From the sequence record OR769032.1: a DNA stretch of 64,000 nucleotides. One strand, 5' to 3'. The notes beneath the pieces were generated by a model. The model was given only the letters and a program-made list of their open reading frames with translations. It was not told the DNA's origin and searched no databases. The position numbers were made by a program, and so were the translations under genes. This stretch comes from Escherichia phage JoYop. Shown here in pieces: positions 1-64,000 of this stretch (positions within the stretch are counted from its first letter, which is position 1; each line of letters begins with the position of its first letter).

Positions 1-2314
<2,314 letters not shown>

Positions 2315-2342
2315 TATTAAAGCATATTAAAGAGGATTAAAA

Positions 2343-4322
2343 ATGACTTTATTATCTCCGGGCATTGAGCTCAAAGAAACTACGGTTCAAAGCACCGTGG
2401 TTAATAACTCTACTGGTACAGCAGCTTTGGCCGGTAAATTCCAGTGGGGTCCTGCTTTTCAAATTAAACAGGTTACAAACGAAGTAGATTTAGTTAATAC
2501 TTTTGGTCAACCTACGGCTGAAACAGCTGACTACTTTATGTCTGCGATGAATTTCTTGCAGTACGGAAATGACTTACGAGTTGTTCGTGCTGTCGATAGA
2601 GATACCGCTAAAAACTCATCTCCGATTGCTGGTAATATTGAATACACGATTTCTACCCCAGGTAGTAACTATGCAGTTGGAGATAAAATCAGTGTCAAGT
2701 ATGTTTCAGAAGATGTTGAAACAGAAGGTAAAATCACCGAAGTAGATGCTGATGGAAAAATCAAGAAAATTAGTATTCCTACTGCAAAAATTATCGCTAA
2801 AGCGAAAGAAGTCGGTGAATACCCGGAATTAGGTTCTAACTGGACCGCTGAAGTTTCTTCATCTTCCTCTGGTTTAGCTGCAGTAATAACTCTTGGAAAA
2901 ATTATTACTGATTCTGGTATTTTATTAGCTGAAATTGAAAATGCTGAAGCTGCTATAACAGCTGTTGATTTTCAGGAAAATCTTAAAAAATATGGAATTC
3001 CGGGAGTAGTAGCTCTTTATCCAGGCGAATTAGGCGATAAAATTGAAATTGAAATCGTATCTAAAGCTGACTACGTGAAAGGCGCTTCTGCATTACTCCC
3101 AATTTATCCAGGTGGTGGTACTCGTGCATCTACTGCCAAGGCAGTGTTTGGATATGGACCGCAGACTGACTCACAATACGCTATTATAGTTCGTCGAAAT
3201 GATGCTATTGTTCAAAGCATTGTTCTTTCAACTAAGCGCGGTGAAAAAGATATTTACGATAGTAACATCTATATCGATGACTTTTTCGCAAAAGGTGGTT
3301 CAGAATATATTTTTGCAACTGCACAAAACTGGCCAGAAGGATTCTCTGGAATTTTAACTCTGTCTGGTGGGTTATCATCAAATGCTGAAGTAACAGCAGG
3401 AGATTTGATGGAAGCTTGGGACTTCTTTGCTGACCGTGAATCTGTTGACGTCCAGTTGTTTATTGCGGGTTCTTGTGCCGGCGAATCTTTAGAAACAGCA
3501 TCTACTGTCCAAAAACACGTTGTTTCAATTGGGGATGCTCGCCAGGATTGCTTAGTATTGTGCTCACCACCGCGCGAAACTGTAGTTGGAATTCCTGTAA
3601 CTCGCGCTGTTGATAACTTAGTCAATTGGAGAACCGCAACAGGTTCATACACTGATAATAACTTTAATATCAGTTCAACCTACGCAGCAATTGATGGTAA
3701 CTATAAGTATCAGTATGACAAATATAATGATGTGAATCGTTGGGTTCCATTAGCAGCTGATATTGCTGGTTTATGCGCAAGAACTGATAACGTTTCTCAT
3801 ACTTGGATGTCTCCAGCTGGTTATAATCGTGGCCAAATTTTGAACGTTATTAAACTGGCTATTGAAACTCGCCAAGCTCAGCGCGACCGTTTATACCAAG
3901 AAGCTATTAACCCGGTAACTGGCACAGGTGGCGATGGTTACGTATTGTATGGTGATAAAACAGCTACTTCTGTTCCTTCTCCGTTTGATCGTATTAACGT
4001 TCGTCGTCTGTTTAATATGTTGAAAACTAATATCGGACGTAGTTCAAAATATCGTTTGTTCGAATTAAACAACGCGTTTACTCGTTCTTCATTCCGTACA
4101 GAAACTGCTCAGTACCTGCAAGGAATTAAAGCTCTTGGCGGAATTTATGAATATCGTGTAGTTTGCGATACAACAAATAACACTCCGTCAGTAATTGATA
4201 GAAATGAGTTTGTTGCAACATTCTACATCCAACCGGCTCGTAGTATAAATTATATCCAACTTAATTTCGTCGCAACTGCTACTGGTGCAGATTTCGATGA
4301 GTTGACTGGTCTTGCAGGTTAA
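2343..4322 (+). CDS. 18: Tail sheath protein gp18 (659 aa)
   Basis: 659 aa equals T4 gp18; synteny 17-18-19. Confidence 0.92.
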   Translation: MTLLSPGIELKETTVQSTVVNNSTGTAALAGKFQWGPAFQIKQVTNEVDLVNTFGQPTAETADYFMSAMNFLQYGNDLRVVRAVDRDTAKNSSPIAGNIEYTISTPGSNYAVGDKISVKYVSEDVETEGKITEVDADGKIKKISIPTAKIIAKAKEVGEYPELGSNWTAEVSSSSSGLAAVITLGKIITDSGILLAEIENAEAAITAVDFQENLKKYGIPGVVALYPGELGDKIEIEIVSKADYVKGASALLPIYPGGGTRASTAKAVFGYGPQTDSQYAIIVRRNDAIVQSIVLSTKRGEKDIYDSNIYIDDFFAKGGSEYIFATAQNWPEGFSGILTLSGGLSSNAEVTAGDLMEAWDFFADRESVDVQLFIAGSCAGESLETASTVQKHVVSIGDARQDCLVLCSPPRETVVGIPVTRAVDNLVNWRTATGSYTDNNFNISSTYAAIDGNYKYQYDKYNDVNRWVPLAADIAGLCARTDNVSHTWMSPAGYNRGQILNVIKLAIETRQAQRDRLYQEAINPVTGTGGDGYVLYGDKTATSVPSPFDRINVRRLFNMLKTNIGRSSKYRLFELNNAFTRSSFRTETAQYLQGIKALGGIYEYRVVCDTTNNTPSVIDRNEFVATFYIQPARSINYIQLNFVATATGADFDELTGLAG

Positions 4323-4334
4323 TTGATTGATTAT

Positions 4335-4348
4335 GGGGCTTCGGCCCC
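4335..4348 (+). terminator. GC hairpin ggggcttcggcccc immediately after gene 18
   Basis: 5-bp GC stem with ttcg loop 13 nt after the gp18 stop; typical T4 inter-cistronic hairpin. Confidence 0.5.
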
Positions 4349-4413
4349 TATTATCGAGGAAACAAGTGATTATTTCTAAGTTTGTTACAATAAAACCAAG
4401 AAATCATTCAAAA

Positions 4414-4971
4414 ATGTGGTCGACAATTCTGGGATATAAAGTATCATATCATGATACAATATCTGTTCCAATAGAATTAATGCCAAAGAATAGTAATAAA
4501 ATAGTTGACGCTAAATGCGATTTGTGCGGTGTTAAATTTAGTAGAAGCATTCAGCTTTTAAATAGAACACCCACCCACGCATGTAGAAAATGTAGCATTA
4601 AACAAGTTGCTATTAAAAATTCGGAAGTTCAATCTGGAATAAGCAGACCATGGCAAAGAGGCGATAAACATCCTCGATGGACTGGTAAAAGAAAAGAGTT
4701 TGCATTATATGCTAGTAGAGTTCATTCTATAACTAAGTCAGCTAAAATAAGAAAAATTTGGTCAAAATGGCCGAATGCTGATAAAATAGGAGTGTGCGGC
4801 GTAGAAGGTGCTTATCAACTTGATCATAAAGTATCTATCAAATATGGATTTGATAATTTAATTCCTCCGGAAATTATAGCAAGCGTAAAAAATTTAGAAA
4901 TAATCACTTGGGAATCCAACCGAGAAAAGTCAAAAAGAAATAGCGTAGATCTTTGGGATTTACTAGAATGA
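4414..4971 (+). CDS. HNH-family endonuclease, probable free-standing homing endonuclease (about 185 aa from first ATG after the hairpin)
   Basis: ORF track gives 4327..4971 but that start is TTG inside the hairpin; protein has CxxC...CxxC (CDLCGV...CRKCS) and HNH-like motif LDHKVSIKYG...NLEIITWESNREK; AT-rich; no gene sits here in T4. Confidence 0.6.
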   Translation: MWSTILGYKVSYHDTISVPIELMPKNSNKIVDAKCDLCGVKFSRSIQLLNRTPTHACRKCSIKQVAIKNSEVQSGISRPWQRGDKHPRWTGKRKEFALYASRVHSITKSAKIRKIWSKWPNADKIGVCGVEGAYQLDHKVSIKYGFDNLIPPEIIASVKNLEIITWESNREKSKRNSVDLWDLLE

Positions 4972-4978
4972 TTCTAAA

Positions 4979-4996
4979 GGCCTGTTTCGGCAGGCC
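4979..4996 (+). terminator. Hairpin ggcctgtttcggcaggcc after the HNH ORF
   Basis: 6-bp stem, 6-nt loop, 8 nt after the ORF stop. Confidence 0.45.
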
Positions 4997-4997
4997 A

Positions 4998-5005
4998 TAT
5001 AAATA
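4998..5005 (+). promoter_or_regulatory. Late promoter box TATAAATA (distal, gene 19)
   Basis: Exact TATAAATA directly after the hairpin. Confidence 0.5.
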
Positions 5006-5056
5006 CACTATATCCTTAATTCTTTAATTCTATATGCCCTAGGTTAAACATAGGGA

Positions 5057-5064
5057 TATAAATA
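5057..5064 (+). promoter_or_regulatory. Late promoter box TATAAATA (proximal, gene 19)
   Basis: Exact TATAAATA 15 bp upstream of the gene 19 ATG. Confidence 0.6.
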
Positions 5065-5078
5065 CTACAGAGGCTAAT

Positions 5079-5570
5079 ATGTTTGTAGATGATGTAACAC
5101 GAGCGTTTGAATCTGGTGATTTTGCGCGACCTAACTTATTCCAAGTAGAGATTTCTTATCTTGGCCAAAATTTTACGTTCCAATGTAAAGCTACTGCTTT
5201 ACCAGCTGGTATTGTAGAAAAAATTCCAGTCGGATTTATGAACCGTAAAATTAATGTGGCAGGCGATCGTACATTCGATGACTGGACTGTTACAGTAATG
5301 AATGATGAAGCTCATGATGCTCGTCAGAAGTTCGTTGATTGGCAAAGCATTGCTGCTGGACAAGGAAACGAAATTACTGGTGGAAAACCTGCAGAGTATA
5401 AAAAGAGCGCTATTGTTCGCCAATATGCTCGTGACGCTAAAACAGTAACAAAAGAAATTGAAATTAAAGGCTTGTGGCCTACTAACGTGGGTGAACTTCA
5501 ATTAGATTGGGATTCAAATAACGAAATCCAAACATTTGAAGTAACTCTTGCTCTCGATTATTGGGAATAA
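5079..5570 (+). CDS. 19: Tail tube protein gp19 (163 aa)
   Basis: 163 aa equals T4 gp19; follows sheath gene. Confidence 0.9.
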   Translation: MFVDDVTRAFESGDFARPNLFQVEISYLGQNFTFQCKATALPAGIVEKIPVGFMNRKINVAGDRTFDDWTVTVMNDEAHDARQKFVDWQSIAAGQGNEITGGKPAEYKKSAIVRQYARDAKTVTKEIEIKGLWPTNVGELQLDWDSNNEIQTFEVTLALDYWE

Positions 5571-5575
5571 AATGA

Positions 5576-7227
<1,652 letters not shown>

Positions 7228-7228
<1 letters not shown>

Positions 7229-7473
7229 TGGAAGGTTTAATTGAAGCTATTAAATCAAACGACCTCGTAGCCGCTCGTAAATTATTTGCTGAAGCCATGG
7301 CTGCAAGAACGACTGATTTAATTAAAGAAGAAAAAATCGCTATCGCTCGTAATTTCTTAATCGAAGGTGAAGAACCTGATGACGAGGATGAAGATGATGA
7401 CGACGAAGATAGCGATGATGATAAAGACGACAAAAAAGACAAAGACTCTGACGAAGACGAGGATGATGAATAA
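7228..7473 (+). CDS. 67: Prohead core protein gp67 (81 aa, acidic C-terminus)
   Basis: Small ORF after portal with poly-Asp/Glu tail; T4 order 20-67-68-21. Confidence 0.8.
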
Positions 7474-7898
7474 TGATTCTAATCCCTGAAACTCATGAAT
7501 TAGTTCTCGAGAATGTCGAAGCACTTATTCCTGAAGCACAGGGTCGCTTTGACGAGTTGTCTTCTGCTTTAAATAAAGACGATATAAATACAATTATCGA
7601 GAATATGCTTGATGATGAAACCGATTTAGCGATTGCATTAGCTTCTATTAATGAAAATATGCCGTTAAATGAATTCATCGTTAAACATGTTTCTGCCCGT
7701 GGTGAAATTACTCGCACTAAAGATCGCAAAACCCGCGAACGTAATGCATTTCAAACTACCGGGTTGTCTAAAGCAAAACGTAGACAAATTGCTCGTAAAG
7801 CTACCAAAACGAAGATTGCCAATCCAGCAGGTCAATCTCGTGCTCAGCGTAAGCGTAAAAAAGCTCTCAAACGCCGTAAAGCATTAGGATTAAGCTAA
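7473..7898 (+). CDS. 68: Prohead core protein gp68 (141 aa)
   Basis: Position and size; basic C-terminus. Confidence 0.75.
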
Positions 7899-8536
7899 TG
7901 AATGAACCCCAATTGCTAATTGAAACTTGGGGTCAACCTGGCGAAATTATTGATGGTGTACCAATGCTTGAATCCCACGATGGGAAAGACTTAGGTTTAA
8001 AACCTGGTTTATACATCGAAGGAATATTCATGCAAGCAGAAGTCGTCAATAGAAATAAACGTCTTTATCCAAAACGTATATTAGAAAAAGCGGTAAAAGA
8101 CTATATTAATGAGCAAGTTTTAACTAAACAAGCTCTCGGAGAATTAAATCATCCTCCACGCGCTAATGTTGACCCAATGCAAGCCGCTATCATTATAGAA
8201 GATATGTGGTGGAAAGGAAATGACGTATACGGACGAGCTCGTGTTATTGAAGGTGACCATGGTCCTGGAGATAAATTAGCAGCTAATATTCGTGCCGGAT
8301 GGATTCCAGGAGTTTCTTCTCGTGGATTAGGTTCATTGACTGACACAAATAAAGGTTATCGTATCGTAAACGAAGGATTCAAATTAACTGTAGGTGTTGA
8401 TGCAGTATGGGGTCCAAGTGCTCCAGATGCATGGGTAACTCCTAAGGAAATTACCGAATCACAGACGGCGGAAGCCGATACAAGTGCCGATGACGCCTAT
8501 ATGGCTCTCGCAGAGGCCATGAAAAAAGCGTTATAA
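7898..8536 (+). CDS. 21: Prohead core protease gp21 (212 aa)
   Basis: 212 aa equals T4 gp21; synteny. Confidence 0.88.
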   Translation: MNEPQLLIETWGQPGEIIDGVPMLESHDGKDLGLKPGLYIEGIFMQAEVVNRNKRLYPKRILEKAVKDYINEQVLTKQALGELNHPPRANVDPMQAAIIIEDMWWKGNDVYGRARVIEGDHGPGDKLAANIRAGWIPGVSSRGLGSLTDTNKGYRIVNEGFKLTVGVDAVWGPSAPDAWVTPKEITESQTAEADTSADDAYMALAEAMKKAL

Positions 8537-8539
8537 ATA
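8532..8539 (+). promoter_or_regulatory. Late promoter box TATAAATA for gene 22
   Basis: Exact TATAAATA overlapping gp21 stop, 28 bp before gene 22 ATG. Confidence 0.55.
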
Positions 8540-8566
8540 TTATTATCTAAACAACAGGACTACAAA

Positions 8567-9376
8567 ATGCTTAAAGAACAACTGATTGCCGAAGCGCAGA
8601 AAATTGATGCTTCCGTTGCTCTTGATAGTATTTTCGAATCAGTTAATATTTCTCCGGAAGCAAAAGAAACTTTCGGCACTGTATTCGAAGCTACCGTCAA
8701 GCAGCACGCCGTTAAATTAGCTGAATCTCATATCGCTAAAATTGCTGAAAAAGCAGAAGAAGAAGTAGAAAAAAATAAAGAAGAAGCAGAAGAAAAAGCT
8801 GAGAAGAAAATCGCTGAGCAAGCTTCTAAATTCCTTGACCATCTTGCAAAAGAATGGCTCACTGAAAATAAATTAGCAGTAGATAAAGGCATCAAAGCCG
8901 AACTGTTTGAATCCATGCTTGGTGGATTGAAAGAGCTCTTTGTTGAACACAACGTTGTTGTTCCAGAAGAATCAGTTGATGTTGTAGCTGAAATGGAAGA
9001 AGAGCTACAAGAACATAAAGAAGAATCAGCTCGTCTGTTCGAAGAACTCAATAAGCGTGACGCATATATCAATTATGTGCAGCGTGAAGTGGCATTGAGC
9101 GAAAGTACTAAAGATCTGACTGAGTCTCAAAAAGAAAAAGTCTCTGCTCTGGTCGAAGGTATGGATTATTCAGATGAATTCTCAAATAAATTGAGTGCCA
9201 TCGTAGAAATGGTGAAGAAGTCTAATAAAGATGAAAGCACTATTACTGAGGGTATAAATACTCCTGATACTGAAGCAGCCGGACTGAATTTCGTCACTGA
9301 AGCTGTAGAAGATAAATCTGCATCTGGTGCAGAAGATATTGTAAGTGTATATGCGAAAGTCGCATCTCGTTTCTAA
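8567..9376 (+). CDS. 22: Prohead scaffold protein gp22 (269 aa)
   Basis: 269 aa, Glu/Lys-rich coiled-coil-like sequence; synteny. Confidence 0.88.
   Translation: MLKEQLIAEAQKIDASVALDSIFESVNISPEAKETFGTVFEATVKQHAVKLAESHIAKIAEKAEEEVEKNKEEAEEKAEKKIAEQASKFLDHLAKEWLTENKLAVDKGIKAELFESMLGGLKELFVEHNVVVPEESVDVVAEMEEELQEHKEESARLFEELNKRDAYINYVQREVALSESTKDLTESQKEKVSALVEGMDYSDEFSNKLSAIVEMVKKSNKDESTITEGINTPDTEAAGLNFVTEAVEDKSASGAEDIVSVYAKVASRF
9253..9260 (+). promoter_or_regulatory. Late promoter box TATAAATA inside gene 22 (gene 23 promoter)
   Basis: Exact TATAAATA about 135 bp upstream of gene 23 ATG; a late promoter for 23 within 22 is known in T4. Confidence 0.5.
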
Positions 9377-9394
9377 TTTTAAAGGTTAACACAA

Positions 9395-10960
9395 ATGACT
9401 ATCAAAACTAAAGCTGAACTTTTGAACAAATGGAAGCCATTACTGGAAGGTGAAGGTTTACCGGAAATTGCTAATAGCAAACAAGCGATTATCGCTAAAA
9501 TCTTTGAAAACCAGGAAAAAGATTTCCAGACAGCTCCGGAATATAAAGACGAAAAAATTGCTCAGGCATTTGGTTCTTTCTTAACAGAAGCTGAAATCGG
9601 TGGTGACCACGGTTACAACGCTACTAACATCGCTGCGGGTCAGACTTCTGGCGCGGTAACTCAGATTGGCCCGGCTGTTATGGGTATGGTACGTCGTGCT
9701 ATTCCTAACCTGATTGCTTTCGATATTTGCGGTGTTCAGCCGATGAACAGCCCGACTGGTCAGGTATTCGCGCTCCGCGCAGTATATGGTAAAGACCCAA
9801 TCGCTGCCGGTGCTAAAGAAGCATTCCACCCAATGTATGGTCCAGATGCAATGTTCTCTGGTCAGGGTGCTGCTAAGAAATTCACAGCTCTGGCTGCTAG
9901 CACACAAACCACAGTAGGTGATATCTATACTCACTTCTTCCAGGACACTGGTACTGTGTATCTGCAGGCTTCTGCTCAAGTAACAATTAGTTCTACTGCA
10001 GATGATGCAGCTAAATTAGATGCTGAAATTAAGAAACAAATGGAAGCTGGTGCACTGGTAGAAATCGCTGAAGGTATGGCTACTTCTATCGCTGAACTTC
10101 AGGAAAGTTTCAACGGTTCTACCGATAACCCATGGAATGAAATGGGCTTCCGTATCGATAAACAAGTTATCGAAGCTAAATCTCGCCAGCTGAAAGCTGC
10201 TTACTCTATCGAATTAGCACAAGACCTCCGCGCTGTTCACGGTATGGATGCTGATGCTGAACTGTCTGGTATTCTGGCTACCGAAATCATGTTGGAAATC
10301 AACCGTGAAGTTGTTGATTGGATTAACTACTCCGCACAGGTTGGTAAATCTGGTATGACCCTGACTCCGGGTTCTAAAGCTGGTGTATTTGACTTCCAGG
10401 ATCCGATTGATATTCGTGGTGCTCGCTGGGCGGGTGAATCCTTTAAAGCTCTGTTGTTCCAGATTGACAAAGAAGCAGTTGAAATTGCTCGTCAAACCGG
10501 TCGTGGTGAAGGTAACTTCATTATCGCTTCCCGTAACGTAGTTAACGTTCTGGCTTCAGTTGATACTGGCATTTCTTATGCTGCACAAGGTCTGGCTACC
10601 GGCTTTAACACTGATACTACCAAGTCAGTATTTGCTGGTGTTCTGGGTGGTAAATACCGTGTATATATCGACCAGTATGCTAAACAGGATTATTTCACCG
10701 TAGGTTATAAAGGTCCGAACGAAATGGATGCTGGTATTTACTACGCTCCATATGTAGCTCTGACTCCGCTGCGTGGTTCCGATCCGAAGAACTTCCAACC
10801 AGTAATGGGATTCAAAACTCGTTACGGTATCGGTATCAACCCATTTGCAGAATCCGCTGCTCAGGCTCCGGCTTCTCGCATCCAGAGCGGTATGCCTTCT
10901 ATTCTGAATAGCCTTGGTAAAAACGCTTACTTCCGCCGTGTATATGTTAAAGGTATCTAA
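9395..10960 (+). CDS. 23: Major capsid protein gp23 (521 aa)
   Basis: 521 aa equals T4 gp23; high-expression codon usage; synteny. Confidence 0.93.
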   Translation: MTIKTKAELLNKWKPLLEGEGLPEIANSKQAIIAKIFENQEKDFQTAPEYKDEKIAQAFGSFLTEAEIGGDHGYNATNIAAGQTSGAVTQIGPAVMGMVRRAIPNLIAFDICGVQPMNSPTGQVFALRAVYGKDPIAAGAKEAFHPMYGPDAMFSGQGAAKKFTALAASTQTTVGDIYTHFFQDTGTVYLQASAQVTISSTADDAAKLDAEIKKQMEAGALVEIAEGMATSIAELQESFNGSTDNPWNEMGFRIDKQVIEAKSRQLKAAYSIELAQDLRAVHGMDADAELSGILATEIMLEINREVVDWINYSAQVGKSGMTLTPGSKAGVFDFQDPIDIRGARWAGESFKALLFQIDKEAVEIARQTGRGEGNFIIASRNVVNVLASVDTGISYAAQGLATGFNTDTTKSVFAGVLGGKYRVYIDQYAKQDYFTVGYKGPNEMDAGIYYAPYVALTPLRGSDPKNFQPVMGFKTRYGIGINPFAESAAQAPASRIQSGMPSILNSLGKNAYFRRVYVKGI

Positions 10961-10975
10961 TCTTTGACGATTTAA

Positions 10976-10991
10976 GGGACCTTCGGGTCCC
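10976..10991 (+). terminator. Hairpin gggaccttcgggtccc after gene 23
   Basis: 6-bp GC stem, ttcg loop, T-rich downstream. Confidence 0.55.
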
Positions 10992-11008
10992 TTTAGTTGT
11001 TTTTATGG

Positions 11009-11016
11009 TATAAATA
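11009..11016 (+). promoter_or_regulatory. Late promoter box TATAAATA for gene 24
   Basis: Exact TATAAATA 28 bp upstream of ATG. Confidence 0.6.
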
Positions 11017-11043
11017 AATCATATAAACCAAAAGGAAAGCGCA

Positions 11044-12327
11044 ATGGCTAAAATCAACGAACTTCTGCGCGAATCAACCACAACGAACAGCAACTCAATC
11101 GGTCGCCCAAATCTCGTTGCTTTGACTCGCGCTACCACTAAATTAATATATTCTGACATTGTAGCAACGCAAAGAACTAATCAACCTGTTGCTGCTTTTT
11201 ATGGTATCAAATACCTTAACCCAGATAACGAATTTACATTTAAAACTGGTGCTACTTACGCTGGCGAAGCCGGGTATGCAGACCGAGAACAAATCACAGA
11301 ATTAACAGAAGAGTCTAAATTAACTCTCAATAAAGGCGATTTATTCAAATATAATAATATCGTTTATAAAGTATTAGAAGATACACCGTTTGCTGATATT
11401 GAAGAAAGCGATCTAGAATTAGCTCTTCAGATTGCAATCGTTCTTTTAAAGGTTCGTCTATTTTCTGATGCCGCACCAACAAGCAAATTTGAAAGCTCTG
11501 ATAGCGAAATTGCGGATGCTAGATTCCAGATTAATAAATGGCAAACCGCCGTTAAATCTCGTAAACTTAAAACAGGCATCACAGTTGAATTGGCTCAAGA
11601 CTTAGAAGCAAATGGATTCGATGCTCCTAATTTCTTGGAAGATTTGCTTGCAACTGAAATGGCAGATGAAATCAATAAAGATATTCTGCAGTCTTTGATT
11701 ACAGTATCAAAACGTTATAAAGTTACAGGAATTACTGATACTGGATTCATTGATTTGAGTTATGCATCTGCTCCTGAAGCAGGTCGTTCATTATACCGAA
11801 TGGTATGTGAAATGGTTTCACATATCCAAAAAGAATCAACTTACACAGCAACATTCTGTGTAGCTTCAGCTCGTGCTGCTGCGATTCTTGCTGCATCAGG
11901 TTGGTTAAAACATAAACCAGAAGATGACAAATATCTTTCGCAAAATGCCTACGGGTTCTTAGCTAATGGTTTACCGCTTTATTGCGATACTAACAGCCCA
12001 TTAGATTATGTAATCGTTGGTGTAGTAGAAAATATCGGTGAAAAAGAAATTGTTGGTTCAATTTTCTATGCTCCGTATACAGAAGGTCTTGACTTAGATG
12101 ACCCTGAACATGTTGGTGCATTTAAAGTTGTAGTTGATCCGGAAAGCTTGCAACCATCTATCGGTTTATTAGTTAGATATGCTTTATCAGCAAATCCTTA
12201 TACTGTAGCAAAAGATGAAAAAGAAGCAAGAATAATTGATGGTGGAGACATGGATAAAATGGCGGGTCGTTCAGATTTGTCTGTTTTATTAGGTGTTAAG
12301 CTACCAAAAATTATCATTGATGAATAA
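11044..12327 (+). CDS. 24: Capsid vertex protein gp24 (427 aa)
   Basis: 427 aa equals T4 gp24; paralogue of gp23. Confidence 0.9.
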   Translation: MAKINELLRESTTTNSNSIGRPNLVALTRATTKLIYSDIVATQRTNQPVAAFYGIKYLNPDNEFTFKTGATYAGEAGYADREQITELTEESKLTLNKGDLFKYNNIVYKVLEDTPFADIEESDLELALQIAIVLLKVRLFSDAAPTSKFESSDSEIADARFQINKWQTAVKSRKLKTGITVELAQDLEANGFDAPNFLEDLLATEMADEINKDILQSLITVSKRYKVTGITDTGFIDLSYASAPEAGRSLYRMVCEMVSHIQKESTYTATFCVASARAAAILAASGWLKHKPEDDKYLSQNAYGFLANGLPLYCDTNSPLDYVIVGVVENIGEKEIVGSIFYAPYTEGLDLDDPEHVGAFKVVVDPESLQPSIGLLVRYALSANPYTVAKDEKEARIIDGGDMDKMAGRSDLSVLLGVKLPKIIIDE

Positions 12328-12333
12328 AACAAA

Positions 12334-12349
12334 GGGACCGAAAGGTCCC
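12334..12349. terminator. Bidirectional terminator hairpin gggaccgaaaggtccc between gene 24 (+) and rnlB (-)
   Basis: 6-bp stem flanked by A-run upstream and T-run downstream, between convergent genes. Confidence 0.6.
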
Positions 12350-12356
12350 TTTTTAT

Positions 12357-13361
12357 TTAGCTCACCAACTCAATCCAGGCTGGACGAAGTACATCTTGTA
12401 CCATTTTAACTAATTCCTTTTTAATCAAAGAAGGATTATCCGCTTGAGTTAGAGTAATACCTTCACGAGAAGTTTCTTCCAAAATATCTTGAACAGTTAG
12501 TCCCATCACCTTTCCAAAATCTTTAGGACCAATTTCACCAATTTTAGAGATAACGTTATTTACTCGGTTCAGCGTAACGTAGCAAGCTAAAATTCCCAGC
12601 AATTTATTATCAGCTTCTGACAACTCAACTTTAGCTTTAATAGGCTTATCAGACTTTTTCTTTTCACTAAATTTAGAGTTCTTGCATTTGATGGCTACAC
12701 GATTGCCATTAGGCATCCAAGAAGGATAACAAGGTTTCAATACATATCCTTCAGCGGTAAATACTTCGCCTTTTGCTTCAGCATTCCAAACGCATTTATT
12801 TGCATCAACTAATCCAGCATGGTCTACTGTAAAATTATAATCTTGGACGACAGAATCTAAATCATTTGGCAATTTAATAAGCTCTTCAAATTTACCGCGA
12901 CCTAAAAGTGGAGCCATTTTAAATTTGAATGTATTACAGAATGATTCCATCATATAATCATCGACATAAGTCACGTCACCACTTTCCGTAGTAACAATAA
13001 TGTCAAATACATAAAAATCTTTATCACCATAATCGACATTCTTCTGAATGCCAGGCCCGGCGAATTCACCAAAGACTTGATAAGATACAACCGCTGAAGT
13101 TTCCATAATATCTTGCACTGCTTTAATGGAATCAGCGTAATTCTTTAAAATAATTTCATACCCAAAGAAATCTTCAGCAGGAAGAATAGGACCAGTACGT
13201 TTAGCGCAAGTTACTTTATCACGCTCAATAATCAACGAAAAGTTTGTTCCATGAATCTTTTCACGAGCTACCCATTCACCACCAGTCAATCCCAGGCTAT
13301 AAAGTTTTTCAATAAATTTAGAATTGTAATGATTTTCAAGACTGCTATACTTTTTAAACAT
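12357..13361 (-). CDS. rnlB: RNA ligase 2 (334 aa)
   Basis: 334 aa, N-terminus [16 protein letters not shown], nucleotidyltransferase motif EKIHGTN. Confidence 0.88.
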
Positions 13362-13370
13362 AATTAATCC

Positions 13371-13649
13371 TCAAAATGTAATTTCTAACCAATCACCATC
13401 ACGCTGATCACTATTGACTTTAAAGCTAAATCCTTCTTTTCTCAGCCAATTACCAATTTCTTCAGTAATCAATTTATCGCGAGCAGTACAATAATAACTA
13501 AAATATGTTTTACCTTGTTCAGCTGCTTTATTAGCAAGTTCTGAAAAATCTTTAATAAAACATTCTAGTTTAAACTGTTTACTTTTAAGTGCTTTTTCTC
13601 GCAATTGATTAGCAAAAGATTCATTTTCATAAAGATCATACTGTTCCAT
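13371..13649 (-). CDS. Hypothetical protein (92 aa)
   Basis: ORF with ATG start in the rnlB-hoc interval. Confidence 0.55.
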   Translation of the reverse strand: MEQYDLYENESFANQLREKALKSKQFKLECFIKDFSELANKAAEQGKTYFSYYCTARDKLITEEIGNWLRKEGFSFKVNSDQRDGDWLEITF

Positions 13650-13851
13650 TTTTCACCTTTTTATTAATATGTCTTTTTCTATAGACAACTTTTTCTCGAG
13701 TTTCAAATTTATTCTTAGCAGTCATAGCTCGAGCCCATAATACAGCCACTTCTTTCGCCTGTAAGTTCAATTCACGGGCAATTTCAATGAATGACTTTCC
13801 AGACTCATGAAGAGTAAACACCACAACCTCAGTTCTCATAATCAATCTCAT
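13636..13851 (-). CDS. Hypothetical small basic protein (71 aa)
   Basis: ORF with ATG start, overlaps downstream ORF by 14 nt. Confidence 0.5.
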   Translation of the reverse strand: MRLIMRTEVVVFTLHESGKSFIEIARELNLQAKEVAVLWARAMTAKNKFETREKVVYRKRHINKKVKNGTV

Positions 13852-13920
13852 GTTATCGAGTTGGTGCCATTATATACATCGTTTTCTGATTGTGTTTTGT
13901 GTGCTTTCAAAATGAAGAAA

Positions 13921-13934
13921 GGGGCCGAAGCCCC
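13921..13934 (-). terminator. Hairpin ggggccgaagcccc downstream of hoc
   Basis: 5-bp GC stem 6 nt past the hoc stop. Confidence 0.45.
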
Positions 13935-13939
13935 TACGA

Positions 13940-15358
13940 TTATGGATAGGTATAGATGATACCAGTTTCTAAAGCAGTTTTATGAATGATGTATCCATTA
14001 CGCGATTCTTGAACATCAACTTCTGGATAATCTTTCATCATCTTCTGGAGAGTGTAACGATGCAGGTAGTATTTACTATCTGGGTCTTCAGTTTTCCAAT
14101 CTTTACCTTCTTCGGTCATTTTTTGGATTTCATCCATAACCCACCAACCGCACCAGATGTAAGCTGAAGTACGATGTGGAAGAGGATGAACATAAGGTAG
14201 TTCACCTTCTGGTTCCGGAGCAACTTTATCAGTTACCTGAACTTGACCTTCTGCTGTAACAGTTTTGCTATCATAATCAGTGGCGGTAACAGTTGCAGTA
14301 ACTTCAATAGTTTGACTTCCAATAGATGAGGTGTCAACTGTATACACATTAGTCGATTCTTCTACAGGAGAAGAATCTTTCTTCCATGAATAAGTAATTT
14401 GCGCTTCTTCTGGAGCATCAGTCACATTAGCAGTAAATGTAGCCGAAGCATCTTGTTGAACGTTAATAGAAGGAGGAGTCAATGTAACCTGTGGATTCAT
14501 TGTCTTCTTATTAACTGTTAATGACACTTCATTAGAAGTAACTTCCTTTTCATTGTAATTTTCAGCAGTTACTTGGGCTACGCATTTAATTCTTTTTACT
14601 CCACTTGTAGTTGGAGTATAGCTAAATGTAGAGTTAGTTTCTCCACCAACCTGTGAATCATCTACATACCACTGATACGTAGCAGATGCTCCATCAGGTT
14701 GAGAAGCTAAGGCAGCAGTAAATTGAACTGGGGTTCCAATTACTCCAGCTGAAGGACTAGCAGGAGTTACTGCCAAAGTAGTTGTCTGTGTCTTTTTATT
14801 AACAGTCAGTGACACTTCATTAGAAGTAACTTCTTTTGCATCATAATCTGTCGCGGTTACTTGAGCTACACACTTAATTGTTTTAACTCCGCTTGTGTCA
14901 GGAGTGTAATTGAATGTAGCGCTAGTCGCTTCGCTCACAGGAGAACCGTCAACGTGCCATTGATACGTAGCAGATGCGCCTGATGGCTGCGAAGCCAAAG
15001 CAGCAGTAAATTCAACAGCTGTTCCAATCACTCCAGCCGCAGGACTAGCAGGAGTTACGGCTAAGGTAGTCGTCTGAGTTTTGTTTTTGACTGTGATAGT
15101 TGTTGTTGCTTCAGCCGTTTCCGGGCCTCCTTCAGAAAGTGTATTTGTTGCAACAACTTTAATTGTTTTTGTTCCAGCAGGTCCTTTTAACACATAATCA
15201 AAAGTTTCTGCCGATCCTACTTGAGGAGCATCGTCTACACTCCAAGCATAGGTAATAGTTCCACCTCCAGTTTCACCACTGGGTGTAGCAGTAAACTGCT
15301 TGGTTTCATCAATAACCCCTGTCGGTGTTTTAGGAGTTATATCAACTGTAAAAGCCAT
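13940..15358 (-). CDS. hoc: Hoc outer capsid decoration protein, 472 aa with tandemly duplicated Ig-like domain
   Basis: N-terminus MAFTVDITPKTPTG and C-terminal capsid-binding region resemble T4 Hoc; two consecutive 96-aa units each starting KKTQTTTLAVTPASP and ending EVTSNEVSLTVN. Confidence 0.85.
   Translation of the reverse strand: MAFTVDITPKTPTGVIDETKQFTATPSGETGGGTITYAWSVDDAPQVGSAETFDYVLKGPAGTKTIKVVATNTLSEGGPETAEATTTITVKNKTQTTTLAVTPASPAAGVIGTAVEFTAALASQPSGASATYQWHVDGSPVSEATSATFNYTPDTSGVKTIKCVAQVTATDYDAKEVTSNEVSLTVNKKTQTTTLAVTPASPSAGVIGTPVQFTAALASQPDGASATYQWYVDDSQVGGETNSTFSYTPTTSGVKRIKCVAQVTAENYNEKEVTSNEVSLTVNKKTMNPQVTLTPPSINVQQDASATFTANVTDAPEEAQITYSWKKDSSPVEESTNVYTVDTSSIGSQTIEVTATVTATDYDSKTVTAEGQVQVTDKVAPEPEGELPYVHPLPHRTSAYIWCGWWVMDEIQKMTEEGKDWKTEDPDSKYYLHRYTLQKMMKDYPEVDVQESRNGYIIHKTALETGIIYTYP
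14510..15085 (-). repeat. In-frame tandem repeat of period 288 bp (2 units) inside hoc
   Basis: tgacacttcattagaagtaacttc recurs at 14522 and 14810; units are diverged at nucleotide level; boundaries approximate. Confidence 0.75.
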
Positions 15359-15367
15359 AAGTTATCC

Positions 15368-16048
15368 TTATTTTAATGTTACGAAAGAAGAATTGCGTGT
15401 TTCACGAATTAGAACTGATCCGTCGCGGTTAATGTAGTAAATTAAGCTAAATAAAGTTTGGTGTGCCGACGCATGTTCAAAACTAGTTGGATGAGATTTC
15501 CAATCAGGAGTTTCAGCAATCCATTGATAAATCCACCAAGGAACAGTACAGAATCCTGGATTTTTTCCAATCAGCTGAAGATTCGGACTAAAGTTTTCTG
15601 GAAGAGTAAATACAGACGGCTTTTCAGATTCAATAATCTCAGCTACAGCTTGTTCGAACTTTTCTTCAACAAAAGGAGTGTCTTCAATCAAAACATCAGT
15701 ATTTTCAGGAATTTTATCCGTTTCTACTACTTCAATTTTAATGTCAGATTTAACCGGAGAATCAATCAGAAGTGCTGCTTCTGGATTGACTTCTTCATCG
15801 TCATATTTTAATCCCTCTGCAGCATCAGCAGCATCAATTAAGTCTTTAATAGATAACCCATCAGTCTCTGGCATAGGTTCACTAGCGAGCTTCTGGAGGG
15901 CTTCTTCAATATCAGTAACGATATTATCAAAAGATTTATTCTTTTTGACCTTTATACCAAACTGTTCAGCATATTCAGCTAATTTAGCTTTAGCTTCTTT
16001 ATTATCATCAAGAGCCTTCAGCTCTGCAATATAATCTTTATCTATCAT
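15368..16048 (-). CDS. inh: Inhibitor of prohead protease, Inh (226 aa)
   Basis: 226 aa, position immediately upstream of hoc as in T4. Confidence 0.75.
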   Translation of the reverse strand: MIDKDYIAELKALDDNKEAKAKLAEYAEQFGIKVKKNKSFDNIVTDIEEALQKLASEPMPETDGLSIKDLIDAADAAEGLKYDDEEVNPEAALLIDSPVKSDIKIEVVETDKIPENTDVLIEDTPFVEEKFEQAVAEIIESEKPSVFTLPENFSPNLQLIGKNPGFCTVPWWIYQWIAETPDWKSHPTSFEHASAHQTLFSLIYYINRDGSVLIRETRNSSFVTLK

Positions 16049-16061
16049 AATATTTCCTCAG

Positions 16062-16069
16062 TATAAATA
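16062..16069 (+). promoter_or_regulatory. Late promoter box TATAAATA for uvsW
   Basis: Exact TATAAATA 30 bp upstream of uvsW ATG; uvsW is a late gene in T4. Confidence 0.6.
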
Positions 16070-16098
16070 TAGATATATTTATTACATGGTATTTAGAC

Positions 16099-17610
16099 AT
16101 GACTGACATTAAAGTACATTTTTATGATTTTAGTCACGTGAGAATTGATTGTGAAGAAAGTACATTTCATGAACTCCGTGATTTCTTTAGCTTTGAAGCT
16201 GACGGGTATCGTTTTAATCCGAAGTACAAATATGGCCACTGGGATGGACGAATCCGTCTTTTAGATTATAATCGACTTCTTCCATTTGGATTAGTCGGGC
16301 AAATTAAAAAGTTCTGCGATAACTTTGGCTATAAAGCCTGGATTGACCCACAAATTAACGAAAAAGAAGAATTATCAAGAAAAGATTTTGATGAATGGCT
16401 TTCTAAATTAGAAATCTATTCAGGAAATAAAAGAATTGAACCGCATTGGTATCAAAAAGATGCAGTATTCGAAGGATTAGTTAATCGTCGTAGAATTCTT
16501 AATCTTCCAACATCCGCAGGTAAATCTTTAATTCAGGCTTTGCTTGCTCGGTATTATTTGGAAAATTACGAAGGTAAAATTCTTATTATTGTTCCAACAA
16601 CTGCCTTAACAACTCAGATGGCTGATGACTTTGTTGACTATCGTTTATTCAGTCATGCAATGATAAAGAAAATCGGTGGTGGAGCATCAAAAGATGATAA
16701 ATATAAAAATGATGCACCAGTCGTTGTTGGTACATGGCAAACTGTAGTAAAACAACCGAAAGAATGGTTCTCACAATTTGGTATGATGATGAATGATGAA
16801 TGTCATCTTGCTACAGGAAAAAGTATTTCATCTATCATATCTGGTTTAAATAACTGCATGTTTAAATTTGGTCTATCAGGTTCATTACGTGATGGCAAAG
16901 CCAATATCATGCAGTATGTTGGAATGTTTGGTGAAATATTTAAGCCAGTAACGACTTCTAAATTAATGGAAGATGGACAAGTAACTGAGCTAAAAATTAA
17001 TAGTATTTTTCTTCGTTATCCTGATGAGTTCACTACTAAATTAAAGGGAAAAACTTATCAAGAAGAAATAAAAATTATTACTGGGCTCAGTAAAAGAAAT
17101 AAATGGATCGCTAAATTAGCTATTAAGCTTGCACAAAAAGATGAAAACGCTTTTGTCATGTTTAAACATGTATCGCATGGTAAAGCTATTTTCGATTTAA
17201 TTAAAAATGAATACGATAAAGTTTATTACGTATCAGGGGAAGTTGATACTGAAACACGCAATATAATGAAAACCTTAGCTGAAAATGGTAAAGGAATAAT
17301 TATAGTAGCTAGTTATGGTGTATTTTCTACTGGCATTTCAGTTAAAAATCTTCATCACGTTGTTTTAGCACACGGTGTTAAATCTAAAATTATCGTATTG
17401 CAAACAATAGGTCGCGTATTACGTAAGCATGGTTCTAAAACAATCGCAACAGTCTGGGACCTCATAGATGATTGTGGTGTTAAGCCAAAATCTGCTAATA
17501 CTAAAAAGAAATATGTTCATTTGAACTATCTTTTAAAACACGGTATTGATCGCATTCAGCGTTATGCAGATGAAAAATTTAATTACGTAATGAAAACAGT
17601 TAATTTATAA
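16099..17610 (+). CDS. uvsW: UvsW SF2 helicase (503 aa)
   Basis: Walker A LPTSAGKS, DExH box NDECHL, helicase C-terminal motifs; 503 aa. Confidence 0.88.
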   Translation: MTDIKVHFYDFSHVRIDCEESTFHELRDFFSFEADGYRFNPKYKYGHWDGRIRLLDYNRLLPFGLVGQIKKFCDNFGYKAWIDPQINEKEELSRKDFDEWLSKLEIYSGNKRIEPHWYQKDAVFEGLVNRRRILNLPTSAGKSLIQALLARYYLENYEGKILIIVPTTALTTQMADDFVDYRLFSHAMIKKIGGGASKDDKYKNDAPVVVGTWQTVVKQPKEWFSQFGMMMNDECHLATGKSISSIISGLNNCMFKFGLSGSLRDGKANIMQYVGMFGEIFKPVTTSKLMEDGQVTELKINSIFLRYPDEFTTKLKGKTYQEEIKIITGLSKRNKWIAKLAIKLAQKDENAFVMFKHVSHGKAIFDLIKNEYDKVYYVSGEVDTETRNIMKTLAENGKGIIIVASYGVFSTGISVKNLHHVVLAHGVKSKIIVLQTIGRVLRKHGSKTIATVWDLIDDCGVKPKSANTKKKYVHLNYLLKHGIDRIQRYADEKFNYVMKTVNL

Positions 17611-17622
17611 GGGCTTCGGCCC
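17611..17622 (+). terminator. Short hairpin gggcttcggccc between uvsW and uvsW.1
   Basis: Starts immediately after the uvsW stop, followed by GGAGA and ATG. Confidence 0.4.
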
Positions 17623-17635
17623 TTTGGAGAAAAAG

Positions 17636-17866
17636 ATGTTACTAGAATTTAAACAATTTCTTTATGAAGCTTCTATTGATGAATTTATGGGTAAAATTGC
17701 CTCTTGCCAAACATTAGAAGGTTTAGAAGAACTTGAAGCTTATTATAAGAAAAGAGTTAAAGAAACTGAATTAAAAGATACTGATGACATCTCTGTGAGA
17801 GATGCTTTGGCAGGAAAAAGAGCTGAATTAGAAGATTCAGACGATGAAGTAGAAGAAAGCTTTTAA
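17636..17866 (+). CDS. uvsW.1: UvsW.1 (76 aa from ATG)
   Basis: ORF track start 17624 is TTG; ATG at 17636 follows SD GGAGA and gives 76 aa. Confidence 0.65.
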   Translation: MLLEFKQFLYEASIDEFMGKIASCQTLEGLEELEAYYKKRVKETELKDTDDISVRDALAGKRAELEDSDDEVEESF

Positions 17867-17875
17867 ATTAAAAAA

Positions 17876-17898
17876 GGCCCAACCGAAAAGGAAGGGCC
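17876..17898. terminator. Hairpin ggccc...gggcc between uvsW.1 and the convergent uvsY cluster
   Basis: 5-bp GC stem with 13-nt loop between convergent transcription units. Confidence 0.35.
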
Positions 17899-17921
17899 AA
17901 AACTATAGACTAAAGGTCACA

Positions 17922-18089
17922 CTATAGCAAAAGTTGTGTTTCATTTAATTGTTCTTCCGAACTTTCTGAAACTGGTAGTTCTTTAATGTAATTATAGCAA
18001 GGCCCAGGATGTACAGGACCTTTGTCTGTTTCAACAACCAATGCAGAATCGATTGGAGTTTTACAGACAACACAAATCTTATCTGACAT
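17922..18089 (-). CDS. Small Cys-containing protein (55 aa), probable uvsY.-1
   Basis: Hand-translated: MSDKICVVCKTPIDSALVVETDKGPVHPGPCYNYIKELPVSESSEEQLNETQLLL; strong SD AGGAG 7 nt upstream; below ORF-track length cutoff. Confidence 0.5.
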   Translation of the reverse strand: MSDKICVVCKTPIDSALVVETDKGPVHPGPCYNYIKELPVSESSEEQLNETQLLL

Positions 18090-18117
18090 GATTGTCTCCT
18101 CTAAATTATATATCTAT

Positions 18118-18342
18118 TTATATAACTCTCATATGCATATCAATGCCCATATCTTTAGAATAAAAATATTCATCGAGATATCCGGCAAATTTTCCTTTAA
18201 TATAAAGGACATCTTCACCGCACGGATGGTCGGCCAGGATACGAATATCCTGACGCTTGAGATTATGCTTTTTCATTAAAAATTGAATCTCAGTTTCAAA
18301 TTCTTCTTCATAATTAAAAGCATCATCAATATTATATCTCAT
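18118..18342 (-). CDS. Hypothetical protein (74 aa), probable uvsY.-2
   Basis: ORF with ATG start immediately downstream of uvsY. Confidence 0.55.
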   Translation of the reverse strand: MRYNIDDAFNYEEEFETEIQFLMKKHNLKRQDIRILADHPCGEDVLYIKGKFAGYLDEYFYSKDMGIDMHMRVI

Positions 18343-18755
18343 TATTTTCCAGCCTCAAATGCCCGCATGTCTTGAATATGCTTAATAGCAAATCCTCGTG
18401 ATTTGATAGCATCAAGAGCTCCACTGCAGAAATCTAATAAAATCCCCCAATACTGCAGCGAGGTATCAACCTTTAAAACATCCTTATCAGCTGATAGAAC
18501 TGTTTTCATTTCTGATTTCTCATAGCGATCCATACTAAATTCATCACCATCTCCTCGTCCCGAGTAGTAGTCTAATTTAGCTTTAAGAGCAACTTTTTTC
18601 TGTGCATCAATTCTAAGCATTTCCTTTTTAATACTTGAATGCTTATTAAGCCATTTACTATATAGCATTACATTGTTAGCTGCTTCATACTGTAATTTAG
18701 TCGAATCTATAAACACATCTTTCTTCAATTCTTCTTGAAGATCTTCTAATTTCAT
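18342..18755 (-). CDS. uvsY: UvsY recombination mediator (137 aa)
   Basis: 137 aa equals T4 UvsY; N-terminus MKLEDLQEELKKD. Confidence 0.88.
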   Translation of the reverse strand: MKLEDLQEELKKDVFIDSTKLQYEAANNVMLYSKWLNKHSSIKKEMLRIDAQKKVALKAKLDYYSGRGDGDEFSMDRYEKSEMKTVLSADKDVLKVDTSLQYWGILLDFCSGALDAIKSRGFAIKHIQDMRAFEAGK

Positions 18756-18821
18756 GTTGTTCTCTATTCAATTGTTATTGGATGGACTTAGATTCATTAT
18801 ACCACGTTTATACGTGAAGCA

Positions 18822-19220
18822 TTATACTCTGTTACTGGAAGCCAGTTGCAGTTTTATCTGCTCAATATCATCAGGGTTATCGATGACCGAAAAGCGTATT
18901 TCTACTATCAGAGTATAATCATCATAAACCGGTATCACATTAACTGCTAATTTATCAATACGTGGCTCGTAGTTTCTTACTGCGCTTTCAATGTTACGCT
19001 CAACCGTGTCAGCAGTAAGAGGAGTCATATTCTCAAAAAGCTGGTCGGATAAATCACATCCAAATTCAGGGTCAAACGGTCTTGAACCTTTTCTCGTTGT
19101 AATAATTCCCAAAAGGCTATTTTTAATTGACCTTAATCCAAGCGATCTGGAAACGTCTTTGTCCCAGTCCATTTTCATTTCTGGGTCAATGTCAGAATAA
19201 AGCTTATTAATATTTGCCAT
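18822..19220 (-). CDS. 25: Baseplate wedge protein gp25 (132 aa)
   Basis: 132 aa equals T4 gp25; synteny 26-25. Confidence 0.88.
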   Translation of the reverse strand: MANINKLYSDIDPEMKMDWDKDVSRSLGLRSIKNSLLGIITTRKGSRPFDPEFGCDLSDQLFENMTPLTADTVERNIESAVRNYEPRIDKLAVNVIPVYDDYTLIVEIRFSVIDNPDDIEQIKLQLASSNRV

Positions 19221-19846
19221 TACAATAGCTCAAAGAATTCTTTGAGTCCTCTTATTACATGAGCGTGAGTTTTTCCACACTCTGGACACTTAATTGGAAC
19301 AGCCAAATAAACAGTAGGTTTTAAAAGCATATCTTTTATAGCTACAATATCTGACTCTGTGATGATAGAATATAAATCTTCCAATTCCTTTTCATTTAAG
19401 TCTTCAACTGGAATGCTTTCTCCGCTAGCATGAATCGTTTCTATACACGATACTATCATGTGGGCTATATTTTTATCATCAAAAATTTTAGGGTAATGGA
19501 ACTTAATTTTAATGTCGCCTAGTGTATACCAGAGGTCTTCTGGTGCATCTATTTGTGTATGTAATAGATTTATATGGGTTGGTATTTCAGTTCCACAGGT
19601 GCACTTCCAGGAGTTTTCGTGATTAACTTCTCCAAGAGAATGCGCCCATAAATGAATCAGTAATAGTTCTGATTCTTGACGGTTTAAATCTTTTGCATTT
19701 GTACAGTCTTTGATTAGCTTTTTAACAATTTCTTCTACGGAACCATTATTTTTGGCAGTAATAAGTTCTAGATATTCTTTAAGCGTGAATGCGCGACAGT
19801 TGATTATTTTAGAACCAACTCTCACGTCAAATTTATATTCATACAT
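19220..19846 (-). CDS. 26: Baseplate hub protein gp26 (208 aa)
   Basis: 208 aa equals T4 gp26; divergent from gene 51. Confidence 0.85.
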
Positions 19847-19867
19847 ATTTAGCTCCTTTATTTATCA

Positions 19868-19875
19868 TATTTATA
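19868..19875 (-). promoter_or_regulatory. Late promoter box TATAAATA (minus strand) for genes 26-25
   Basis: Plus-strand tatttata; 22 bp upstream of gene 26 ATG. Confidence 0.55.
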
Positions 19876-19879
19876 AATA
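19872..19879 (+). promoter_or_regulatory. Late promoter box TATAAATA (plus strand) for gene 51
   Basis: Exact TATAAATA 17 bp upstream of gene 51 ATG; overlaps the minus-strand box by 4 bp. Confidence 0.55.
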
Positions 19880-19896
19880 GAATAAAAGGAGCATCT

Positions 19897-20649
19897 ATGG
19901 CAAACATTATTCGTTGTAAATTACCAGATGGTGTTCATCGTTTTAAACCATTTACGGTAGAAGATTATCGAGATTTTTTGTTAGTTCGAAACGATATAGA
20001 ACATCGGTCACCACAAGAACAAAAAGAAGTAATTGCTGATTTAATTGCTGATTATTTTGGAGACTATCCAAAGACTTGGCAACCATTTATATTTTTGCAG
20101 GTATTTGTAGGGTCAATAGGCAAAACTAAAGTACCAGTCACATTTGTGTGTCCAAAATGTAAAAAAGAAAAGACGGTTCCATTTGAAATATACCAAAAAG
20201 AATTAAAGGAACCTGTTTTTGATGTAGCTAATGTTAAAATTAAATTAAAGTTTCCTTCTGAGTTTTATGAAAATAAAGCAAAGATGATTACTGAAAATAT
20301 TCATTCTGTTCAAGTAGATGAAACTTGGTATGATTGGAAGGAAATTAGCGAATCGAGTCAAATAGAACTTGTTGACGCCATCGAGATAGAAACATTAGAA
20401 AAAATTCTCGATTCAATGAATCCTATTAATTTAACATTGCACATGTCGTGTTGTAATAAGTATGTAAAAAAATACACTGATATAGTAGATGTGTTTAAGC
20501 TATTAGTTAACCCAGATGAAATATTTACTTTTTATCAAATTAATCACACACTCGTAAAAAGTAATTATAGCTTAAATTCAATAATGAAAATGATTCCTGC
20601 CGAGCGCGGATTCGTATTAAAACTGATTGAGAAGGATAAACATCAATGA
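19897..20649 (+). CDS. 51: Baseplate hub assembly protein gp51 (250 aa)
   Basis: Size and position between 26 and 27. Confidence 0.85.
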
Positions 20650-21821
20650 GTATGTTACAACGCCCTGGATATCCAAATCTCAGCGTTAAATTATTTGATA
20701 GCTACGACGCTTGGAGTAATAATAGATTTGTTGAATTAGCTGCTACTATTACCACATTAACTATGCGGGATTCTCTTTATGGCCGAAATGAAGGAATGCT
20801 GCAGTTTTATGATTCTAAAAATATCCACACAAAAATGGATGGAAATGAAATAATTCAAATTTCGGTAGCTAATGCAAACGATATTAATAATGTTAAAACG
20901 CGAATTTATGGATGTAAGCATTTTTCCGTATCAGTAGATTCAAAGGGTGATAACATCATTGCTATTGAATTGGGAACTATTCATTCTATAGAAAATCTTA
21001 AATTTGGTAGGCCGTTTTTCCCTGATGCCGGGGAATCTATAAAGGAAATGCTTGGTGTCATTTATCAAGACCGCACATTATTAACTCCAGCAATAAATGC
21101 TATAAATGCTTATGTTCCTGATATTCCATGGACTAGTACATTTGAAAATTATTTGTCCTATGTAAGAGAAGTTGCTCTAGCTGTAGGAAGTGACAAATTT
21201 GTATTTGTGTGGCAAGACATCATGGGAGTTAACATGATGGACTATGATATGATGATAAATCAAGAACCATATCCAATGATTGTCGGTGAGCCATCTTTAA
21301 TAGGTCAATTCATCCAAGAATTAAAATATCCATTAGCATATGATTTCGTTTGGTTGACTAAATCGAATCCTCATAAACGTGACCCAATGAAAAATGCTAC
21401 TATCTATGCGCATTCATTTTTAGATTCTTCATTGCCAATGATTACTACAGGAAAGGGCGAAAACTCTATTGTAGTGTCAAGGTCAGGAGCTTATTCTGAA
21501 ATGACTTATAGGAATGGCTATGAAGAAGCTATTCGTCTTCAGACTATGGCACAGTATGATGGTTACGCTAAATGTTCTACTGTCGGTAATTTTAACTTGA
21601 CTCCTGGCGTTAAAATTATTTTTAATGATAGTAAAAATCAATTTAAAACCGAATTTTACGTTGATGAAGTTATCCATGAATTATCAAATAATAATTCCGT
21701 AACTCATCTATATATGTTCACTAATGCAACGAAACTGGAAACAATAGACCCAGTTAAGGTTAAAAATGAATTTAAATCTGATACTACCACTGAAGAAAGT
21801 AGTTCTTCCAATAAGCAATAA
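20646..21821 (+). CDS. 27: Baseplate hub protein gp27 (391 aa)
   Basis: 391 aa equals T4 gp27. Confidence 0.88.
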
Positions 21822-22299
21822 AGAAGTTTCTATTCCTAAAATGGGTCTTAAACATTATAATATTTTAAAAGATGTTAAAGGTCCTGATGAAAATTTAAAA
21901 CTTCTTATTGATTCTATTTGTCCGAATTTATCACCAGCAGAAGTTGATTTCGTTTCCATTCATTTATTGGAATTTAATGGAAAGATTAAATCTCGTAAAG
22001 AAATAGATGGATATACTTATGACATAAATGATGTTTATGTATGTCAAAGATTAGAATTTCAATACCAAGGAAATACATTTTATTTTAGACCTCCTGGAAA
22101 ATTTGAACAATTTTTAACTGTGAGCGATATGTTATCCAAATGCTTGCTTAAGGTCAACGATGAAGTTAAAGAAATTAATTTTCTTGAGATGCCAGCATTC
22201 GTTTTAAAATGGGCAAATGATATTTTTACAACTTTAGCAATTCCTGGCCCTAATGGTCCAATAACTGGAATTGGCAATATTATTGGATTATTTGAATGA
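21766..22299 (+). CDS. 28: Baseplate hub distal protein gp28 (177 aa)
   Basis: 177 aa equals T4 gp28; overlaps gene 27 end in another frame. Confidence 0.8.
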
Positions 22300-24068
22300 A
22301 AAAGCCACAAGAAATGCAAACGATGCGTAGAAAAGTTATTTCAGATAATAAACCAACACAGGAAGCGGCTAAATCCGCTTCCAACACTTTATCTGGGCTT
22401 AATGACATTTCTACAAAATTGGATGATGCTCAAGCTGCTTCTGAATTAATAGCTCAAACTGTTGAAGAAAAATCAAATGAAATAGTTGGAGCAATTAATA
22501 ATGTAGAAAGTGCAGTGAGTGATACTACCGCAGGTTCTGAGTTAATTGCCGAGACTGTTGAAATTGGCAATAATATCAATAAAGAAATAGGTGAATCACT
22601 CGGAAGCAAATTAGATAAATTAACAAGTTTACTAGAGCAAAAAATTCAGACAGCTGGAATTCAACAAACAGGAACGAGTTTAGCAGTAGTCGAAAATGCT
22701 ATTCCTGTTAAAGTTGTTGAAGATGATACAGCTGAATCTGTGGGTCCTTTATTACCTGCTCCTGAAGCAGTTAATAATGATCCTGATGCTGATTTTTTCC
22801 CTACTCCTCAGCCAGTTGAGCCAAAGCAAGAATCACCAGAAGAAAAACAGAAAAAAGAAGCATTTAACTTAAAATTATCTCAAGCTTTAGATAAATTAAC
22901 AAAGACAGTTGATTTTGGATTTAAGAAATCCATTTCAATTACTGATAAAATATCAAGCATGCTATTTAAGTACACCGTCAGTGCTGCTATTGAAGCTGCT
23001 AAAATGACTGCAATGATATTGGCTGTTGTTGTTGGAATAGACCTTTTGATGGTTCACTTTAAATACTGGTCAGATAAATTTTCGCAAGCCTGGGACTTGT
23101 TTAGTACTGACTTTACTAAATTCTCTAGCGAAACCGGAACATGGGGGCCTTTATTACAGAGCATCTTTAGCTCTATTGACGAAATTAAAAAATTCTGGGA
23201 AGCGGGAGATTGGGGTGGTTTGACGGTAGCTATTGTAGAAGGGCTTGGAAAGGTTCTCTATAATTTAGGTGAACTTATTCAATTAGGTATGGCTAAATTA
23301 TCTGCTGCAATTCTTCGAGTCATTCCTGGCATGAAAGACACTGCTGATGAAGTAGAAGGAAGAGCATTGGAAAATTTCCAAAATTCTACTGGAGCATCTC
23401 TCAATAAAGAAGACCAGGAAAAAGTTGCAAATTATCAAGATAAAAGAATGAATGGAGACCTTGGTCCGATAGCAAAAGGGTTAGACAAGATTGCGAACTG
23501 GAAAACTCGCGCATCTAACTGGATTCGTGGTGTTGATAATAAAGAAGCACTGACTACCGACGAAGAGCGTGCGGCAGAAGAAGAAAAATTAAAGCAACTT
23601 TCGCCTGAAGAAAGAAAAAATGCTTTAATGAAGGCCAATGAAGCTCGTGCCGCGATGATTCGTTTTGAAAAATATGCTGATTCAGCTGATATGAGTAAAG
23701 ACTCAACGGTTAAATCTGTTGAATCTGCCTATGAAGACCTTAAAAAACGGATGGATGACCCGGATTTAAATAATTCACCGGCAGTTAAAAAAGAACTTGC
23801 TGCTAGATTTTCTAAAATTGATGCTACTTATCAAGAGCTCAAGAAAAATCAGCCTAATGCCAAACCTGAAACTTCGGCTAAATCACCGGAAGCGAAACAG
23901 GTTCAGGTGATTGAAAAGAACAAAGCACAGCAAGCTCCTGTTCAACAAGCATCTCCTTCAATCAATAATACTAATAATGTTATTAAGAAAAATACTGTCG
24001 TTCATAATATGACACCTGTCACAAGCACAACTGCTCCTGGTGTATTTGATGCGACTGGAGTTAATTAA
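22296..24068 (+). CDS. 29: Tail tape measure / hub protein gp29 (590 aa)
   Basis: 590 aa equals T4 gp29. Confidence 0.88.
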   Translation: MKKPQEMQTMRRKVISDNKPTQEAAKSASNTLSGLNDISTKLDDAQAASELIAQTVEEKSNEIVGAINNVESAVSDTTAGSELIAETVEIGNNINKEIGESLGSKLDKLTSLLEQKIQTAGIQQTGTSLAVVENAIPVKVVEDDTAESVGPLLPAPEAVNNDPDADFFPTPQPVEPKQESPEEKQKKEAFNLKLSQALDKLTKTVDFGFKKSISITDKISSMLFKYTVSAAIEAAKMTAMILAVVVGIDLLMVHFKYWSDKFSQAWDLFSTDFTKFSSETGTWGPLLQSIFSSIDEIKKFWEAGDWGGLTVAIVEGLGKVLYNLGELIQLGMAKLSAAILRVIPGMKDTADEVEGRALENFQNSTGASLNKEDQEKVANYQDKRMNGDLGPIAKGLDKIANWKTRASNWIRGVDNKEALTTDEERAAEEEKLKQLSPEERKNALMKANEARAAMIRFEKYADSADMSKDSTVKSVESAYEDLKKRMDDPDLNNSPAVKKELAARFSKIDATYQELKKNQPNAKPETSAKSPEAKQVQVIEKNKAQQAPVQQASPSINNTNNVIKKNTVVHNMTPVTSTTAPGVFDATGVN

Positions 24069-24076
24069 GGAATAAT

Positions 24077-25171
24077 ATGGCAATTGTTAAAGAAATAACT
24101 ACTGATTTAATTAAAAAGTCCGGTGAGAAAATTTCAGCCGGACAGAGCACTAAATCAGAAGTAGTAACTAAAACATACACAGCCCAGTTTCCAACTGGGC
24201 GTGCTAGTGGTAATGACACTACAGGGGACTTCCAGGTAACAGATTTATATAAGAATGGATTATTATTTACTGCATACAATATGTCATCTAGGGATTCTGG
24301 AAGTCTTAGATCGATGAGATCTAACTACTCTTCTTCATCTTCGAGTATTTTAAGTACAGCTAGAAACACTATTAGTAGTACAGTATCAAAACTATCAAAT
24401 GGATTAATATCAAATAATAATTCAGGAACAATAAGTAAGGCTCCTGTTGCAAACATTCTTTTACCGAGATCTAAGTCTGATGTTGATACATCATCACATA
24501 GATTTAATGATGTTCAAGAAAGTCTTATCAGCAGAGGCGGAGGTACTGCTACTGGTGTGTTAAGTAATATTGCTTCAACTGCAGTATTTGGGGCACTGGA
24601 AAGTATAACGCAAGGTATAATGGCTGATAATAATGAACAGATTTATACGACAGCCAGAAGTATGTACGGCGGTGCTGAAAATAGAACTAAAGTGTTTACA
24701 TGGGATTTGACTCCACGTTCCACAGAAGATTTAATGGCTATTATTAATATCTATCAGTATTTTAACTATTTTTCTTATGGTGAAACAGGTAAATCTCAAT
24801 ATGCTGCTGAAATAAAGGGGTATTTAGATGATTGGTATCGTTCTACGTTAATTGAACCTTTATCTCCGGAAGACGCAGCTAAAAATAAAACACTATTTGA
24901 GAAAATGACAGCAAGTTTAACGAACGTTCTTGTAGTTTCAAACCCGACAATTTGGATGGTGAAAAACTTTGGTGCAACATCTAAGTTTGATGGAAAAACT
25001 GAAATATTTGGTCCATGCCAAATACAGAGTATCAGATTTGATAAAACGCCTAATGGTAACTTTAACGGATTAGCTATTGCTCCAAACCTCCCTAGTACAT
25101 TTACTCTCGAGATTACTATGAGAGAAATTATCACGTTAAACCGTGCTTCTTTATATGCGGGGACTTTCTAA
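24077..25171 (+). CDS. 48: Baseplate tail-tube junction protein gp48 (364 aa)
   Basis: 364 aa equals T4 gp48. Confidence 0.85.
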   Translation: MAIVKEITTDLIKKSGEKISAGQSTKSEVVTKTYTAQFPTGRASGNDTTGDFQVTDLYKNGLLFTAYNMSSRDSGSLRSMRSNYSSSSSSILSTARNTISSTVSKLSNGLISNNNSGTISKAPVANILLPRSKSDVDTSSHRFNDVQESLISRGGGTATGVLSNIASTAVFGALESITQGIMADNNEQIYTTARSMYGGAENRTKVFTWDLTPRSTEDLMAIINIYQYFNYFSYGETGKSQYAAEIKGYLDDWYRSTLIEPLSPEDAAKNKTLFEKMTASLTNVLVVSNPTIWMVKNFGATSKFDGKTEIFGPCQIQSIRFDKTPNGNFNGLAIAPNLPSTFTLEITMREIITLNRASLYAGTF

Positions 25172-26136
25172 TGTATTCTTTAGAGGAATTTAATAATCAA
25201 GCAATAAACGCAGATTTCCAGCGTAATAATATGTTTAGCTGCGTTTTTGCGACAACTCCATCAACTAAAAGCTCTTCGTTGATAAGTTCAATTAGCAACT
25301 TTTCTTATAATAACTTGGGCCTAAATTCAGATTGGTTAGGATTGACTCAAGGCGATATTAATCAGGGAATTACCACGCTAATTACTGCTGGCACACAAAA
25401 ACTAATAAGAAAATCGGGAGTCAGTAAATATCTTATTGGTGCCATGAGCCAGCGTACCGTTCAGAGTTTATTAGGCTCATTTACAGTCGGTACATATTTA
25501 ATCGATTTCTTTAATATGGCGTATAATTCATCTGGATTGATGATATATTCTGTAAAAATGCCAGAGAATAGATTATCTTATGAAACTGACTGGAACTACA
25601 ATTCTCCTAATATTCGTATAACTGGGAGAGAATTAGACCCTTTGGTTATTTCATTCAGAATGGATTCAGAAGCTTGTAACTATCGTGCAATGCAAGACTG
25701 GGTTAACGCTGTTCAAGACCCAGTAACTGGACTGCGTGCTTTGCCACAAGATGTCGAGGCAGATATTCAGGTTAATCTTCATGCTCGTAATGGATTACCT
25801 CATACTGCGGTGATGTTCACTGGATGCATTCCAGTGTCAGTGAGCGCTCCTGAGTTATCATATGATGGAGATAACCAAATAACTACATTTGATGTTACTT
25901 TTGCGTATAGAGTCATGCAGGCTGGGTCGGTTGATAGACAAGCTGCGCTTGAATGGCTTGAATCTGCTGCTATAAATGGTATTCAAAGCGTTCTTGGAAA
26001 TAGTGGAGGTGTTACTGGATTATCTAATTCGCTTTCACGACTTAGTAGATTAGGAGGAACTGCTGGAAGCATTTCAAACATTAATACTATGACAGGAATT
26101 GTCAATTCGCAAAGTAAAATATTAGGAGCAATATAA
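25171..26136 (+). CDS. 54: Baseplate tail-tube initiator gp54 (321 aa)
   Basis: Size and position; ATGA-type coupling with gene 48. Confidence 0.85.
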   Translation: MYSLEEFNNQAINADFQRNNMFSCVFATTPSTKSSSLISSISNFSYNNLGLNSDWLGLTQGDINQGITTLITAGTQKLIRKSGVSKYLIGAMSQRTVQSLLGSFTVGTYLIDFFNMAYNSSGLMIYSVKMPENRLSYETDWNYNSPNIRITGRELDPLVISFRMDSEACNYRAMQDWVNAVQDPVTGLRALPQDVEADIQVNLHARNGLPHTAVMFTGCIPVSVSAPELSYDGDNQITTFDVTFAYRVMQAGSVDRQAALEWLESAAINGIQSVLGNSGGVTGLSNSLSRLSRLGGTAGSISNINTMTGIVNSQSKILGAI

Positions 26137-26140
26137 CAAT

Positions 26141-26158
26141 GGGGACCTTTCGGTCCCC
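26141..26158 (+). terminator. Hairpin ggggacctttcggtcccc plus T-run after gene 54
   Basis: 7-bp GC stem followed by atatttttt. Confidence 0.6.
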
Positions 26159-26165
26159 ATATTTT

Positions 26166-26456
26166 TTATTTACGGAATGAAATAAAAGCAGCAACTGAAG
26201 CAACTAAACTGTCTTCAATATAAACTTCAATTTTTACCGGAGCTTCTGACTCAAATTTACCTGTTACTACACCTTGGAAAATGCTTTCAGTCTGTTCTGG
26301 TTTTGAAAAATTTTCAGAAGGAAAAATTCCGAACTTTTTATCTGTTCCAAAAATTTTAATAAATTCATCATAAACTGCTTCATTGAAAGCATTATCAGCG
26401 GGAATAACGCCTTCAACTACAAGTTCTTGACCTAAAAAGCGCAAAGAAGATTTCAT
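26166..26456 (-). CDS. Hypothetical protein (96 aa), last gene of the alt operon
   Basis: ORF with ATG start and SD GAGG; own early promoter upstream. Confidence 0.55.
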   Translation of the reverse strand: MKSSLRFLGQELVVEGVIPADNAFNEAVYDEFIKIFGTDKKFGIFPSENFSKPEQTESIFQGVVTGKFESEAPVKIEVYIEDSLVASVAAFISFRK

Positions 26457-26487
26457 TTTGTGTTCCTCATGTTATGTAAGTAAGATT

Positions 26488-26516
26488 ATTATAACACAAC
26501 ATGAGGGACTTGTAAA
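26488..26516 (-). promoter_or_regulatory. Early promoter: -35 GTTTACA, 17-bp spacer, -10 TATAAT (minus strand)
   Basis: rc of 26511-26516 is TTTACA and rc of 26488-26493 is TATAAT; a near-identical element recurs at 41934-41962. Confidence 0.55.
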
Positions 26517-28574
26517 CTACATTTTGAACTTTTTAGACATTCCGTCGATGTTAACCAAAGAAGCCAAGATTTGAGAAACTTCATTTTCCTCTTCTTTTGA
26601 TTCTTCTACAAGGAATTGATTAAATCCGGCCATTGGACGAACTTCACCAGTTTCCATTAGATGGTCGCCATCATATACAGATTCCTCTAATTGTTCAGAA
26701 GGAGGAACAATCGTGCCTTCAACAAGATACTTATTATAGGCAGTTTCTTTCATAAAGTAAGTACTTACTTTATTAATCTTCAGTAAAATTCCACGCGGTA
26801 GAATAACTTCAGCTTCTGATGGAAATCCTGATAAATGACCCGGAACGATAACTTTAACTCGCTCAGCCCCTTTAATTACCATACCTACGCTAGTTTCAGC
26901 ATCTTCATTAGCATATGTAGAATGACTACCCATATGCATTAAATCTTCGGCGTCAACTGAACCTTCTCCTTCGCCAGAAAATACTGCTCCAGAATCATCT
27001 AAGGCCATATAGTTTTTACCATATTCACCAAAGATATTTGGTTTAAGCGATGTAGATACGAAGTTCTTGAAATAGAACATTTTATTTTCAATGTTATGAC
27101 GCAAAGTTTTAAAGGTAACTTCTTGCCCGCGGTAAAGAGTAGTTCCTGGAGGAAGAACTGAACCTTTAGCGAATGCAGAATCTAACGCTTCGATGTTCTT
27201 AATAGCACGTTCCATATATTCTTCACGGGTAGAATCTGGTTTACCCAAAAGGAACGAGTTCATTTCAACATATGAATCTGCACAATACTCTTCAATTACA
27301 TCAGACTCAGCCTGAGTTAATCCTTTTGGAGTTACTTCGGTGCTTGCGTATTCGTATGCCTGGGCAGCAGATTCATTAATCAATTTATAAATGCCATTCA
27401 TTACAAATTGAACAATAGCTGTCTTTTCATCTGGTGTAGCTTTAGAACCTTTAACTAAATCATTGACAATTTTCTTAATAACATCAAAGCTATTAGAAAT
27501 ATTAATGTCAGCAAGATCGCTTAAAATTTTATCAGTTTTATAATCAAAGAATTCTTTATTCTTTAAATATTCCTGAGAACCTTGATATGATATATCACTC
27601 TGCAACTTGATCGATGGATCGCGTAAACGCGCATGAGCCAGTGCAATATGATTTCGGAAACTTTCTAGTTCATAATCGTTAGATTTAAAACGAGAAGCAC
27701 TCCTCATACCACCGATAGCTCCTTTGCTGAAGTTTGAACCAACTTGAATAGCGCCAGAGTTCATTGGTCCTTCTGCTTTATATACCGGAACTTTAGATTC
27801 AAATTCCTGATACTTCTTAGCAGCGAAGCTATCGCCCTGAAGTGAAGCATCGACAGTAGAATATTGAGCTTGTGCTGCTAATCGACGACTGATTTTAGTT
27901 TTCTGAATAACAGCTTGATCAGTACGTTTATCATTTTCCAAAGCAATAGAAGCAGCAACAGCAACAGCTTTAGGAACCGCGTCTCCTGTTTTAACGTCTA
28001 CATAAACATCACCGACCTTTGATTCAACTTTTGTGAATAGCTCTGTTGAAATAGGAGGTACACCTGGAATGTCTTCTAATTTAGCATTTTTACGGTAAAC
28101 CATAATATATGCATATTTCTTATCATAGTCCCAGATTTCCTTTAAGAGAACATATCGACCTGCTCCTTTAGTACGTACTAAACGGTCAGCAATAACTTGC
28201 ATTTGACGAGCAGCTCCATTTGTTTTACTTTTTAGTACGCGGAATAAGCATGCGTCAATTTTATATTGCTTCATCGTTTGAAGAGCAGTATCAAAAACGG
28301 CATTAATAACGCCAATTGGATTTCCACCCAAATTTTTAAGCTTAACTAATGATAATTTCTCGTTGACACCTATCATTACGATATGCATCATTTTATCACC
28401 TGGTTTAACGTTTTTATTTGTATCACCACCAGAGGTGTATGTACAAAATCTAAATCCAGGGAGAACACTTTCTTCACCGGCTTGAATAGCAAAAATTTGC
28501 GGTATTTTATGCTTAGGATTTAAGTTAACAACCGGCGCCGAAGCGCCGTCAAATAATTCTGTAATAAGTTCCAT
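26517..28574 (-). CDS. Alt-like mono-ADP-ribosyltransferase paralogue (685 aa)
   Basis: N-terminal 220 aa closely parallel Alt (MELITELFD...); retains R-S-EXE ART motifs (LYRGQ, FVSTSL, EAEVILPRG); starts 3 nt after the alt stop. Confidence 0.8.
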   Translation of the reverse strand: MELITELFDGASAPVVNLNPKHKIPQIFAIQAGEESVLPGFRFCTYTSGGDTNKNVKPGDKMMHIVMIGVNEKLSLVKLKNLGGNPIGVINAVFDTALQTMKQYKIDACLFRVLKSKTNGAARQMQVIADRLVRTKGAGRYVLLKEIWDYDKKYAYIMVYRKNAKLEDIPGVPPISTELFTKVESKVGDVYVDVKTGDAVPKAVAVAASIALENDKRTDQAVIQKTKISRRLAAQAQYSTVDASLQGDSFAAKKYQEFESKVPVYKAEGPMNSGAIQVGSNFSKGAIGGMRSASRFKSNDYELESFRNHIALAHARLRDPSIKLQSDISYQGSQEYLKNKEFFDYKTDKILSDLADINISNSFDVIKKIVNDLVKGSKATPDEKTAIVQFVMNGIYKLINESAAQAYEYASTEVTPKGLTQAESDVIEEYCADSYVEMNSFLLGKPDSTREEYMERAIKNIEALDSAFAKGSVLPPGTTLYRGQEVTFKTLRHNIENKMFYFKNFVSTSLKPNIFGEYGKNYMALDDSGAVFSGEGEGSVDAEDLMHMGSHSTYANEDAETSVGMVIKGAERVKVIVPGHLSGFPSEAEVILPRGILLKINKVSTYFMKETAYNKYLVEGTIVPPSEQLEESVYDGDHLMETGEVRPMAGFNQFLVEESKEEENEVSQILASLVNIDGMSKKFKM

Positions 28575-28577
28575 GAT

Positions 28578-30626
28578 TTATCCTTGAACGAACTTGTAAG
28601 GCATGTTTGCAATATCTATGCAAGACGCAATAATTCCAAGAGATGATTCTACTTTCTGTTTAACATTTGATGAAACAAATGATGCAAAGTCAACTCTGTC
28701 TTCTATATCACCTGTCATTGTAACCAATTCACCAGTTTCCATTAAATGATCTCCGTCATAGATTACCGATTCGGTGAGTTCTTCTGTGGTCATAACTTCA
28801 GCTTGAATAAGCTTGTTGTTAGTTTTAACTGTTCCATCATTGTAAGATGCATCAGTTATTTTATTAACTTTGACCATTAATCCACGTGGCAAAATAACTT
28901 CCATTTCATTTGAAGGCGCTAAACTTCCACCGGGTAAAACAACATTGACTTTATCAGCCCCATTAATAACCCATCCAATTCCAACTAAATTATCGCTAGA
29001 ATTTACAAGCCCTTCATCAGTTTTATCAATAGAAACGCTTAAACGCTTTTCGTCTGGTAAAACACCCACAGATGAATCAGTCATCCAGGTACCAAAAATA
29101 TTTGGATATAATGATGTTGACACAAAATTTCTAAAATAAAAAACTCGATTTTTTACCAGTGCTTCATATATTGAAGGTAACATTCGTTGTGAACGATACA
29201 AAGTAATACCTTTTGGTAATCGTTCACCATTTTTAAAAGCAGAATCTAAATTATCAATAGCTTTTTCTATATCAGATGCTGTCAAAATACTTGTACGCTC
29301 ATCTGGATTATATAATCCCAAAAGAGCGTTATTTATGTCTACATATCCTGAACCTACGTATTCACGAATTCCGCGTTTTTGTGCCGGTGTATATTTAGAT
29401 GAATCTTTATTTTCGACTATGGGATGTAATGACCATCCAGCTGTAAGAGCATATCCACGCAATTCTCTTCGAATAATCTTTGTTTTTATTGCATTCCAAG
29501 AATTTTGTACTAACTCATTCGCAGCATCTTGATTTAAATGTGAATGCTTGTTAATATTTCTTTCTAACCAAGCGCCTTTATATTTTTCTAAAGTATCATC
29601 AACTATAGAAGCAATAGTTTCTAAAGTTTTTATTGAAGTAATAGATTCTTTTCGTAATATTTCTAAAGCTCTATTTTTTATTTCTGCATTAACATCAGAT
29701 TCTTTATCTTCAGGAATTATAGAAGCTTCTCTGAATGCCATTCCAGCTGTAACACTACTAAGAGCATTCTCTAATGCAAATCCTGAAGTAGAAATAACAG
29801 TTAATTCATTAGCATCAGAAATTAAAGGAGCGTCAGCAGGTTTATTTAATTCTGCTGCTGAAGCCTCAAATTTTTGAAACATCGGCGTTTCAAATCTAGA
29901 AGATTCCAATGACTGACTTTGTGCAATTGCTCTACGGGAAATTTTAACTTTAACGATTACAGCTTGGTCAGAACGCTTATCATTTTCTTGCGCAATAGAT
30001 GCTGCAATTGCCTCATTTTTAGTTACTTGAGCTCCAGTATCTTTATTGATATAAACATCACCGACTTTCGATTCAACTTTAGTAAAGAGCTCAGTACTAA
30101 TTTCTGGAACTCCTGGAATGTCTTCTAGTGATACATTTTTGCGATGTATAAGAATATATGCATACTTTTTATCATAATCCCAGAGTTCCTTAAGAAGGAC
30201 ATATCTGCCACCTGAACGACTACGGATAAGTCTATCAGCAATAACTTGAATTTGTCGAGCTTGGCCGGCGGTTTTAGACTTAAGAATACGAAGCATACAG
30301 GCATCAATTTTATACTGACGCATTGTTTGCATTGCAACAGTAAAAACTGAATTGATATAATTAATTGGGCTTGGACCGAGACCTTTTAATTTAGCAATTG
30401 AACCTTTAGCGGTTAATGTAAAAGGAACAATGTGCATCATTTTATCGCCCATTTTTAAATCGCGGTTAGTATCACCTCCGGATGTATAGGTACATAAACG
30501 AAAGCCTGGTTGTTCAATTGCATCATCAACATGAACTGAAAAAATTTGTGGTATTTTCTTCTTTGGATTTAAGTTTGTAATCGGAAGAGTAGTATCTTCG
30601 TCAAATAATTCTGTAATAAGTTCCAT
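28578..30626 (-). CDS. alt: Alt, virion-packaged mono-ADP-ribosyltransferase (682 aa)
   Basis: Matches T4 Alt as recalled (MELITELFDEDTTLPITNL...); R-S-EXE motifs LYRSQ, FVSTSL, EMEVILPRG; ORF track has an extra upstream Met. Confidence 0.85.
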   Translation of the reverse strand: MELITELFDEDTTLPITNLNPKKKIPQIFSVHVDDAIEQPGFRLCTYTSGGDTNRDLKMGDKMMHIVPFTLTAKGSIAKLKGLGPSPINYINSVFTVAMQTMRQYKIDACMLRILKSKTAGQARQIQVIADRLIRSRSGGRYVLLKELWDYDKKYAYILIHRKNVSLEDIPGVPEISTELFTKVESKVGDVYINKDTGAQVTKNEAIAASIAQENDKRSDQAVIVKVKISRRAIAQSQSLESSRFETPMFQKFEASAAELNKPADAPLISDANELTVISTSGFALENALSSVTAGMAFREASIIPEDKESDVNAEIKNRALEILRKESITSIKTLETIASIVDDTLEKYKGAWLERNINKHSHLNQDAANELVQNSWNAIKTKIIRRELRGYALTAGWSLHPIVENKDSSKYTPAQKRGIREYVGSGYVDINNALLGLYNPDERTSILTASDIEKAIDNLDSAFKNGERLPKGITLYRSQRMLPSIYEALVKNRVFYFRNFVSTSLYPNIFGTWMTDSSVGVLPDEKRLSVSIDKTDEGLVNSSDNLVGIGWVINGADKVNVVLPGGSLAPSNEMEVILPRGLMVKVNKITDASYNDGTVKTNNKLIQAEVMTTEELTESVIYDGDHLMETGELVTMTGDIEDRVDFASFVSSNVKQKVESSLGIIASCIDIANMPYKFVQG

Positions 30627-30649
30627 CATATCCTCTCTAGTGTTTATTC

Positions 30650-30657
30650 TATTTATA
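30650..30657 (-). promoter_or_regulatory. Late promoter box TATAAATA (minus strand) for alt
   Basis: Plus-strand tatttata 24 bp upstream of alt ATG; Alt is a late, head-packaged protein. Confidence 0.6.
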
Positions 30658-30662
30658 AAATT

Positions 30663-30680
30663 AAAGGCCCGAAGGCCTTT
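30663..30680 (-). terminator. Hairpin aaaggcccgaaggccttt downstream of the 62-aa ORF
   Basis: 7-bp stem overlapping the stop of ORF 30679..30867. Confidence 0.4.
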
Positions 30681-30867
30681 AATAATCTAGTGGTAAGAGA
30701 GTACGGTATATTTCAAACTTTGGACCTTTTTCATAGGCATCAAATGTTTCTGTAAATTTATTATAAGCATATGCATCTACAAATTCGAGAATGACTTGTG
30801 ATACGGAAGTAGAAACATCTCCGCCTTCTTTTTGAGCTATAACAATTGTTTCTAAATAAGCTTTCAT
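30679..30867 (-). CDS. Hypothetical protein (62 aa)
   Basis: ORF overlapping the gene 30 stop by 4 nt. Confidence 0.45.
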   Translation of the reverse strand: MKAYLETIVIAQKEGGDVSTSVSQVILEFVDAYAYNKFTETFDAYEKGPKFEIYRTLLPLDY

Positions 30868-32327
30868 AGACCAGTTACCTCATGAAAATCACCAAATACA
30901 TCCTCGAATGTATTAGCTTTCGTTTTATCTTCACGTAAACGAATTGCAATTGGAAGAAATAATTTAACGTAATCAGTACGTCCATCAGATTTTAACCAAC
31001 CATTGCATTCGCACTCTAGAATTTTTCCAATATAATAATTTTGGTTTTCCATAATACGAGTACGGTCAAGTTCATGTGATTTTACACCGGCTTTATCTTT
31101 TAAGCCTGAACCAGCATTTACCTTAATTTTTCCACACTCTGACTCAAGAATAAATCCACCCGCTTTAGTAGGGTCTTTACGGTGAGGATAAATTCCTACA
31201 ATTTTTAAATCAACATCAATTACTTCTTTAAATTTATAAAGATTTTTTGAACGGGCATTTTCCCATAACCCATCAACGTTTTTGAGAATAATACCTTCAA
31301 GACCTTGGTCAATATACTTTTTATAAATTACCTTGGCTTCGTCTAGGTTATTTACCACCTGGTTTTCAATTAAAATTACTTTGTCATATCCTGATGTCAT
31401 TTGTTCTAGTTTAGAAAAACGTACATCATACTTTAAACGAAATGCAGGAAGACCATATATTTCTACCAGCGGTACATAATCCCAGACCTGAAACTTCATG
31501 CATTGAGCTTCTTTTTCTGAAATAGTTCCCTTTAAAGATTTATTAGCGATTCCATTAGAAGTAGTACGTGATTCAGCTACTTCGGCGAATTCTTTAGCTT
31601 TACTAATTTCAGGATAAGCATCAAAAAGAAAATCTAGGCCTTCTGGCTCCTTTTTAACTTGCTCATGGTATACCAATTCGCCATCAATTAACACACCTTC
31701 TGGATGAATCTGGCGGGCTTCAGCGGTCATTTTGATTAACTCTTCTTTGAGAAGGTCTAATCCTAGATATTCATTACCAGCTCGTGATAAAAGACGAACA
31801 TCATCTAATTCATCACCTCTGACTTCAGCAAAACACCGAGCTCCATCAGCTTTTAACTGTGCAAAGGCTGGAAATTTAATATTCTTATTAATGCCTTTTT
31901 CATCATAAGAACTTGCAAGCATTTGAGGCTGTTCAGGAATTAAGCCTGGCCAAACTTTATTTGCAATAGATACAGAAGCACCGCATTCAAGGTCTCGCAT
32001 CATTACTCGACGTAATACTTCAACATCATCCTTTTTACCATCAGTGATATATCCAGTTAATTCCTCAATTGCAGCATTTCCAGTCAATTTCCGAGTAGCT
32101 AACGTGAATTCAATGAAGTCAAGCATATCGGTAATAGTCAGCATTCCAAAACTCTGGGTAGCAATACCAGGTTTAGGCCATTTCTTGATATAATACTGTA
32201 ACCCACGAGAATAAGTCAGACGATATACCCGTTTAAGCAATTCATTATCTTTATTCTTTTCAAGAATTGCTTGCTTCTGCTTAGTTGATCCAATAGATGC
32301 TATTTCATTCAGAATTTTAAGAATCAT
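30864..32327 (-). CDS. 30: ATP-dependent DNA ligase gp30 (487 aa)
   Basis: 487 aa equals T4 DNA ligase; adenylation motif LKADGARCF. Confidence 0.92.
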   Translation of the reverse strand: MILKILNEIASIGSTKQKQAILEKNKDNELLKRVYRLTYSRGLQYYIKKWPKPGIATQSFGMLTITDMLDFIEFTLATRKLTGNAAIEELTGYITDGKKDDVEVLRRVMMRDLECGASVSIANKVWPGLIPEQPQMLASSYDEKGINKNIKFPAFAQLKADGARCFAEVRGDELDDVRLLSRAGNEYLGLDLLKEELIKMTAEARQIHPEGVLIDGELVYHEQVKKEPEGLDFLFDAYPEISKAKEFAEVAESRTTSNGIANKSLKGTISEKEAQCMKFQVWDYVPLVEIYGLPAFRLKYDVRFSKLEQMTSGYDKVILIENQVVNNLDEAKVIYKKYIDQGLEGIILKNVDGLWENARSKNLYKFKEVIDVDLKIVGIYPHRKDPTKAGGFILESECGKIKVNAGSGLKDKAGVKSHELDRTRIMENQNYYIGKILECECNGWLKSDGRTDYVKLFLPIAIRLREDKTKANTFEDVFGDFHEVTGL

Positions 32328-32593
32328 TGCTCATCCTTCAAAGTTTGGTTTACAGCTCTATTATAAATCAATTCATCATTAAGCTCAGTTAAAGACTTAT
32401 GATATGTGGTTCTAACTTTATTTCCTTGCATCCAATGCTTGACGTAAATGAAACCTTGCTCTACACATTTTTTAAAAATTCGTTCGTCTTTTTGAGCTCG
32501 GAATTCTGGATTGCATCTAAAAAATTGATTTACGTGACCGTAATCACGTGTAGTATTACCTTCATTTTCATAAATAGTGTGAACAACAAACAT
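32324..32593 (-). CDS. 30.1: Hypothetical early protein (89 aa)
   Basis: Positional; nine ORFs between 30 and rIII match the T4 30.1-30.9 count. Confidence 0.55.
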   Translation of the reverse strand: MFVVHTIYENEGNTTRDYGHVNQFFRCNPEFRAQKDERIFKKCVEQGFIYVKHWMQGNKVRTTYHKSLTELNDELIYNRAVNQTLKDEQ

Positions 32594-33432
32594 TAGAATG
32601 CTCCTTGGAAAATATTATCACCACAAGTAGGTCTATTATACAAATACTCTATGCCACCAGGTTTAATATAGTTCCATGTCTGAAACGGATGTGTCTGATA
32701 TGGATGATATAGATGATTATAAGGATTAAATCCAGGCGTTCTCCAGGTAGTGTTCCAACGAAAAGAATCGTTTTTAACCATCTTCTCAATTAAATCTTTT
32801 ATAGCTTTTTCACTATCAAAACTTTCTTTATTTTCCTTTGGTGAAAAAAGCTTATTTTCTACATCATTCCATGTATAAACCCGCTGAGCAGTTTTTGGAA
32901 TATTGTCACGCTCTCCTCGAGCCATCCAATAAACCGGAACATTTAATATTTCACTCGCGTGGTCGCAGTGGTGAGCGAGATCGTCAATATAACAAATTAC
33001 GTTATATTTCTCTTTTGCCTTTTTGAATAACTCTTCTTTTGAAGAATCATGACCACACATCATTACTTCTGAGAATGCACCAGGAAAAAGAGCATTCAAA
33101 TTAAATTGACGATTCAACAGAGCGTCAATAGAATCACCTAATGCTGTAACAGCTACAAAATTATAATCTTCTTTTAGTTTGTTAATTACGCACAGGGCAT
33201 CTTTATATGGAGACAAGTAACGAATAAAATCTGATCGATTGTATTTTTCAATTAGCTTGACACCAAGTTCTTCGTCACAATTAAAAAGTTTACCAGGTGA
33301 AATAAATTTTTCATCTTGAATCATTTTTAAAATATGTTCTAACGGAAGATTATATTTCTGAGCAAAATAAGGAAGACCTGATTGCCAGCTTAAACATACT
33401 CCATCAATATCAGTTAAAATAGTAGGCTTCAT
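32593..33432 (-). CDS. 30.2: Hypothetical early protein with HAD-phosphatase-like N-terminus (279 aa)
   Basis: N-terminal LTDIDGV resembles HAD motif I; positional name. Confidence 0.55.
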   Translation of the reverse strand: MKPTILTDIDGVCLSWQSGLPYFAQKYNLPLEHILKMIQDEKFISPGKLFNCDEELGVKLIEKYNRSDFIRYLSPYKDALCVINKLKEDYNFVAVTALGDSIDALLNRQFNLNALFPGAFSEVMMCGHDSSKEELFKKAKEKYNVICYIDDLAHHCDHASEILNVPVYWMARGERDNIPKTAQRVYTWNDVENKLFSPKENKESFDSEKAIKDLIEKMVKNDSFRWNTTWRTPGFNPYNHLYHPYQTHPFQTWNYIKPGGIEYLYNRPTCGDNIFQGAF

Positions 33433-33887
33433 AGAGAGTCTCTTAATAGGTTTAACACATCAATAAATTCAGCTTCGGTTAGTATTGTATCATCTTTTGT
33501 TAGACCACTAGCCATGCTGTGCTTCAAAACTTTTCCTTTCGAGGCTTGTAATGCATCGCGAAAGCCCTTGTTTTGGAACGCTGCTTCAAAATATGCATTT
33601 GTGTATAATTCTTTCCATGCTTCGGAATATCTTGAAAATGGAACTCCAAGCCAGAACAACGTGCCACGGTCCTGAGCTCTAGCATAAGACCTTCCAGCTT
33701 GTTGGGCGGCAAGCCCGGATAACCCAAATATACGACGTTGGTGTTCAACATTTTTCACCTTACACCCTTGGAGGAATCCTTCGAGACCTCCAAATTGGAT
33801 ACCATTCATAACGAAAGGCCATTGGGCGAAATTACTTAATGCACATGATGGCCATTTAAAATTGCTTCTTATCTCTAGCTCAGACAT
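33429..33887 (-). CDS. 30.3: Hypothetical early protein (152 aa from ATG)
   Basis: ORF track start 33893 is TTG; ATG at 33887. Confidence 0.55.
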   Translation of the reverse strand: MSELEIRSNFKWPSCALSNFAQWPFVMNGIQFGGLEGFLQGCKVKNVEHQRRIFGLSGLAAQQAGRSYARAQDRGTLFWLGVPFSRYSEAWKELYTNAYFEAAFQNKGFRDALQASKGKVLKHSMASGLTKDDTILTEAEFIDVLNLLRDSL

Positions 33888-34086
33888 TTTCAATACTTAT
33901 AATTTCAACATCAGCCCAATGACCATAGCAAGGAAGACGAAATTCAACTGGCCAATTAGGGTCCTTTTCTAATATAATAGACTCAACTTGTGGTTCTTCA
34001 TGTTCATCAGTATATGGATTTTTATCTGTTACTTTATATGTGACCTTAATGTACTGAATTCCAAAAATCTTATTAATTATATTCAT
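33880..34086 (-). CDS. 30.4: Hypothetical early protein (68 aa)
   Basis: Positional. Confidence 0.5.
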   Translation of the reverse strand: MNIINKIFGIQYIKVTYKVTDKNPYTDEHEEPQVESIILEKDPNWPVEFRLPCYGHWADVEIISIENV

Positions 34087-34280
34087 ACTAATTCCTTTAA
34101 TCCGTAAATAGGAGATAATTCATCGCCCATACGGAGGTCTTCATTTCCATCTACCCAGGAAACAATATAAGCCTCTTTTATTTGAATACCACTCCATTTA
34201 AATGGAGGTAGAACCTTAGAAATTAATCCAGGTATACCAACCCCCTTTAATTCAACAGTTTGACCCAAAAAGAATTTCAT
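34083..34280 (-). CDS. 30.5: Hypothetical early protein (65 aa)
   Basis: Positional. Confidence 0.5.
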   Translation of the reverse strand: MKFFLGQTVELKGVGIPGLISKVLPPFKWSGIQIKEAYIVSWVDGNEDLRMGDELSPIYGLKELV

Positions 34281-34567
34281 TAGAACCTCATCTGAAAACC
34301 ATGCGATTTAACATTACCTCCGCCAATATCAGAAATGTTAATTTCACGCGCAATTGAAGGGTCAATGTCAATTTCACGATTGAGTTTAGTGATAGCTAAA
34401 GTATCGCGGCCATTTACAGTACGGAACTCTAAAGGGCAGACTACATTAACGTAGTTTTTAATCGATTCGCTGGTAGGCTGCAAATGAGCAGGAAGGTCTT
34501 TAGGCGCCTTTGAGAAAACTACTTCACAGAAATTTTTGCGGGTGTCAAAATAAGTAGTCATAAACAT
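34280..34567 (-). CDS. 30.6: Hypothetical early protein (95 aa)
   Basis: Positional. Confidence 0.5.
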   Translation of the reverse strand: MFMTTYFDTRKNFCEVVFSKAPKDLPAHLQPTSESIKNYVNVVCPLEFRTVNGRDTLAITKLNREIDIDPSIAREINISDIGGGNVKSHGFQMRF

Positions 34568-34608
34568 AGTATTTTCCTCAGTAAGGGGCCGAAGCCCCTC
34601 ATTTTATT

Positions 34609-34974
34609 TTAAATATCAAATTCGTTAAGAACTACATCAAAGATTGCTTCAAGATGCTCAGGTTTAGCTCTGTTACTCAGAATATGACGAATCCAAGTTT
34701 TAACCAGAAGCTTGCGATTAACGCCATTCCAGCAAGGATGAGTCCCTAAATCGCGTTGACGAAAATCATCATCCAAAGCGATTTTGAAGTTAGAGCCTTC
34801 CATTGTGATTGAAACTGTGATGCCATTTTCAAATCGCATATAAACGTAGTTAGGAGTCATATACTGTTCAATTTCGCATACTGATCCATTTTGATGTTTC
34901 CAAAGGCAAATAGTATCAATAGAACCTGCAATACCATTAGAAACATATTTACGTTCGAAGTTGATGTAGTTCAT
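34609..34974 (-). CDS. 30.7: Hypothetical early protein (121 aa from ATG)
   Basis: ORF track start 34986 is TTG; ATG at 34974. Confidence 0.5.
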   Translation of the reverse strand: MNYINFERKYVSNGIAGSIDTICLWKHQNGSVCEIEQYMTPNYVYMRFENGITVSITMEGSNFKIALDDDFRQRDLGTHPCWNGVNRKLLVKTWIRHILSNRAKPEHLEAIFDVVLNEFDI

Positions 34975-35041
34975 TTTATTCTCCAAGATGTTTAATTGCG
35001 GTACAGGTATATAATATCATATCCTGTACCAAAGTAAACAA

Positions 35042-35374
35042 TTATTTTACTACTTTCCAATGCTGCATGTCAAGTTTACCAACTTTTTTCATCTTCGCAA
35101 TTAAGCGTTCGGCACGTTGGCGAGCTGTAACATAATACCATTCACCTAATTCATTTTGTTCAATTTTTCCAACGATTACTGTATTCAATTCATAAATCCA
35201 ACCAGTAAAGAAATTATGAACTTGAATTGTAAAGGTGAAATCTGTTCCCATACCTTCTGTTGTTTCTACTTCAATAATATCACCTTCAACTGCCATTAAG
35301 AACCACATAGTTTCATCATATTTACCATTGAAACATTTAGTTTTAACTGCAGCGTTCAGATTAATCGTTTTCAT
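35042..35374 (-). CDS. 30.8: Hypothetical early protein (110 aa)
   Basis: Positional; own early promoter upstream. Confidence 0.5.
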   Translation of the reverse strand: MKTINLNAAVKTKCFNGKYDETMWFLMAVEGDIIEVETTEGMGTDFTFTIQVHNFFTGWIYELNTVIVGKIEQNELGEWYYVTARQRAERLIAKMKKVGKLDMQHWKVVK

Positions 35375-35401
35375 TTTATTCTCCTTTGTTTGTGTAAGAT
35401 A

Positions 35402-35430
35402 ATACTATCACAAAGGAACCATACTGTAAA
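35402..35430 (-). promoter_or_regulatory. Early promoter: -35 GTTTACA, 17 bp, -10 TAGTAT
   Basis: rc of 35425-35430 is TTTACA; rc of 35402-35407 is TAGTAT; 28 bp upstream of ORF 30.8. Confidence 0.5.
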
Positions 35431-35450
35431 CAACTTTGTGCATTCTTTGG

Positions 35451-35479
35451 AAAATAAAAAAGGACTCCCGAAGGAGTCC
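35451..35479 (-). terminator. Intrinsic terminator: hairpin ggactcccgaaggagtcc followed by U-run
   Basis: 7-bp stem 35462-35479; plus-strand A-run 35451-35461 gives U-run after the stem on the minus transcript; just downstream of 30.9. Confidence 0.65.
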
Positions 35480-35484
35480 TCAAC

Positions 35485-35661
35485 TTATGCTTTCTGCTTA
35501 CCAAAACGAGAAGCATCATCTCGAAGAACCGCACGTGCTCGGCGCATGATCTTCTCAACAGTTTGATTGATACGAGAGTTCGACCCACGCTTGTAGCCAG
35601 CGCGTTTAGAATCACCAACTTTCTTTTCAACTGCTTTCTTTGCTTTAGCTTGTTTTGCCAT
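35485..35661 (-). CDS. 30.9: Small basic protein (58 aa from ATG)
   Basis: ORF track start extends upstream; ATG at 35661 gives MAKQAKAKKAVEKK...; positional. Confidence 0.45.
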   Translation of the reverse strand: MAKQAKAKKAVEKKVGDSKRAGYKRGSNSRINQTVEKIMRRARAVLRDDASRFGKQKA

Positions 35662-35781
35662 TATAAATTCTCTTTTAAATGAAAATGCAGGACTTATTGG
35701 CATTGCCTGCGAAAGCCCTCAAAGGGGTACTTAGGTTTTGAATATTTACCGACAGGATAACCATAAACCTCGTCAACATAA

Positions 35782-36030
35782 TTACTTCAATGTTACCACA
35801 AAGTGACGAACTGCTTTTCGTGCAGCAGAAGCCAGAGGCTTAGCATACTTAAGTTCATCTTTTTCCTGAAGCTCAGCAGCTAATGTAGTTTGAGCAGGGT
35901 TCAGATGTTTGAAATAACGCAGGATTTCAAGAGCTTCGGCTTCAACATCAATAGATGCGCCATAGTTTTCGTGACCATTATTCCATGCGTTTCGTTGCAG
36001 TTCAAGAGCGTGTTGTAATTGTTTAATCAT
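35782..36030 (-). CDS. rIII: rIII lysis-inhibition accessory protein (82 aa)
   Basis: 82 aa equals T4 rIII; position upstream of the 30.x cluster and downstream of 31. Confidence 0.85.
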   Translation of the reverse strand: MIKQLQHALELQRNAWNNGHENYGASIDVEAEALEILRYFKHLNPAQTTLAAELQEKDELKYAKPLASAARKAVRHFVVTLK

Positions 36031-36169
36031 TTAAAAATTCTCGTTAGAGATTAAAACTCGGTAGTCACGTTCTTCTGAATTTCATCTTCTTTCGACAGAT
36101 CTCTCAGTTGTAGACTACCACATAGAATTGTTCGGTTAACTTATTATTCCGACACCCAATTCATATTAT

Positions 36170-36177
36170 TATTTATA
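36170..36177 (-). promoter_or_regulatory. Candidate late promoter TATAAATA (minus strand) upstream of rIII
   Basis: Plus-strand tatttata adjacent to the gene 31 stop, 140 bp upstream of rIII ATG. Confidence 0.35.
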
Positions 36178-36513
36178 TCACTTATAAAGACACGGAATAG
36201 CTTTATAGTGACAGGTAACGAATTTTTGTTTAATTTCTTTTGGCTGCTTAAGACCCAGAGCTACAAAAGGATGCGGAACATTTCGAATTTGACCAACTGG
36301 AAGAGAAGTCAAATCACCAACTTCACAAAAACCTTCAGGAACATCAGGACCGACGGAGTGAATTACACATAGTTCAGGAACTTCACCTTGAACACGTTTA
36401 CCGATAATAAGTCCTGATTCTGTAACTTCTTCATCACCGGCTTGCGCAGGTTCAGAAACTAAAATAACATATTCACCGACAGCACGAATTGGTAGCTGTT
36501 GTACTTCAGACAT
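36178..36513 (-). CDS. 31: Co-chaperonin gp31 (GroES analogue, 111 aa)
   Basis: 111 aa equals T4 gp31; N-terminus [19 protein letters not shown]. Confidence 0.9.
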
Positions 36514-36569
36514 CTTATTTCCTTGTTGTTTGACGATAGATTAATAATACCATACTATTCGTAAAGCAT

Positions 36570-36878
36570 TTATTTACCAATAAATTGAAGCAAATGCTCA
36601 ACTTTCATGCCATTAACGGAAATCAATTTGTCAATAGAAAAACCTCGCCATGCACCAAGCTCAACATCAAATACTGGAACCATATCAGTAGATTCTTTCC
36701 GAGTAGATTCAGTCAATTTACCGGTTTGCATGGTTGGCATAAAGTCTGCATCACGAGTACCTTTCATAGTACGAATAGTACCATCAGACTTTTCAAAAAC
36801 TACGTTTGAAATACCCATGGACAATTTAGTTTTCAAAATTTCACGAATTGCTACTTTTTGTTCAGTCGTCAGTTTCAT
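36570..36878 (-). CDS. 31.1: Hypothetical early protein (102 aa)
   Basis: Positional. Confidence 0.55.
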   Translation of the reverse strand: MKLTTEQKVAIREILKTKLSMGISNVVFEKSDGTIRTMKGTRDADFMPTMQTGKLTESTRKESTDMVPVFDVELGAWRGFSIDKLISVNGMKVEHLLQFIGK

Positions 36879-37115
36879 TTATTTACCTATTACAGTTTTA
36901 ATATGGGTTGTTCCACGTTCTTTAAGAGTGGAAAGCAATTTTTGGCATTTTTCTAAATCAGATTTCCAACTATATGGTCTATCAATACAAACCCATTCTG
37001 ACTTATAATACTGCTTCCATTTAGAGAAAAAATATTTCTTATACTCTACAGCAAATGAAATATTCTCATTAGAATAAGAACTAATTGCTGTGAGTTGTAC
37101 CAAACGAAATTTCAT
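36879..37115 (-). CDS. 31.2: Hypothetical early protein (78 aa)
   Basis: Positional. Confidence 0.5.
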   Translation of the reverse strand: MKFRLVQLTAISSYSNENISFAVEYKKYFFSKWKQYYKSEWVCIDRPYSWKSDLEKCQKLLSTLKERGTTHIKTVIGK

Positions 37116-37696
37116 TATTCACCACAGAATTCGTTGATATTTTCCCAATTTAACTTATTCAAGTTTTTCTTAGGAACATTGAACACTTCAATACCTGCAT
37201 TTCGCAGAATATCATCCCAGCCAGGTTTATTTTTATCGTATGTTTCGCAATAAACCAGCTTTTTAATTCCAGATTGAGCGATCGCTTTTGCACAATCTGG
37301 GCAAGGAGAAAGTGTTACATACATAGTAGCACCTTCAATTGAAGAACCATTTCGTGCAGCAAACAAAATTGCATTTAGTTCAGCATGAATTTCATTTTTA
37401 GACGACCATTCAGAATGAGCGCTGCGGTGTTCTTTCGCCAAAACAAAACGATCAGTTGAACCAAACGATACGCATTCAGGCTTATGACCTTGAATGATAG
37501 TATGTTTAGGTTTATTCAATAACCAACCTTGCTCGGCAGCATAATCACAACAGTTCACACCCCCGGCAGGTGAACCATTATACCCAGTAGAAATAATACG
37601 TCCATTCTTTTCAATTACTGCTCCTACCTTCCAGGAGCAACATTTTGATTCTTGTGATACTAAATATGCAATTTGAAGTACTGTACTCGCTTTCAT
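37115..37696 (-). CDS. cd: dCMP deaminase (193 aa)
   Basis: Zinc-deaminase motifs HAELNAI and SPCPDCAK; 193 aa equals T4 Cd. Confidence 0.9.
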   Translation of the reverse strand: MKASTVLQIAYLVSQESKCCSWKVGAVIEKNGRIISTGYNGSPAGGVNCCDYAAEQGWLLNKPKHTIIQGHKPECVSFGSTDRFVLAKEHRSAHSEWSSKNEIHAELNAILFAARNGSSIEGATMYVTLSPCPDCAKAIAQSGIKKLVYCETYDKNKPGWDDILRNAGIEVFNVPKKNLNKLNWENINEFCGE

Positions 37697-38031
37697 TTCA
37701 TAATCACCAGATAAGCAGATTTAGCAGTTTCAACACGATAAATTTCGTGACGAAGTTTAGTTATACTTTTAATAACAGAACTAATTATATTCTGCCCATC
37801 TTTAAAGCGGTTTTTCTTATCGATAAAAATTGCGCCAATCATCTTTTTGTGAAGCTCAACTGGATACTTCGTCACAATAATAGCATCATACACAGAAGGA
37901 TGAATACTATTCACTAGAGTATCATTCATTAAAGTTATTCTAATGAACTGTGCTGTTTCAGAATCAAGCGCTCTATGATCGCCAGTATCATTTTCAAGAC
38001 AATTATCAATTATATCAGTTAAATTCATCAT
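37693..38031 (-). CDS. cd.1: Hypothetical early protein (112 aa)
   Basis: Positional; five ORFs between cd and pseT match the T4 count. Confidence 0.5.
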   Translation of the reverse strand: MMNLTDIIDNCLENDTGDHRALDSETAQFIRITLMNDTLVNSIHPSVYDAIIVTKYPVELHKKMIGAIFIDKKNRFKDGQNIISSVIKSITKLRHEIYRVETAKSAYLVIMK

Positions 38032-38267
38032 AGTACGCCATACACCCTTTGTGCTTCAACTAATCCATCAAAATCCAGTTTAAGATGCGATATTTGATCG
38101 CCATCACCTGGATTCACAATTACTAATACTGAACGAGGAGTTTCGGTAATAACACGAACCGATGTTTCAGGAAATCGTTCAGAAACCTTATTTACTAATT
38201 CTTGCGCAAATAGTTTAACTTTTTCTTGGAATTCTTTAACAGTAATTGGTTTTTCACTTAGCAGCAT
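38028..38267 (-). CDS. cd.2: Hypothetical early protein (79 aa)
   Basis: Positional. Confidence 0.5.
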   Translation of the reverse strand: MLLSEKPITVKEFQEKVKLFAQELVNKVSERFPETSVRVITETPRSVLVIVNPGDGDQISHLKLDFDGLVEAQRVYGVL

Positions 38268-38788
38268 GTTGATCCAAGCTCCTTACTTTCAACATTTTTA
38301 ACTAATTTGACAGAAACTAATTCAGCATCTTGAGTAATCATTACCGGGCCTTCTTCATATTTTTCAAGATATTCTAGAGCTTTCTTTTTAGCTTCTTCCT
38401 TCGTATCAGTTTGAGCATAGATATAAAACATGCAACCAGTAATACCTACTACTTTCCACTTAATTTCTTTATCAGCTTTAATTTCAAATTTACTGATAGA
38501 ATCATCTTTTTGAACTTCTTCGAAAAAAGAATATTCTAACATATGAGTAATTGAAAATAACGGGCTAACTTTATAGGATTCGCCCATTACGTCAACAGCT
38601 TTATACCAGCAATCGTCAATTTCGCGTTTAATGCTAATAACATTCTTCGCAGGGTCAATTTTTACTTTAAATGAATTTTCCCCAATAAACTGGGCAATTC
38701 GTTTATTAGCCCCGCAAGTTTCATTAAAAATATCTTTATATCCAGCTTTAAAGCGATAAACCTTATCTTCTTCAAACCATTCGCTCAT
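38258..38788 (-). CDS. cd.3: Hypothetical early protein (176 aa)
   Basis: Positional. Confidence 0.5.
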   Translation of the reverse strand: MSEWFEEDKVYRFKAGYKDIFNETCGANKRIAQFIGENSFKVKIDPAKNVISIKREIDDCWYKAVDVMGESYKVSPLFSITHMLEYSFFEEVQKDDSISKFEIKADKEIKWKVVGITGCMFYIYAQTDTKEEAKKKALEYLEKYEEGPVMITQDAELVSVKLVKNVESKELGSTCC

Positions 38789-38849
38789 TTCAATTTCCTC
38801 ATTTGTTTGGTAGAACTATAATATCACAACTCTACCATAAAGTAAACTA

Positions 38850-39125
38850 TTAAATCGCTTTGAATTCCGCAGTTTGAGATTCAAAGTAAATGTCGCCTTT
38901 GATAACTAGCTCAGCATCAAGACCGAATACGACAATGATATGCGCGGAACCTGGATACAGCGTAATAGCAACAGAATCCACCTGGTCTGGAAGTAAAGTG
39001 TTCAATACATGAGTCACTTGAGCATGGATTCGAAGCTCAGCTGCATTATCAAGCTTTTCAAACATATTATTAGCGATAATTTGACTAAACACTACTTCTA
39101 CGATTTTAGAATAAGTCGGAAACAT
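38850..39125 (-). CDS. cd.4: Hypothetical early protein (91 aa)
   Basis: Positional. Confidence 0.5.
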   Translation of the reverse strand: MFPTYSKIVEVVFSQIIANNMFEKLDNAAELRIHAQVTHVLNTLLPDQVDSVAITLYPGSAHIIVVFGLDAELVIKGDIYFESQTAEFKAI

Positions 39126-39127
39126 AT

Positions 39128-39327
39128 TTACCTCACATAATTTTCTTCAAGCCAATCGATAACATCCAAAGCATTATCAAATATTGCGCCATCGACTTTA
39201 TCTTCTGTTTCATAATCAAGAACATCTAGACCTACTCTTCCGTTAACAATAGGCCATAGACAGAATAGGTATTTCTTTTCTTTTTCAATTTTATCACAAA
39301 GACGATAAATCTTTTCTATGTTATTCA

Positions 39328-39328
<1 letters not shown>
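39128..39328 (-). CDS. cd.5: Hypothetical early protein (about 66 aa from ATG overlapping pseT stop)
   Basis: TAATG overlap with pseT stop suggests coupling; ORF track gives a longer 76-aa version starting 39358. Confidence 0.45.
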
Positions 39329-40531
<1,203 letters not shown>

Positions 40532-40535
<4 letters not shown>

Positions 40536-40762
40536 CTATTTTTCTCAACCAATGATTGAATATAATCATGCAGGTCTTTAGATGCTTTACCCCACTTATT
40601 TTGATATTCATTTTTAAGATTAGCACGTGATTGAGCTAATAAAACATCATTAGTTGGAGGTAAAGATTCTAATCGTTGAATCTGGCGACCATAAATCATT
40701 GCAGCCATCTCGGATTCATAAATCAATCCTTTAAGATGTTCAAATTGATGCCAAGAAATCAT
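40532..40762 (-). CDS. Hypothetical protein (76 aa)
   Basis: ORF with ATG start. Confidence 0.45.
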
Positions 40763-41058
40763 TTACATTTATCCTCTTTTAACTCTTGACGATAATAACA
40801 TATCATAGTTTTCTGGTCATGTACATATCGTTTTACATCATTAAGCCAAATACGAAATTCCTGGGAATCTTCAAATGGCATACCGACCCAAGCTTTACCA
40901 TCGATAACTTTAACTTGCCAAGATAGTTTAGCTTCATCATATGACTTTATCTGCACAGGCCAATTAGGATGAACTGTTTCTTTCTTTACTTCTAGAGGCT
41001 TTGTCGAACAACCAACTAGAAGACCAATAGATAATATTACTGCTGATAGTTTAATCAT
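40759..41058 (-). CDS. Outer-membrane spanin lipoprotein (o-spanin, 99 aa)
   Basis: Signal peptide with lipobox LLVGC|S; immediately downstream of the i-spanin-like gene; corresponds to T4 pseT.2 if my recollection of the T4 spanin pair is right. Confidence 0.6.
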   Translation of the reverse strand: MIKLSAVILSIGLLVGCSTKPLEVKKETVHPNWPVQIKSYDEAKLSWQVKVIDGKAWVGMPFEDSQEFRIWLNDVKRYVHDQKTMICYYRQELKEDKCK

Positions 41059-41408
41059 TTAGAAAGGTCCTGGATGTCTTCTGCAAACTTGTTGAAGGAG
41101 TTGTTGATTTGTTTTTCAACCAATCCTGGTTTATGAGCCACCACATCCGCCTTCTTTGCGTCTTTGCGCAGTTTTTCATTTTCACGCTCAATAGCAGCAA
41201 TTGCCTCACGATTTTTATTATTCATCGCATCAATATAATTATATTGAATTTTTAAATCATTTAATGCTAAAGCGTTTTCATTGGCCGTTTTTGTAATTTC
41301 TACAACAGACGTTTCTAATCTTTCAATTTTACTTTTTAAAATTAAAGAAGTTCCGCCCAATGCAATTACAATTAATAACAAGCCTGTTGTTGTATTACTT
41401 AATTGCAT
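41055..41408 (-). CDS. Inner-membrane spanin (i-spanin, 117 aa)
   Basis: N-terminal TM helix GLLLIVIALGGTSLIL followed by coiled-coil-like periplasmic region; corresponds to T4 pseT.3 if recollection is right. Confidence 0.6.
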   Translation of the reverse strand: MQLSNTTTGLLLIVIALGGTSLILKSKIERLETSVVEITKTANENALALNDLKIQYNYIDAMNNKNREAIAAIERENEKLRKDAKKADVVAHKPGLVEKQINNSFNKFAEDIQDLSK

Positions 41409-41902
41409 AAAGTTTTAATAACCTCTATAATATCGTCTTGAGAAAGACCGTTAATTAAAATATGATGTTCAGCCGGAGATTTAGAAATTTTAAAGCATGC
41501 CTCAACATCTTCTGCCATATCCGATGCGCTACGATTTGGATTACTAATTCCAAGACGATGTTTTCCCGTCAAAGGATTAACGATGATATAGCATTTACAG
41601 CTATTGATATGAACATTAGGTTGAGTCTGATTAATGAACACATCACAATCATATTTCGCAAGCTGATTTTCTAAAAAGACTTTCATCTCCTCAACCGCAT
41701 CGGGAAGCATATCACGGGCTTGCTCAAGACGACGATTTCGATATTCTTTAATGGTCGTTTTCCGCTTGACTTGCTTAGCTAAATCTTTCTTAAGATCGGT
41801 GATATATCCAACTCGACGATTTCCTTTAAATACAGAAATCCCATCCGTGGTATCACCGTATGCTTCAACGACCATTTCAGTAGTAATAAGCTGTAAATCC
41901 AT
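41399..41902 (-). CDS. alc: Alc, inhibitor of host transcription (167 aa)
   Basis: N-terminus MDLQLITTEMVVEAYG; size matches T4 Alc. Confidence 0.8.
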   Translation of the reverse strand: MDLQLITTEMVVEAYGDTTDGISVFKGNRRVGYITDLKKDLAKQVKRKTTIKEYRNRRLEQARDMLPDAVEEMKVFLENQLAKYDCDVFINQTQPNVHINSCKCYIIVNPLTGKHRLGISNPNRSASDMAEDVEACFKISKSPAEHHILINGLSQDDIIEVIKTLCN

Positions 41903-41933
41903 CATAAAGTCCTCATGTTATGTCAGTAAGTCT

Positions 41934-41962
41934 ACTATAACACAACACGAGGGACTTGTAAA
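41934..41962 (-). promoter_or_regulatory. Early promoter: -35 GTTTACA, 17 bp, -10 TATAGT (for alc)
   Basis: rc of 41957-41962 is TTTACA; rc of 41934-41939 is TATAGT; second copy of the element at 26488-26516. Confidence 0.55.
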
Positions 41963-41966
41963 CAGC

Positions 41967-43554
<1,588 letters not shown>

Positions 43555-43581
43555 AATAAAATGGGCCTTGCGGCCCACTCC

Positions 43582-44760
43582 TTAAAAATATTTTTTAAAA
43601 CTCATCATAACTTTATCATCAACATCATTATCAATCTGTGCTACAAGGTAAGATGACAGTTCTACTTCTTGTGGTGCAGATTGAACATTATCAGAATTAA
43701 GATATTCACGAATCCAAGGATATGGATGTTTAACCGGAGCATCGGTAATTGGGCATGGAAGACCACACTGTTTCATACGAGATACAGTTAAGTAATCAAT
43801 AAAGCTCCACATGCTATTTGTATTTAATCCAGGAACGTCTCCATCTTTAAATAAATGAACTGCCCAGTCTTTTTCTTGGCGGTTAACTTCCATGAAAATA
43901 TCAACCGCTTCTTGTTCGCATTCTTTAGCAATTTTAACCCATTCATCACCGTCTGTTCCAAGTTGAAGTTGACGAATAATATATTGAGTGCCCTTAAGGT
44001 GTAGTTGTTCATCGCGAGCAATGAACTTCATAATCTTGGCATTACCTTCCATGATTTCCATATTCTTGTGAAAGTTAAAGGTGCATGCGAAAGATACGTA
44101 AAAACGAATAGCTTCTAAGGCATTAATAACGTGCAAACAGAGGTAAAGAGATTTCATTAGCTCACGCTTCCAATATGTCTCATGCTCAATAGCATCTTCA
44201 ATAACGTCTTCGTCTGCATTAATTTCTTTTTGGTATTCGATATCAGCTTTAGCGTTTTCCCAATAACGAGTTTTAACCAGAACATCATCATAATAGCGAC
44301 CGATAGATTCAGCACGTTTCATAATAGCTTCATCTAATACAATCTCATCAAACACCTTCGATGGATCAGTATAAAGATTTCGCATGATATGAGTATATGA
44401 ACGACTGTGAATAGTTTCACTAAAAGTCCATGTAGCAACCCATGTATCAAGGCTTGGGTCTGAAATTAATGACATAAGTACAGCAGATGGTGCACGACCC
44501 TGAATGCTATCTAGAAGTGATTGATACTTCAGGTTATTAGTAAAAATATTTTGCTGATACTGAGGAAGTTTATTAAATTGTGCAGCATCCATCATTAAGT
44601 TTACTTCTTCAGGCCGCCAGAAAAATGACAATTGCTTTTCGGTCAAATCTTCAAAAACTTTATGGCGTTGAATATCATAACGCGCAATACCAAGACCTGA
44701 ACCAAAAAACATCGGTTCTTTTAAAACATCAACTGGATTTGTATTAAAAACTGTGCTCAT
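43582..44760 (-). CDS. nrdB: Ribonucleotide reductase small subunit NrdB, uninterrupted (392 aa)
   Basis: Single continuous ORF with no intron; position between denA and nrdA. Confidence 0.9.
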   Translation of the reverse strand: MSTVFNTNPVDVLKEPMFFGSGLGIARYDIQRHKVFEDLTEKQLSFFWRPEEVNLMMDAAQFNKLPQYQQNIFTNNLKYQSLLDSIQGRAPSAVLMSLISDPSLDTWVATWTFSETIHSRSYTHIMRNLYTDPSKVFDEIVLDEAIMKRAESIGRYYDDVLVKTRYWENAKADIEYQKEINADEDVIEDAIEHETYWKRELMKSLYLCLHVINALEAIRFYVSFACTFNFHKNMEIMEGNAKIMKFIARDEQLHLKGTQYIIRQLQLGTDGDEWVKIAKECEQEAVDIFMEVNRQEKDWAVHLFKDGDVPGLNTNSMWSFIDYLTVSRMKQCGLPCPITDAPVKHPYPWIREYLNSDNVQSAPQEVELSSYLVAQIDNDVDDKVMMSFKKYF

Positions 44761-45490
44761 AAATTTTCCTCTTTAAAATTCTGCCGTGTTTCCAACCTGG
44801 CGGTATAATATCATCTTTACCTATAAGCGTGCATTCACTTCCATTATTAATCCATTTCTTACCGCGGATTCCTTTATAATCTCTTGGTTTTATTTTGTCA
44901 AACTTTGCATCAAGTTGATATGACCATCTAAATCCATAAGCATATTGAAATTTACCCTCGGCACAATATTTGATATTTGACCCGTTTCCATTAACTGACC
45001 GGGACGCTGCCGCAATAGAGTGAAAGGTTTCTATGAAATCTCCATCTAATGAGAATTTATGTATTTCTACAGATGGGCACGCATATCTATTCACGTTAGA
45101 TACATGCTGTTTAGTTTCGTTTTTATGATGCTTACCTAGCATCCCTTTAGGATGAGGATTATTTTTCCAATATTTCTTAAAGAACTCAGAATTAGCTTTA
45201 GCAAATAATTTTCTGTGTAAGCTGTACAATCTGTTATTAATTCTATTGCCAGCTTTATCTGTTGCCATTAACGTTAACGCAGAGGCAAGACCAAAATGGC
45301 CTTCATTTATCTTACATAGTAATAGATGAGCTATAAAATGTTCTCTGGCTGTTAATTCAACTAAATTTTCCTTATCATCAGAACCTCCCATACATTTAGG
45401 GATTATATGATGTGTCTCTTTATATTCTAGTAAAGATTCCCGAGCCTGAGCTCGGGAAATTAGGTCGTTATAGATTTTTTGATAATTCAT
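44744..45490 (-). CDS. mobE: HNH homing endonuclease, mobE-like (248 aa)
   Basis: HNH motif HHIIPKCMGGSDDKENLVELTAREHFIAH; sits between nrdA and nrdB where T4 carries mobE; start overlaps nrdA stop (TAATG), 3' end overlaps first 5 codons of nrdB. Confidence 0.7.
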   Translation of the reverse strand: MNYQKIYNDLISRAQARESLLEYKETHHIIPKCMGGSDDKENLVELTAREHFIAHLLLCKINEGHFGLASALTLMATDKAGNRINNRLYSLHRKLFAKANSEFFKKYWKNNPHPKGMLGKHHKNETKQHVSNVNRYACPSVEIHKFSLDGDFIETFHSIAAASRSVNGNGSNIKYCAEGKFQYAYGFRWSYQLDAKFDKIKPRDYKGIRGKKWINNGSECTLIGKDDIIPPGWKHGRILKRKIYEHSF

Positions 45491-47754
45491 TACAATTTAC
45501 ACGCTGCGCAATCATCGGCTTTTGGAGTTTCTATTTCATAATCATCAGTACCAGAACCATCGCGGGTATTATGATAATAGAAATTTTTAATGCCATAATA
45601 CCATCCGTATAGCATGTCATCAATCATTATTGACATTGGAACCTTTCCTTTAGGGAAGATTTGGGGGTCATAATATGTATTCGCTGAAGCTGATTGACAC
45701 ACCCATTTCAGCATAATAGCTACCTGCGTAAGATACGGTTTATTACCTTTCTTAGCTAATTTCCATGTATAATCATAGAGGTCTATGTTATGTTCAATAT
45801 TGGGCACGACTTGATTAAAGGAACCCTCTTTTGACTCTTTAACAGAGACTGGTCCACGTGGAGGTTCGATACCGTTTGTACTGTTAGAAACTTGGGAAGA
45901 TGACTCACATGGCATAAGTGCTGATAATGTGCTATTACGGATGCCAAAGAGCTTAAGGTCTTCCCGCAGCGACGACCAGTCACAAACGTATTTTGGAGCT
46001 GCGATTTGGTCAATCTTTTTATTGTACCAGTCGATAGGTAATTCGCCTCGAGACCAACGAGTGTCTGAATAATATTCGCAAGGTCCTTTTTCTTTGGCGA
46101 GCTTAATGGATGCTTTAATGAGTCCATACTGTAATCTCTCAAATAGTTCATGCGTTAAATCGTTAGCATCTTCATAAGAAGCAAAGTTACTTGCTAGCCA
46201 AGCTGCATAGTTAGTAACACCTACGCCAAGATTACGACGCTTTTTAGCTTTTTCTGCTTCAGGAACTGGATATCCTTGGTAATCCAACAGATTATCAAGA
46301 GCACGAACTTGAACTTCTGCCAATTCATTAATTTTATCTTGGTCTTGCCAATCGAAGTTATCCAATACAAATGCAGATAAAGTGCATAATCCAATTTCAG
46401 CATCAGGACTATTCACATCATTTGTTGGAATAGCAATTTCACAGCACAAGTTACTCTGACGAATAGGTGCCTTTTCACGAATAAACGGCGTATAATTATT
46501 CGTGTTATCAATGAACTGTACATAAATCCTTGCTGTTCCTGAGCGTTCAGTCATGAGCAATTCAAATAGTTCACGTGCTTTAATACGCTTTTTACGAATA
46601 TTAGGGTCTTTTTCTGCTGCTTCGTATAATTCACGGAAACGGTCTTGGTCTTTAAAATAAGAATAATAAAGCTCGCCACCCATTTCATGTGGACTGAACA
46701 AAGTAATGTAATCGTTCTTTCCAAAACGTTCCATCATCAAATCATTCAGCTGAACACCATAATCCATATGACGGATACGGTTTTCTTCTACGCCTTTGTT
46801 ATTTTTTAAAACGAGAAGATTTTCAACTTCCAAATGCCAAATAGGATAATAAGCAGTAGCAGCGCCGCCACGAATTCCACCCTGTGAACACGATTTAACA
46901 GCAGTCTGAAAATGTTTCCAAAAAGGAATAACACCAGTATGTCGTACTTCGCCCATACCAATCTTAGAACCTTCGGCACGAATCATACCAACGTTAATAC
47001 CAATTCCAGCGCGTTTAGAAATATATTCAACAATTGAAGCAGAAGCCTTATTGATAGACTTCAATGAATCACCTGCCTCAATAACAACACATGAACTAAA
47101 CTGTCGAGTCGGAGTACGGCAACCAGCCATAATAGGAGTTGGCAGTGAAATCTGTCGAGTAGATACTGCTTCATAAAAACGAATAACATGTTTTAATCTA
47201 TCAACAGGTTCATCTTGATGCAATGCCATTCCGATAGTCATAAATGCAAACTGTGGAGTTTCATAAATTTGACCAGTGCTTTTATCTTTAACTAAATATT
47301 TTTCTTTTAATTGCATTGCACCGGAATAAGTAAATTCCATATCCCGCTCATGCTTAATTTTTGATTCTAAAAATGTAATTTCTTCTGCAGAATATTTTGA
47401 CAATAATTCAGGGTCATATTTCCCTTCATTTACACAATAAGAAATATGGTCAATAAATGAACGCGGTTCATACTGTCCATAAACATGCTTACGAAGAGCA
47501 AACATTAAACAGCGTGCAGCTACATATTGATAATCAGGCTCTTCGACTGAAATAGAATTCGCAGCGGCCTTAATGACGATAGTCTGAATATCATCAGTTG
47601 TCATTCCATCACGGAGATAAGATTTAATATTTTCATATAATTCATAAGGATCGACTGATGTTCCTTCAGCTGCCCAAGATAAAACTTTAATAATTTTTTG
47701 CGGGTCAAAGCTCTGAGAAACACCACTACTTTTGATAACATTAATTAATTGCAT
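45490..47754 (-). CDS. nrdA: Ribonucleotide reductase large subunit NrdA (754 aa)
   Basis: 754 aa equals T4 NrdA; N-terminal ATP-cone region. Confidence 0.92.
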   Translation of the reverse strand: MQLINVIKSSGVSQSFDPQKIIKVLSWAAEGTSVDPYELYENIKSYLRDGMTTDDIQTIVIKAAANSISVEEPDYQYVAARCLMFALRKHVYGQYEPRSFIDHISYCVNEGKYDPELLSKYSAEEITFLESKIKHERDMEFTYSGAMQLKEKYLVKDKSTGQIYETPQFAFMTIGMALHQDEPVDRLKHVIRFYEAVSTRQISLPTPIMAGCRTPTRQFSSCVVIEAGDSLKSINKASASIVEYISKRAGIGINVGMIRAEGSKIGMGEVRHTGVIPFWKHFQTAVKSCSQGGIRGGAATAYYPIWHLEVENLLVLKNNKGVEENRIRHMDYGVQLNDLMMERFGKNDYITLFSPHEMGGELYYSYFKDQDRFRELYEAAEKDPNIRKKRIKARELFELLMTERSGTARIYVQFIDNTNNYTPFIREKAPIRQSNLCCEIAIPTNDVNSPDAEIGLCTLSAFVLDNFDWQDQDKINELAEVQVRALDNLLDYQGYPVPEAEKAKKRRNLGVGVTNYAAWLASNFASYEDANDLTHELFERLQYGLIKASIKLAKEKGPCEYYSDTRWSRGELPIDWYNKKIDQIAAPKYVCDWSSLREDLKLFGIRNSTLSALMPCESSSQVSNSTNGIEPPRGPVSVKESKEGSFNQVVPNIEHNIDLYDYTWKLAKKGNKPYLTQVAIMLKWVCQSASANTYYDPQIFPKGKVPMSIMIDDMLYGWYYGIKNFYYHNTRDGSGTDDYEIETPKADDCAACKL

Positions 47755-48071
47755 AAGTCCTCAACTTGAAAATCGTCTTTAAACAATCGGTTAACTATAT
47801 GAGCTATTATATCACCATGACACGGCTTCGGTTTACATGTGCATCCTAGCCTCATTCCACGTAAAGGCTCTAAATGTGCTTTAGTTATTTCTCCGGATTT
47901 AATTCGACGTATAAAATCTTTTTTGAATAATTCAATGGCAGCCTCCCGGCTGCCAGCATCTTTACCGACGTAATTTCCCCAAAATGTACCACGGTGAATA
48001 TTAACATCAAAGTCGGATTTATATTTATTCACTACCTGGCATAGACGGCCCGCGCGGTGATAATTCGTCAT
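47745..48071 (-). CDS. nrdA.1: Hypothetical protein (108 aa)
   Basis: Positional. Confidence 0.5.
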
Positions 48072-48288
48072 ATTGTTTTTCCGTTAAAACAGTAATATCA
48101 TAATAACAGTCAGAAGAAGTTTTAACTGTGGAAATTTTATTATCAAAATACTCACGAGTCATTTTATGAGTATAATATTTTTTGCCATAAATTATAATAG
48201 GCTGATTTGGTCCTGGAACTTCTAACTCGCTTGGGTTAGGAAGTGTAAAAAGAACTACACCAGAAGTATCTTTAAATCGTAAAATCAT
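48025..48288 (-). CDS. nrdA.2: Hypothetical protein (87 aa)
   Basis: Positional; overlaps neighbour in a different frame. Confidence 0.45.
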
Positions 48289-48311
48289 ATATCCTCACAA
48301 TTAAATTAAAA

Positions 48312-49172
48312 TTACACTGCCATTTTTCCTTTCAAGACACCATGGGACTGATAATCTTTGAGAACGAAATCTCGTGCTGTCATATATTCAGTTAACCAAT
48401 ACATTTGAGTTTCAGTATCGCATTGACTGAATCCATTAGGCCAATTGATACTGAGTTTACATAGGTCCATAGGGGTTCTATTTAATATCTCTTTGCATTG
48501 CACAATATGGTTAGAATAAATGTGTGTATTACCACCAGAGAATATCAAATCACCTGGAACTAGTTCACACATGTCAGCAACAATATGCAAAAGAGCAGCA
48601 TAGCTCGCGATGTTAAATGGAAGACCGAGGAAAACATCTACTGATCGTTGATACCATTGGAGGTCAAGGTATCCGTTACGAACATTAAACTGATAGAACA
48701 TATGACAAGGTGGTAATGCCATCTGCTTAAGTTCTGCCGGATTCCACGCAGAAACAATTTGGCGTCTATCATTAGGAAATGTTTTAATACGATCAATAAC
48801 TTCTACAATTTGGTCTACACCGCCAAAATCACGCCATTGTTTTCCATAAATTGGACCAAGCTCACCGCTATGATATCCTAAATCTTTTGCTTGTTTTTCG
48901 TAATTTTCATCCCAAATCGTTTTCCCTGCAATTAAAGACCCGTGAGTACGCTGACGCAGGTCATTTACGTTAGTACTTCCTGATAAGAACCACAATAACT
49001 CAGAAATACAAGCATTCCAGGCGAGCTTTTTGGTTGTTACCGCAGGAAAACCTTTAGTTAAATCCCAACGCAATTTAGTACCAAACAGAGCAATTGTTCC
49101 TGTGCCTGTTCGGTCATCGGTTTCATAGCCATTTTCAAGGATATTTTTAATTAAATCTTGGTATTGTTTCAT
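48312..49172 (-). CDS. td: Thymidylate synthase, uninterrupted (286 aa)
   Basis: 286 aa continuous ORF with no intron; N-terminus MKQYQDLIK. Confidence 0.92.
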   Translation of the reverse strand: MKQYQDLIKNILENGYETDDRTGTGTIALFGTKLRWDLTKGFPAVTTKKLAWNACISELLWFLSGSTNVNDLRQRTHGSLIAGKTIWDENYEKQAKDLGYHSGELGPIYGKQWRDFGGVDQIVEVIDRIKTFPNDRRQIVSAWNPAELKQMALPPCHMFYQFNVRNGYLDLQWYQRSVDVFLGLPFNIASYAALLHIVADMCELVPGDLIFSGGNTHIYSNHIVQCKEILNRTPMDLCKLSINWPNGFSQCDTETQMYWLTEYMTARDFVLKDYQSHGVLKGKMAV

Positions 49173-49185
49173 TTAGCACCTATAA

Positions 49186-50143
<958 letters not shown>

Positions 50144-50386
50144 TCAAAACCCCTTTTCAATAAACCATTCAGTGGCTTTATTAGCATCAAAGAATAACTC
50201 TTCATATGTCTTTTCTTTGTTTTCAAAAACTGTCACACAAACACGTTGACATTCTCCGCAGTATTCTTCTGACATACTCAAAGCGTCAGAAAACATTTCA
50301 TTAAATTCACTTAAATCAGGATTATGTAATGCGTTAAAAATTGCATAATCGAATTCGTCATTCATAAATTCAAAAACAAAAATCAT
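50144..50386 (-). CDS. Hypothetical early protein (80 aa)
   Basis: ORF with ATG start. Confidence 0.5.
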   Translation of the reverse strand: MIFVFEFMNDEFDYAIFNALHNPDLSEFNEMFSDALSMSEEYCGECQRVCVTVFENKEKTYEELFFDANKATEWFIEKGF

Positions 50387-50397
50387 ATTATCTCCTA

Positions 50398-50730
50398 TTA
50401 AAAAGGATCAGGAACATATCCGCTAGCTTTAATCATTTTAATTAACGTTAGCATTCCTTTATTAACTGCTTGCGAAATTTCATCAAAAACTTCATCACTA
50501 AAAAGTTCTAACACGCCCTTTTGAACTTTTAATTTACAGCCAACAATTTCGTCATCGCCTATAGTAAATTCATTACCACCAATTCCACCGAAAAACTTAA
50601 TTACACCAGTTAACTGTCTTCCACGAGAATATGGGTCGTGCGATAAAGTAATATGAGTCACCCCGGGTACAGTTTTAAATTGGCAACGAATGTTTACTTG
50701 TGAAATTCCAGTTACATGAATGTCAGACAT
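50398..50730 (-). CDS. Hypothetical early protein (110 aa)
   Basis: ORF with ATG start. Confidence 0.5.
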   Translation of the reverse strand: MSDIHVTGISQVNIRCQFKTVPGVTHITLSHDPYSRGRQLTGVIKFFGGIGGNEFTIGDDEIVGCKLKVQKGVLELFSDEVFDEISQAVNKGMLTLIKMIKASGYVPDPF

Positions 50731-50740
50731 AATATTTTCC

Positions 50741-50983
50741 TCAAACAGACTTTTTCACAATTTTCCAATCAGCTTTAAACTGTTCAACGTCAGAATGGTA
50801 AATCCAGAATCCTGCGCTTTCTCCATCTTCATAAAGAGGACATCCATCACATTCATCTTCCCATCCCATATCACGCAAAAGACGTTCAGCTTTTTCAACA
50901 AGTTCAGAATCTTTACCGATGATATTAAAATACCATTTACCTTTAACTTCTGAATCTTTGATGCTCTGGCGTTGTAATTTCAT
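50741..50983 (-). CDS. Hypothetical early protein (80 aa)
   Basis: ORF with ATG start; early promoter upstream. Confidence 0.5.
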   Translation of the reverse strand: MKLQRQSIKDSEVKGKWYFNIIGKDSELVEKAERLLRDMGWEDECDGCPLYEDGESAGFWIYHSDVEQFKADWKIVKKSV

Positions 50984-51008
50984 TTTATTCTCCTTAGTTG
51001 ATAGGGTA

Positions 51009-51037
51009 ATAGTATCACACTACTACCCTTCTGTAAA
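51009..51037 (-). promoter_or_regulatory. Early promoter: -35 GTTTACA, 17 bp, -10 TACTAT
   Basis: rc of 51032-51037 is TTTACA; rc of 51009-51014 is TACTAT. Confidence 0.5.
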
Positions 51038-51418
51038 CTACTTTTTGAAAGTTTTTCGCAAAAGTTCAATGATTTCATCTACATTGTTTTCGTCAACAAT
51101 GCAGTGAATTTTTATTACGCCAGAAACCTTGTCTTCGACTTCATCTTCTTCAGAAGTCGGTTCTTTATACTCGTGGAAACAATGAAATTCGTCTTCGCAA
51201 ATTTCTAAAAGTCTATCTTTGAGATAAAAATGCTTTCCATTTGCGCATTCAATGTGTTTTACTGCTTTATATCCATTAGCGACGGAAACTTCTTTAACTT
51301 CAAACCATCCGCCATTATCTCGAATAGCTTTAACTATTGATGAATTAGAACGTGGACTATAATTAATAAATGTATCAATAAGTCTTGGAACAAGTTCATA
51401 CTTTCTACCAGTATACAT
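51038..51418 (-). CDS. Hypothetical protein (126 aa)
   Basis: ORF with ATG start and SD GAGG. Confidence 0.5.
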   Translation of the reverse strand: MYTGRKYELVPRLIDTFINYSPRSNSSIVKAIRDNGGWFEVKEVSVANGYKAVKHIECANGKHFYLKDRLLEICEDEFHCFHEYKEPTSEEDEVEDKVSGVIKIHCIVDENNVDEIIELLRKTFKK

Positions 51419-51438
51419 AATGTTTCCTCATTTTAATA

Positions 51439-51454
51439 GGGGCTTGATAGCCCC
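51439..51454 (-). terminator. Hairpin ggggcttgatagcccc between two small early ORFs
   Basis: 5-bp GC stem, 6-nt loop. Confidence 0.35.
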
Positions 51455-51461
51455 TTGATAA

Positions 51462-51689
51462 TTATTGTTCAATCAGTCCCATGTAAAATTCTACGTCTTC
51501 AGAATCCATACCATCACAATATTCATTAGCCATAAAGCGGGTGAGGTCTTCAAGAGGACCTTCAATAACGATTTGAATGCTCCAAAACTTAGAATCTTGT
51601 ACACTTGTGATACTAAGTTCAGGATAGCGATTACGAATAATTTCTTCAATATATTCAAAATCAACAATGTCAATATCAACTTTAGCCAT
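51462..51689 (-). CDS. Hypothetical protein (75 aa from ATG)
   Basis: ATG at 51689 preceded by strong SD AAGAGGA; ORF track start 51815 would run through promoter and terminator. Confidence 0.5.
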
Positions 51690-51732
51690 ATTATTTTCCT
51701 CTTTAATCATCAGCAGTATTGCCGATAGTTGT

Positions 51733-51761
51733 ATAGTACCATGGAAGAACAGGGGTGTAAA
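51733..51761 (-). promoter_or_regulatory. Early promoter: -35 GTTTACA, 17 bp, -10 TACTAT
   Basis: rc of 51756-51761 is TTTACA; rc of 51733-51738 is TACTAT. Confidence 0.5.
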
Positions 51762-51780
51762 CAGTTTTGTGAAAAAATTT

Positions 51781-51813
51781 TTGAAAATAAAAAAGGGGAC
51801 CTCTAAGGTCCCC
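51781..51813 (-). terminator. Intrinsic terminator of gene 32 transcripts: hairpin ggggacctctaaggtcccc plus U-run
   Basis: 7-bp stem 51795-51813; plus-strand A-run 51786-51794 gives U-run after the stem on minus transcript; 22 nt past the gp32 stop. Confidence 0.65.
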
Positions 51814-51835
51814 AATTAATTAGTAATATAATCTA

Positions 51836-52744
51836 TTAAAGGTCATTCAAAAGGTCATCCAGGTCCGTGTCATCAGCACTAGATGAACTGCCAGAGCTTG
51901 AGCTCATAAAATCATCTTCAGTTTTTGTTTTGAAGTCATCAACATTGAATGCATCCAAATCATCAGCAACTTTATCAGCTTTCTTAGCGGCAGTTGCTGC
52001 GGCACCGCCCATAGCAGCAGTTCCCATAACTTGACTGAACTTAGTGCTCAGTTCTTCAAACGATTTGAATTTATCTTTAGAAGTCATTTCAGAAAGGTCA
52101 ACCATCTGTTCAAACAGTTCTTTCTGGAAAGATTCATCATCAATGTTTGGAATCGCAGATTGATTCAGGAATTTAGATTCGTCGTAGTTACTAAAACCAG
52201 AAACTTGTTTAACTTTCAGTACAAAGTTAGCACCTTCCCACGGACAAGTTACATCAACCGGAGTTTCACCCATTTCAACATCAACTGCAATCATTGCATT
52301 GATTTTATCCCAGATTTTCTTACCGAAACGGTATTTAAATACTTTACCTTCATTTTCTGGAGCAGCTGGGTCTTTTACAACAAGAATGTTAGCCCAGTAA
52401 GAAGTTTTACGTTTAACAAGACCGTACTCTTTATTATCAGTGTTGTACAAATCATTTTTACTGATGTACTGACATACTGGACAAGAATCGTAATCACCGT
52501 GGGTAGATGAACAGTTTTCAATATACCATTTACCATTTTTCTTGAAACCGTGATTTACAAGAATTGCGAATGGTGCCTGTTCATCATTTTTAGACGGAAG
52601 AAAACGAATTACTGCTTGACCGTTACCCGCATTGTCGAGTTTCAGTTTCCACTCGCCTTTATCTTCAGAAGAAAAACCACCTTTATTTCCAGCCAGTTTA
52701 GCCATTTGCGCAGCGAGTTCAGCAGTAGATTTACGTTTAAACAT
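51836..52744 (-). CDS. 32: Single-stranded DNA-binding protein gp32 (302 aa)
   Basis: N-terminus [17 protein letters not shown], zinc-ligand cluster, acidic Ser/Asp-rich C-terminus. Confidence 0.92.
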
Positions 52745-52804
52745 TTTTATTTCCTTTTTAATTTAATTGACAGTTGGTGCTATGACGATGTATGACCTCA
52801 TAGC
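52745..52804 (-). promoter_or_regulatory. Gene 32 translational operator: AU-rich unstructured leader plus upstream stem-loop
   Basis: Leader reads AAUUAAAUUAAAAAGGAAAUAAAA before AUG; inverted repeat gctatga/tcatagc at 52779-52804; gp32 autoregulation at such a site is established for T4. Confidence 0.5.
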
Positions 52805-52827
52805 TGGTCAGTGAGATAATTATAATC

Positions 52828-52835
52828 TATTTATA
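52828..52835 (-). promoter_or_regulatory. Late promoter box TATAAATA (minus strand) upstream of gene 32
   Basis: Plus-strand tatttata about 85 bp upstream of the gene 32 ATG. Confidence 0.4.
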
Positions 52836-52843
52836 ATAAGCAA

Positions 52844-53497
52844 TTAGTACTTGCAAGATTTCACAGTTTCAATAAAAACACTTTTAGCTTTCTGTGAATC
52901 AATATTTAAAATTTTTCTATAAGCCTTTAACTTTATAGAATAATTATTCCAGACTAAATTATCAGTCTGTTCATCATGTTTATCAATTATATTTAAAAAC
53001 GAATCAAGCAAGATAAATGTCTCAAACGAAATTATATTCGATTGCAGAAGTTTAAAAATATAACTTGACTGAACTTTTGGATTATACTCAAAAATTTCTT
53101 TAAAAGCAGAAACTTCAACTTTTTTACTAAAATAATAAATGTTGCGAATATCTTCTTCAAACTTAAATTTAATTTGCTTTAAGCGTCCGATATATTCACG
53201 ATAAAACACAAGTGCATCAGCGTCAGAGATGTCACCAATCCAAGCATCTTGGTTAGCAACCAAATTGCTTATAAAGATTAAAGCAAGTTCCTTTAATTTA
53301 TATTTTTCTGATAACTTCTGGAAAAAATACTTATCCCTTCGCTTTTGATAAGCGGCATCAGACACCCGCATGCACCAATTATACTTAATTACATCATACT
53401 TTCCATTCATATGTTGTTTTATCATTAAGTATAATTTATAAACTGACTTACCATCAATGTATCTTTCACCACCAGCAGGCATGCGGAGTTTAATCAT
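52844..53497 (-). CDS. 59: Helicase loader gp59 (217 aa)
   Basis: 217 aa equals T4 gp59; position upstream of 32. Confidence 0.88.
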   Translation of the reverse strand: MIKLRMPAGGERYIDGKSVYKLYLMIKQHMNGKYDVIKYNWCMRVSDAAYQKRRDKYFFQKLSEKYKLKELALIFISNLVANQDAWIGDISDADALVFYREYIGRLKQIKFKFEEDIRNIYYFSKKVEVSAFKEIFEYNPKVQSSYIFKLLQSNIISFETFILLDSFLNIIDKHDEQTDNLVWNNYSIKLKAYRKILNIDSQKAKSVFIETVKSCKY

Positions 53498-53832
53498 AGT
53501 AGAAAATCTAATGTATTAGTTTTTTCACAACGAACAACAGAAGGACGTAAAAGATTTTCGTCAATAGCTTCTGACTGAATTTTTTCAATTATACCCGAAG
53601 GAATAAATTTAGCAAATTGAGTTTCAGGAATAGAATTTTCTTCCAAGAATGCTGTTGTAGCTTCAAGATAACTCATTCCAAACTCTTCTACCATTTTTTC
53701 AATAATAAATCCATTTTCTTGACGATCAAGAAGCTTTGCTATTTCATCCTTTTCTTTCTTAATTGAAAGTTCTTTTTCTGAAAGACCGGTCTCATCGACC
53801 GGACGAATATCATTTAGAGAAAACTGTGTCAT
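53494..53832 (-). CDS. 33: Late transcription co-activator gp33 (112 aa)
   Basis: ATG at 53832 gives MTQFSLNDIRP and 112 aa; ORF track start is TTG 3 codons upstream. Confidence 0.85.
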   Translation of the reverse strand: MTQFSLNDIRPVDETGLSEKELSIKKEKDEIAKLLDRQENGFIIEKMVEEFGMSYLEATTAFLEENSIPETQFAKFIPSGIIEKIQSEAIDENLLRPSVVRCEKTNTLDFLL

Positions 53833-54079
53833 AAAGTTCAACTACCTCTTCAGTTTCAGCTTCAAACACATCACGATTATCTTTATGATACAAAGCTAAT
53901 AGACGATTAAACATCTTACCATCAACACCAAGTTCATCTTTGGCACGAATTCGAATATCTTTAATCAATTCATTATAACCAGAAATTTTCAGTTTATGAT
54001 CAGATGCTTCTTTAATAAATTTAGCCAAGTCTTCGCCATGGATAGCTTCATCAAATTCAACCATTTCTTTTTTAGCCAT
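53810..54079 (-). CDS. dsbA: dsDNA-binding protein DsbA (89 aa)
   Basis: 89 aa, overlaps gene 33 start, position upstream of 33 as in T4. Confidence 0.8.
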   Translation of the reverse strand: MAKKEMVEFDEAIHGEDLAKFIKEASDHKLKISGYNELIKDIRIRAKDELGVDGKMFNRLLALYHKDNRDVFEAETEEVVELYDTVFSK

Positions 54080-54087
54080 TATTCACC

Positions 54088-55082
54088 TCAAAATTCATTA
54101 ATGCTATTAGTTAATTTAGAAAGACCCGCTTTTACAAAATATGAATAAATTTTGCCACGCGGTGGTAATTTATATGAATTATAGTAATTCACAATGTTTG
54201 AAGCAATATTATCAGGAATATAATCAAAATCAATTAGAACTAGATTTTCTTTATAACGATTATATTCAGATTCTGTGAGAAGCACCTTAGCTTGTTCACG
54301 GTCATTAGCAATAGCTTCAACGATTGAAGTTTTCATTGAAGGGGTTCGTTCACCTTCAACTCTTGTAAACCAAAAGTCAGATCGTACTTTAACTGAAGCA
54401 ACGTTATCCTTTTTGTCACCTTTAAGGATTTTAGTCATACAGTCAATTTCAGCAGAACCGCTTTTAATTTTAACCCATTTCTTGTGCATCGGTGACCATT
54501 GCTTAACATTTGGGTATTTATGAAGTTGAGTAAAGTCACCATCAGATGAAATGATTAAAATCTTATGTCCTTCTAAAGAGAACTTTTTAACCAAAACAGC
54601 AATATGGTCATCTGCTTCATACTTATCAATATCCATAACGATGTATGGCATATAAGCTTTCAATTCATCTATAACTTTATGGCTGGATTCAAAATAACCT
54701 TCCCAGTCCCAAGTAGGATGTATGGCATATAAGCTTTCAATTCATCTATAACTTTATGGCTGGATTCAAAATAACCTTCCCAGTCCCAAGTAGATTCTTC
54801 TCGTGCTTTTCCGCGGTTTTTCTTGTAATAATAGGCGAAATCACGACGCCAATATCCCGATTTCGCGTTATCGATACACAGTACGATTTTAGTGTATCCA
54901 AGAGTTTTTGCTTTTTTGACATTAAACTTAATTGAGTTCAATATCAAATGACGAACCATTGATAAATTAATTTTTTCTTTATCTGGGAAGTTTACTAAAG
55001 CAGTTGAAAGTGCGATTTGACTAAAGTCAATTAAGCAGATTCCTTCTTTGTAATCTTCATCCAGCATCATTTCTAAATCCAT
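54088..55082 (-). pseudogene. rnh: RNase H (5'-3' exonuclease / flap endonuclease) disrupted by a 77-bp tandem duplication
   Basis: N-terminus MDLEMMLDEDYKEGICLIDF; reading frame shifts after ...ELKAYMPYI; two ORFs (54669..55097 and 54088..54663) together cover the protein; removing one repeat copy restores a 305-codon ORF. Confidence 0.8.
54640..54793. repeat. Perfect direct tandem duplication, 2 x 77 bp
   Basis: 54640-54716 identical to 54717-54793 (gatgtatggcatataagctttcaattcatctataactttatggctggattcaaaataaccttcccagtcccaagtag). Confidence 0.95.
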
Positions 55083-55144
55083 ATGAACCTCGTTCAATTA
55101 GTGAGATTTCTATTATATACCATCCAAATCTTAAAGTAAACAAG

Positions 55145-55152
55145 TATAAATA
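55145..55152 (+). promoter_or_regulatory. Late promoter box TATAAATA for gene 34
   Basis: Exact TATAAATA 35 bp upstream of gene 34 ATG. Confidence 0.6.
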
Positions 55153-55186
55153 CTTATTATTGAAAACACAATAGGAGCCCGGGAGA

Positions 55187-58100
55187 ATGGCCGAGATTAA
55201 AAGAAAGTTCAGAGCAGAAGATGGTCTGGACGCAGGTGGTGATAAAATAATCAACGTAGCTTTAGCTGATCGTACCGTAGGAACTGACGGTGTTAACGTT
55301 GATTACTTAATTCAAGAAAATACAGTTCAACAATACGATCCAACTCGTGGATATTTAAAAGATTTTGTAATCATTTATGATAACCGCTTTTGGGCTGCTA
55401 TAAATGATATTCCAAAACCAGCAGGAGCTTTTAATAGCGGACGCTGGAGAGCATTACGTACGGACGCAAACTGGATTACGGTTTCATCTGGTTCATATCA
55501 ATTAAAATCCGGTGAAGCAATTTCGGTTAACACTGCAGCTGGTAATGACATCACGTTTACTTTACCATCTTCTCCAATTGATGGTGATACTATCGTTCTC
55601 CAAGATATTGGAGGAAAACCTGGAGTTAACCAAGTTTTAATTGCAGCTTCAGTACAAAGTATTGTAAACTTTAGAGGTGAACAAGTACGTTCAGTACTAA
55701 TGACTCATCCAAAGTCACAGCTAGTTTTAATTTTTAGTAATCGTCTGTGGCAAATGTACGTTGCTGATTATAGCAGAGAAGCTGTAATTGTAACACCAGC
55801 GAATACTTATCAAGCGCAATCTAACGATTTTATCGTGCGTAGATTTACTTCCGCTGCGCCGATTAATATTAAACTTCCGAGATTTGCTAATCATGGCGAT
55901 ATTATTAATTTCGTTGATTTGGATAAATTAAATCCACTTTATCATACAATTGTTACTACATACGATGAAACTACTTCAATACAAGAAGATGGAACTCATT
56001 CTATTGAAGGCCGTACATCGATAGATGGTTTCTTGATGTTTGATGATAATGAGAAACTGTGGAGATTGTTTGATGGCGATAGCAAAGCACGTTTACGTAT
56101 TATAACAACTAATTCAAATATTCGTCCAAATGAAGAAGTTATGGTATTTGGAGCGAATAACGGAACAACCCAAACAATTGAGCTTCAGCTTCCAACTAAT
56201 ATTTCTGTTGGTGATACTGTTAAAATTTCCATGAATTACATGAGAAAAGGACAAACAGTTAAAATCAAAGCTGCCGGTGAAGATAAAATTGCTTCTTCAG
56301 TTCAATTGCTGCAATTTCCAAAACGTTCAGAATATCCACCTGAAGCTGAATGGGTTACAGTCCAAGAATTAGTTTTTAACGGTGAAACTAATTATGTTCC
56401 AGTTTTGGAGCTTGCTTACATTGAAGACTCTGATGGAAAATACTGGGTTGTACAACAAAACGTTCCTACTGTGGAAAGAGTAGATTCTTTAAATGATTCA
56501 ACTAGAGCAAGATTAGGCGTAATTGCTTTAGCTACACAAGCTCAAGCAAATGTCGATTTAGAAAATTCTCCACAAAAAGAATTAGCAATTACTCCAGAAA
56601 CATTAGCTAACCGTACTGCTACAGAAACTCGTAGAGGTATCGCAAGAATAGCAACTACTGCTCAAGTGAATCAGAACACCACATTCTCTTTTGCTGATGA
56701 TATTATCATTACTCCTAAAAAGCTGAATGAAAGAACTGCTACAGAAACTCGTAGAGGTGTTGCTGAAATTGCTACGCAACAGGAAACTAATGCAGGTACT
56801 GATGATACTACAATCATCACTCCTAAAAAGCTTCAAGCTCGTCAGGGTTCTGAATCATTATCTGGTATTGTAACCTTTGTATCTACCGCAGGAGCTACTC
56901 CAGCTTCTAGTCGTGAATTAAATGGTACAAACGTTTATAATAAAAACACTAATAATTTAGTTGTTTCGCCTAAAGCTTTGGATCAGTATAAAGCTACTCC
57001 AACGCAACAAGGTGCAGTAATTTTAGCGGTTGAAAGTGAAGTAATTGCTGGAAAAAGTCAAGAAGGATGGGCAAATGCTGTTGTAACGCCAGAAACGTTA
57101 CATAAAAAGACATCAACTGATGGAAGAATTGGTTTAATTGAAATTGCTACACAAAGTGAAGTTAATACAGGAACTGATTATACTCGTGCAGTCACTCCTA
57201 AAACTTTAAATGACCGTATAGCAACTGAAAGTTTAAGTGGTATAGCTGAAATTGCTACACAAGTTGAATTCGACGCAGGCGTCGACGATACTCGTATCTC
57301 TACACCATTAAAAATTAAAACCAGATTTAATAGTACTGATCGTACTTCTGTTGTTGCTCTATCTGGATTAGTTGAATCAGGAACTCTCTGGGACCATTAT
57401 ACCCTTAATATTCTTGAAGCAAATGAGACGCAACGTGGTACACTTCGTGTGGCTACACAAGTTGAAGCTGCTGCTGGAAAATTGGATAATGTTTTAATAA
57501 CTCCTAAAAAGCTTTTAGGTACTAAATCTACCGAATCGCAAGAAGGTGTTATTAAAGTTGCAACTCAGTCTGAAACTGTGACTGGAACATCAGCAAATAC
57601 TGCTGTATCTCCAAAAAATTTAAAATGGATTGTACAGAGTGAACCTACCTGGGCAGCTACTACTGCGGTAAGAGGTTTTGTTAAAACTTCATCTGGTTCA
57701 ATTACATTCGTTGGTAATGATACAGTTGGTTCAACACAGTCGTTAGAATTATACGAGAAAAATAGCTATGCAGTATCACCATATGAATTAAACCGTGTAC
57801 TCGCTAACTATTTGCCATTAAAAGCAAAAGCTGCTGACGCAAATTTATTAGATGGCCTAGATTCATCCCAGTTCATTCGTAGGGATATTGCACAGACGGT
57901 TAATGGTTCACTAACCTTAACCCAGCAAACGAATCTGAGTGCCCCTCTTGTATCATCTAGTACTGCTACGTTTGGCGGATCAGTTTCAGCAAACAGCACA
58001 TTAACTATTTCTAATACTGGAACTATGACGCCCCGTATCGTTTTCGAAAAAGGTCCTGCATCTGGGGCAAATCCTGCACAGTCAATGAGTATTCGTGTAT

Positions 58101-59059
58101 GGGGTAACCAATTTGGCGGCGGTAGTGATACAACACGTTCGACAGTGTTTGAAGTTGGCGATGAAACATCTCATCACTTTTATTCTCAACGTAATAAAGA
58201 CGGTAATATAGCGTTTAGTATTAATGGTACTGTAATGCCAATAAACATTAATGCTTCCGGTTTGATGAATGTGAATGGTGTTGCAACATTCGGTCGTTCA
58301 GTTACAGCCAATGGTGAATTCATTAGCAAGTCTGCAAATGCTTTCAGAGCAATTAGTGGTGATTATGGATTCTTTATTCGCAATGATGCTGCTAATACCT
58401 ATTTTATGCTCACTGCATCAGGTGATCAGACTGGCGGATTTAATGGATTACGTCCTTTGGCTATTAATAATGCATCTGGCCAAGTAACGATTGGTGAAGG
58501 CTTAATCATTGCCAAAGGTGCTACTATAAATTCAGGTGGTTTGACTGTTAACTCGAGAATTCGTTCTCAGGGTAATAAAACATCTGATTTATATACCCGT
58601 GCGCCAACATCTGATACTATAGGATTCTGGTCAATCGATATTAACGATTCAGCCACTTATAACCAGTTCCCGGGTTATTTTAAAATGGTTGAAAAAACTA
58701 ATGAAGTGACTGGACTTCCATACTTAGAACGTGGTGAAGAAGTTAAATCTCCTGGTACATTGACTCAGTTTGGTAACACACTTGATTCGCTTTACCAAGA
58801 TTGGATTACTTATCCAACGACTCCAGAAGCACGTACCACTCGCTGGACGCGTACATGGCAGAAAACCAAAAACTCTTGGTCGAGTTTTGTTCAGGTATTT
58901 GACGGAGGTAACCCTCCTCAGCCGTCTGATATCGGTGCTTTACCATCTGATAATGCTACAATGGGGAATCTTACTATTCGTGATTTCTTACGAATTGGTA
59001 ATGTTCGCATTGTTCCTGACCCAGTGAATAAAACGGTTAAATTTGAATGGGTTGAATAA
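55187..59059 (+). CDS. 34: Long tail fibre proximal subunit gp34 (1290 aa)
   Basis: Size about 1289 aa as in T4 gp34; repetitive beta-rich fibre sequence; synteny 34-35-36-37. Confidence 0.92.
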   Translation: MAEIKRKFRAEDGLDAGGDKIINVALADRTVGTDGVNVDYLIQENTVQQYDPTRGYLKDFVIIYDNRFWAAINDIPKPAGAFNSGRWRALRTDANWITVSSGSYQLKSGEAISVNTAAGNDITFTLPSSPIDGDTIVLQDIGGKPGVNQVLIAASVQSIVNFRGEQVRSVLMTHPKSQLVLIFSNRLWQMYVADYSREAVIVTPANTYQAQSNDFIVRRFTSAAPINIKLPRFANHGDIINFVDLDKLNPLYHTIVTTYDETTSIQEDGTHSIEGRTSIDGFLMFDDNEKLWRLFDGDSKARLRIITTNSNIRPNEEVMVFGANNGTTQTIELQLPTNISVGDTVKISMNYMRKGQTVKIKAAGEDKIASSVQLLQFPKRSEYPPEAEWVTVQELVFNGETNYVPVLELAYIEDSDGKYWVVQQNVPTVERVDSLNDSTRARLGVIALATQAQANVDLENSPQKELAITPETLANRTATETRRGIARIATTAQVNQNTTFSFADDIIITPKKLNERTATETRRGVAEIATQQETNAGTDDTTIITPKKLQARQGSESLSGIVTFVSTAGATPASSRELNGTNVYNKNTNNLVVSPKALDQYKATPTQQGAVILAVESEVIAGKSQEGWANAVVTPETLHKKTSTDGRIGLIEIATQSEVNTGTDYTRAVTPKTLNDRIATESLSGIAEIATQVEFDAGVDDTRISTPLKIKTRFNSTDRTSVVALSGLVESGTLWDHYTLNILEANETQRGTLRVATQVEAAAGKLDNVLITPKKLLGTKSTESQEGVIKVATQSETVTGTSANTAVSPKNLKWIVQSEPTWAATTAVRGFVKTSSGSITFVGNDTVGSTQSLELYEKNSYAVSPYELNRVLANYLPLKAKAADANLLDGLDSSQFIRRDIAQTVNGSLTLTQQTNLSAPLVSSSTATFGGSVSANSTLTISNTGTMTPRIVFEKGPASGANPAQSMSIRVWGNQFGGGSDTTRSTVFEVGDETSHHFYSQRNKDGNIAFSINGTVMPININASGLMNVNGVATFGRSVTANGEFISKSANAFRAISGDYGFFIRNDAANTYFMLTASGDQTGGFNGLRPLAINNASGQVTIGEGLIIAKGATINSGGLTVNSRIRSQGNKTSDLYTRAPTSDTIGFWSIDINDSATYNQFPGYFKMVEKTNEVTGLPYLERGEEVKSPGTLTQFGNTLDSLYQDWITYPTTPEARTTRWTRTWQKTKNSWSSFVQVFDGGNPPQPSDIGALPSDNATMGNLTIRDFLRIGNVRIVPDPVNKTVKFEWVE

Positions 59060-59067
59060 GAGGTATT

Positions 59068-60183
59068 ATGGAAAAATTTATGGCAGAGTTTGGACAAGGA
59101 TATGTCCAAACGCCATTTTTATCGGAAAGTAATTCAGTAAGATATAAAATAAGTATAGCGGGTTCTTGTCCGCTTTCTACAGCAGGACCATATGTTAAAT
59201 TTCAGGATAATCCTGTTGGAAGCCAAACATTTAGCGCAGGACTTCATTTAAGAGTTTTTGACCCTTCCACCGGAGCATTAGTTGATAGTAAGTCATATGC
59301 TTTTTCGACTTCAAATGATACTACATCAGCTGCTTTTGTTAGTTTCATGAATTCTTTGACGAATAATAGACTTGTTGCTATATTAACTAACGGAAAAGTT
59401 AATTTTCCTCCTGAAGTAGTGTCTTGGTTAAGAGCCGCAGGAACGGCTGCTTTTCCATCTGATTCTATATTGTCAAGATTCGACGTATCATATGCTGCTT
59501 TTTATACTTCTTCTAAAAGAGTTATCGCGTTAGAGCATGTTAAACTAAGTAATAGAAAAAGCACAGATGACTATCAAACTATTTTAGATGTTGTATTTGA
59601 TAGTTTAGAAGACGTTGGAGCTACGGGATTTCCTAAAAGAACATATGAAAGTGTCGAGCAATTCATGTCAGCGGTCGGTGGAACCAATAACGAAATTGCA
59701 CGTTTTCCAACTTCATCCGCGATAAGTAAACTCTCTGATTATAATTTAGTTCCTGGTGATGTTCTTTATCTTAAAGCTCAGTTATATGCTGATGCGGATT
59801 TACTTGCGCTTGGAACCACAAATATATCCATCCGTTTTTATAATGCATCTAATGGATATATTTCTTCAACACAAGCTGAGTTCACCGGACAAGCTGGGTC
59901 TTGGGAATTAAAGGAAGATTATGTAGTTGTTCCAGAAAACGCTGTGGGATTTACGATATACGCACAAAGAACTGCACAAGCTGGTCAAGGTGGCATGAGA
60001 AATTTAAGCTTTTCTGAAGTGTCAAAAAATGGAGGTATTTCGAAACCTGCTGAATTTGGCGTCAATGGAATTCGTGTTAATTATATCTGTGAATCTGCTT
60101 CACCTCCGGATATAATGGTACTTCCTACACAAGCATCGTCTAAAACTGGTAAAGTGTTTGGGCAAGAATTTAGAGAAGTATAA
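59068..60183 (+). CDS. 35: Long tail fibre hinge protein gp35 (371 aa)
   Basis: Size and position. Confidence 0.88.
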   Translation: MEKFMAEFGQGYVQTPFLSESNSVRYKISIAGSCPLSTAGPYVKFQDNPVGSQTFSAGLHLRVFDPSTGALVDSKSYAFSTSNDTTSAAFVSFMNSLTNNRLVAILTNGKVNFPPEVVSWLRAAGTAAFPSDSILSRFDVSYAAFYTSSKRVIALEHVKLSNRKSTDDYQTILDVVFDSLEDVGATGFPKRTYESVEQFMSAVGGTNNEIARFPTSSAISKLSDYNLVPGDVLYLKAQLYADADLLALGTTNISIRFYNASNGYISSTQAEFTGQAGSWELKEDYVVVPENAVGFTIYAQRTAQAGQGGMRNLSFSEVSKNGGISKPAEFGVNGIRVNYICESASPPDIMVLPTQASSKTGKVFGQEFREV

Positions 60184-60188
60184 ATTGA

Positions 60189-60206
60189 GGGAGCCTTCGG
60201 GTTCCC
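60189..60206 (+). terminator. Hairpin gggagccttcgggttccc plus T-run after gene 35
   Basis: 7-bp stem with one G-U pair, ttcg loop, followed by tttttc. Confidence 0.5.
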
Positions 60207-60214
60207 TTTTTCTT

Positions 60215-60222
60215 TATAAATA
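60215..60222 (+). promoter_or_regulatory. Late promoter box TATAAATA for gene 36
   Basis: Exact TATAAATA 24 bp upstream of gene 36 ATG. Confidence 0.6.
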
Positions 60223-60245
60223 CTATTAAAATAAAGGGGCATACA

Positions 60246-60911
60246 ATGGCTGATTTAAAAGTAGGTTCAACAACCGGAGGCTCTGTCATTTGGCATCAAG
60301 GAAATTTTCCATTGAATCCAGCCGGTGACGATGTACTCTATAAATCATTTAAAATATATTCAGAATACAATAAACCGCAAGCAGCTGATAACGATTTCGT
60401 TTCTAAAGCTAATGGCGGTACTTATGCATCAAAGGTAACATTTAATGCTGGTGTTCAAGTACCATATGCTATAAACAATACAAACCAAAGCGGTATTTAT
60501 CCTGGCAATGGTGATGCTGCTACTTTTGATACAGCAAATATTGATATTGTTTCATGGTACGGCATTGGTTTTAAATCATCACAAGGATCTGCAGGTAGAA
60601 CTGTTGTTGTTAACACTCGTACTGGTGATATCAGCACTAAGGGTGGTATTTATGCAATCGGACCCGTCCGTTCTAACGTTACCGCTCCAGTGGCAGCAAA
60701 TGACCTTACTAGAAAGGACTATGTTGATGGAGCAATAAATACTGTTACGGCAAATGCGAACTCTAGAGTGTTACGATCTGGTGACACTATGACGGGTAAC
60801 TTAACCGCACCAAACTTTTTCTCGCAGAATCCTGCATCTCAACCTTCACATGTTCCACGATTTGACCAAATCGTAATTAAGGATTCTGTTCAAGATTTCG
60901 GCTATTATTAA
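60246..60911 (+). CDS. 36: Long tail fibre distal connector gp36 (221 aa)
   Basis: 221 aa equals T4 gp36. Confidence 0.88.
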   Translation: MADLKVGSTTGGSVIWHQGNFPLNPAGDDVLYKSFKIYSEYNKPQAADNDFVSKANGGTYASKVTFNAGVQVPYAINNTNQSGIYPGNGDAATFDTANIDIVSWYGIGFKSSQGSAGRTVVVNTRTGDISTKGGIYAIGPVRSNVTAPVAANDLTRKDYVDGAINTVTANANSRVLRSGDTMTGNLTAPNFFSQNPASQPSHVPRFDQIVIKDSVQDFGYY

Positions 60912-60919
60912 GAGGACTT

Positions 60920-63900
60920 ATGGCTACTTTAAAACAAATACAATTTAAAAGAAGCAAAACCGCAGGTGCACGTCCTGCTGCTTCAGTATTAGCCGAAGGT
61001 GAATTGGCTATAAACTTAAAAGATAGAACAATTTTTACTAAAGACGATTTAGGAAATATCATTGATCTGGGTTTTGCTAAAGGCGGGCAGGTTGATGGAA
61101 ATATCACTCAAACTGGTGATTATTTACAAAATGGAACATATAATCTTAATGGAAACCAGTTTGTTTATGCAGGAAAATATATTGAATTTTTACCTAAAAC
61201 AGCTGGTAATGGCGCTTGGGCAAATCAACACCTAAATAAAGCCCCTATCTTTACAGATTTAAGTTCAGCTACTTCTACTTCAGAATACCATCCGCTAATT
61301 AAGCAGCGTTATAAAGATGGAACTTTTTCTGTTGGTACGTTAGTAAATGAAGGAAGTTTTAAAATTCAATATATCAATGAATCTGGTGATTCAAAATATT
61401 GGACTTTTAATCGAAACGGTAGTTTTATTGTAGATAATGGCAGTATTGAAGTCCGTGCAGGTAATATTTCGGCTTCAGGTAATATTAACTCGGCAACCGG
61501 ATTTGTTTCTGCACCGCGCGTCAATACAAAAAATATTAACCTGAGTTCTAAAAAATTTATACCGAATAATGACGAGGGTTATGACATTGTTTCTTTACCT
61601 ACTTGGATTTATAATCCACCAGCAGATGGTTCTGACCGTGATACAAACGGATTGAACTACATGCGTAAAATGCGGGCTTCAAATACTTCTAGCATTTTCC
61701 ATGAAATTGTCGATTGCCGAAAAGGTAAGCCACAAGAAATTTCTTGGTGGACTGGTGTTGGGCCTTCTTCTTTCCAGTGGGCGTTTGATACCTCCGGGCG
61801 TATTACTGCAGGTAAATCAATTTCTGTAGGTCTTCCTGATAATGGTTCAAATGGACGTTATCCTTTAGATTCTGCCATTTCTATTGGTATTGCAATTGGT
61901 GATAACGACACCGGTATTAAATGGGTCCGCGACGGTGTTATTGATTTCATGGCTAACGGTATTTCATCCGCTACCATTTTGAATAACGGTATTAACAGCA
62001 CTAAGAAATTGATGGTCGGTTATAGCCGCGATTCTGGTACTACTTGGGATTACCCAAATAACAACCAAGCAATGTTTACTGCGCGTACCGATGTTGATGG
62101 TAATAATAATGGCGATGGACAGACTCATATCGGTTATAGCAGCAACGCTAAGATGTATCACTATTTCCGTGGTACAGGTCGTATGTCCGTTAATATGGGC
62201 GATGGACTTCTTGTTGAGCCTGGCATTTTAGATATTAAAACCGGTTCAAATTCGTTAAATTTGCGCGCTGATGGTACCATTGCTTCTGTTCAAACATTAA
62301 AACTTAATAATGGATTATATTTTAATGGTGATGGAACTAATGCTTCTCTAGTTTTTAAAGCCGCTTCAGGTATTGATGGCACTAAGCAAATCATGTGGGA
62401 AGGCGGTACTCGACCAGGTCAGAATAAGAGTTATGTAACTGTTAAAGCATGGGGTAATTCATTTAACGCCACTGGCGATAAATCTCGTGAAACCGTATTT
62501 GAAGTCTCTGATGGACAAGGTTGGTATTTCTACACTCAACGCCTGGCTCCAACTGATTCTGGAACCATAGGTCGTGTTACAACTTACTTCAATGGTGAGC
62601 TTCGTTCTAAAGGAAACCTAATAAGCGAAGGAAGTCTTGAAGTTGATGGAACAAGCACACTAGCCGGTAATGTTACTATGTCTAACGGTTTGTTTGTTCA
62701 AGGTGGTTCTTCTATTACTGGACAAGCTAAATTTGGTGGAACGGCAGATGCATTAAGAATTTGGAATGCTGAATATGGTGCTATTTTCCGTCGTTCAGAA
62801 GCATCATTGCATATTATTCCGACCCCTAAAGATGCCGGTGAAAGCGGTGGAATAAGTAATCTCCGTCCACTTAGTATCAGCCTTAATAACGGTATGGTGC
62901 AAATGCGTCATTCTGTCACATTAGGTGATGATGGCAGAGGCGGAAATATGGTTACCGTAGACAACGATAATAAACTTGTTGTTGTTACTAGTAATAGTCG
63001 TATTTCTCCTAATTACCGTATGCAAATAGGTCAGTCAGCATATATTGATGTTGAATGCACTGACAGCGTTCGTCCAGCGGGTGCAGGTTCTTTTGCTTCC
63101 CAGAATAATGAAAACGTACGCGCACCATTCTATATGAATATTGACCGTACAGACAATAGCACTTATGTTCCAATTTTGAAGCAGAGATATGTACAAGGAA
63201 ACAGCTGTTACTCTATTGGAACCTTAATTAATGGTGGTAACTTTAGAGTTCATTATCATGAAGGTGGAGACGGAAGCTCATCAGGCGCAATTATAAAAGA
63301 TTTAGGATGGGAATTTACGCGTTCTGGCGATTTTATATCTCCTAAGCGTGTTTCTGCCGGGGGTTCAGTTTATTTAGGTACAGATGGTAACATTACTGGC
63401 GGTTCAGGAAACTTTGCTAACTTGAACACTACTTTAGACCGTAAAGTAACTACCGGCTGGATTAATTATTCTGTTGATAGCGGTTGGTATAAATTGGCAA
63501 CAGTAACTATGCCTCAAGGTGTGGCTACAGTTCAATTTAAAATTACTGGTGGTTCTGGATTTAACGTTGGTACTTTTAGACAAGCAACAATTAATGAAAT
63601 TGTATTGCGTTCAGGTAATAACAGCCCTAAAGGAATTAATGGTGTTTTATGGCAACGCGAAACAGATGCTATTAAAGATATTGCGTATATTAATACCTCA
63701 GGCGATGAGTATGATGTTTATATTAATTGTGGCACTTATTTAAATAGACTTACCTTAGAATATAGCACTTCAGAAAACGCTTCAGTAGTAGTTCATGGAT
63801 TATATGGGCCTACACAATCACCAGTAGAAGAGCTTCCTGTAGATACTGTTAAAGGTCGTGTTTTTAAACTTCTTAATAATAGCTCAGGCGTTTTTGATGC

Positions 63901-64000
63901 AGGTAGTTCTAATATTTCTACAAATGCAACTTTTGTGGCAAATACTACTATAGGATTCCGTCACAAATCTAACGGCGACGAAAGTGGCTCTGCAGCTGCT
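60920..64000 (+). CDS. 37: Long tail fibre distal subunit gp37, 5' partial (first 1027 codons, runs off window)
   Basis: ATG at 60920 gives MATLKQIQFKRSKTAGARPAASVLAEGELAIN; no stop in frame to the window end, hence absent from the ORF track. Confidence 0.85.
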   Translation, partial: MATLKQIQFKRSKTAGARPAASVLAEGELAINLKDRTIFTKDDLGNIIDLGFAKGGQVDGNITQTGDYLQNGTYNLNGNQFVYAGKYIEFLPKTAGNGAWANQHLNKAPIFTDLSSATSTSEYHPLIKQRYKDGTFSVGTLVNEGSFKIQYINESGDSKYWTFNRNGSFIVDNGSIEVRAGNISASGNINSATGFVSAPRVNTKNINLSSKKFIPNNDEGYDIVSLPTWIYNPPADGSDRDTNGLNYMRKMRASNTSSIFHEIVDCRKGKPQEISWWTGVGPSSFQWAFDTSGRITAGKSISVGLPDNGSNGRYPLDSAISIGIAIGDNDTGIKWVRDGVIDFMANGISSATILNNGINSTKKLMVGYSRDSGTTWDYPNNNQAMFTARTDVDGNNNGDGQTHIGYSSNAKMYHYFRGTGRMSVNMGDGLLVEPGILDIKTGSNSLNLRADGTIASVQTLKLNNGLYFNGDGTNASLVFKAASGIDGTKQIMWEGGTRPGQNKSYVTVKAWGNSFNATGDKSRETVFEVSDGQGWYFYTQRLAPTDSGTIGRVTTYFNGELRSKGNLISEGSLEVDGTSTLAGNVTMSNGLFVQGGSSITGQAKFGGTADALRIWNAEYGAIFRRSEASLHIIPTPKDAGESGGISNLRPLSISLNNGMVQMRHSVTLGDDGRGGNMVTVDNDNKLVVVTSNSRISPNYRMQIGQSAYIDVECTDSVRPAGAGSFASQNNENVRAPFYMNIDRTDNSTYVPILKQRYVQGNSCYSIGTLINGGNFRVHYHEGGDGSSSGAIIKDLGWEFTRSGDFISPKRVSAGGSVYLGTDGNITGGSGNFANLNTTLDRKVTTGWINYSVDSGWYKLATVTMPQGVATVQFKITGGSGFNVGTFRQATINEIVLRSGNNSPKGINGVLWQRETDAIKDIAYINTSGDEYDVYINCGTYLNRLTLEYSTSENASVVVHGLYGPTQSPVEELPVDTVKGRVFKLLNNSSGVFDAGSSNISTNATFVANTTIGFRHKSNGDESGSAAA

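Follow-up and report, generated by a model that had tools for sequence, protein, structure and literature searches.

Two long-diverged copies of Ig-like domain 2 in the Hoc protein of Escherichia phage JoYop, a member of a widespread 472-residue class

What makes the Hoc protein of Escherichia phage JoYop longer than that of T4, and is the difference peculiar to this phage? In the window, the whole stretch of 64,000 nucleotides from the sequence record OR769032.1 that was analysed here, the hoc gene lies on the minus strand (13940..15358) and encodes 472 amino acid residues followed by a stop codon (predicted mass 50.5 kDa, pI 4.57). The T4 hoc gene (NC_000866) is annotated as 1131 nucleotides encoding 376 residues, and the length difference given in the initial annotation is thus correct. 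A family search assigned the JoYop protein to PHROG 1149 'Hoc-like head decoration' (E 3.9e-138), and a sequence search of the PDB matched it to T4 Hoc chains (5vf3_Z, E 2e-225). Three further Hoc-like PHROG families (21694, 14282, and 11091) match residues 389-472. NCBIfam has no Hoc model and gave only a sub-threshold match to ZirU. The gene order rnlB-24.2-24.3-hoc-inh-uvsW is the same as in the T4 and MLF4 annotations, and JoYop is a Tequatrovirus (T4-like) phage. The neighbouring gene 24.3 homologue (13636-13851, minus strand) encodes 71 residues (216 nucleotides) in JoYop and MLF4 versus 56 residues (171 nucleotides) in the T4 annotation.

Putative expression signals flank the gene. An AAGGA motif resembling a Shine-Dalgarno sequence (15365..15369, minus strand), recognised from the nucleotide sequence, lies 6 nucleotides upstream of the hoc ATG and overlaps with the stop codon of inh. 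A terminator-like G+C-rich hairpin followed by a T-run (13920..13935, minus strand) is found 5 nucleotides after the stop codon of hoc, and a terminator is annotated at the equivalent position in the ATK48 record. The T4 late promoter motif TATAAATA has no exact match on the minus strand near inh and hoc. Since the nearby exact match (16062-16069) is on the plus strand and faces uvsW, no promoter is claimed for hoc.

It was found that a tandem repeat is nested inside the hoc ORF. At 14501-15076, Tandem Repeats Finder detected a period of 288 bp that is present 2.0 times (79% matches, score 719), and a second repeat search recovered the same 288-bp pair at 78%. In the codon register, repeat unit 1 (14795..15082, minus strand; residues 93-188) corresponds to an Ig-like domain 2a, which is left unmatched when T4 Hoc is aligned, and repeat unit 2 (14507..14794, minus strand; residues 189-284) corresponds to an Ig-like domain 2b, whose lineage is closest to the single domain 2 of T4. 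The two units are identical at 222 of 288 nucleotides (77%) and at 77 of 96 amino acid residues (80%), and the differences between them are concentrated in the central part of the domain. An in-frame 288-nucleotide repeat inside hoc at 77-79% identity is far beyond chance. In the PDB sequence alignment, T4 Hoc covers residues 1-113 and 189-472 of JoYop Hoc. Thus, the 96-residue length difference is exactly one unit. The repeat finder and the T4 alignment agree in this respect with the initial annotation, which described the extra 96 residues as an in-frame tandem repeat with a period of 288 bp. The repeat that it placed at 14510-15085 is real, but its register is shifted by 3 nucleotides relative to the codon-register units (14507-15082). 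Likewise, the shared segments that it listed, ASATYQW, VKxIKCVAQVTA, and EVTSNEVSLTVN, are present in both units, but the KK that it read before unit 1 is not, the residue there being N (…VKNKTQTTT…).

Weak short direct repeats at 15150-15169 and 14256-14290 tie domains 1 and 3 to the repeat unit, with spacings of 285 and 570 nucleotides. These matches resemble relics of earlier duplications that may have built the whole Ig string, although they could also be due to chance, because they are two-copy families of such short length.

Does the additional unit fold as a domain of its own? An AlphaFold2 model of JoYop Hoc was built on a 60-sequence alignment of Hoc proteins. The model has four separate all-beta domains, roughly at residues 1-91, 93-187, 189-283, and 285-376, with a pLDDT of about 90 over residues 1-380. 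Ig-like domain 1 (15083..15358, minus strand; residues 1-92) consists of predicted strands with a pLDDT of about 86-93 and carries E29 and G33. Both repeat units are matched by Pfam PKD and Ig_2 models, and the extra unit is modelled as a beta-sandwich, so that its description as Ig-like holds. The following domain (14219..14506, minus strand; residues 285-380) is domain 3 in the T4 numbering, aligning to T4 residues 189-284, and is the fourth Ig-like domain here. It has a pLDDT of about 87-91, and its residues 289-373 are matched by the Pfam Ig_3 and I-set models. Fold searches with the model recovered Ig-like and PKD structures, RB49 Hoc among them. The C-terminal domain (13943..14218, minus strand; residues 381-472) aligns to T4 Hoc 285-376 with few substitutions, and its columns are mostly invariant in the 60-sequence alignment. 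Thus, structure prediction bears out the four Ig-like domains that had been proposed, while the C-terminal domain, which had been expected to complete the picture, is poorly modelled, with a pLDDT of about 34-61. That this domain should be capsid-binding is judged from its near identity to the T4 domain and not from the model. No evidence contradicting the architecture of four Ig-like domains plus a C-terminal domain was met.

Is a Hoc of this kind uncommon? In a megablast search, JoYop hoc matched 662 phage records, many of them over the full length at 92-95% identity. Among the best 120 protein clusters, 78 have a length of 376 residues, 29 a length of 472 residues, and 7 a length of 568 residues; a few further clusters are within a few residues of these three lengths. 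With unit 1 alone as the blastn query, 890 places were found in 616 phage records. As counted by such places in an evenly spread sample of 60 rows, which is not a full census, 37 of 60 records (62%) have one place, 19 (32%) have two, and 4 (7%) have three, and these proportions reproduce the 274 excess unit-1 places. In addition, the class was first annotated in phage RB30, in 2002; the feature table of its hoc gene (GenBank AY101183) credits an intragenic repeat with an extra immunoglobulin-like domain and also sets out where the Ig-like regions are. With this annotation and with more than one unit in about 39% of the sampled records, the idea that the feature is rare or unannotated was ruled out. 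It has also been described that Hoc homologues consist of a conserved capsid-binding domain and a variable string of one to ten Ig domains (PMC10385173). That paper treats the variable Ig number in general terms and has nothing specific on a length of 472 residues, four Ig domains, or a hoc duplication, and PMC10580926 has nothing on the domain number of Hoc. Because of the AY101183 annotation and the published variability in Ig number, including the two-Ig variant of phiPNJ-9, the 472-residue two-unit Hoc is already known; it is a real but ordinary and widespread allele class. The longer Hoc had been presented as if it were special; the feature itself is real, while its special status is not upheld, since the class is common and already annotated. 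The hoc gene of JoYop, as an ordinary member of this class, is in itself of little consequence.

How old is the repeat? Between unit 1 and unit 2 of JoYop, dN is 0.115, dS is 1.20, and dN/dS is 0.10 by the Nei-Gojobori method, the synonymous divergence being saturated. All three values are the same between unit 1 and unit 2 of RB30, 11B_SA_NWU, and ESh26, and both copies of domain 2 are under purifying selection. In contrast, orthologous units compared between phages have a dS of only 0.04-0.23. In the DNA identity matrix, each JoYop unit has its orthologue in the equivalent position of the other genes of the 472-residue class: the nucleotide identity to RB30, 11B_SA_NWU, and PhiZZ30 is 93.8, 97.6, and 96.2% for unit 1 and 93.1, 97.9, and 98.6% for unit 2, whereas unit 1 and unit 2 within any one gene are 75-78% identical. 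The dS between the units and the positional orthology together indicate that the duplication is older than the split between these phages. A tandem repeat of exactly 288 bp that keeps the reading frame is the form expected of recent replication slippage or unequal crossover private to JoYop, or of an assembly artefact. However, the units differ at 66 of 288 nucleotides with a dS of about 1.2, the same arrangement is present in the independently sequenced RB30, PhiZZ30, 11B_SA_NWU, RB27, and many others, and there are 29 protein clusters of 472 residues among the best 120. A recent or artefactual origin thus has practically no probability left and is ruled out by the dS value and by the positional orthologues in many phages. 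The same two observations (orthologues at 93-99% identity) confirm the earlier view of an old duplication rather than a recent slip. Identical in-register runs between the units reach 24 nucleotides at most, and the repeat should therefore resist collapse by homologous recombination. Taken together, it is highly probable that JoYop Hoc has the order Ig1, Ig2a, Ig2b, Ig3, and capsid-binding domain, and that it belongs to the RB30-type 472-residue class, with Ig2a and Ig2b as long-diverged paralogues.

Was a domain gained in the lineage of JoYop, or was one lost in that of T4? I clustered 164 units from 118 Hoc proteins. They fall into a few lineages whose order hardly varies; the first position is almost always taken by one of them, which is followed by the T4-like lineage or by a third lineage. 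Genes with a single unit carry either lineage: the units of teqdroes and ATK48 are 92.7 and 90.6% identical to JoYop unit 1, while those of T4 (91.7%) and MLF4 (86.5%) are closer to JoYop unit 2. ATK48 belongs to another genus, Mosigvirus; the sole domain 2 of its hoc gene (925-2055) has the 90.6% identity to JoYop unit 1 given above and is thus much closer to it than JoYop unit 2 is (77%). Thus, the unit lineages are shared across genera. At 43 sites that tell the two lineages apart, which were derived from just four two-unit genes that are close relatives, the single unit of T4 reads as 6 unit-1-like, 30 unit-2-like, 5 unit-1-like, and 2 unit-2-like sites in succession, and other single-unit and three-unit genes are patchier mosaics. 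The T4 mosaic is compatible with descent from a two-unit gene in which the units crossed over and a short patch was converted, although allele shuffling could match it as well. Because either lineage occurs in single-unit genes and the T4 unit is a mosaic, T4 could be the reduced form. Thus, of the old domain gain that had been proposed, the extra domain and its age stand, while it is not established that anything was gained with respect to T4. The closest genome over JoYop 1-25000 is that of MLF4 (96.1% identity), which has a single-unit hoc. The Ig part of hoc is 72-89% identical between the two phages versus about 96% in the flanks, making 14500-15360 a local hot spot of divergence. The number of units in hoc thus does not follow the backbone of the genome, and hoc alleles are shuffled independently of it.

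Two histories may be weighed against these data. In one, the multi-unit gene is ancestral, the 376-residue T4-type Hoc has been reduced by recombination between units, and JoYop has retained the longer form. The presence of either lineage in single-unit genes (unit-1 type at 91-93% in teqdroes and ATK48, unit-2 type in T4 and MLF4) speaks for it, as do the nearly fixed order in two- and three-unit genes and the T4 unit itself, whose 5′ end is unit-1-like and then turns unit-2-like with a small unit-1-like patch, as expected from a crossover. However, the diagnostic sites come from the four related genes only, and with patchy mosaics elsewhere, the T4 pattern could have arisen with no deletion at all if recombination between alleles is pervasive; I hold this history to be possible, at appreciably less than an even chance. 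In the other, the two units did not diverge in place, and the two-unit gene was formed in a single event of unequal recombination at the conserved unit ends between co-infecting phages with diverged single-unit alleles, and then spread horizontally. Such alleles exist, since both lineages serve as the sole domain 2 in single-unit phages, the Mosigvirus ATK48 included, and both the uncoupling from the backbone (as with the single-unit MLF4 at 96.1%) and the divergence hot spot in the Ig region fit with exchange of this kind. On the other hand, random crossovers between different alleles should place the units in either order, but hardly any variation in order is seen; this objection is weak, since a single founding event followed by spread gives the same result. 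A one-step origin of this kind seems to me rather unlikely.

The place where T4 carries the homing endonuclease gene segE lies close to hoc. In JoYop, inh (15368-16048) and uvsW (16099-17610) are separated by a spacer of 50 bp (16049-16098), which is the segE-less configuration. It is known that in RB30 and RB52 the spacer between inh (hoc.1) and uvsW is cut by SegE, and that the gene homes with co-conversion of the flanks (PMC2330249). Since the hoc repeat is only about 1-1.5 kb from the segE site, homing could replace hoc alleles. A tie between copy number and segE was considered and rejected, as a spot check of six phages gave no simple link; the segE-carrying T4 has one unit, while the segE-less RB30, MLF4, teqdroes, ATK48, and ESh26 have 2, 1, 1, 1, and 3 units, respectively. 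The lack of segE in RB30 is taken from the literature (PMC2330249); the RB30 record itself holds hoc only.

What may the second copy do in the fibre? In cryo-EM structures of T4, Hoc is located at the centre of gp23 hexamers (PMC10385173). Since the C-terminal domain of JoYop Hoc is nearly identical to that of T4, it should bind at the same place, with one Hoc monomer in the middle of every gp23 hexamer, and Hoc would likewise be dispensable for growth. The extra Ig domain would lengthen the T4-type fibre of roughly 180 Å by roughly 40-45 Å and hold domain 1 further from the capsid. It would also supply a second copy of the NEVSLT strand, which is present twice in JoYop Hoc (residues 180-185 and 276-281) and might be relevant to binding. 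In phiPNJ-9, MUC2 binding requires S183, L184, and T185 in this segment of domain 2 (PMC11853027). In phiPNJ-6, whose Hoc is T4-like with 376 residues, E29 and G33 of domain 1 were reported to bind MUC2 fucose, and isolated domain 2 had no MUC2 binding (PMC11150434). Following the phiPNJ-6 result, the second copy may serve as no more than a spacer. The opposite reading is that the extra domain binds ligands itself and brings additional avidity or a new specificity for glycans. The strong purifying selection on both copies (dN/dS 0.10), the clustering of the unit differences in the middle of the domain, and the doubling of the segment on which MUC2 binding by domain 2 of phiPNJ-9 depends are in favour of this. 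The reading is nonetheless doubtful, as phiPNJ-6 domain 2 does not bind MUC2, the binding was mapped to E29 and G33 of domain 1, and binding results for a 472-residue Hoc were not found in the papers retrieved. A longer Hoc may affect fibre reach or mucin binding.

A wider proposal, which I consider improbable at present, is that the copy number of domain 2 (1, 2, or 3) is a selected polymorphism of length and avidity moved by recombination, that the 376-residue Hoc of T4 was reduced from a multi-unit ancestor, and that phages with more units differ in adherence to mucus or glycans. If it is true, adherence would differ either through a domain 1 held further out or through the repeated NEVSLT site. 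Hoc length is relevant to phage-display and vaccine scaffolds and to models of mucus adherence. A functional comparison of one-, two-, and three-unit fibres was not found in the literature, and the natural allele series of 376, 472, and 568 residues with conserved unit lineages is a ready-made set for it.

Among the known Hoc proteins, that of phiPNJ-9 (283 residues; PMC11853027) belongs to the same family and conserves the NEVSLT segment of domain 2, but it has lost domain 3 and has two Ig domains versus four in JoYop. The N-terminal fragment of RB49 Hoc (PDB 3SHS) has three Ig domains and is about 17% identical to JoYop Hoc in the aligned part. A PDB sequence search with JoYop Hoc gave no significant match to RB49 Hoc, which was found by the fold search only. 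T4 Hoc (NP_049793; PDB 5vf3, 8t1x, and 8t9r) is much closer. Its gene lies between inh and 24.3 as in JoYop, and its domain 1, domain-2 unit, domain 3, and C-terminal domain align end to end with those of JoYop Hoc, although it has one domain-2 unit instead of two. Both proteins are acidic (pI 4.74 for T4 and 4.57 for JoYop), with masses of 40.4 and 50.5 kDa, respectively. T4 has segE between inh and uvsW, while JoYop does not.

Longer relatives also exist. The 568-residue Hoc class, found in several Tequatrovirus phages (such as Shigella phage ESh26 and Escherichia phages UGKSEcP1 and UGKSEcP2), has the same 96-residue unit and the same lineage order as JoYop Hoc, but has three tandem units and five Ig-like domains versus the two units of JoYop. 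The ESh26 hoc gene is at 1225-2931 of its record piece, and the third unit of this class is a distinct lineage. A close counterpart of equal length is RB30 Hoc (AY101183; AAM52483.1), which has 472 residues as in JoYop and a gene that is 94.1% identical in nucleotide sequence over its whole length. RB30 hoc has the same intragenic repeat of 2 x 288 nucleotides, and its units are positional orthologues of those of JoYop. The two genes have allelic differences only, with domain 1 being the most diverged part at 89.5% nucleotide identity.

Follow-up and report, generated by a model that had tools for sequence, protein, structure and literature searches.

The window analysed here, a stretch of 64,000 nucleotides from Escherichia phage JoYop (OR769032.1), carries two tandem genes, alt and alt2, and sequence comparison together with a structural model identified the product of the second gene, Alt2, as an Alt-family ADP-ribosyltransferase (ART) paralogue with a predicted ART fold. 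We consider it probable that Alt2, which derives from a tandem alt duplication, is a packaged, gp21-trimmed and injected ART with targets at least partly unlike those of Alt. As a phage enzyme that travels in the head and, once injected, reprograms the host, Alt is the textbook case, and the work on it has been done nearly all on T4. T4 has a broken Alt2 remnant, whereas in most of its relatives, T2 and T6 among them, the copy is intact and highly conserved. Should Alt2 be injected and act on targets of its own, the current picture of early host takeover by T-even phages would be incomplete, and the work on T4 would have missed part of the injected enzyme set; Alt2 might then account for the ways in which T2, T4 and T6 differ on hosts with different defences. 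The gene pair is already known, being annotated in hundreds of genomes, and the duplication was mentioned in papers from 2006, 2014 and 2026. The present analysis adds the age of the duplication, the concerted evolution of the N-terminal domain, the Alt1N::Alt2C fusions and the contrast between a conserved Alt2 and a variable Alt1.

Organization of the tandem alt locus

The following features were located in the window.

26166..26456, minus strand, alt.-3 homologue, DUF5498, 96 aa (PF17602, E = 1e-64; synteny with T4)
26488..26516, minus strand, strong sigma-70 (T4 early-type) promoter, TTTACA-17 nt-TATAAT with upstream TG (11/12 consensus)
26517..28574, minus strand, Alt2, second Alt paralogue, 685 aa, orthologue of T2/T6 'alt.-2' and intact form of T4 alt.-1/alt.-2
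26517..26681, minus strand, predicted C-terminal propeptide of Alt2 (residues 632-685) and stop codon, following the predicted gp21 site
26682..27329, minus strand, ART catalytic domain of Alt2 (residues 416-631), PF03496 match
27330..27863, minus strand, middle helical region of Alt2 (residues 238-415), paralogue-specific
27864..28574, minus strand, N-terminal domain of Alt2 (residues 1-237), Pfam Tevenvirinae_ADPRT (PF26846), including the predicted propeptide MELITE
26537..28235, minus strand, segment of 1699 bp between 9-bp direct repeats, absent from T4 and 90 other records
28578..30626, minus strand, alt (Alt1), 682 aa, T4-type allele, 672/682 residues identical to T4 Alt (99%)
30650..30657, minus strand, late promoter box of T4 type, TATAAATA, close behind the hairpin and 23 nt before the alt ATG
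30663..30680, minus strand, terminator-like hairpin AAAGGCC-TTCG-GGCCTTT, read from the sequence, directly after the alt.1 stop codon

The initial annotation had described two adjacent Alt-type paralogues of 685 and 682 aa, 3 nt apart, which agreed with the open reading frames, the PF03496 and phrog_802 matches and the ART-fold model of Alt2. The two minus-strand reading frames are located at 26517-28574 (685 aa) and 28578-30629 (683 aa from the upstream ATG). The start of the previously given span (26517-30629) stood, but its end included one extra in-frame Met codon and was moved to 30626, where a second ATG is preceded at 5 nt by the Shine-Dalgarno sequence GAGG and gives the 682 aa annotated in T4. 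Between alt and alt2 there are 3 nt (TAA-atc-ATG), and a ribosome-binding site, AAGGA, is found 6 nt before the Alt2 ATG.

A late promoter had been reported upstream of alt, and we located it as the TATAAATA box, the sole exact late-promoter box on the minus strand between 26400 and 31000. The hairpin at 30663-30680 is probably a terminator insulating alt from upstream early transcripts, and in phage Merlin a terminator is annotated at the equivalent place. No exact late box, strong sigma-70 site or convincing MotA-type site was detected just upstream of alt2. The sigma-70 promoter at 26488-26516, with the best score in the region, is located directly after the Alt2 stop codon and serves the alt.-3 homologue. 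The latter is the downstream neighbour of the ART pair and provides context only. Alt2 itself is found in the interval from gene 30/alt.1 to alt.-3/gene 54, with the baseplate genes on the other strand, which is the position characteristic of the family. The genes for the gp21 protease and the gp22 scaffold are also within the window. Over 24 kb, the GenBank genomes nearest to the window reach about 95.7% identity.

Both proteins matched the Pfam family ADPrib_exo_Tox (PF03496; cut-off 23.4 bits), Alt2 with 72.6 bits and Alt1 with 121.6 bits (E = 3e-35), and phrog_802 covered Alt2 end to end (residues 1-685, E = 3e-255) and Alt1 likewise over its full length. The assignment of the N-terminal domain to PF26846 was taken from the precomputed annotation of 97%-identical Alt2 homologues. 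As had been stated, both proteins have the R-S-ExE residues and the quoted motifs (LYRSQ in Alt1 and LYRGQ in Alt2, FVSTSL in both, EMEVILPRG in Alt1 and EAEVILPRG in Alt2). The catalytic residues are R478, S503-T-S505 and E574-x-E576 in Alt1, and R482, S507-T-S509 and E587-A-E589 in Alt2, together with the ARTT loop SGFPS. R482, S507, S509, E587 and E589 were invariant in an alignment of 20 homologues and are kept in 28 Alt proteins from at least eight genera. Residues 518-555 of Alt2 form a disordered acidic loop inside the ART domain.

With phmmer, no solved structure in the PDB matched Alt2 at E <= 0.01. The structural models were built on shallow alignments of 13-20 sequences, and in the AF2 model of Alt2 (pLDDT 74.5) the middle region was predicted to be all-helical (pLDDT 76-92). 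Structure prediction had been proposed as a check on the second gene, and the model did contain an ART fold: Foldseek matched it to Vis (4xzj, E = 2e-6, target TM-score 0.62) and then to C3bot, CDTa, Ia, VIP2 and Certhrax, the TM-scores for Vis, C3bot, CDTa, Ia and VIP2 being around 0.6.

The alignments suggested earlier were also run. Alt1 and Alt2 were 42% identical overall (BLASTP, E = 1e-160) and Alt2 and T4 Alt 41%, whereas Alt2 showed no significant similarity to ModA (E = 0.48) or ModB (E = 2.1) and was rejected as a member of the Mod family. The reported conservation of the N-terminus and strong divergence before the catalytic core were borne out: both proteins start with MELITELFD, and over the Alt2 regions the identity was 68% (residues 1-237), 13% (residues 238-415), 36% (residues 416-631) and 44% (residues 632-685). 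The middle region of Alt2, at 13% identity to Alt1, shared 43-58% of its residues with proteins of the Alt2 clade, those of Dhakavirus among them. The loop after STS and the ARTT loop differ as well, with an aromatic residue in ARTT turn 1 that is present in the Alt2 clade (SGFPSEAE, TEYAEEAE) but absent from the Alt1 clade. The residue at this position has a part in substrate recognition by C3-like ARTs.

Evolution and distribution of Alt2

Tequatrovirus and Dhakavirus keep both copies in the same order, and the downstream gene of the Moonvirus Merlin belongs to the Alt2 clade. The paralogue clades of the middle and ART domains had bootstrap values of 99-100, and the duplication is older than the split between Tequatrovirus and Dhakavirus. 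The N-terminal domain has undergone concerted evolution between Alt1 and Alt2. Synonymous divergence between alt and alt2 was saturated throughout (dS 1.1-1.8), so the N-terminal gene conversion cannot be dated by dS. Single-gene Alt1N::Alt2C fusions were found in phage SCS4 and in four metagenomic or SRA contigs, meaning that the Alt2 catalytic module can be the sole Alt catalytic module of a phage. An assembly artefact is an unlikely source of these genes: exact matches shared by alt and alt2 reach no more than 28 nt (at the gene start), each of the five fusions has a clean internal breakpoint of its own, and one of them comes from a GenBank complete genome.

Among 1.84 billion representative proteins the N-terminal domain family comprised 69 clusters, all from T4-like phages. 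Nearly all of these clusters were Alt-like with an ART domain, and the idea that the N-terminal domain is carried on other cargo was therefore dismissed. In two clusters, P0183 and P0184, the N-terminal domain occurred without a Pfam-detectable C-terminal domain.

It had been left open whether T4 annotates the second gene. It does so, but as the remnant alt.-1/alt.-2, which the T4 record explains as the beginning of alt duplicated long ago. T4 alt.-1 (NP_049810) and alt.-2 (NP_049809) together cover Alt2 from codon 1 to about codon 116, and the PHROG families of both fragments matched Alt2 better than Alt1. A 1-nt frameshift disrupts the remnant near codon 56, and a 1699-bp deletion has removed the Alt2 catalytic domain; the deleted segment is flanked by the 9-bp direct repeats CTAAAAAGT at 28227-28235 and 26528-26536. 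The 685-aa 'alt.-2' reading frames of T6 (AXN58232) and T2 (BBF63359) are 97% identical to Alt2 of the window. The T6 record reads the difference from T4 in reverse, as an 'insertion in alt.-2'.

Residues 117-685 of Alt2 were found at 95-99% identity in about 400 GenBank records, including T2 and T6, often annotated as "Alt-like". In comparison to phage JK08, Alt2 had a dN of 0.012 and a dS of 0.28 (residues 238-685), and dN/dS was about 0.04 in every domain, the ART domain included. Alt2 is thus under strong purifying selection. Alt1 occurs as two divergent alleles, T4-type and T6-type, that are 70% identical, and across Tequatrovirus Alt2 is the more conserved copy of the two.

Predicted packaging and possible role of Alt2

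T4 Alt is cleaved by gp21 at ITE-6 and LTE-619 (PMC5694885), and Alt1 of the window has both motifs. At the level of sequence motifs, Alt2 also has the (L/I)-x-E signature both N-terminally and some 55-65 residues before its C-terminal end. The N-terminal motif (MELITE followed by LFD) is identical to that of Alt, with a predicted cut after ITE-6, and the C-terminal motif (QLEE followed by SVYDGDHLMETGE), homologous to LTE-619 of T4 Alt, has a predicted cut after LEE-631. E6 and E631 do not vary within the family; S632 varies very little, and conservation of the YDGD..ETGE block is strong. In the model both predicted cleavage sites lie in low-confidence segments, with low pLDDT over residues 629-662, and these segments are probably exposed. 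The predicted mature masses are 68.1 kDa for Alt1 and 69.0 kDa for Alt2; the two would co-migrate, and classical gels neither support nor contradict the packaging of Alt2. The searchable literature offered descriptive mentions of Alt2 and no virion proteomics, enzymology or genetics.

Both proteins consist of an N-terminal domain of about 237 residues that the two have in common and that begins with a short propeptide, a paralogue-specific helical middle, a C3/VIP2-like, arginine-type ART and a C-terminal propeptide. We propose that alt and alt2 would be transcribed as one late message from the TATAAATA promoter. Alt2 would be translated from its own AAGGA site, 3 nt past the alt stop codon, and would enter the prohead core as Alt does. 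The gp21 prohead protease would trim it after ITE-6 and LEE-631 to a mature protein of about 69 kDa, which would enter the next host together with the ejected DNA and there ADP-ribosylate arginines of host proteins, a set at least partly different from the targets of Alt. Co-injection and targets different from those of Alt are plausible in view of the conserved cleavage motifs, the diverged middle region and ARTT loop, and the long retention of both copies. Against the packaged-ART explanation, Alt2 is dispensable, as the deletion allele is present in T4 and 90 other records.

Other explanations of the pair were weighed. Alt2 could be packaged and active on the same targets as Alt (e.g. RNA polymerase alpha), giving extra dosage or a backup. 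Both paralogues are ExE-type (arginine-type) ARTs with an N-terminal domain that is 68% identical, and their targets could therefore overlap heavily; either catalytic module can also be lost in viable phages, as seen in the 91 records with the alt2 deletion and in the Alt1N::Alt2C fusions that lack the Alt1 catalytic part. However, their identity is only 13% in the middle region and 36% in the ART domain, both the ARTT loop and the one that follows STS differ, and purifying selection on both copies since before the Tequatrovirus/Dhakavirus split is unexpected for pure redundancy, which makes this explanation unlikely. That Alt2 is decaying or catalytically dead, whether as a pseudoenzyme or as an internal head protein with a structural role alone, is suggested by the broken T4 remnant, but such a fate is hardly to be expected of a reading frame that is intact in about 400 genomes, has a low dN/dS in every domain with all catalytic residues invariant, and is more conserved than Alt1 across Tequatrovirus.

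The remaining alternative concerns packaging, with Alt2 acting as a late cytoplasmic ART in the producing cell and its termini conserved for another purpose. Full-length recombinant T4 Alt is active unprocessed (PMC10468400, PMC11404850), indicating that processing is unnecessary for activity, and this would suit an unpackaged Alt2. In T4 Alt, mutation of the ExE glutamate (E577A in the numbering of the paper) abolished the activity (PMC11404850). We nevertheless regard an unpackaged Alt2 as improbable, as both gp21 motifs and the whole N-terminal domain shared with packaged Alt are conserved, the N-terminal domain family is confined to Alt-like proteins of T4-like phages, and natural fusions joining the Alt1 N-terminus to the Alt2 body persist. 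A packaged and injected Alt2 with partly different targets is thus the reading that we favor. More tentatively, and with slightly less than even confidence, we suggest that Alt2 is a second injected ART with its own targets and the conserved member of the pair, and that the N-terminus could be a recombination-homogenised head-delivery module that is swappable between catalytic bodies.

Comparison with known systems

T4 Alt (NP_049811) is a mono-ADP-ribosyltransferase that is packaged and injected; its substrates are host proteins, RNA polymerase alpha among them. The activity expected of family members is NAD-dependent ADP-ribosylation of host proteins, for example at Arg265 of RNA polymerase alpha. 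Alt2 has the same three-part architecture, length, R-S-ExE residues, gp21 motifs, locus and operon as T4 Alt, but besides the overall identity of 41% it differs in the C-terminus (KFKM in Alt2, KFVQG in T4 Alt).

Tandem Alt paralogues are also present in the Dhakavirus phages dhaeg, JS10 and JS98, Moonvirus Merlin, Aeromonas phages 44RR and Riv-10, Pseudomonas phage PspYZU05 and Acinetobacter phages Ac42 and ZZ1. These loci likewise lie between ligase/alt.1 and alt.-3/gp54 in the same orientation, with two to three copies of varying length, and in dhaeg the Alt genes are spaced by 3 nt as here. The downstream Dhakavirus and Moonvirus copies are Alt2 orthologues; copies from the Aeromonas and Pseudomonas phages group by genome and may thus be separate duplications.

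Vis, C3bot, CDTa, iota Ia and VIP2, at 14-19% identity to Alt2, share with it the predicted ART fold and R-S-ExE, and GFPSEAE of Alt2 resembles their aromatic-x-x-ExE motif. In contrast to the C3-like and binary toxins, Alt2 has about 415 extra N-terminal residues and propeptides that are predicted to be removed by a protease, and it would be delivered by the phage head, whereas the toxins use secretion or a binding component. ModA and ModB of T4 are phage R-S-E mono-ARTs acting on host transcription and translation proteins; they are early, unpackaged proteins of about 200 aa, whereas Alt2 has 685 aa and is encoded in a late operon.

Identity and arrangement of the tandem alt genes

The window comes from a T4-like phage of the genus Tequatrovirus, and the nearest GenBank genomes are about 95.7% identical to it across 24 kb. 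Around the two alt-like genes the following features were found:

30864-32327, minus strand, DNA ligase gp30
30679-30867, minus strand, alt.1 homologue
28578-30626, minus strand, alt
26517-28574, minus strand, Alt2, the second alt-like gene
26166-26456, minus strand, alt.-3 homologue (DUF5498)

After the alt.-3 homologue come the baseplate genes 54 and 48 on the plus strand, and the genes for the prohead protease gp21 and the gp22 scaffold are also encoded within the window.

The initial annotation described tandem Alt-type ADP-ribosyltransferase (ART) paralogues here, and this finding is real and was correctly interpreted. The two genes lie 3 nt apart, their products share 42% identity (E = 1e-160), and every motif that had been quoted is present in the two proteins. 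Their adjacency was confirmed, and one end of the pair was corrected: the ORF listing puts the start of alt at 30629, one codon early, and the ATG at 30626, which has a Shine-Dalgarno GAGG at a distance of 5 nt, gives the 682-aa protein as annotated in T4. The gene opens with two in-frame ATG codons (window 30626-30629). Judged by its sequence, the upstream protein (Alt1) is T4 Alt itself, with 672 of 682 residues identical.

The downstream paralogue, Alt2, matched Pfam ADPrib_exo_Tox with 72.6 bits (cut-off 23.4) and, over its full length, the PHROG family "Alt-like RNA polymerase ADP-ribosyltransferase". Residues R482, S507-T-S509 and E587-x-E589 were invariant among homologues. The AlphaFold2 model of Alt2 (pLDDT 74.5) had the expected ART fold and matched the toxins Vis, C3, CDTa, iota Ia, VIP2 and Certhrax with target TM-scores of about 0.6. 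Comparison with ModA and ModB, which had been proposed as well, gave no significant similarity of Alt2 to either.

The spacing between alt and Alt2 reads TAA atc ATG, with AAGGA 6 nt upstream of the Alt2 ATG. The late promoter reported upstream of alt was found directly past a hairpin and is the sole late promoter box of the alt-alt2 region; a sequence scan of the region found no promoter ahead of alt2. This supports late co-transcription of both genes, which would fit a protein that we infer to be packaged. The Alt2 stop codon is immediately followed by a strong early-type promoter close to consensus (TTTACA-17 nt-TATAAT plus an upstream TG, window 26488-26516), which serves the alt.-3 homologue. 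Between this homologue and gene 54 lies a bidirectional terminator hairpin (window 26139-26160).

Elsewhere, the window has a pair of overlapping exact TATAAATA late-promoter boxes, one on each strand, at 19868-19879, between the divergent ORFs 19220-19846 (minus) and 19897-20649 (plus). Late-promoter boxes were also seen at 4998 and 5057, past an ORF of 214 aa that begins with TTG (window 4327-4971, plus strand), was assigned to phrog_5104 and had no Pfam match. It lies between ORFs of 659 aa and 163 aa, identifiable by size and order as tail sheath gp18 and tail tube gp19; T4 is not known to have a gene between these two. The position of T4 hoc is taken by a gene for a protein of 472 aa that matched PKD and Ig-like domains (window 13940-15358, minus strand). 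T4 Hoc has 376 aa, so the longer protein may carry an extra Ig-like domain.

Predicted processing and role of Alt2

Several features point to a functional Alt2. In a comparison of the window with phage JK08, it had a dN of 0.012 and a dS of 0.28 over residues 238-685, and the ratio was alike in every domain. T4 Alt is cut by gp21 after ITE-6 and after LTE-619 (PMC5694885). The start of Alt2, MELITE/LFD, is identical to that of T4 Alt, and its C-terminal QLEE/SVYDGDHLMETGE is homologous to the mapped site (slashes mark the cuts). The glutamates preceding both cut sites are invariant across the family, and the block past the C-terminal site is strongly conserved. Both predicted cleavage sites fell in low-confidence segments of the model, which are probably exposed. 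The predicted mature masses are 69.0 kDa for Alt2 and 68.1 kDa for Alt1, so the two proteins would co-run on gels. Recombinant full-length T4 Alt is active (PMC10468400, PMC11404850), which makes it unlikely that the propeptides are inhibitors. A catalytic mutant is named Alt E577A in PMC11404850; its residue would be number 576 of the 682-aa protein and 577 when counting begins at the upstream ATG. The label may reflect a numbering offset in the literature.

The shared N-terminal domain (residues 1-237 of Alt2) gave a confident model, for which a structure search returned no convincing structural relative. The domain family occurs only in Alt-like proteins from T4-like phages, and a reasonable guess is that it acts in head incorporation. 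Distant relatives of this domain, at 25-27% identity, are P0183 (485 aa) and P0184 (541 aa), two database proteins in whose downstream part Pfam detected neither an ART nor another domain; this part may be other cargo on the Alt N-terminal module.

On the best reading, Alt2 would be packaged into the head as a second Alt-type protein, trimmed by gp21 and injected into the host, where it would act as an arginine-specific mono-ART. Its targets would be at least partly unlike those of Alt, for which the differences between the two sequences are indirect evidence. The middle helical regions (Alt2 residues 238-415) are unrelated, with 13% identity, and the ART domains share 36%. In addition, ARTT turn 1 has an aromatic residue in the Alt2 clade that is absent from the Alt1 clade, and the loop following STS is unlike between the paralogues.

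Evolution of the gene pair

The two-gene Alt arrangement, with three genes in some phages, is widespread among T4-like phages. In the Dhakavirus phage dhaeg the alt genes are also 3 nt apart, and the Moonvirus phage Merlin and Aeromonas phage Riv-10 have a tandem arrangement as well. Three copies are found in the Dhakavirus phage LQ5 and Pseudomonas phage PspYZU05, in tandem at L008:1655-7767 and L011:5641-11428, respectively.

Neighbour-joining trees of the domains (100 bootstrap replicates each) grouped the middle and ART domains by paralogue, with 100% support for the Alt1 clade and 99-100% for an Alt2 clade that includes the downstream Dhakavirus genes; the downstream Moonvirus gene joined the latter at 99% in the ART tree. 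The duplication is thus older than the divergence of these genera. In conflict with these groupings, the N-terminal domain tree grouped by genus (Tequatrovirus Alt1 and Alt2 100%, Dhakavirus copies 85%), indicating concerted evolution of this domain within genomes. Synonymous sites between Alt1 and Alt2 are saturated, so the N-terminal conversion has not happened recently in this lineage.

The locus was found with both genes (the majority), with Alt1 and a broken alt2 (T4), or with a single fusion gene between alt.1 and alt.-3 that resembles Alt1 in its 5' part and Alt2 from there on:

Phage SCS4 (GenBank), L006:3650-5710, switch at about codon 155
Contig, L005:6001-8055, switch at about codon 184
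Contig, L003:6001-8061, switch at about codon 221
Contig, L019:3501-5561, switch at about codon 48
Contig, L020:3501-5561, switch at about codon 108

The four contigs besides SCS4 are metagenomic or SRA, and each fusion has one clean switch. These fusions make recombination in the shared N-terminal domain directly visible, and they seem to stem from separate unequal crossovers there, with loss of the Alt1 body.

In Tequatrovirus, Alt2 is the conserved copy and Alt1 occurs in at least two divergent forms. Alt1 of T2 and T6 (697 aa) is 70% identical to that of T4 and the window (window 28578-30626 compared with L017:4363-6456 of T6 and L018:5798-7891 of T2), and T4-type middle and ART regions were present at 90% or more in only 174 records. 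Alt2 residues 117-685 are encoded in about 400 records at 95-99% identity; T2 and T6 carry an Alt2 97% identical to that of the window.

Comparison with T4 and published phages

In the T4 record, alt.-1 and alt.-2 lie between alt and alt.-3 and are annotated as an old duplicate of the initial portion of alt. Alignment of T4 with the window showed that they correspond to Alt2 codons 1 to about 116, with a 1-nt frameshift near codon 56, and the PHROG families of both fragments matched Alt2 more strongly than Alt1. Beyond them T4 lacks 1699 bp that correspond to window 26537-28235, and two occurrences of the 9-mer CTAAAAAGT bound this deletion. The same deletion junction was found in 91 GenBank records, including T4 strains, T4T, RB55 and RB59 as well as field isolates such as vB_EcoM_112, HY03 and SG1, and is thus a natural allele.

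A literature search found no experimental work on the second Alt paralogue. Nolan et al. 2006 (PMC1524935) listed ORFs of RB49 and 44RR, along with T4 alt.-1/alt.-2, as paralogous alt duplications, and the ZZ1 genome paper of 2014 (PMC4177764) noted an alt duplication in Ac42, JS98 and Bp7. Two Alt-like paralogues with 43% identity were described in 6phi13 and SHFML-11 in a 2026 paper (PMC13600099), which suggested divergent targets, and both genes are already called Alt-like in many GenBank records. The tandem Alt pair is therefore a common feature that has been annotated and published already, and the remaining interest lies in the function of the conserved second paralogue, which T4 lacks.

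Follow-up and report, generated by a model that had tools for sequence, protein, structure and literature searches.

The 77-bp tandem duplication within rnh in the Escherichia phage JoYop record OR769032 is very probably an assembly artefact

In the deposited genome of Escherichia phage JoYop, the minus-strand gene of a T4-type RNase H (rnh) is interrupted by a 77-bp unit that is present in two copies. The question raised by this locus is whether the phage really carries a broken rnh gene, or whether one of the copies came into being when the genome was assembled and closed. The window, that is, the whole stretch of DNA analysed here (64,000 nucleotides), is the first 64 kb of the JoYop record OR769032, which has 169,193 bp with the repeat included; it belongs to the genus Tequatrovirus and is about 96% identical to T4-like phages.

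The repeat and the interrupted rnh frame

First of all, direct string comparison of the two abutting copies (Table 1) gave 0 mismatches in 77 positions, and TRF reported at 54640-54793 a period of 77, 2.0 copies, 100% matches and a score of 308, so that both methods agree with the sequence-only reading, in which the copies had been called identical. In the string comparison, copy 1 is preceded by C where the unit ends in G, and copy 2 is followed by A where the unit starts with G. Neither end of the repeat can therefore be lengthened, which fixes its size at exactly 77 bp and the border microhomology at 0 bp. It is effectively impossible that such an identity over 77 bp is due to chance, and the 64-kb window contains no other exact direct repeat of at least 30 bp. 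Short homology at the duplication borders is usual in slipped-strand duplication, though not obligatory for every mechanism, and it is absent here (0 bp). The novel junction, at which ...CCCAAGTAG is followed directly by GATGTATGG..., is located at 54716/54717, and the junction 24-mer is CAGTCCCAAGTAGGATGTATGGCA. The corresponding single-copy arrangement is composed of the left flank ATCCATAAC, the 77-nt unit and the right flank ATTCTTCTC, 95 nt in all.

Table 1. Coordinates of the repeat, the rnh fragments and the other genes of the JoYop window discussed in the text
Feature	Position	Strand	Remarks
Copy 1 of the 77-bp unit, GATGTATGGC...CCCAAGTAG	54640..54716	.	Identical to copy 2
Copy 2 of the 77-bp unit	54717..54793	.	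Identical to copy 1
rnh 5′ fragment, 137 aa (residues 1-122 + 15-codon tail)	54669..55082	-	ORF 54669..55097, ATG 55082
rnh 3′ fragment, WPJ67580.1 'RNaseH', 187 aa, starts MPYIV...	54088..54651	-	Exact match, GenBank annotation
Mechanical ORF of the rnh 3′ fragment	54088..54663	-	Extends to TTG at 54663
Small terminase gene terS (gp16), 164 aa	1..495	+	ATG = window base 1
Large terminase ORF	479..2311		Follows terS
Hoc-like ORF, 472 aa	13940..15358	-	ORF intact
Tandem repeat in the Hoc-like ORF	14501..15076		Period 288 bp
MobE-like homing endonuclease, 248 aa	44744..45490		Between nrdA and the next ORF
NrdA, 754 aa	45490..47754	-	Gene uninterrupted
Thymidylate synthase, 286 aa	48312..49172	-	Gene uninterrupted

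The 77-bp unit corresponds to nt 290-366 of the rnh CDS (codons 97-122). As 77 cannot be divided by 3, the rnh frame appears broken: it is left after I122 (...ELKAYMPYI), continues through 15 out-of-frame codons (LLGTGKVILNPAIKL) and then meets a stop, and the deposited sequence holds no single uninterrupted rnh frame. The ORF analysis thus reproduced the point of the break, the out-of-frame tail and the separate downstream ORF with the rest of RNase H, as they had been read from the letters beforehand. It had also been claimed that removing one copy restores a 305-codon gene, and this was confirmed by computation: with one copy deleted, a 305-codon rnh ORF is obtained, whose product is identical to T4 RNase H (PDB 1TFR) at 305/305 amino acids and matches both Pfam domains, PF02739 and PF09293. 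The 187-aa 3′ fragment matches PF09293 (RNaseH_C) and the tail of PF02739, and the 5′ fragment alone is recognised by no Pfam family.

The alignment with T4 rnh, which had been proposed as a check, was carried out with the rnh of the T4T record. The repaired CDS shows 28 nt differences, and all 28 are synonymous; 11 lie upstream of the unit, 16 downstream of it and the remaining one within. Because this is so on both sides of the unit, strong purifying selection must have acted on both halves of the gene until now. Moreover, the break after residue 122 falls within the nuclease domain (PF02739) and puts D19 and D71 apart from D132, D155, D157, D197 and D200 (positions checked), which together we take to be the catalytic acidic residues of T4 RNase H; catalytic roles have reportedly been assigned to the acidic residues of this enzyme. 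That is to say, the rnh allele with the break, if real, would be a null.

Repeat length, assembler and circularisation

JoYop was sequenced on Illumina NextSeq (2x151, 1,741x coverage), and its reads were assembled by SPAdes v3.13.0 with default settings (PMC10927641). The length of the repeat, 77, is the largest default k of SPAdes for reads of about 150 nt. The default-k rule is the same in SPAdes 3.x, v3.13.0 included, as in v4.0.0. For the latter, the default k values are 21, 33, 55 and 77 for 150-bp reads, and the maximum is 55 for 125-bp reads (PMC12222747). When the template is circular, each end of the SPAdes contig carries a k-long repeat, and repeats of this size have been reported from several kinds of material. 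Among 751,567 DTR contigs, CheckV found spikes at 55, 77 and 99 bp, which were attributed to k-length assembler repeats (PMC8116208). In one SPAdes assembly with k = 21, 33, 55 and 77, the contig began and ended with the same 77 bp, and one end was trimmed before the sequence was rotated (PMC8767329). In addition, 77-bp end overlaps have been described in SPAdes plasmid scaffolds (PMC5671560), and another one in a 23-kb circular plasmid scaffold (bioRxiv 10.1101/2022.04.05.487141). Internal repeats are also on record: in Shovill/SPAdes short-read-only assemblies of przondoviruses, repeats of about 79 bp occurred which were unsupported by read depth and which Sanger sequencing showed to be artefacts in the majority of the phages concerned (PMC10438801).

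The JoYop repeat resembles the k-mer terminal overlap of SPAdes in being exact, equal to the largest k, arbitrary in position and free of microhomology, and in lying in a genome that assembles as a circle. It differs from the usual overlap in that the latter has its copies at the contig ends, where CheckV reads them as DTR, whereas the copies of JoYop abut internally. Since the JoYop record has been rotated to terS, its copies meet inside the sequence and give the appearance of a frameshifting tandem duplication. With the przondovirus repeats it shares the short exact repeat inside a phage assembly; however, these lie near or in the DTR region of T7-like phages and their link to k is unstated (PMC10438801), while JoYop is a headful-packaging T4-like phage and k = 77 is explicit.

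The rotation can be read from the record itself. Window base 1, which we infer to be record base 1, is the first base of the terS ATG, and the large terminase ORF follows. The gene numbering also fits a start at terS, with rIIB/rIIA as cm3_109/110 and cm3_074 at 51 kb. The start on the terS ATG, together with the fitting gene numbering, indicates that a circular assembly was re-opened there. A workflow in which circularly permuted phage genomes are started at the small terminase gene has been published (PMC5923482), and the record of the sibling phage Carena likewise begins exactly on a CDS.

Taken together, these properties lead to the preferred explanation, namely that the 77-bp duplication is very probably an artefact of the assembly and circularisation of OR769032 and no biological feature. 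T4-type genomes are circularly permuted and terminally redundant, and for this reason the JoYop reads should assemble into a closed circle. SPAdes would print this circle as a linear contig opened inside rnh, with identical first and last 77 bases. The ends would then have been joined without trimming of the 77-bp overlap and the circle re-opened at the terS ATG, by which the abutting copies would be placed about 54.7 kb into the record; subsequently, the annotation pipeline would call the 3′ part only (187 aa). What is found in OR769032 is a repeat of length k whose copies are identical and abutting, in a record re-opened away from the contig ends, and the circular assembly of the template rests on its T4-like identity and on the established permutation of such genomes. 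The zero microhomology at the borders is likewise what is expected of an arbitrary contig break.

The proteins of the window match JoYop WPJ67580.1 to WPJ67583.1 exactly. The accessions WPJ67580 (RNaseH, 187 aa) and WPJ67581 (gp34) are consecutive, and the 137-aa 5′ product was not found in the protein collection or the contig index; it follows that the rnh 5′ fragment was apparently left unannotated. As GenBank annotates the 187-aa truncated product, the duplication belongs to the deposited record and was not produced by the cutting of the window. An artefact of window cutting, with wrapped record ends, was considered separately and rejected, since the window begins at the record start and GenBank has the truncated protein. 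With regard to the annotation in general, the announcement gives the total of JoYop genes as 246 in its abstract and as 276 in its text (PMC10927641).

Relatives, contig collections and an independent assembly of the reads

The best 40 of 498 related records with at least 80% query cover span 1124 bp, i.e., 1201-77 bp, and they do so in two pieces. A 76-bp query centred on the junction gave two-piece matches only among the phage records listed, and the junction 37-mer or 24-mer had 0 matches in the viral contigs of IMG/VR, the metagenome contigs of JGI and the genome contigs of GTDB. In all 11 related loci compared, the same flanks enclose one copy of the unit, which departs from that of JoYop by 1-3 substitutions. 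Furthermore, the 10 contigs of other samples that carry an identical gp32 all have an intact rnh, of 305 aa in nine of them and of 301 aa in one. Judged by these comparisons, the duplication is private to the JoYop record among the related records and collections examined.

Two matters of labelling were met with among the related records. In KR269718.1 / NC_031047.1 (Escherichia phage HY03), the label 'putative terminase DNA packaging enzyme large subunit' has been given, probably in error, to the sequence that is homologous to rnh. PV654520.1 and OR584013.1 both bear the name 'Pseudomonas phage', with P. aeruginosa and P. coronafaciens as hosts, and over 24 kb of structural genes they share about 95.7% identity with JoYop; this suggests contamination by a T4-like coliphage or a wrong host entry.

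An independent assembly of the JoYop reads is available in the form of the Logan k=31 contigs of run SRR27213192, which were taken from the contig index. The contig SRR27213192_29 extends in the window as far as 51,753, and SRR27213192_31 begins at 58,768; in the parts compared, 10,716 bp and 5,233 bp are in exact agreement with the window. When the k=31 graph was simulated with the duplication, the left unitig ended at 54669 and the right one began at 54764, while with a single copy the graph was branch-free across 50-60 kb. A contig ending at 54669 predicts an RNase H product of 193 aa cut by the contig edge, and the contig index holds no such product for SRR27213192. As a positive control, the 96-aa cut product of gp34 retrieves SRR27213192_31, which shows that cut products of this run are indexed. 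An exact look-up of gp34 in the contig index gave no match, and the complete genes around the JoYop rnh are common to hundreds of other phages. The independent assembly of the JoYop reads indirectly points to the absence of a branch at the repeat border. The 193-aa product would be hidden if a contig break with another cause fell within the 582-bp 3′ part of rnh, but the chance of this is slight, roughly 5%.

The 193-aa product was found in one contig only, L016 (logan:SRR35876954_2830), which comes from another sample. It represents a different T4-like phage (17/582 nt different), and its edge is at the nucleotide equivalent to window 54669; since this edge is at a wobble position, its coincidence with 54669 was judged to be due to chance. 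L016 also carries, between gp59 and the gene that follows, a gene of 210 aa that is lacking in JoYop.

As for the Logan breaks at 51,753 and 58,768, the window contains no repeat of at least 20 bp that would explain them. They may go back to heterogeneity, to a sequencing effect at a G-run or to a repeat in another part of the genome. In the unrelated E. coli assembly MGG7387855.1 (a 585-bp contig), an identical 96-aa edge-cut FRD3 product occurs, and this same cut means that the branch point at 51,753 is reproducible.

Competing explanations and the state of the record

The first alternative is a genuine, very recent 77-bp duplication in the JoYop stock, that is, a natural RNase H-null allele of the 'das' type whose agreement with k is coincidental, and it is considered unlikely. 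Such a duplication would have arisen without border microhomology and been caught before its reversion, with the host DNA polymerase I replacing the 5′ nuclease. T4 rnh nulls are viable, the gene being reportedly dispensable in polA+ hosts, and 'das' is among the names given for rnh in the T4T record. The duplication does stand in the deposited record, where GenBank annotates the truncated 187-aa product, and the break is well suited to a clean null, as it separates the presumed catalytic residues inside PF02739. SPAdes is in principle able to traverse a genuine 77-bp loop once. The announcement states that SPAdes and Ray 'gave the same contig', which, if literal for every base, argues for a genuine repeat (PMC10927641). 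Finally, exact repeats of more than 25 bp, and with them the 77-bp scar, are absent from the sibling Carena (OR769031), which was published in the same paper and went through the same pipeline; the artefact would lead one to expect the same scar there, and its absence means that the overlap was not left untrimmed by the authors in every case.

On the other hand, a real null requires the duplication length to coincide with the largest k of the assembler used, and it has 0 bp of border microhomology where slipped-strand duplications normally use some. The event must also be extremely recent, because the copies are identical and 0/28 of the differences from T4 are non-synonymous, and a 77-bp repeat in a recombination-proficient T4-type phage would be expected to revert readily. 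Loss of rnh lowers the burst size, so that the allele would have to be stable in spite of a fitness cost. In addition, the k=31 assembly of the JoYop reads indirectly indicates no break at the repeat border, and the duplication occurs in none of the related records examined. The deposited JoYop RNase H is like that of the T4 rnh null/'das' mutants in being without five of the seven residues presumed to be catalytic; however, those laboratory alleles are genuine and experimentally verified, whereas the evidence for JoYop indicates a wild-type gene.

The sequence-only reading had named a real null or split allele and an assembly artefact without choosing between them. The value of k (77), the rotation to terS and the Logan contigs speak strongly for the artefact, and the real null is unlikely. 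Its description of a frameshifted gene and an 'evolutionarily very recent' duplication holds for the deposited sequence, but probably not for the phage. The Carena record, the 'same contig' statement and the Logan breaks keep the artefact below certainty, yet none of them contradicts it.

The second alternative, which is very improbable, is that overlapping sequences were merged by hand, either the SPAdes and Ray contigs or partial contigs in Geneious. Two SPAdes contigs that are neighbours in the k=77 graph would share 77 bp, and such a merge would leave an exact abutting repeat at the join, i.e., the same end result; both assemblers and Geneious are named in the announcement (PMC10927641). 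However, one contig per phage was obtained from each assembler (PMC10927641), and at a depth of 1,741x, a circular genome of the T4 type should come out closed, as a single contig. A merge by hand is a variant of the same class of artefact, and it would not change the verdict.

The last alternative, a functional split gene read by a 77-nt ribosome bypass of the T4 gene 60 type or yielding a nuclease active as two fragments, was rejected on sequence grounds and has practically no probability. In its favour, T4 is the classic case of translational bypassing, and the downstream ORF starts within the repeat, so that the two products overlap by about 26 residues. Against it, the would-be take-off site has no stop and the frame continues for 15 codons, the extra 77 nt are present in no relative examined, so that the mechanism is not conserved, and the break cuts the nuclease domain.

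If the preferred explanation of an untrimmed overlap is followed, the true JoYop genome probably has 169,116 bp and encodes, without interruption, the same 305-aa RNase H as T4, and OR769032, with its 169,193 bp, is probably 77 bp too long. In its present state, the record annotates RNase H as a truncated protein of 187 aa and leaves the 5′ third of rnh unannotated, and comparative or pseudogene surveys of Tequatrovirus would wrongly count JoYop as rnh-defective. The biological importance is small, and the value of the observation lies in data quality and database correction. It also provides a general screen: when a phage or plasmid record has been opened at a gene of choice and contains an exact tandem repeat with a unit of 55, 77, 99 or 127 bp, the repeat should be presumed to be an untrimmed assembler overlap until the reads say otherwise.

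The JoYop genome contains a further tandem direct repeat within a CDS, namely in the Hoc-like ORF (Table 1), with the motif KKTQTTTLAVTPASP.AGVIGT.... Its period of 288 bp (96 codons) preserves the reading frame, identity between the copies is 79%, and the ORF has no interruption. Though likewise a tandem repeat in a coding sequence, it contrasts with the rnh repeat in being old, diverged and in frame, whereas the latter shows zero divergence, is out of frame and has the size of k. The Hoc-like repeat is a genuine old domain duplication, and the JoYop protein appears to have one more Ig-like domain than T4 Hoc, which we take to be 376 aa long.

Some further genes of the window deserve mention. 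The JoYop thymidylate synthase has no companion in its 90%-identity cluster, out of 5.8 billion clusters in all, and the same is true of NrdA, though the latter is present on 3 contigs; both genes are uninterrupted. The MobE-like homing endonuclease encoded next to nrdA has 243 aa in most relatives, as against the 248 aa of JoYop.
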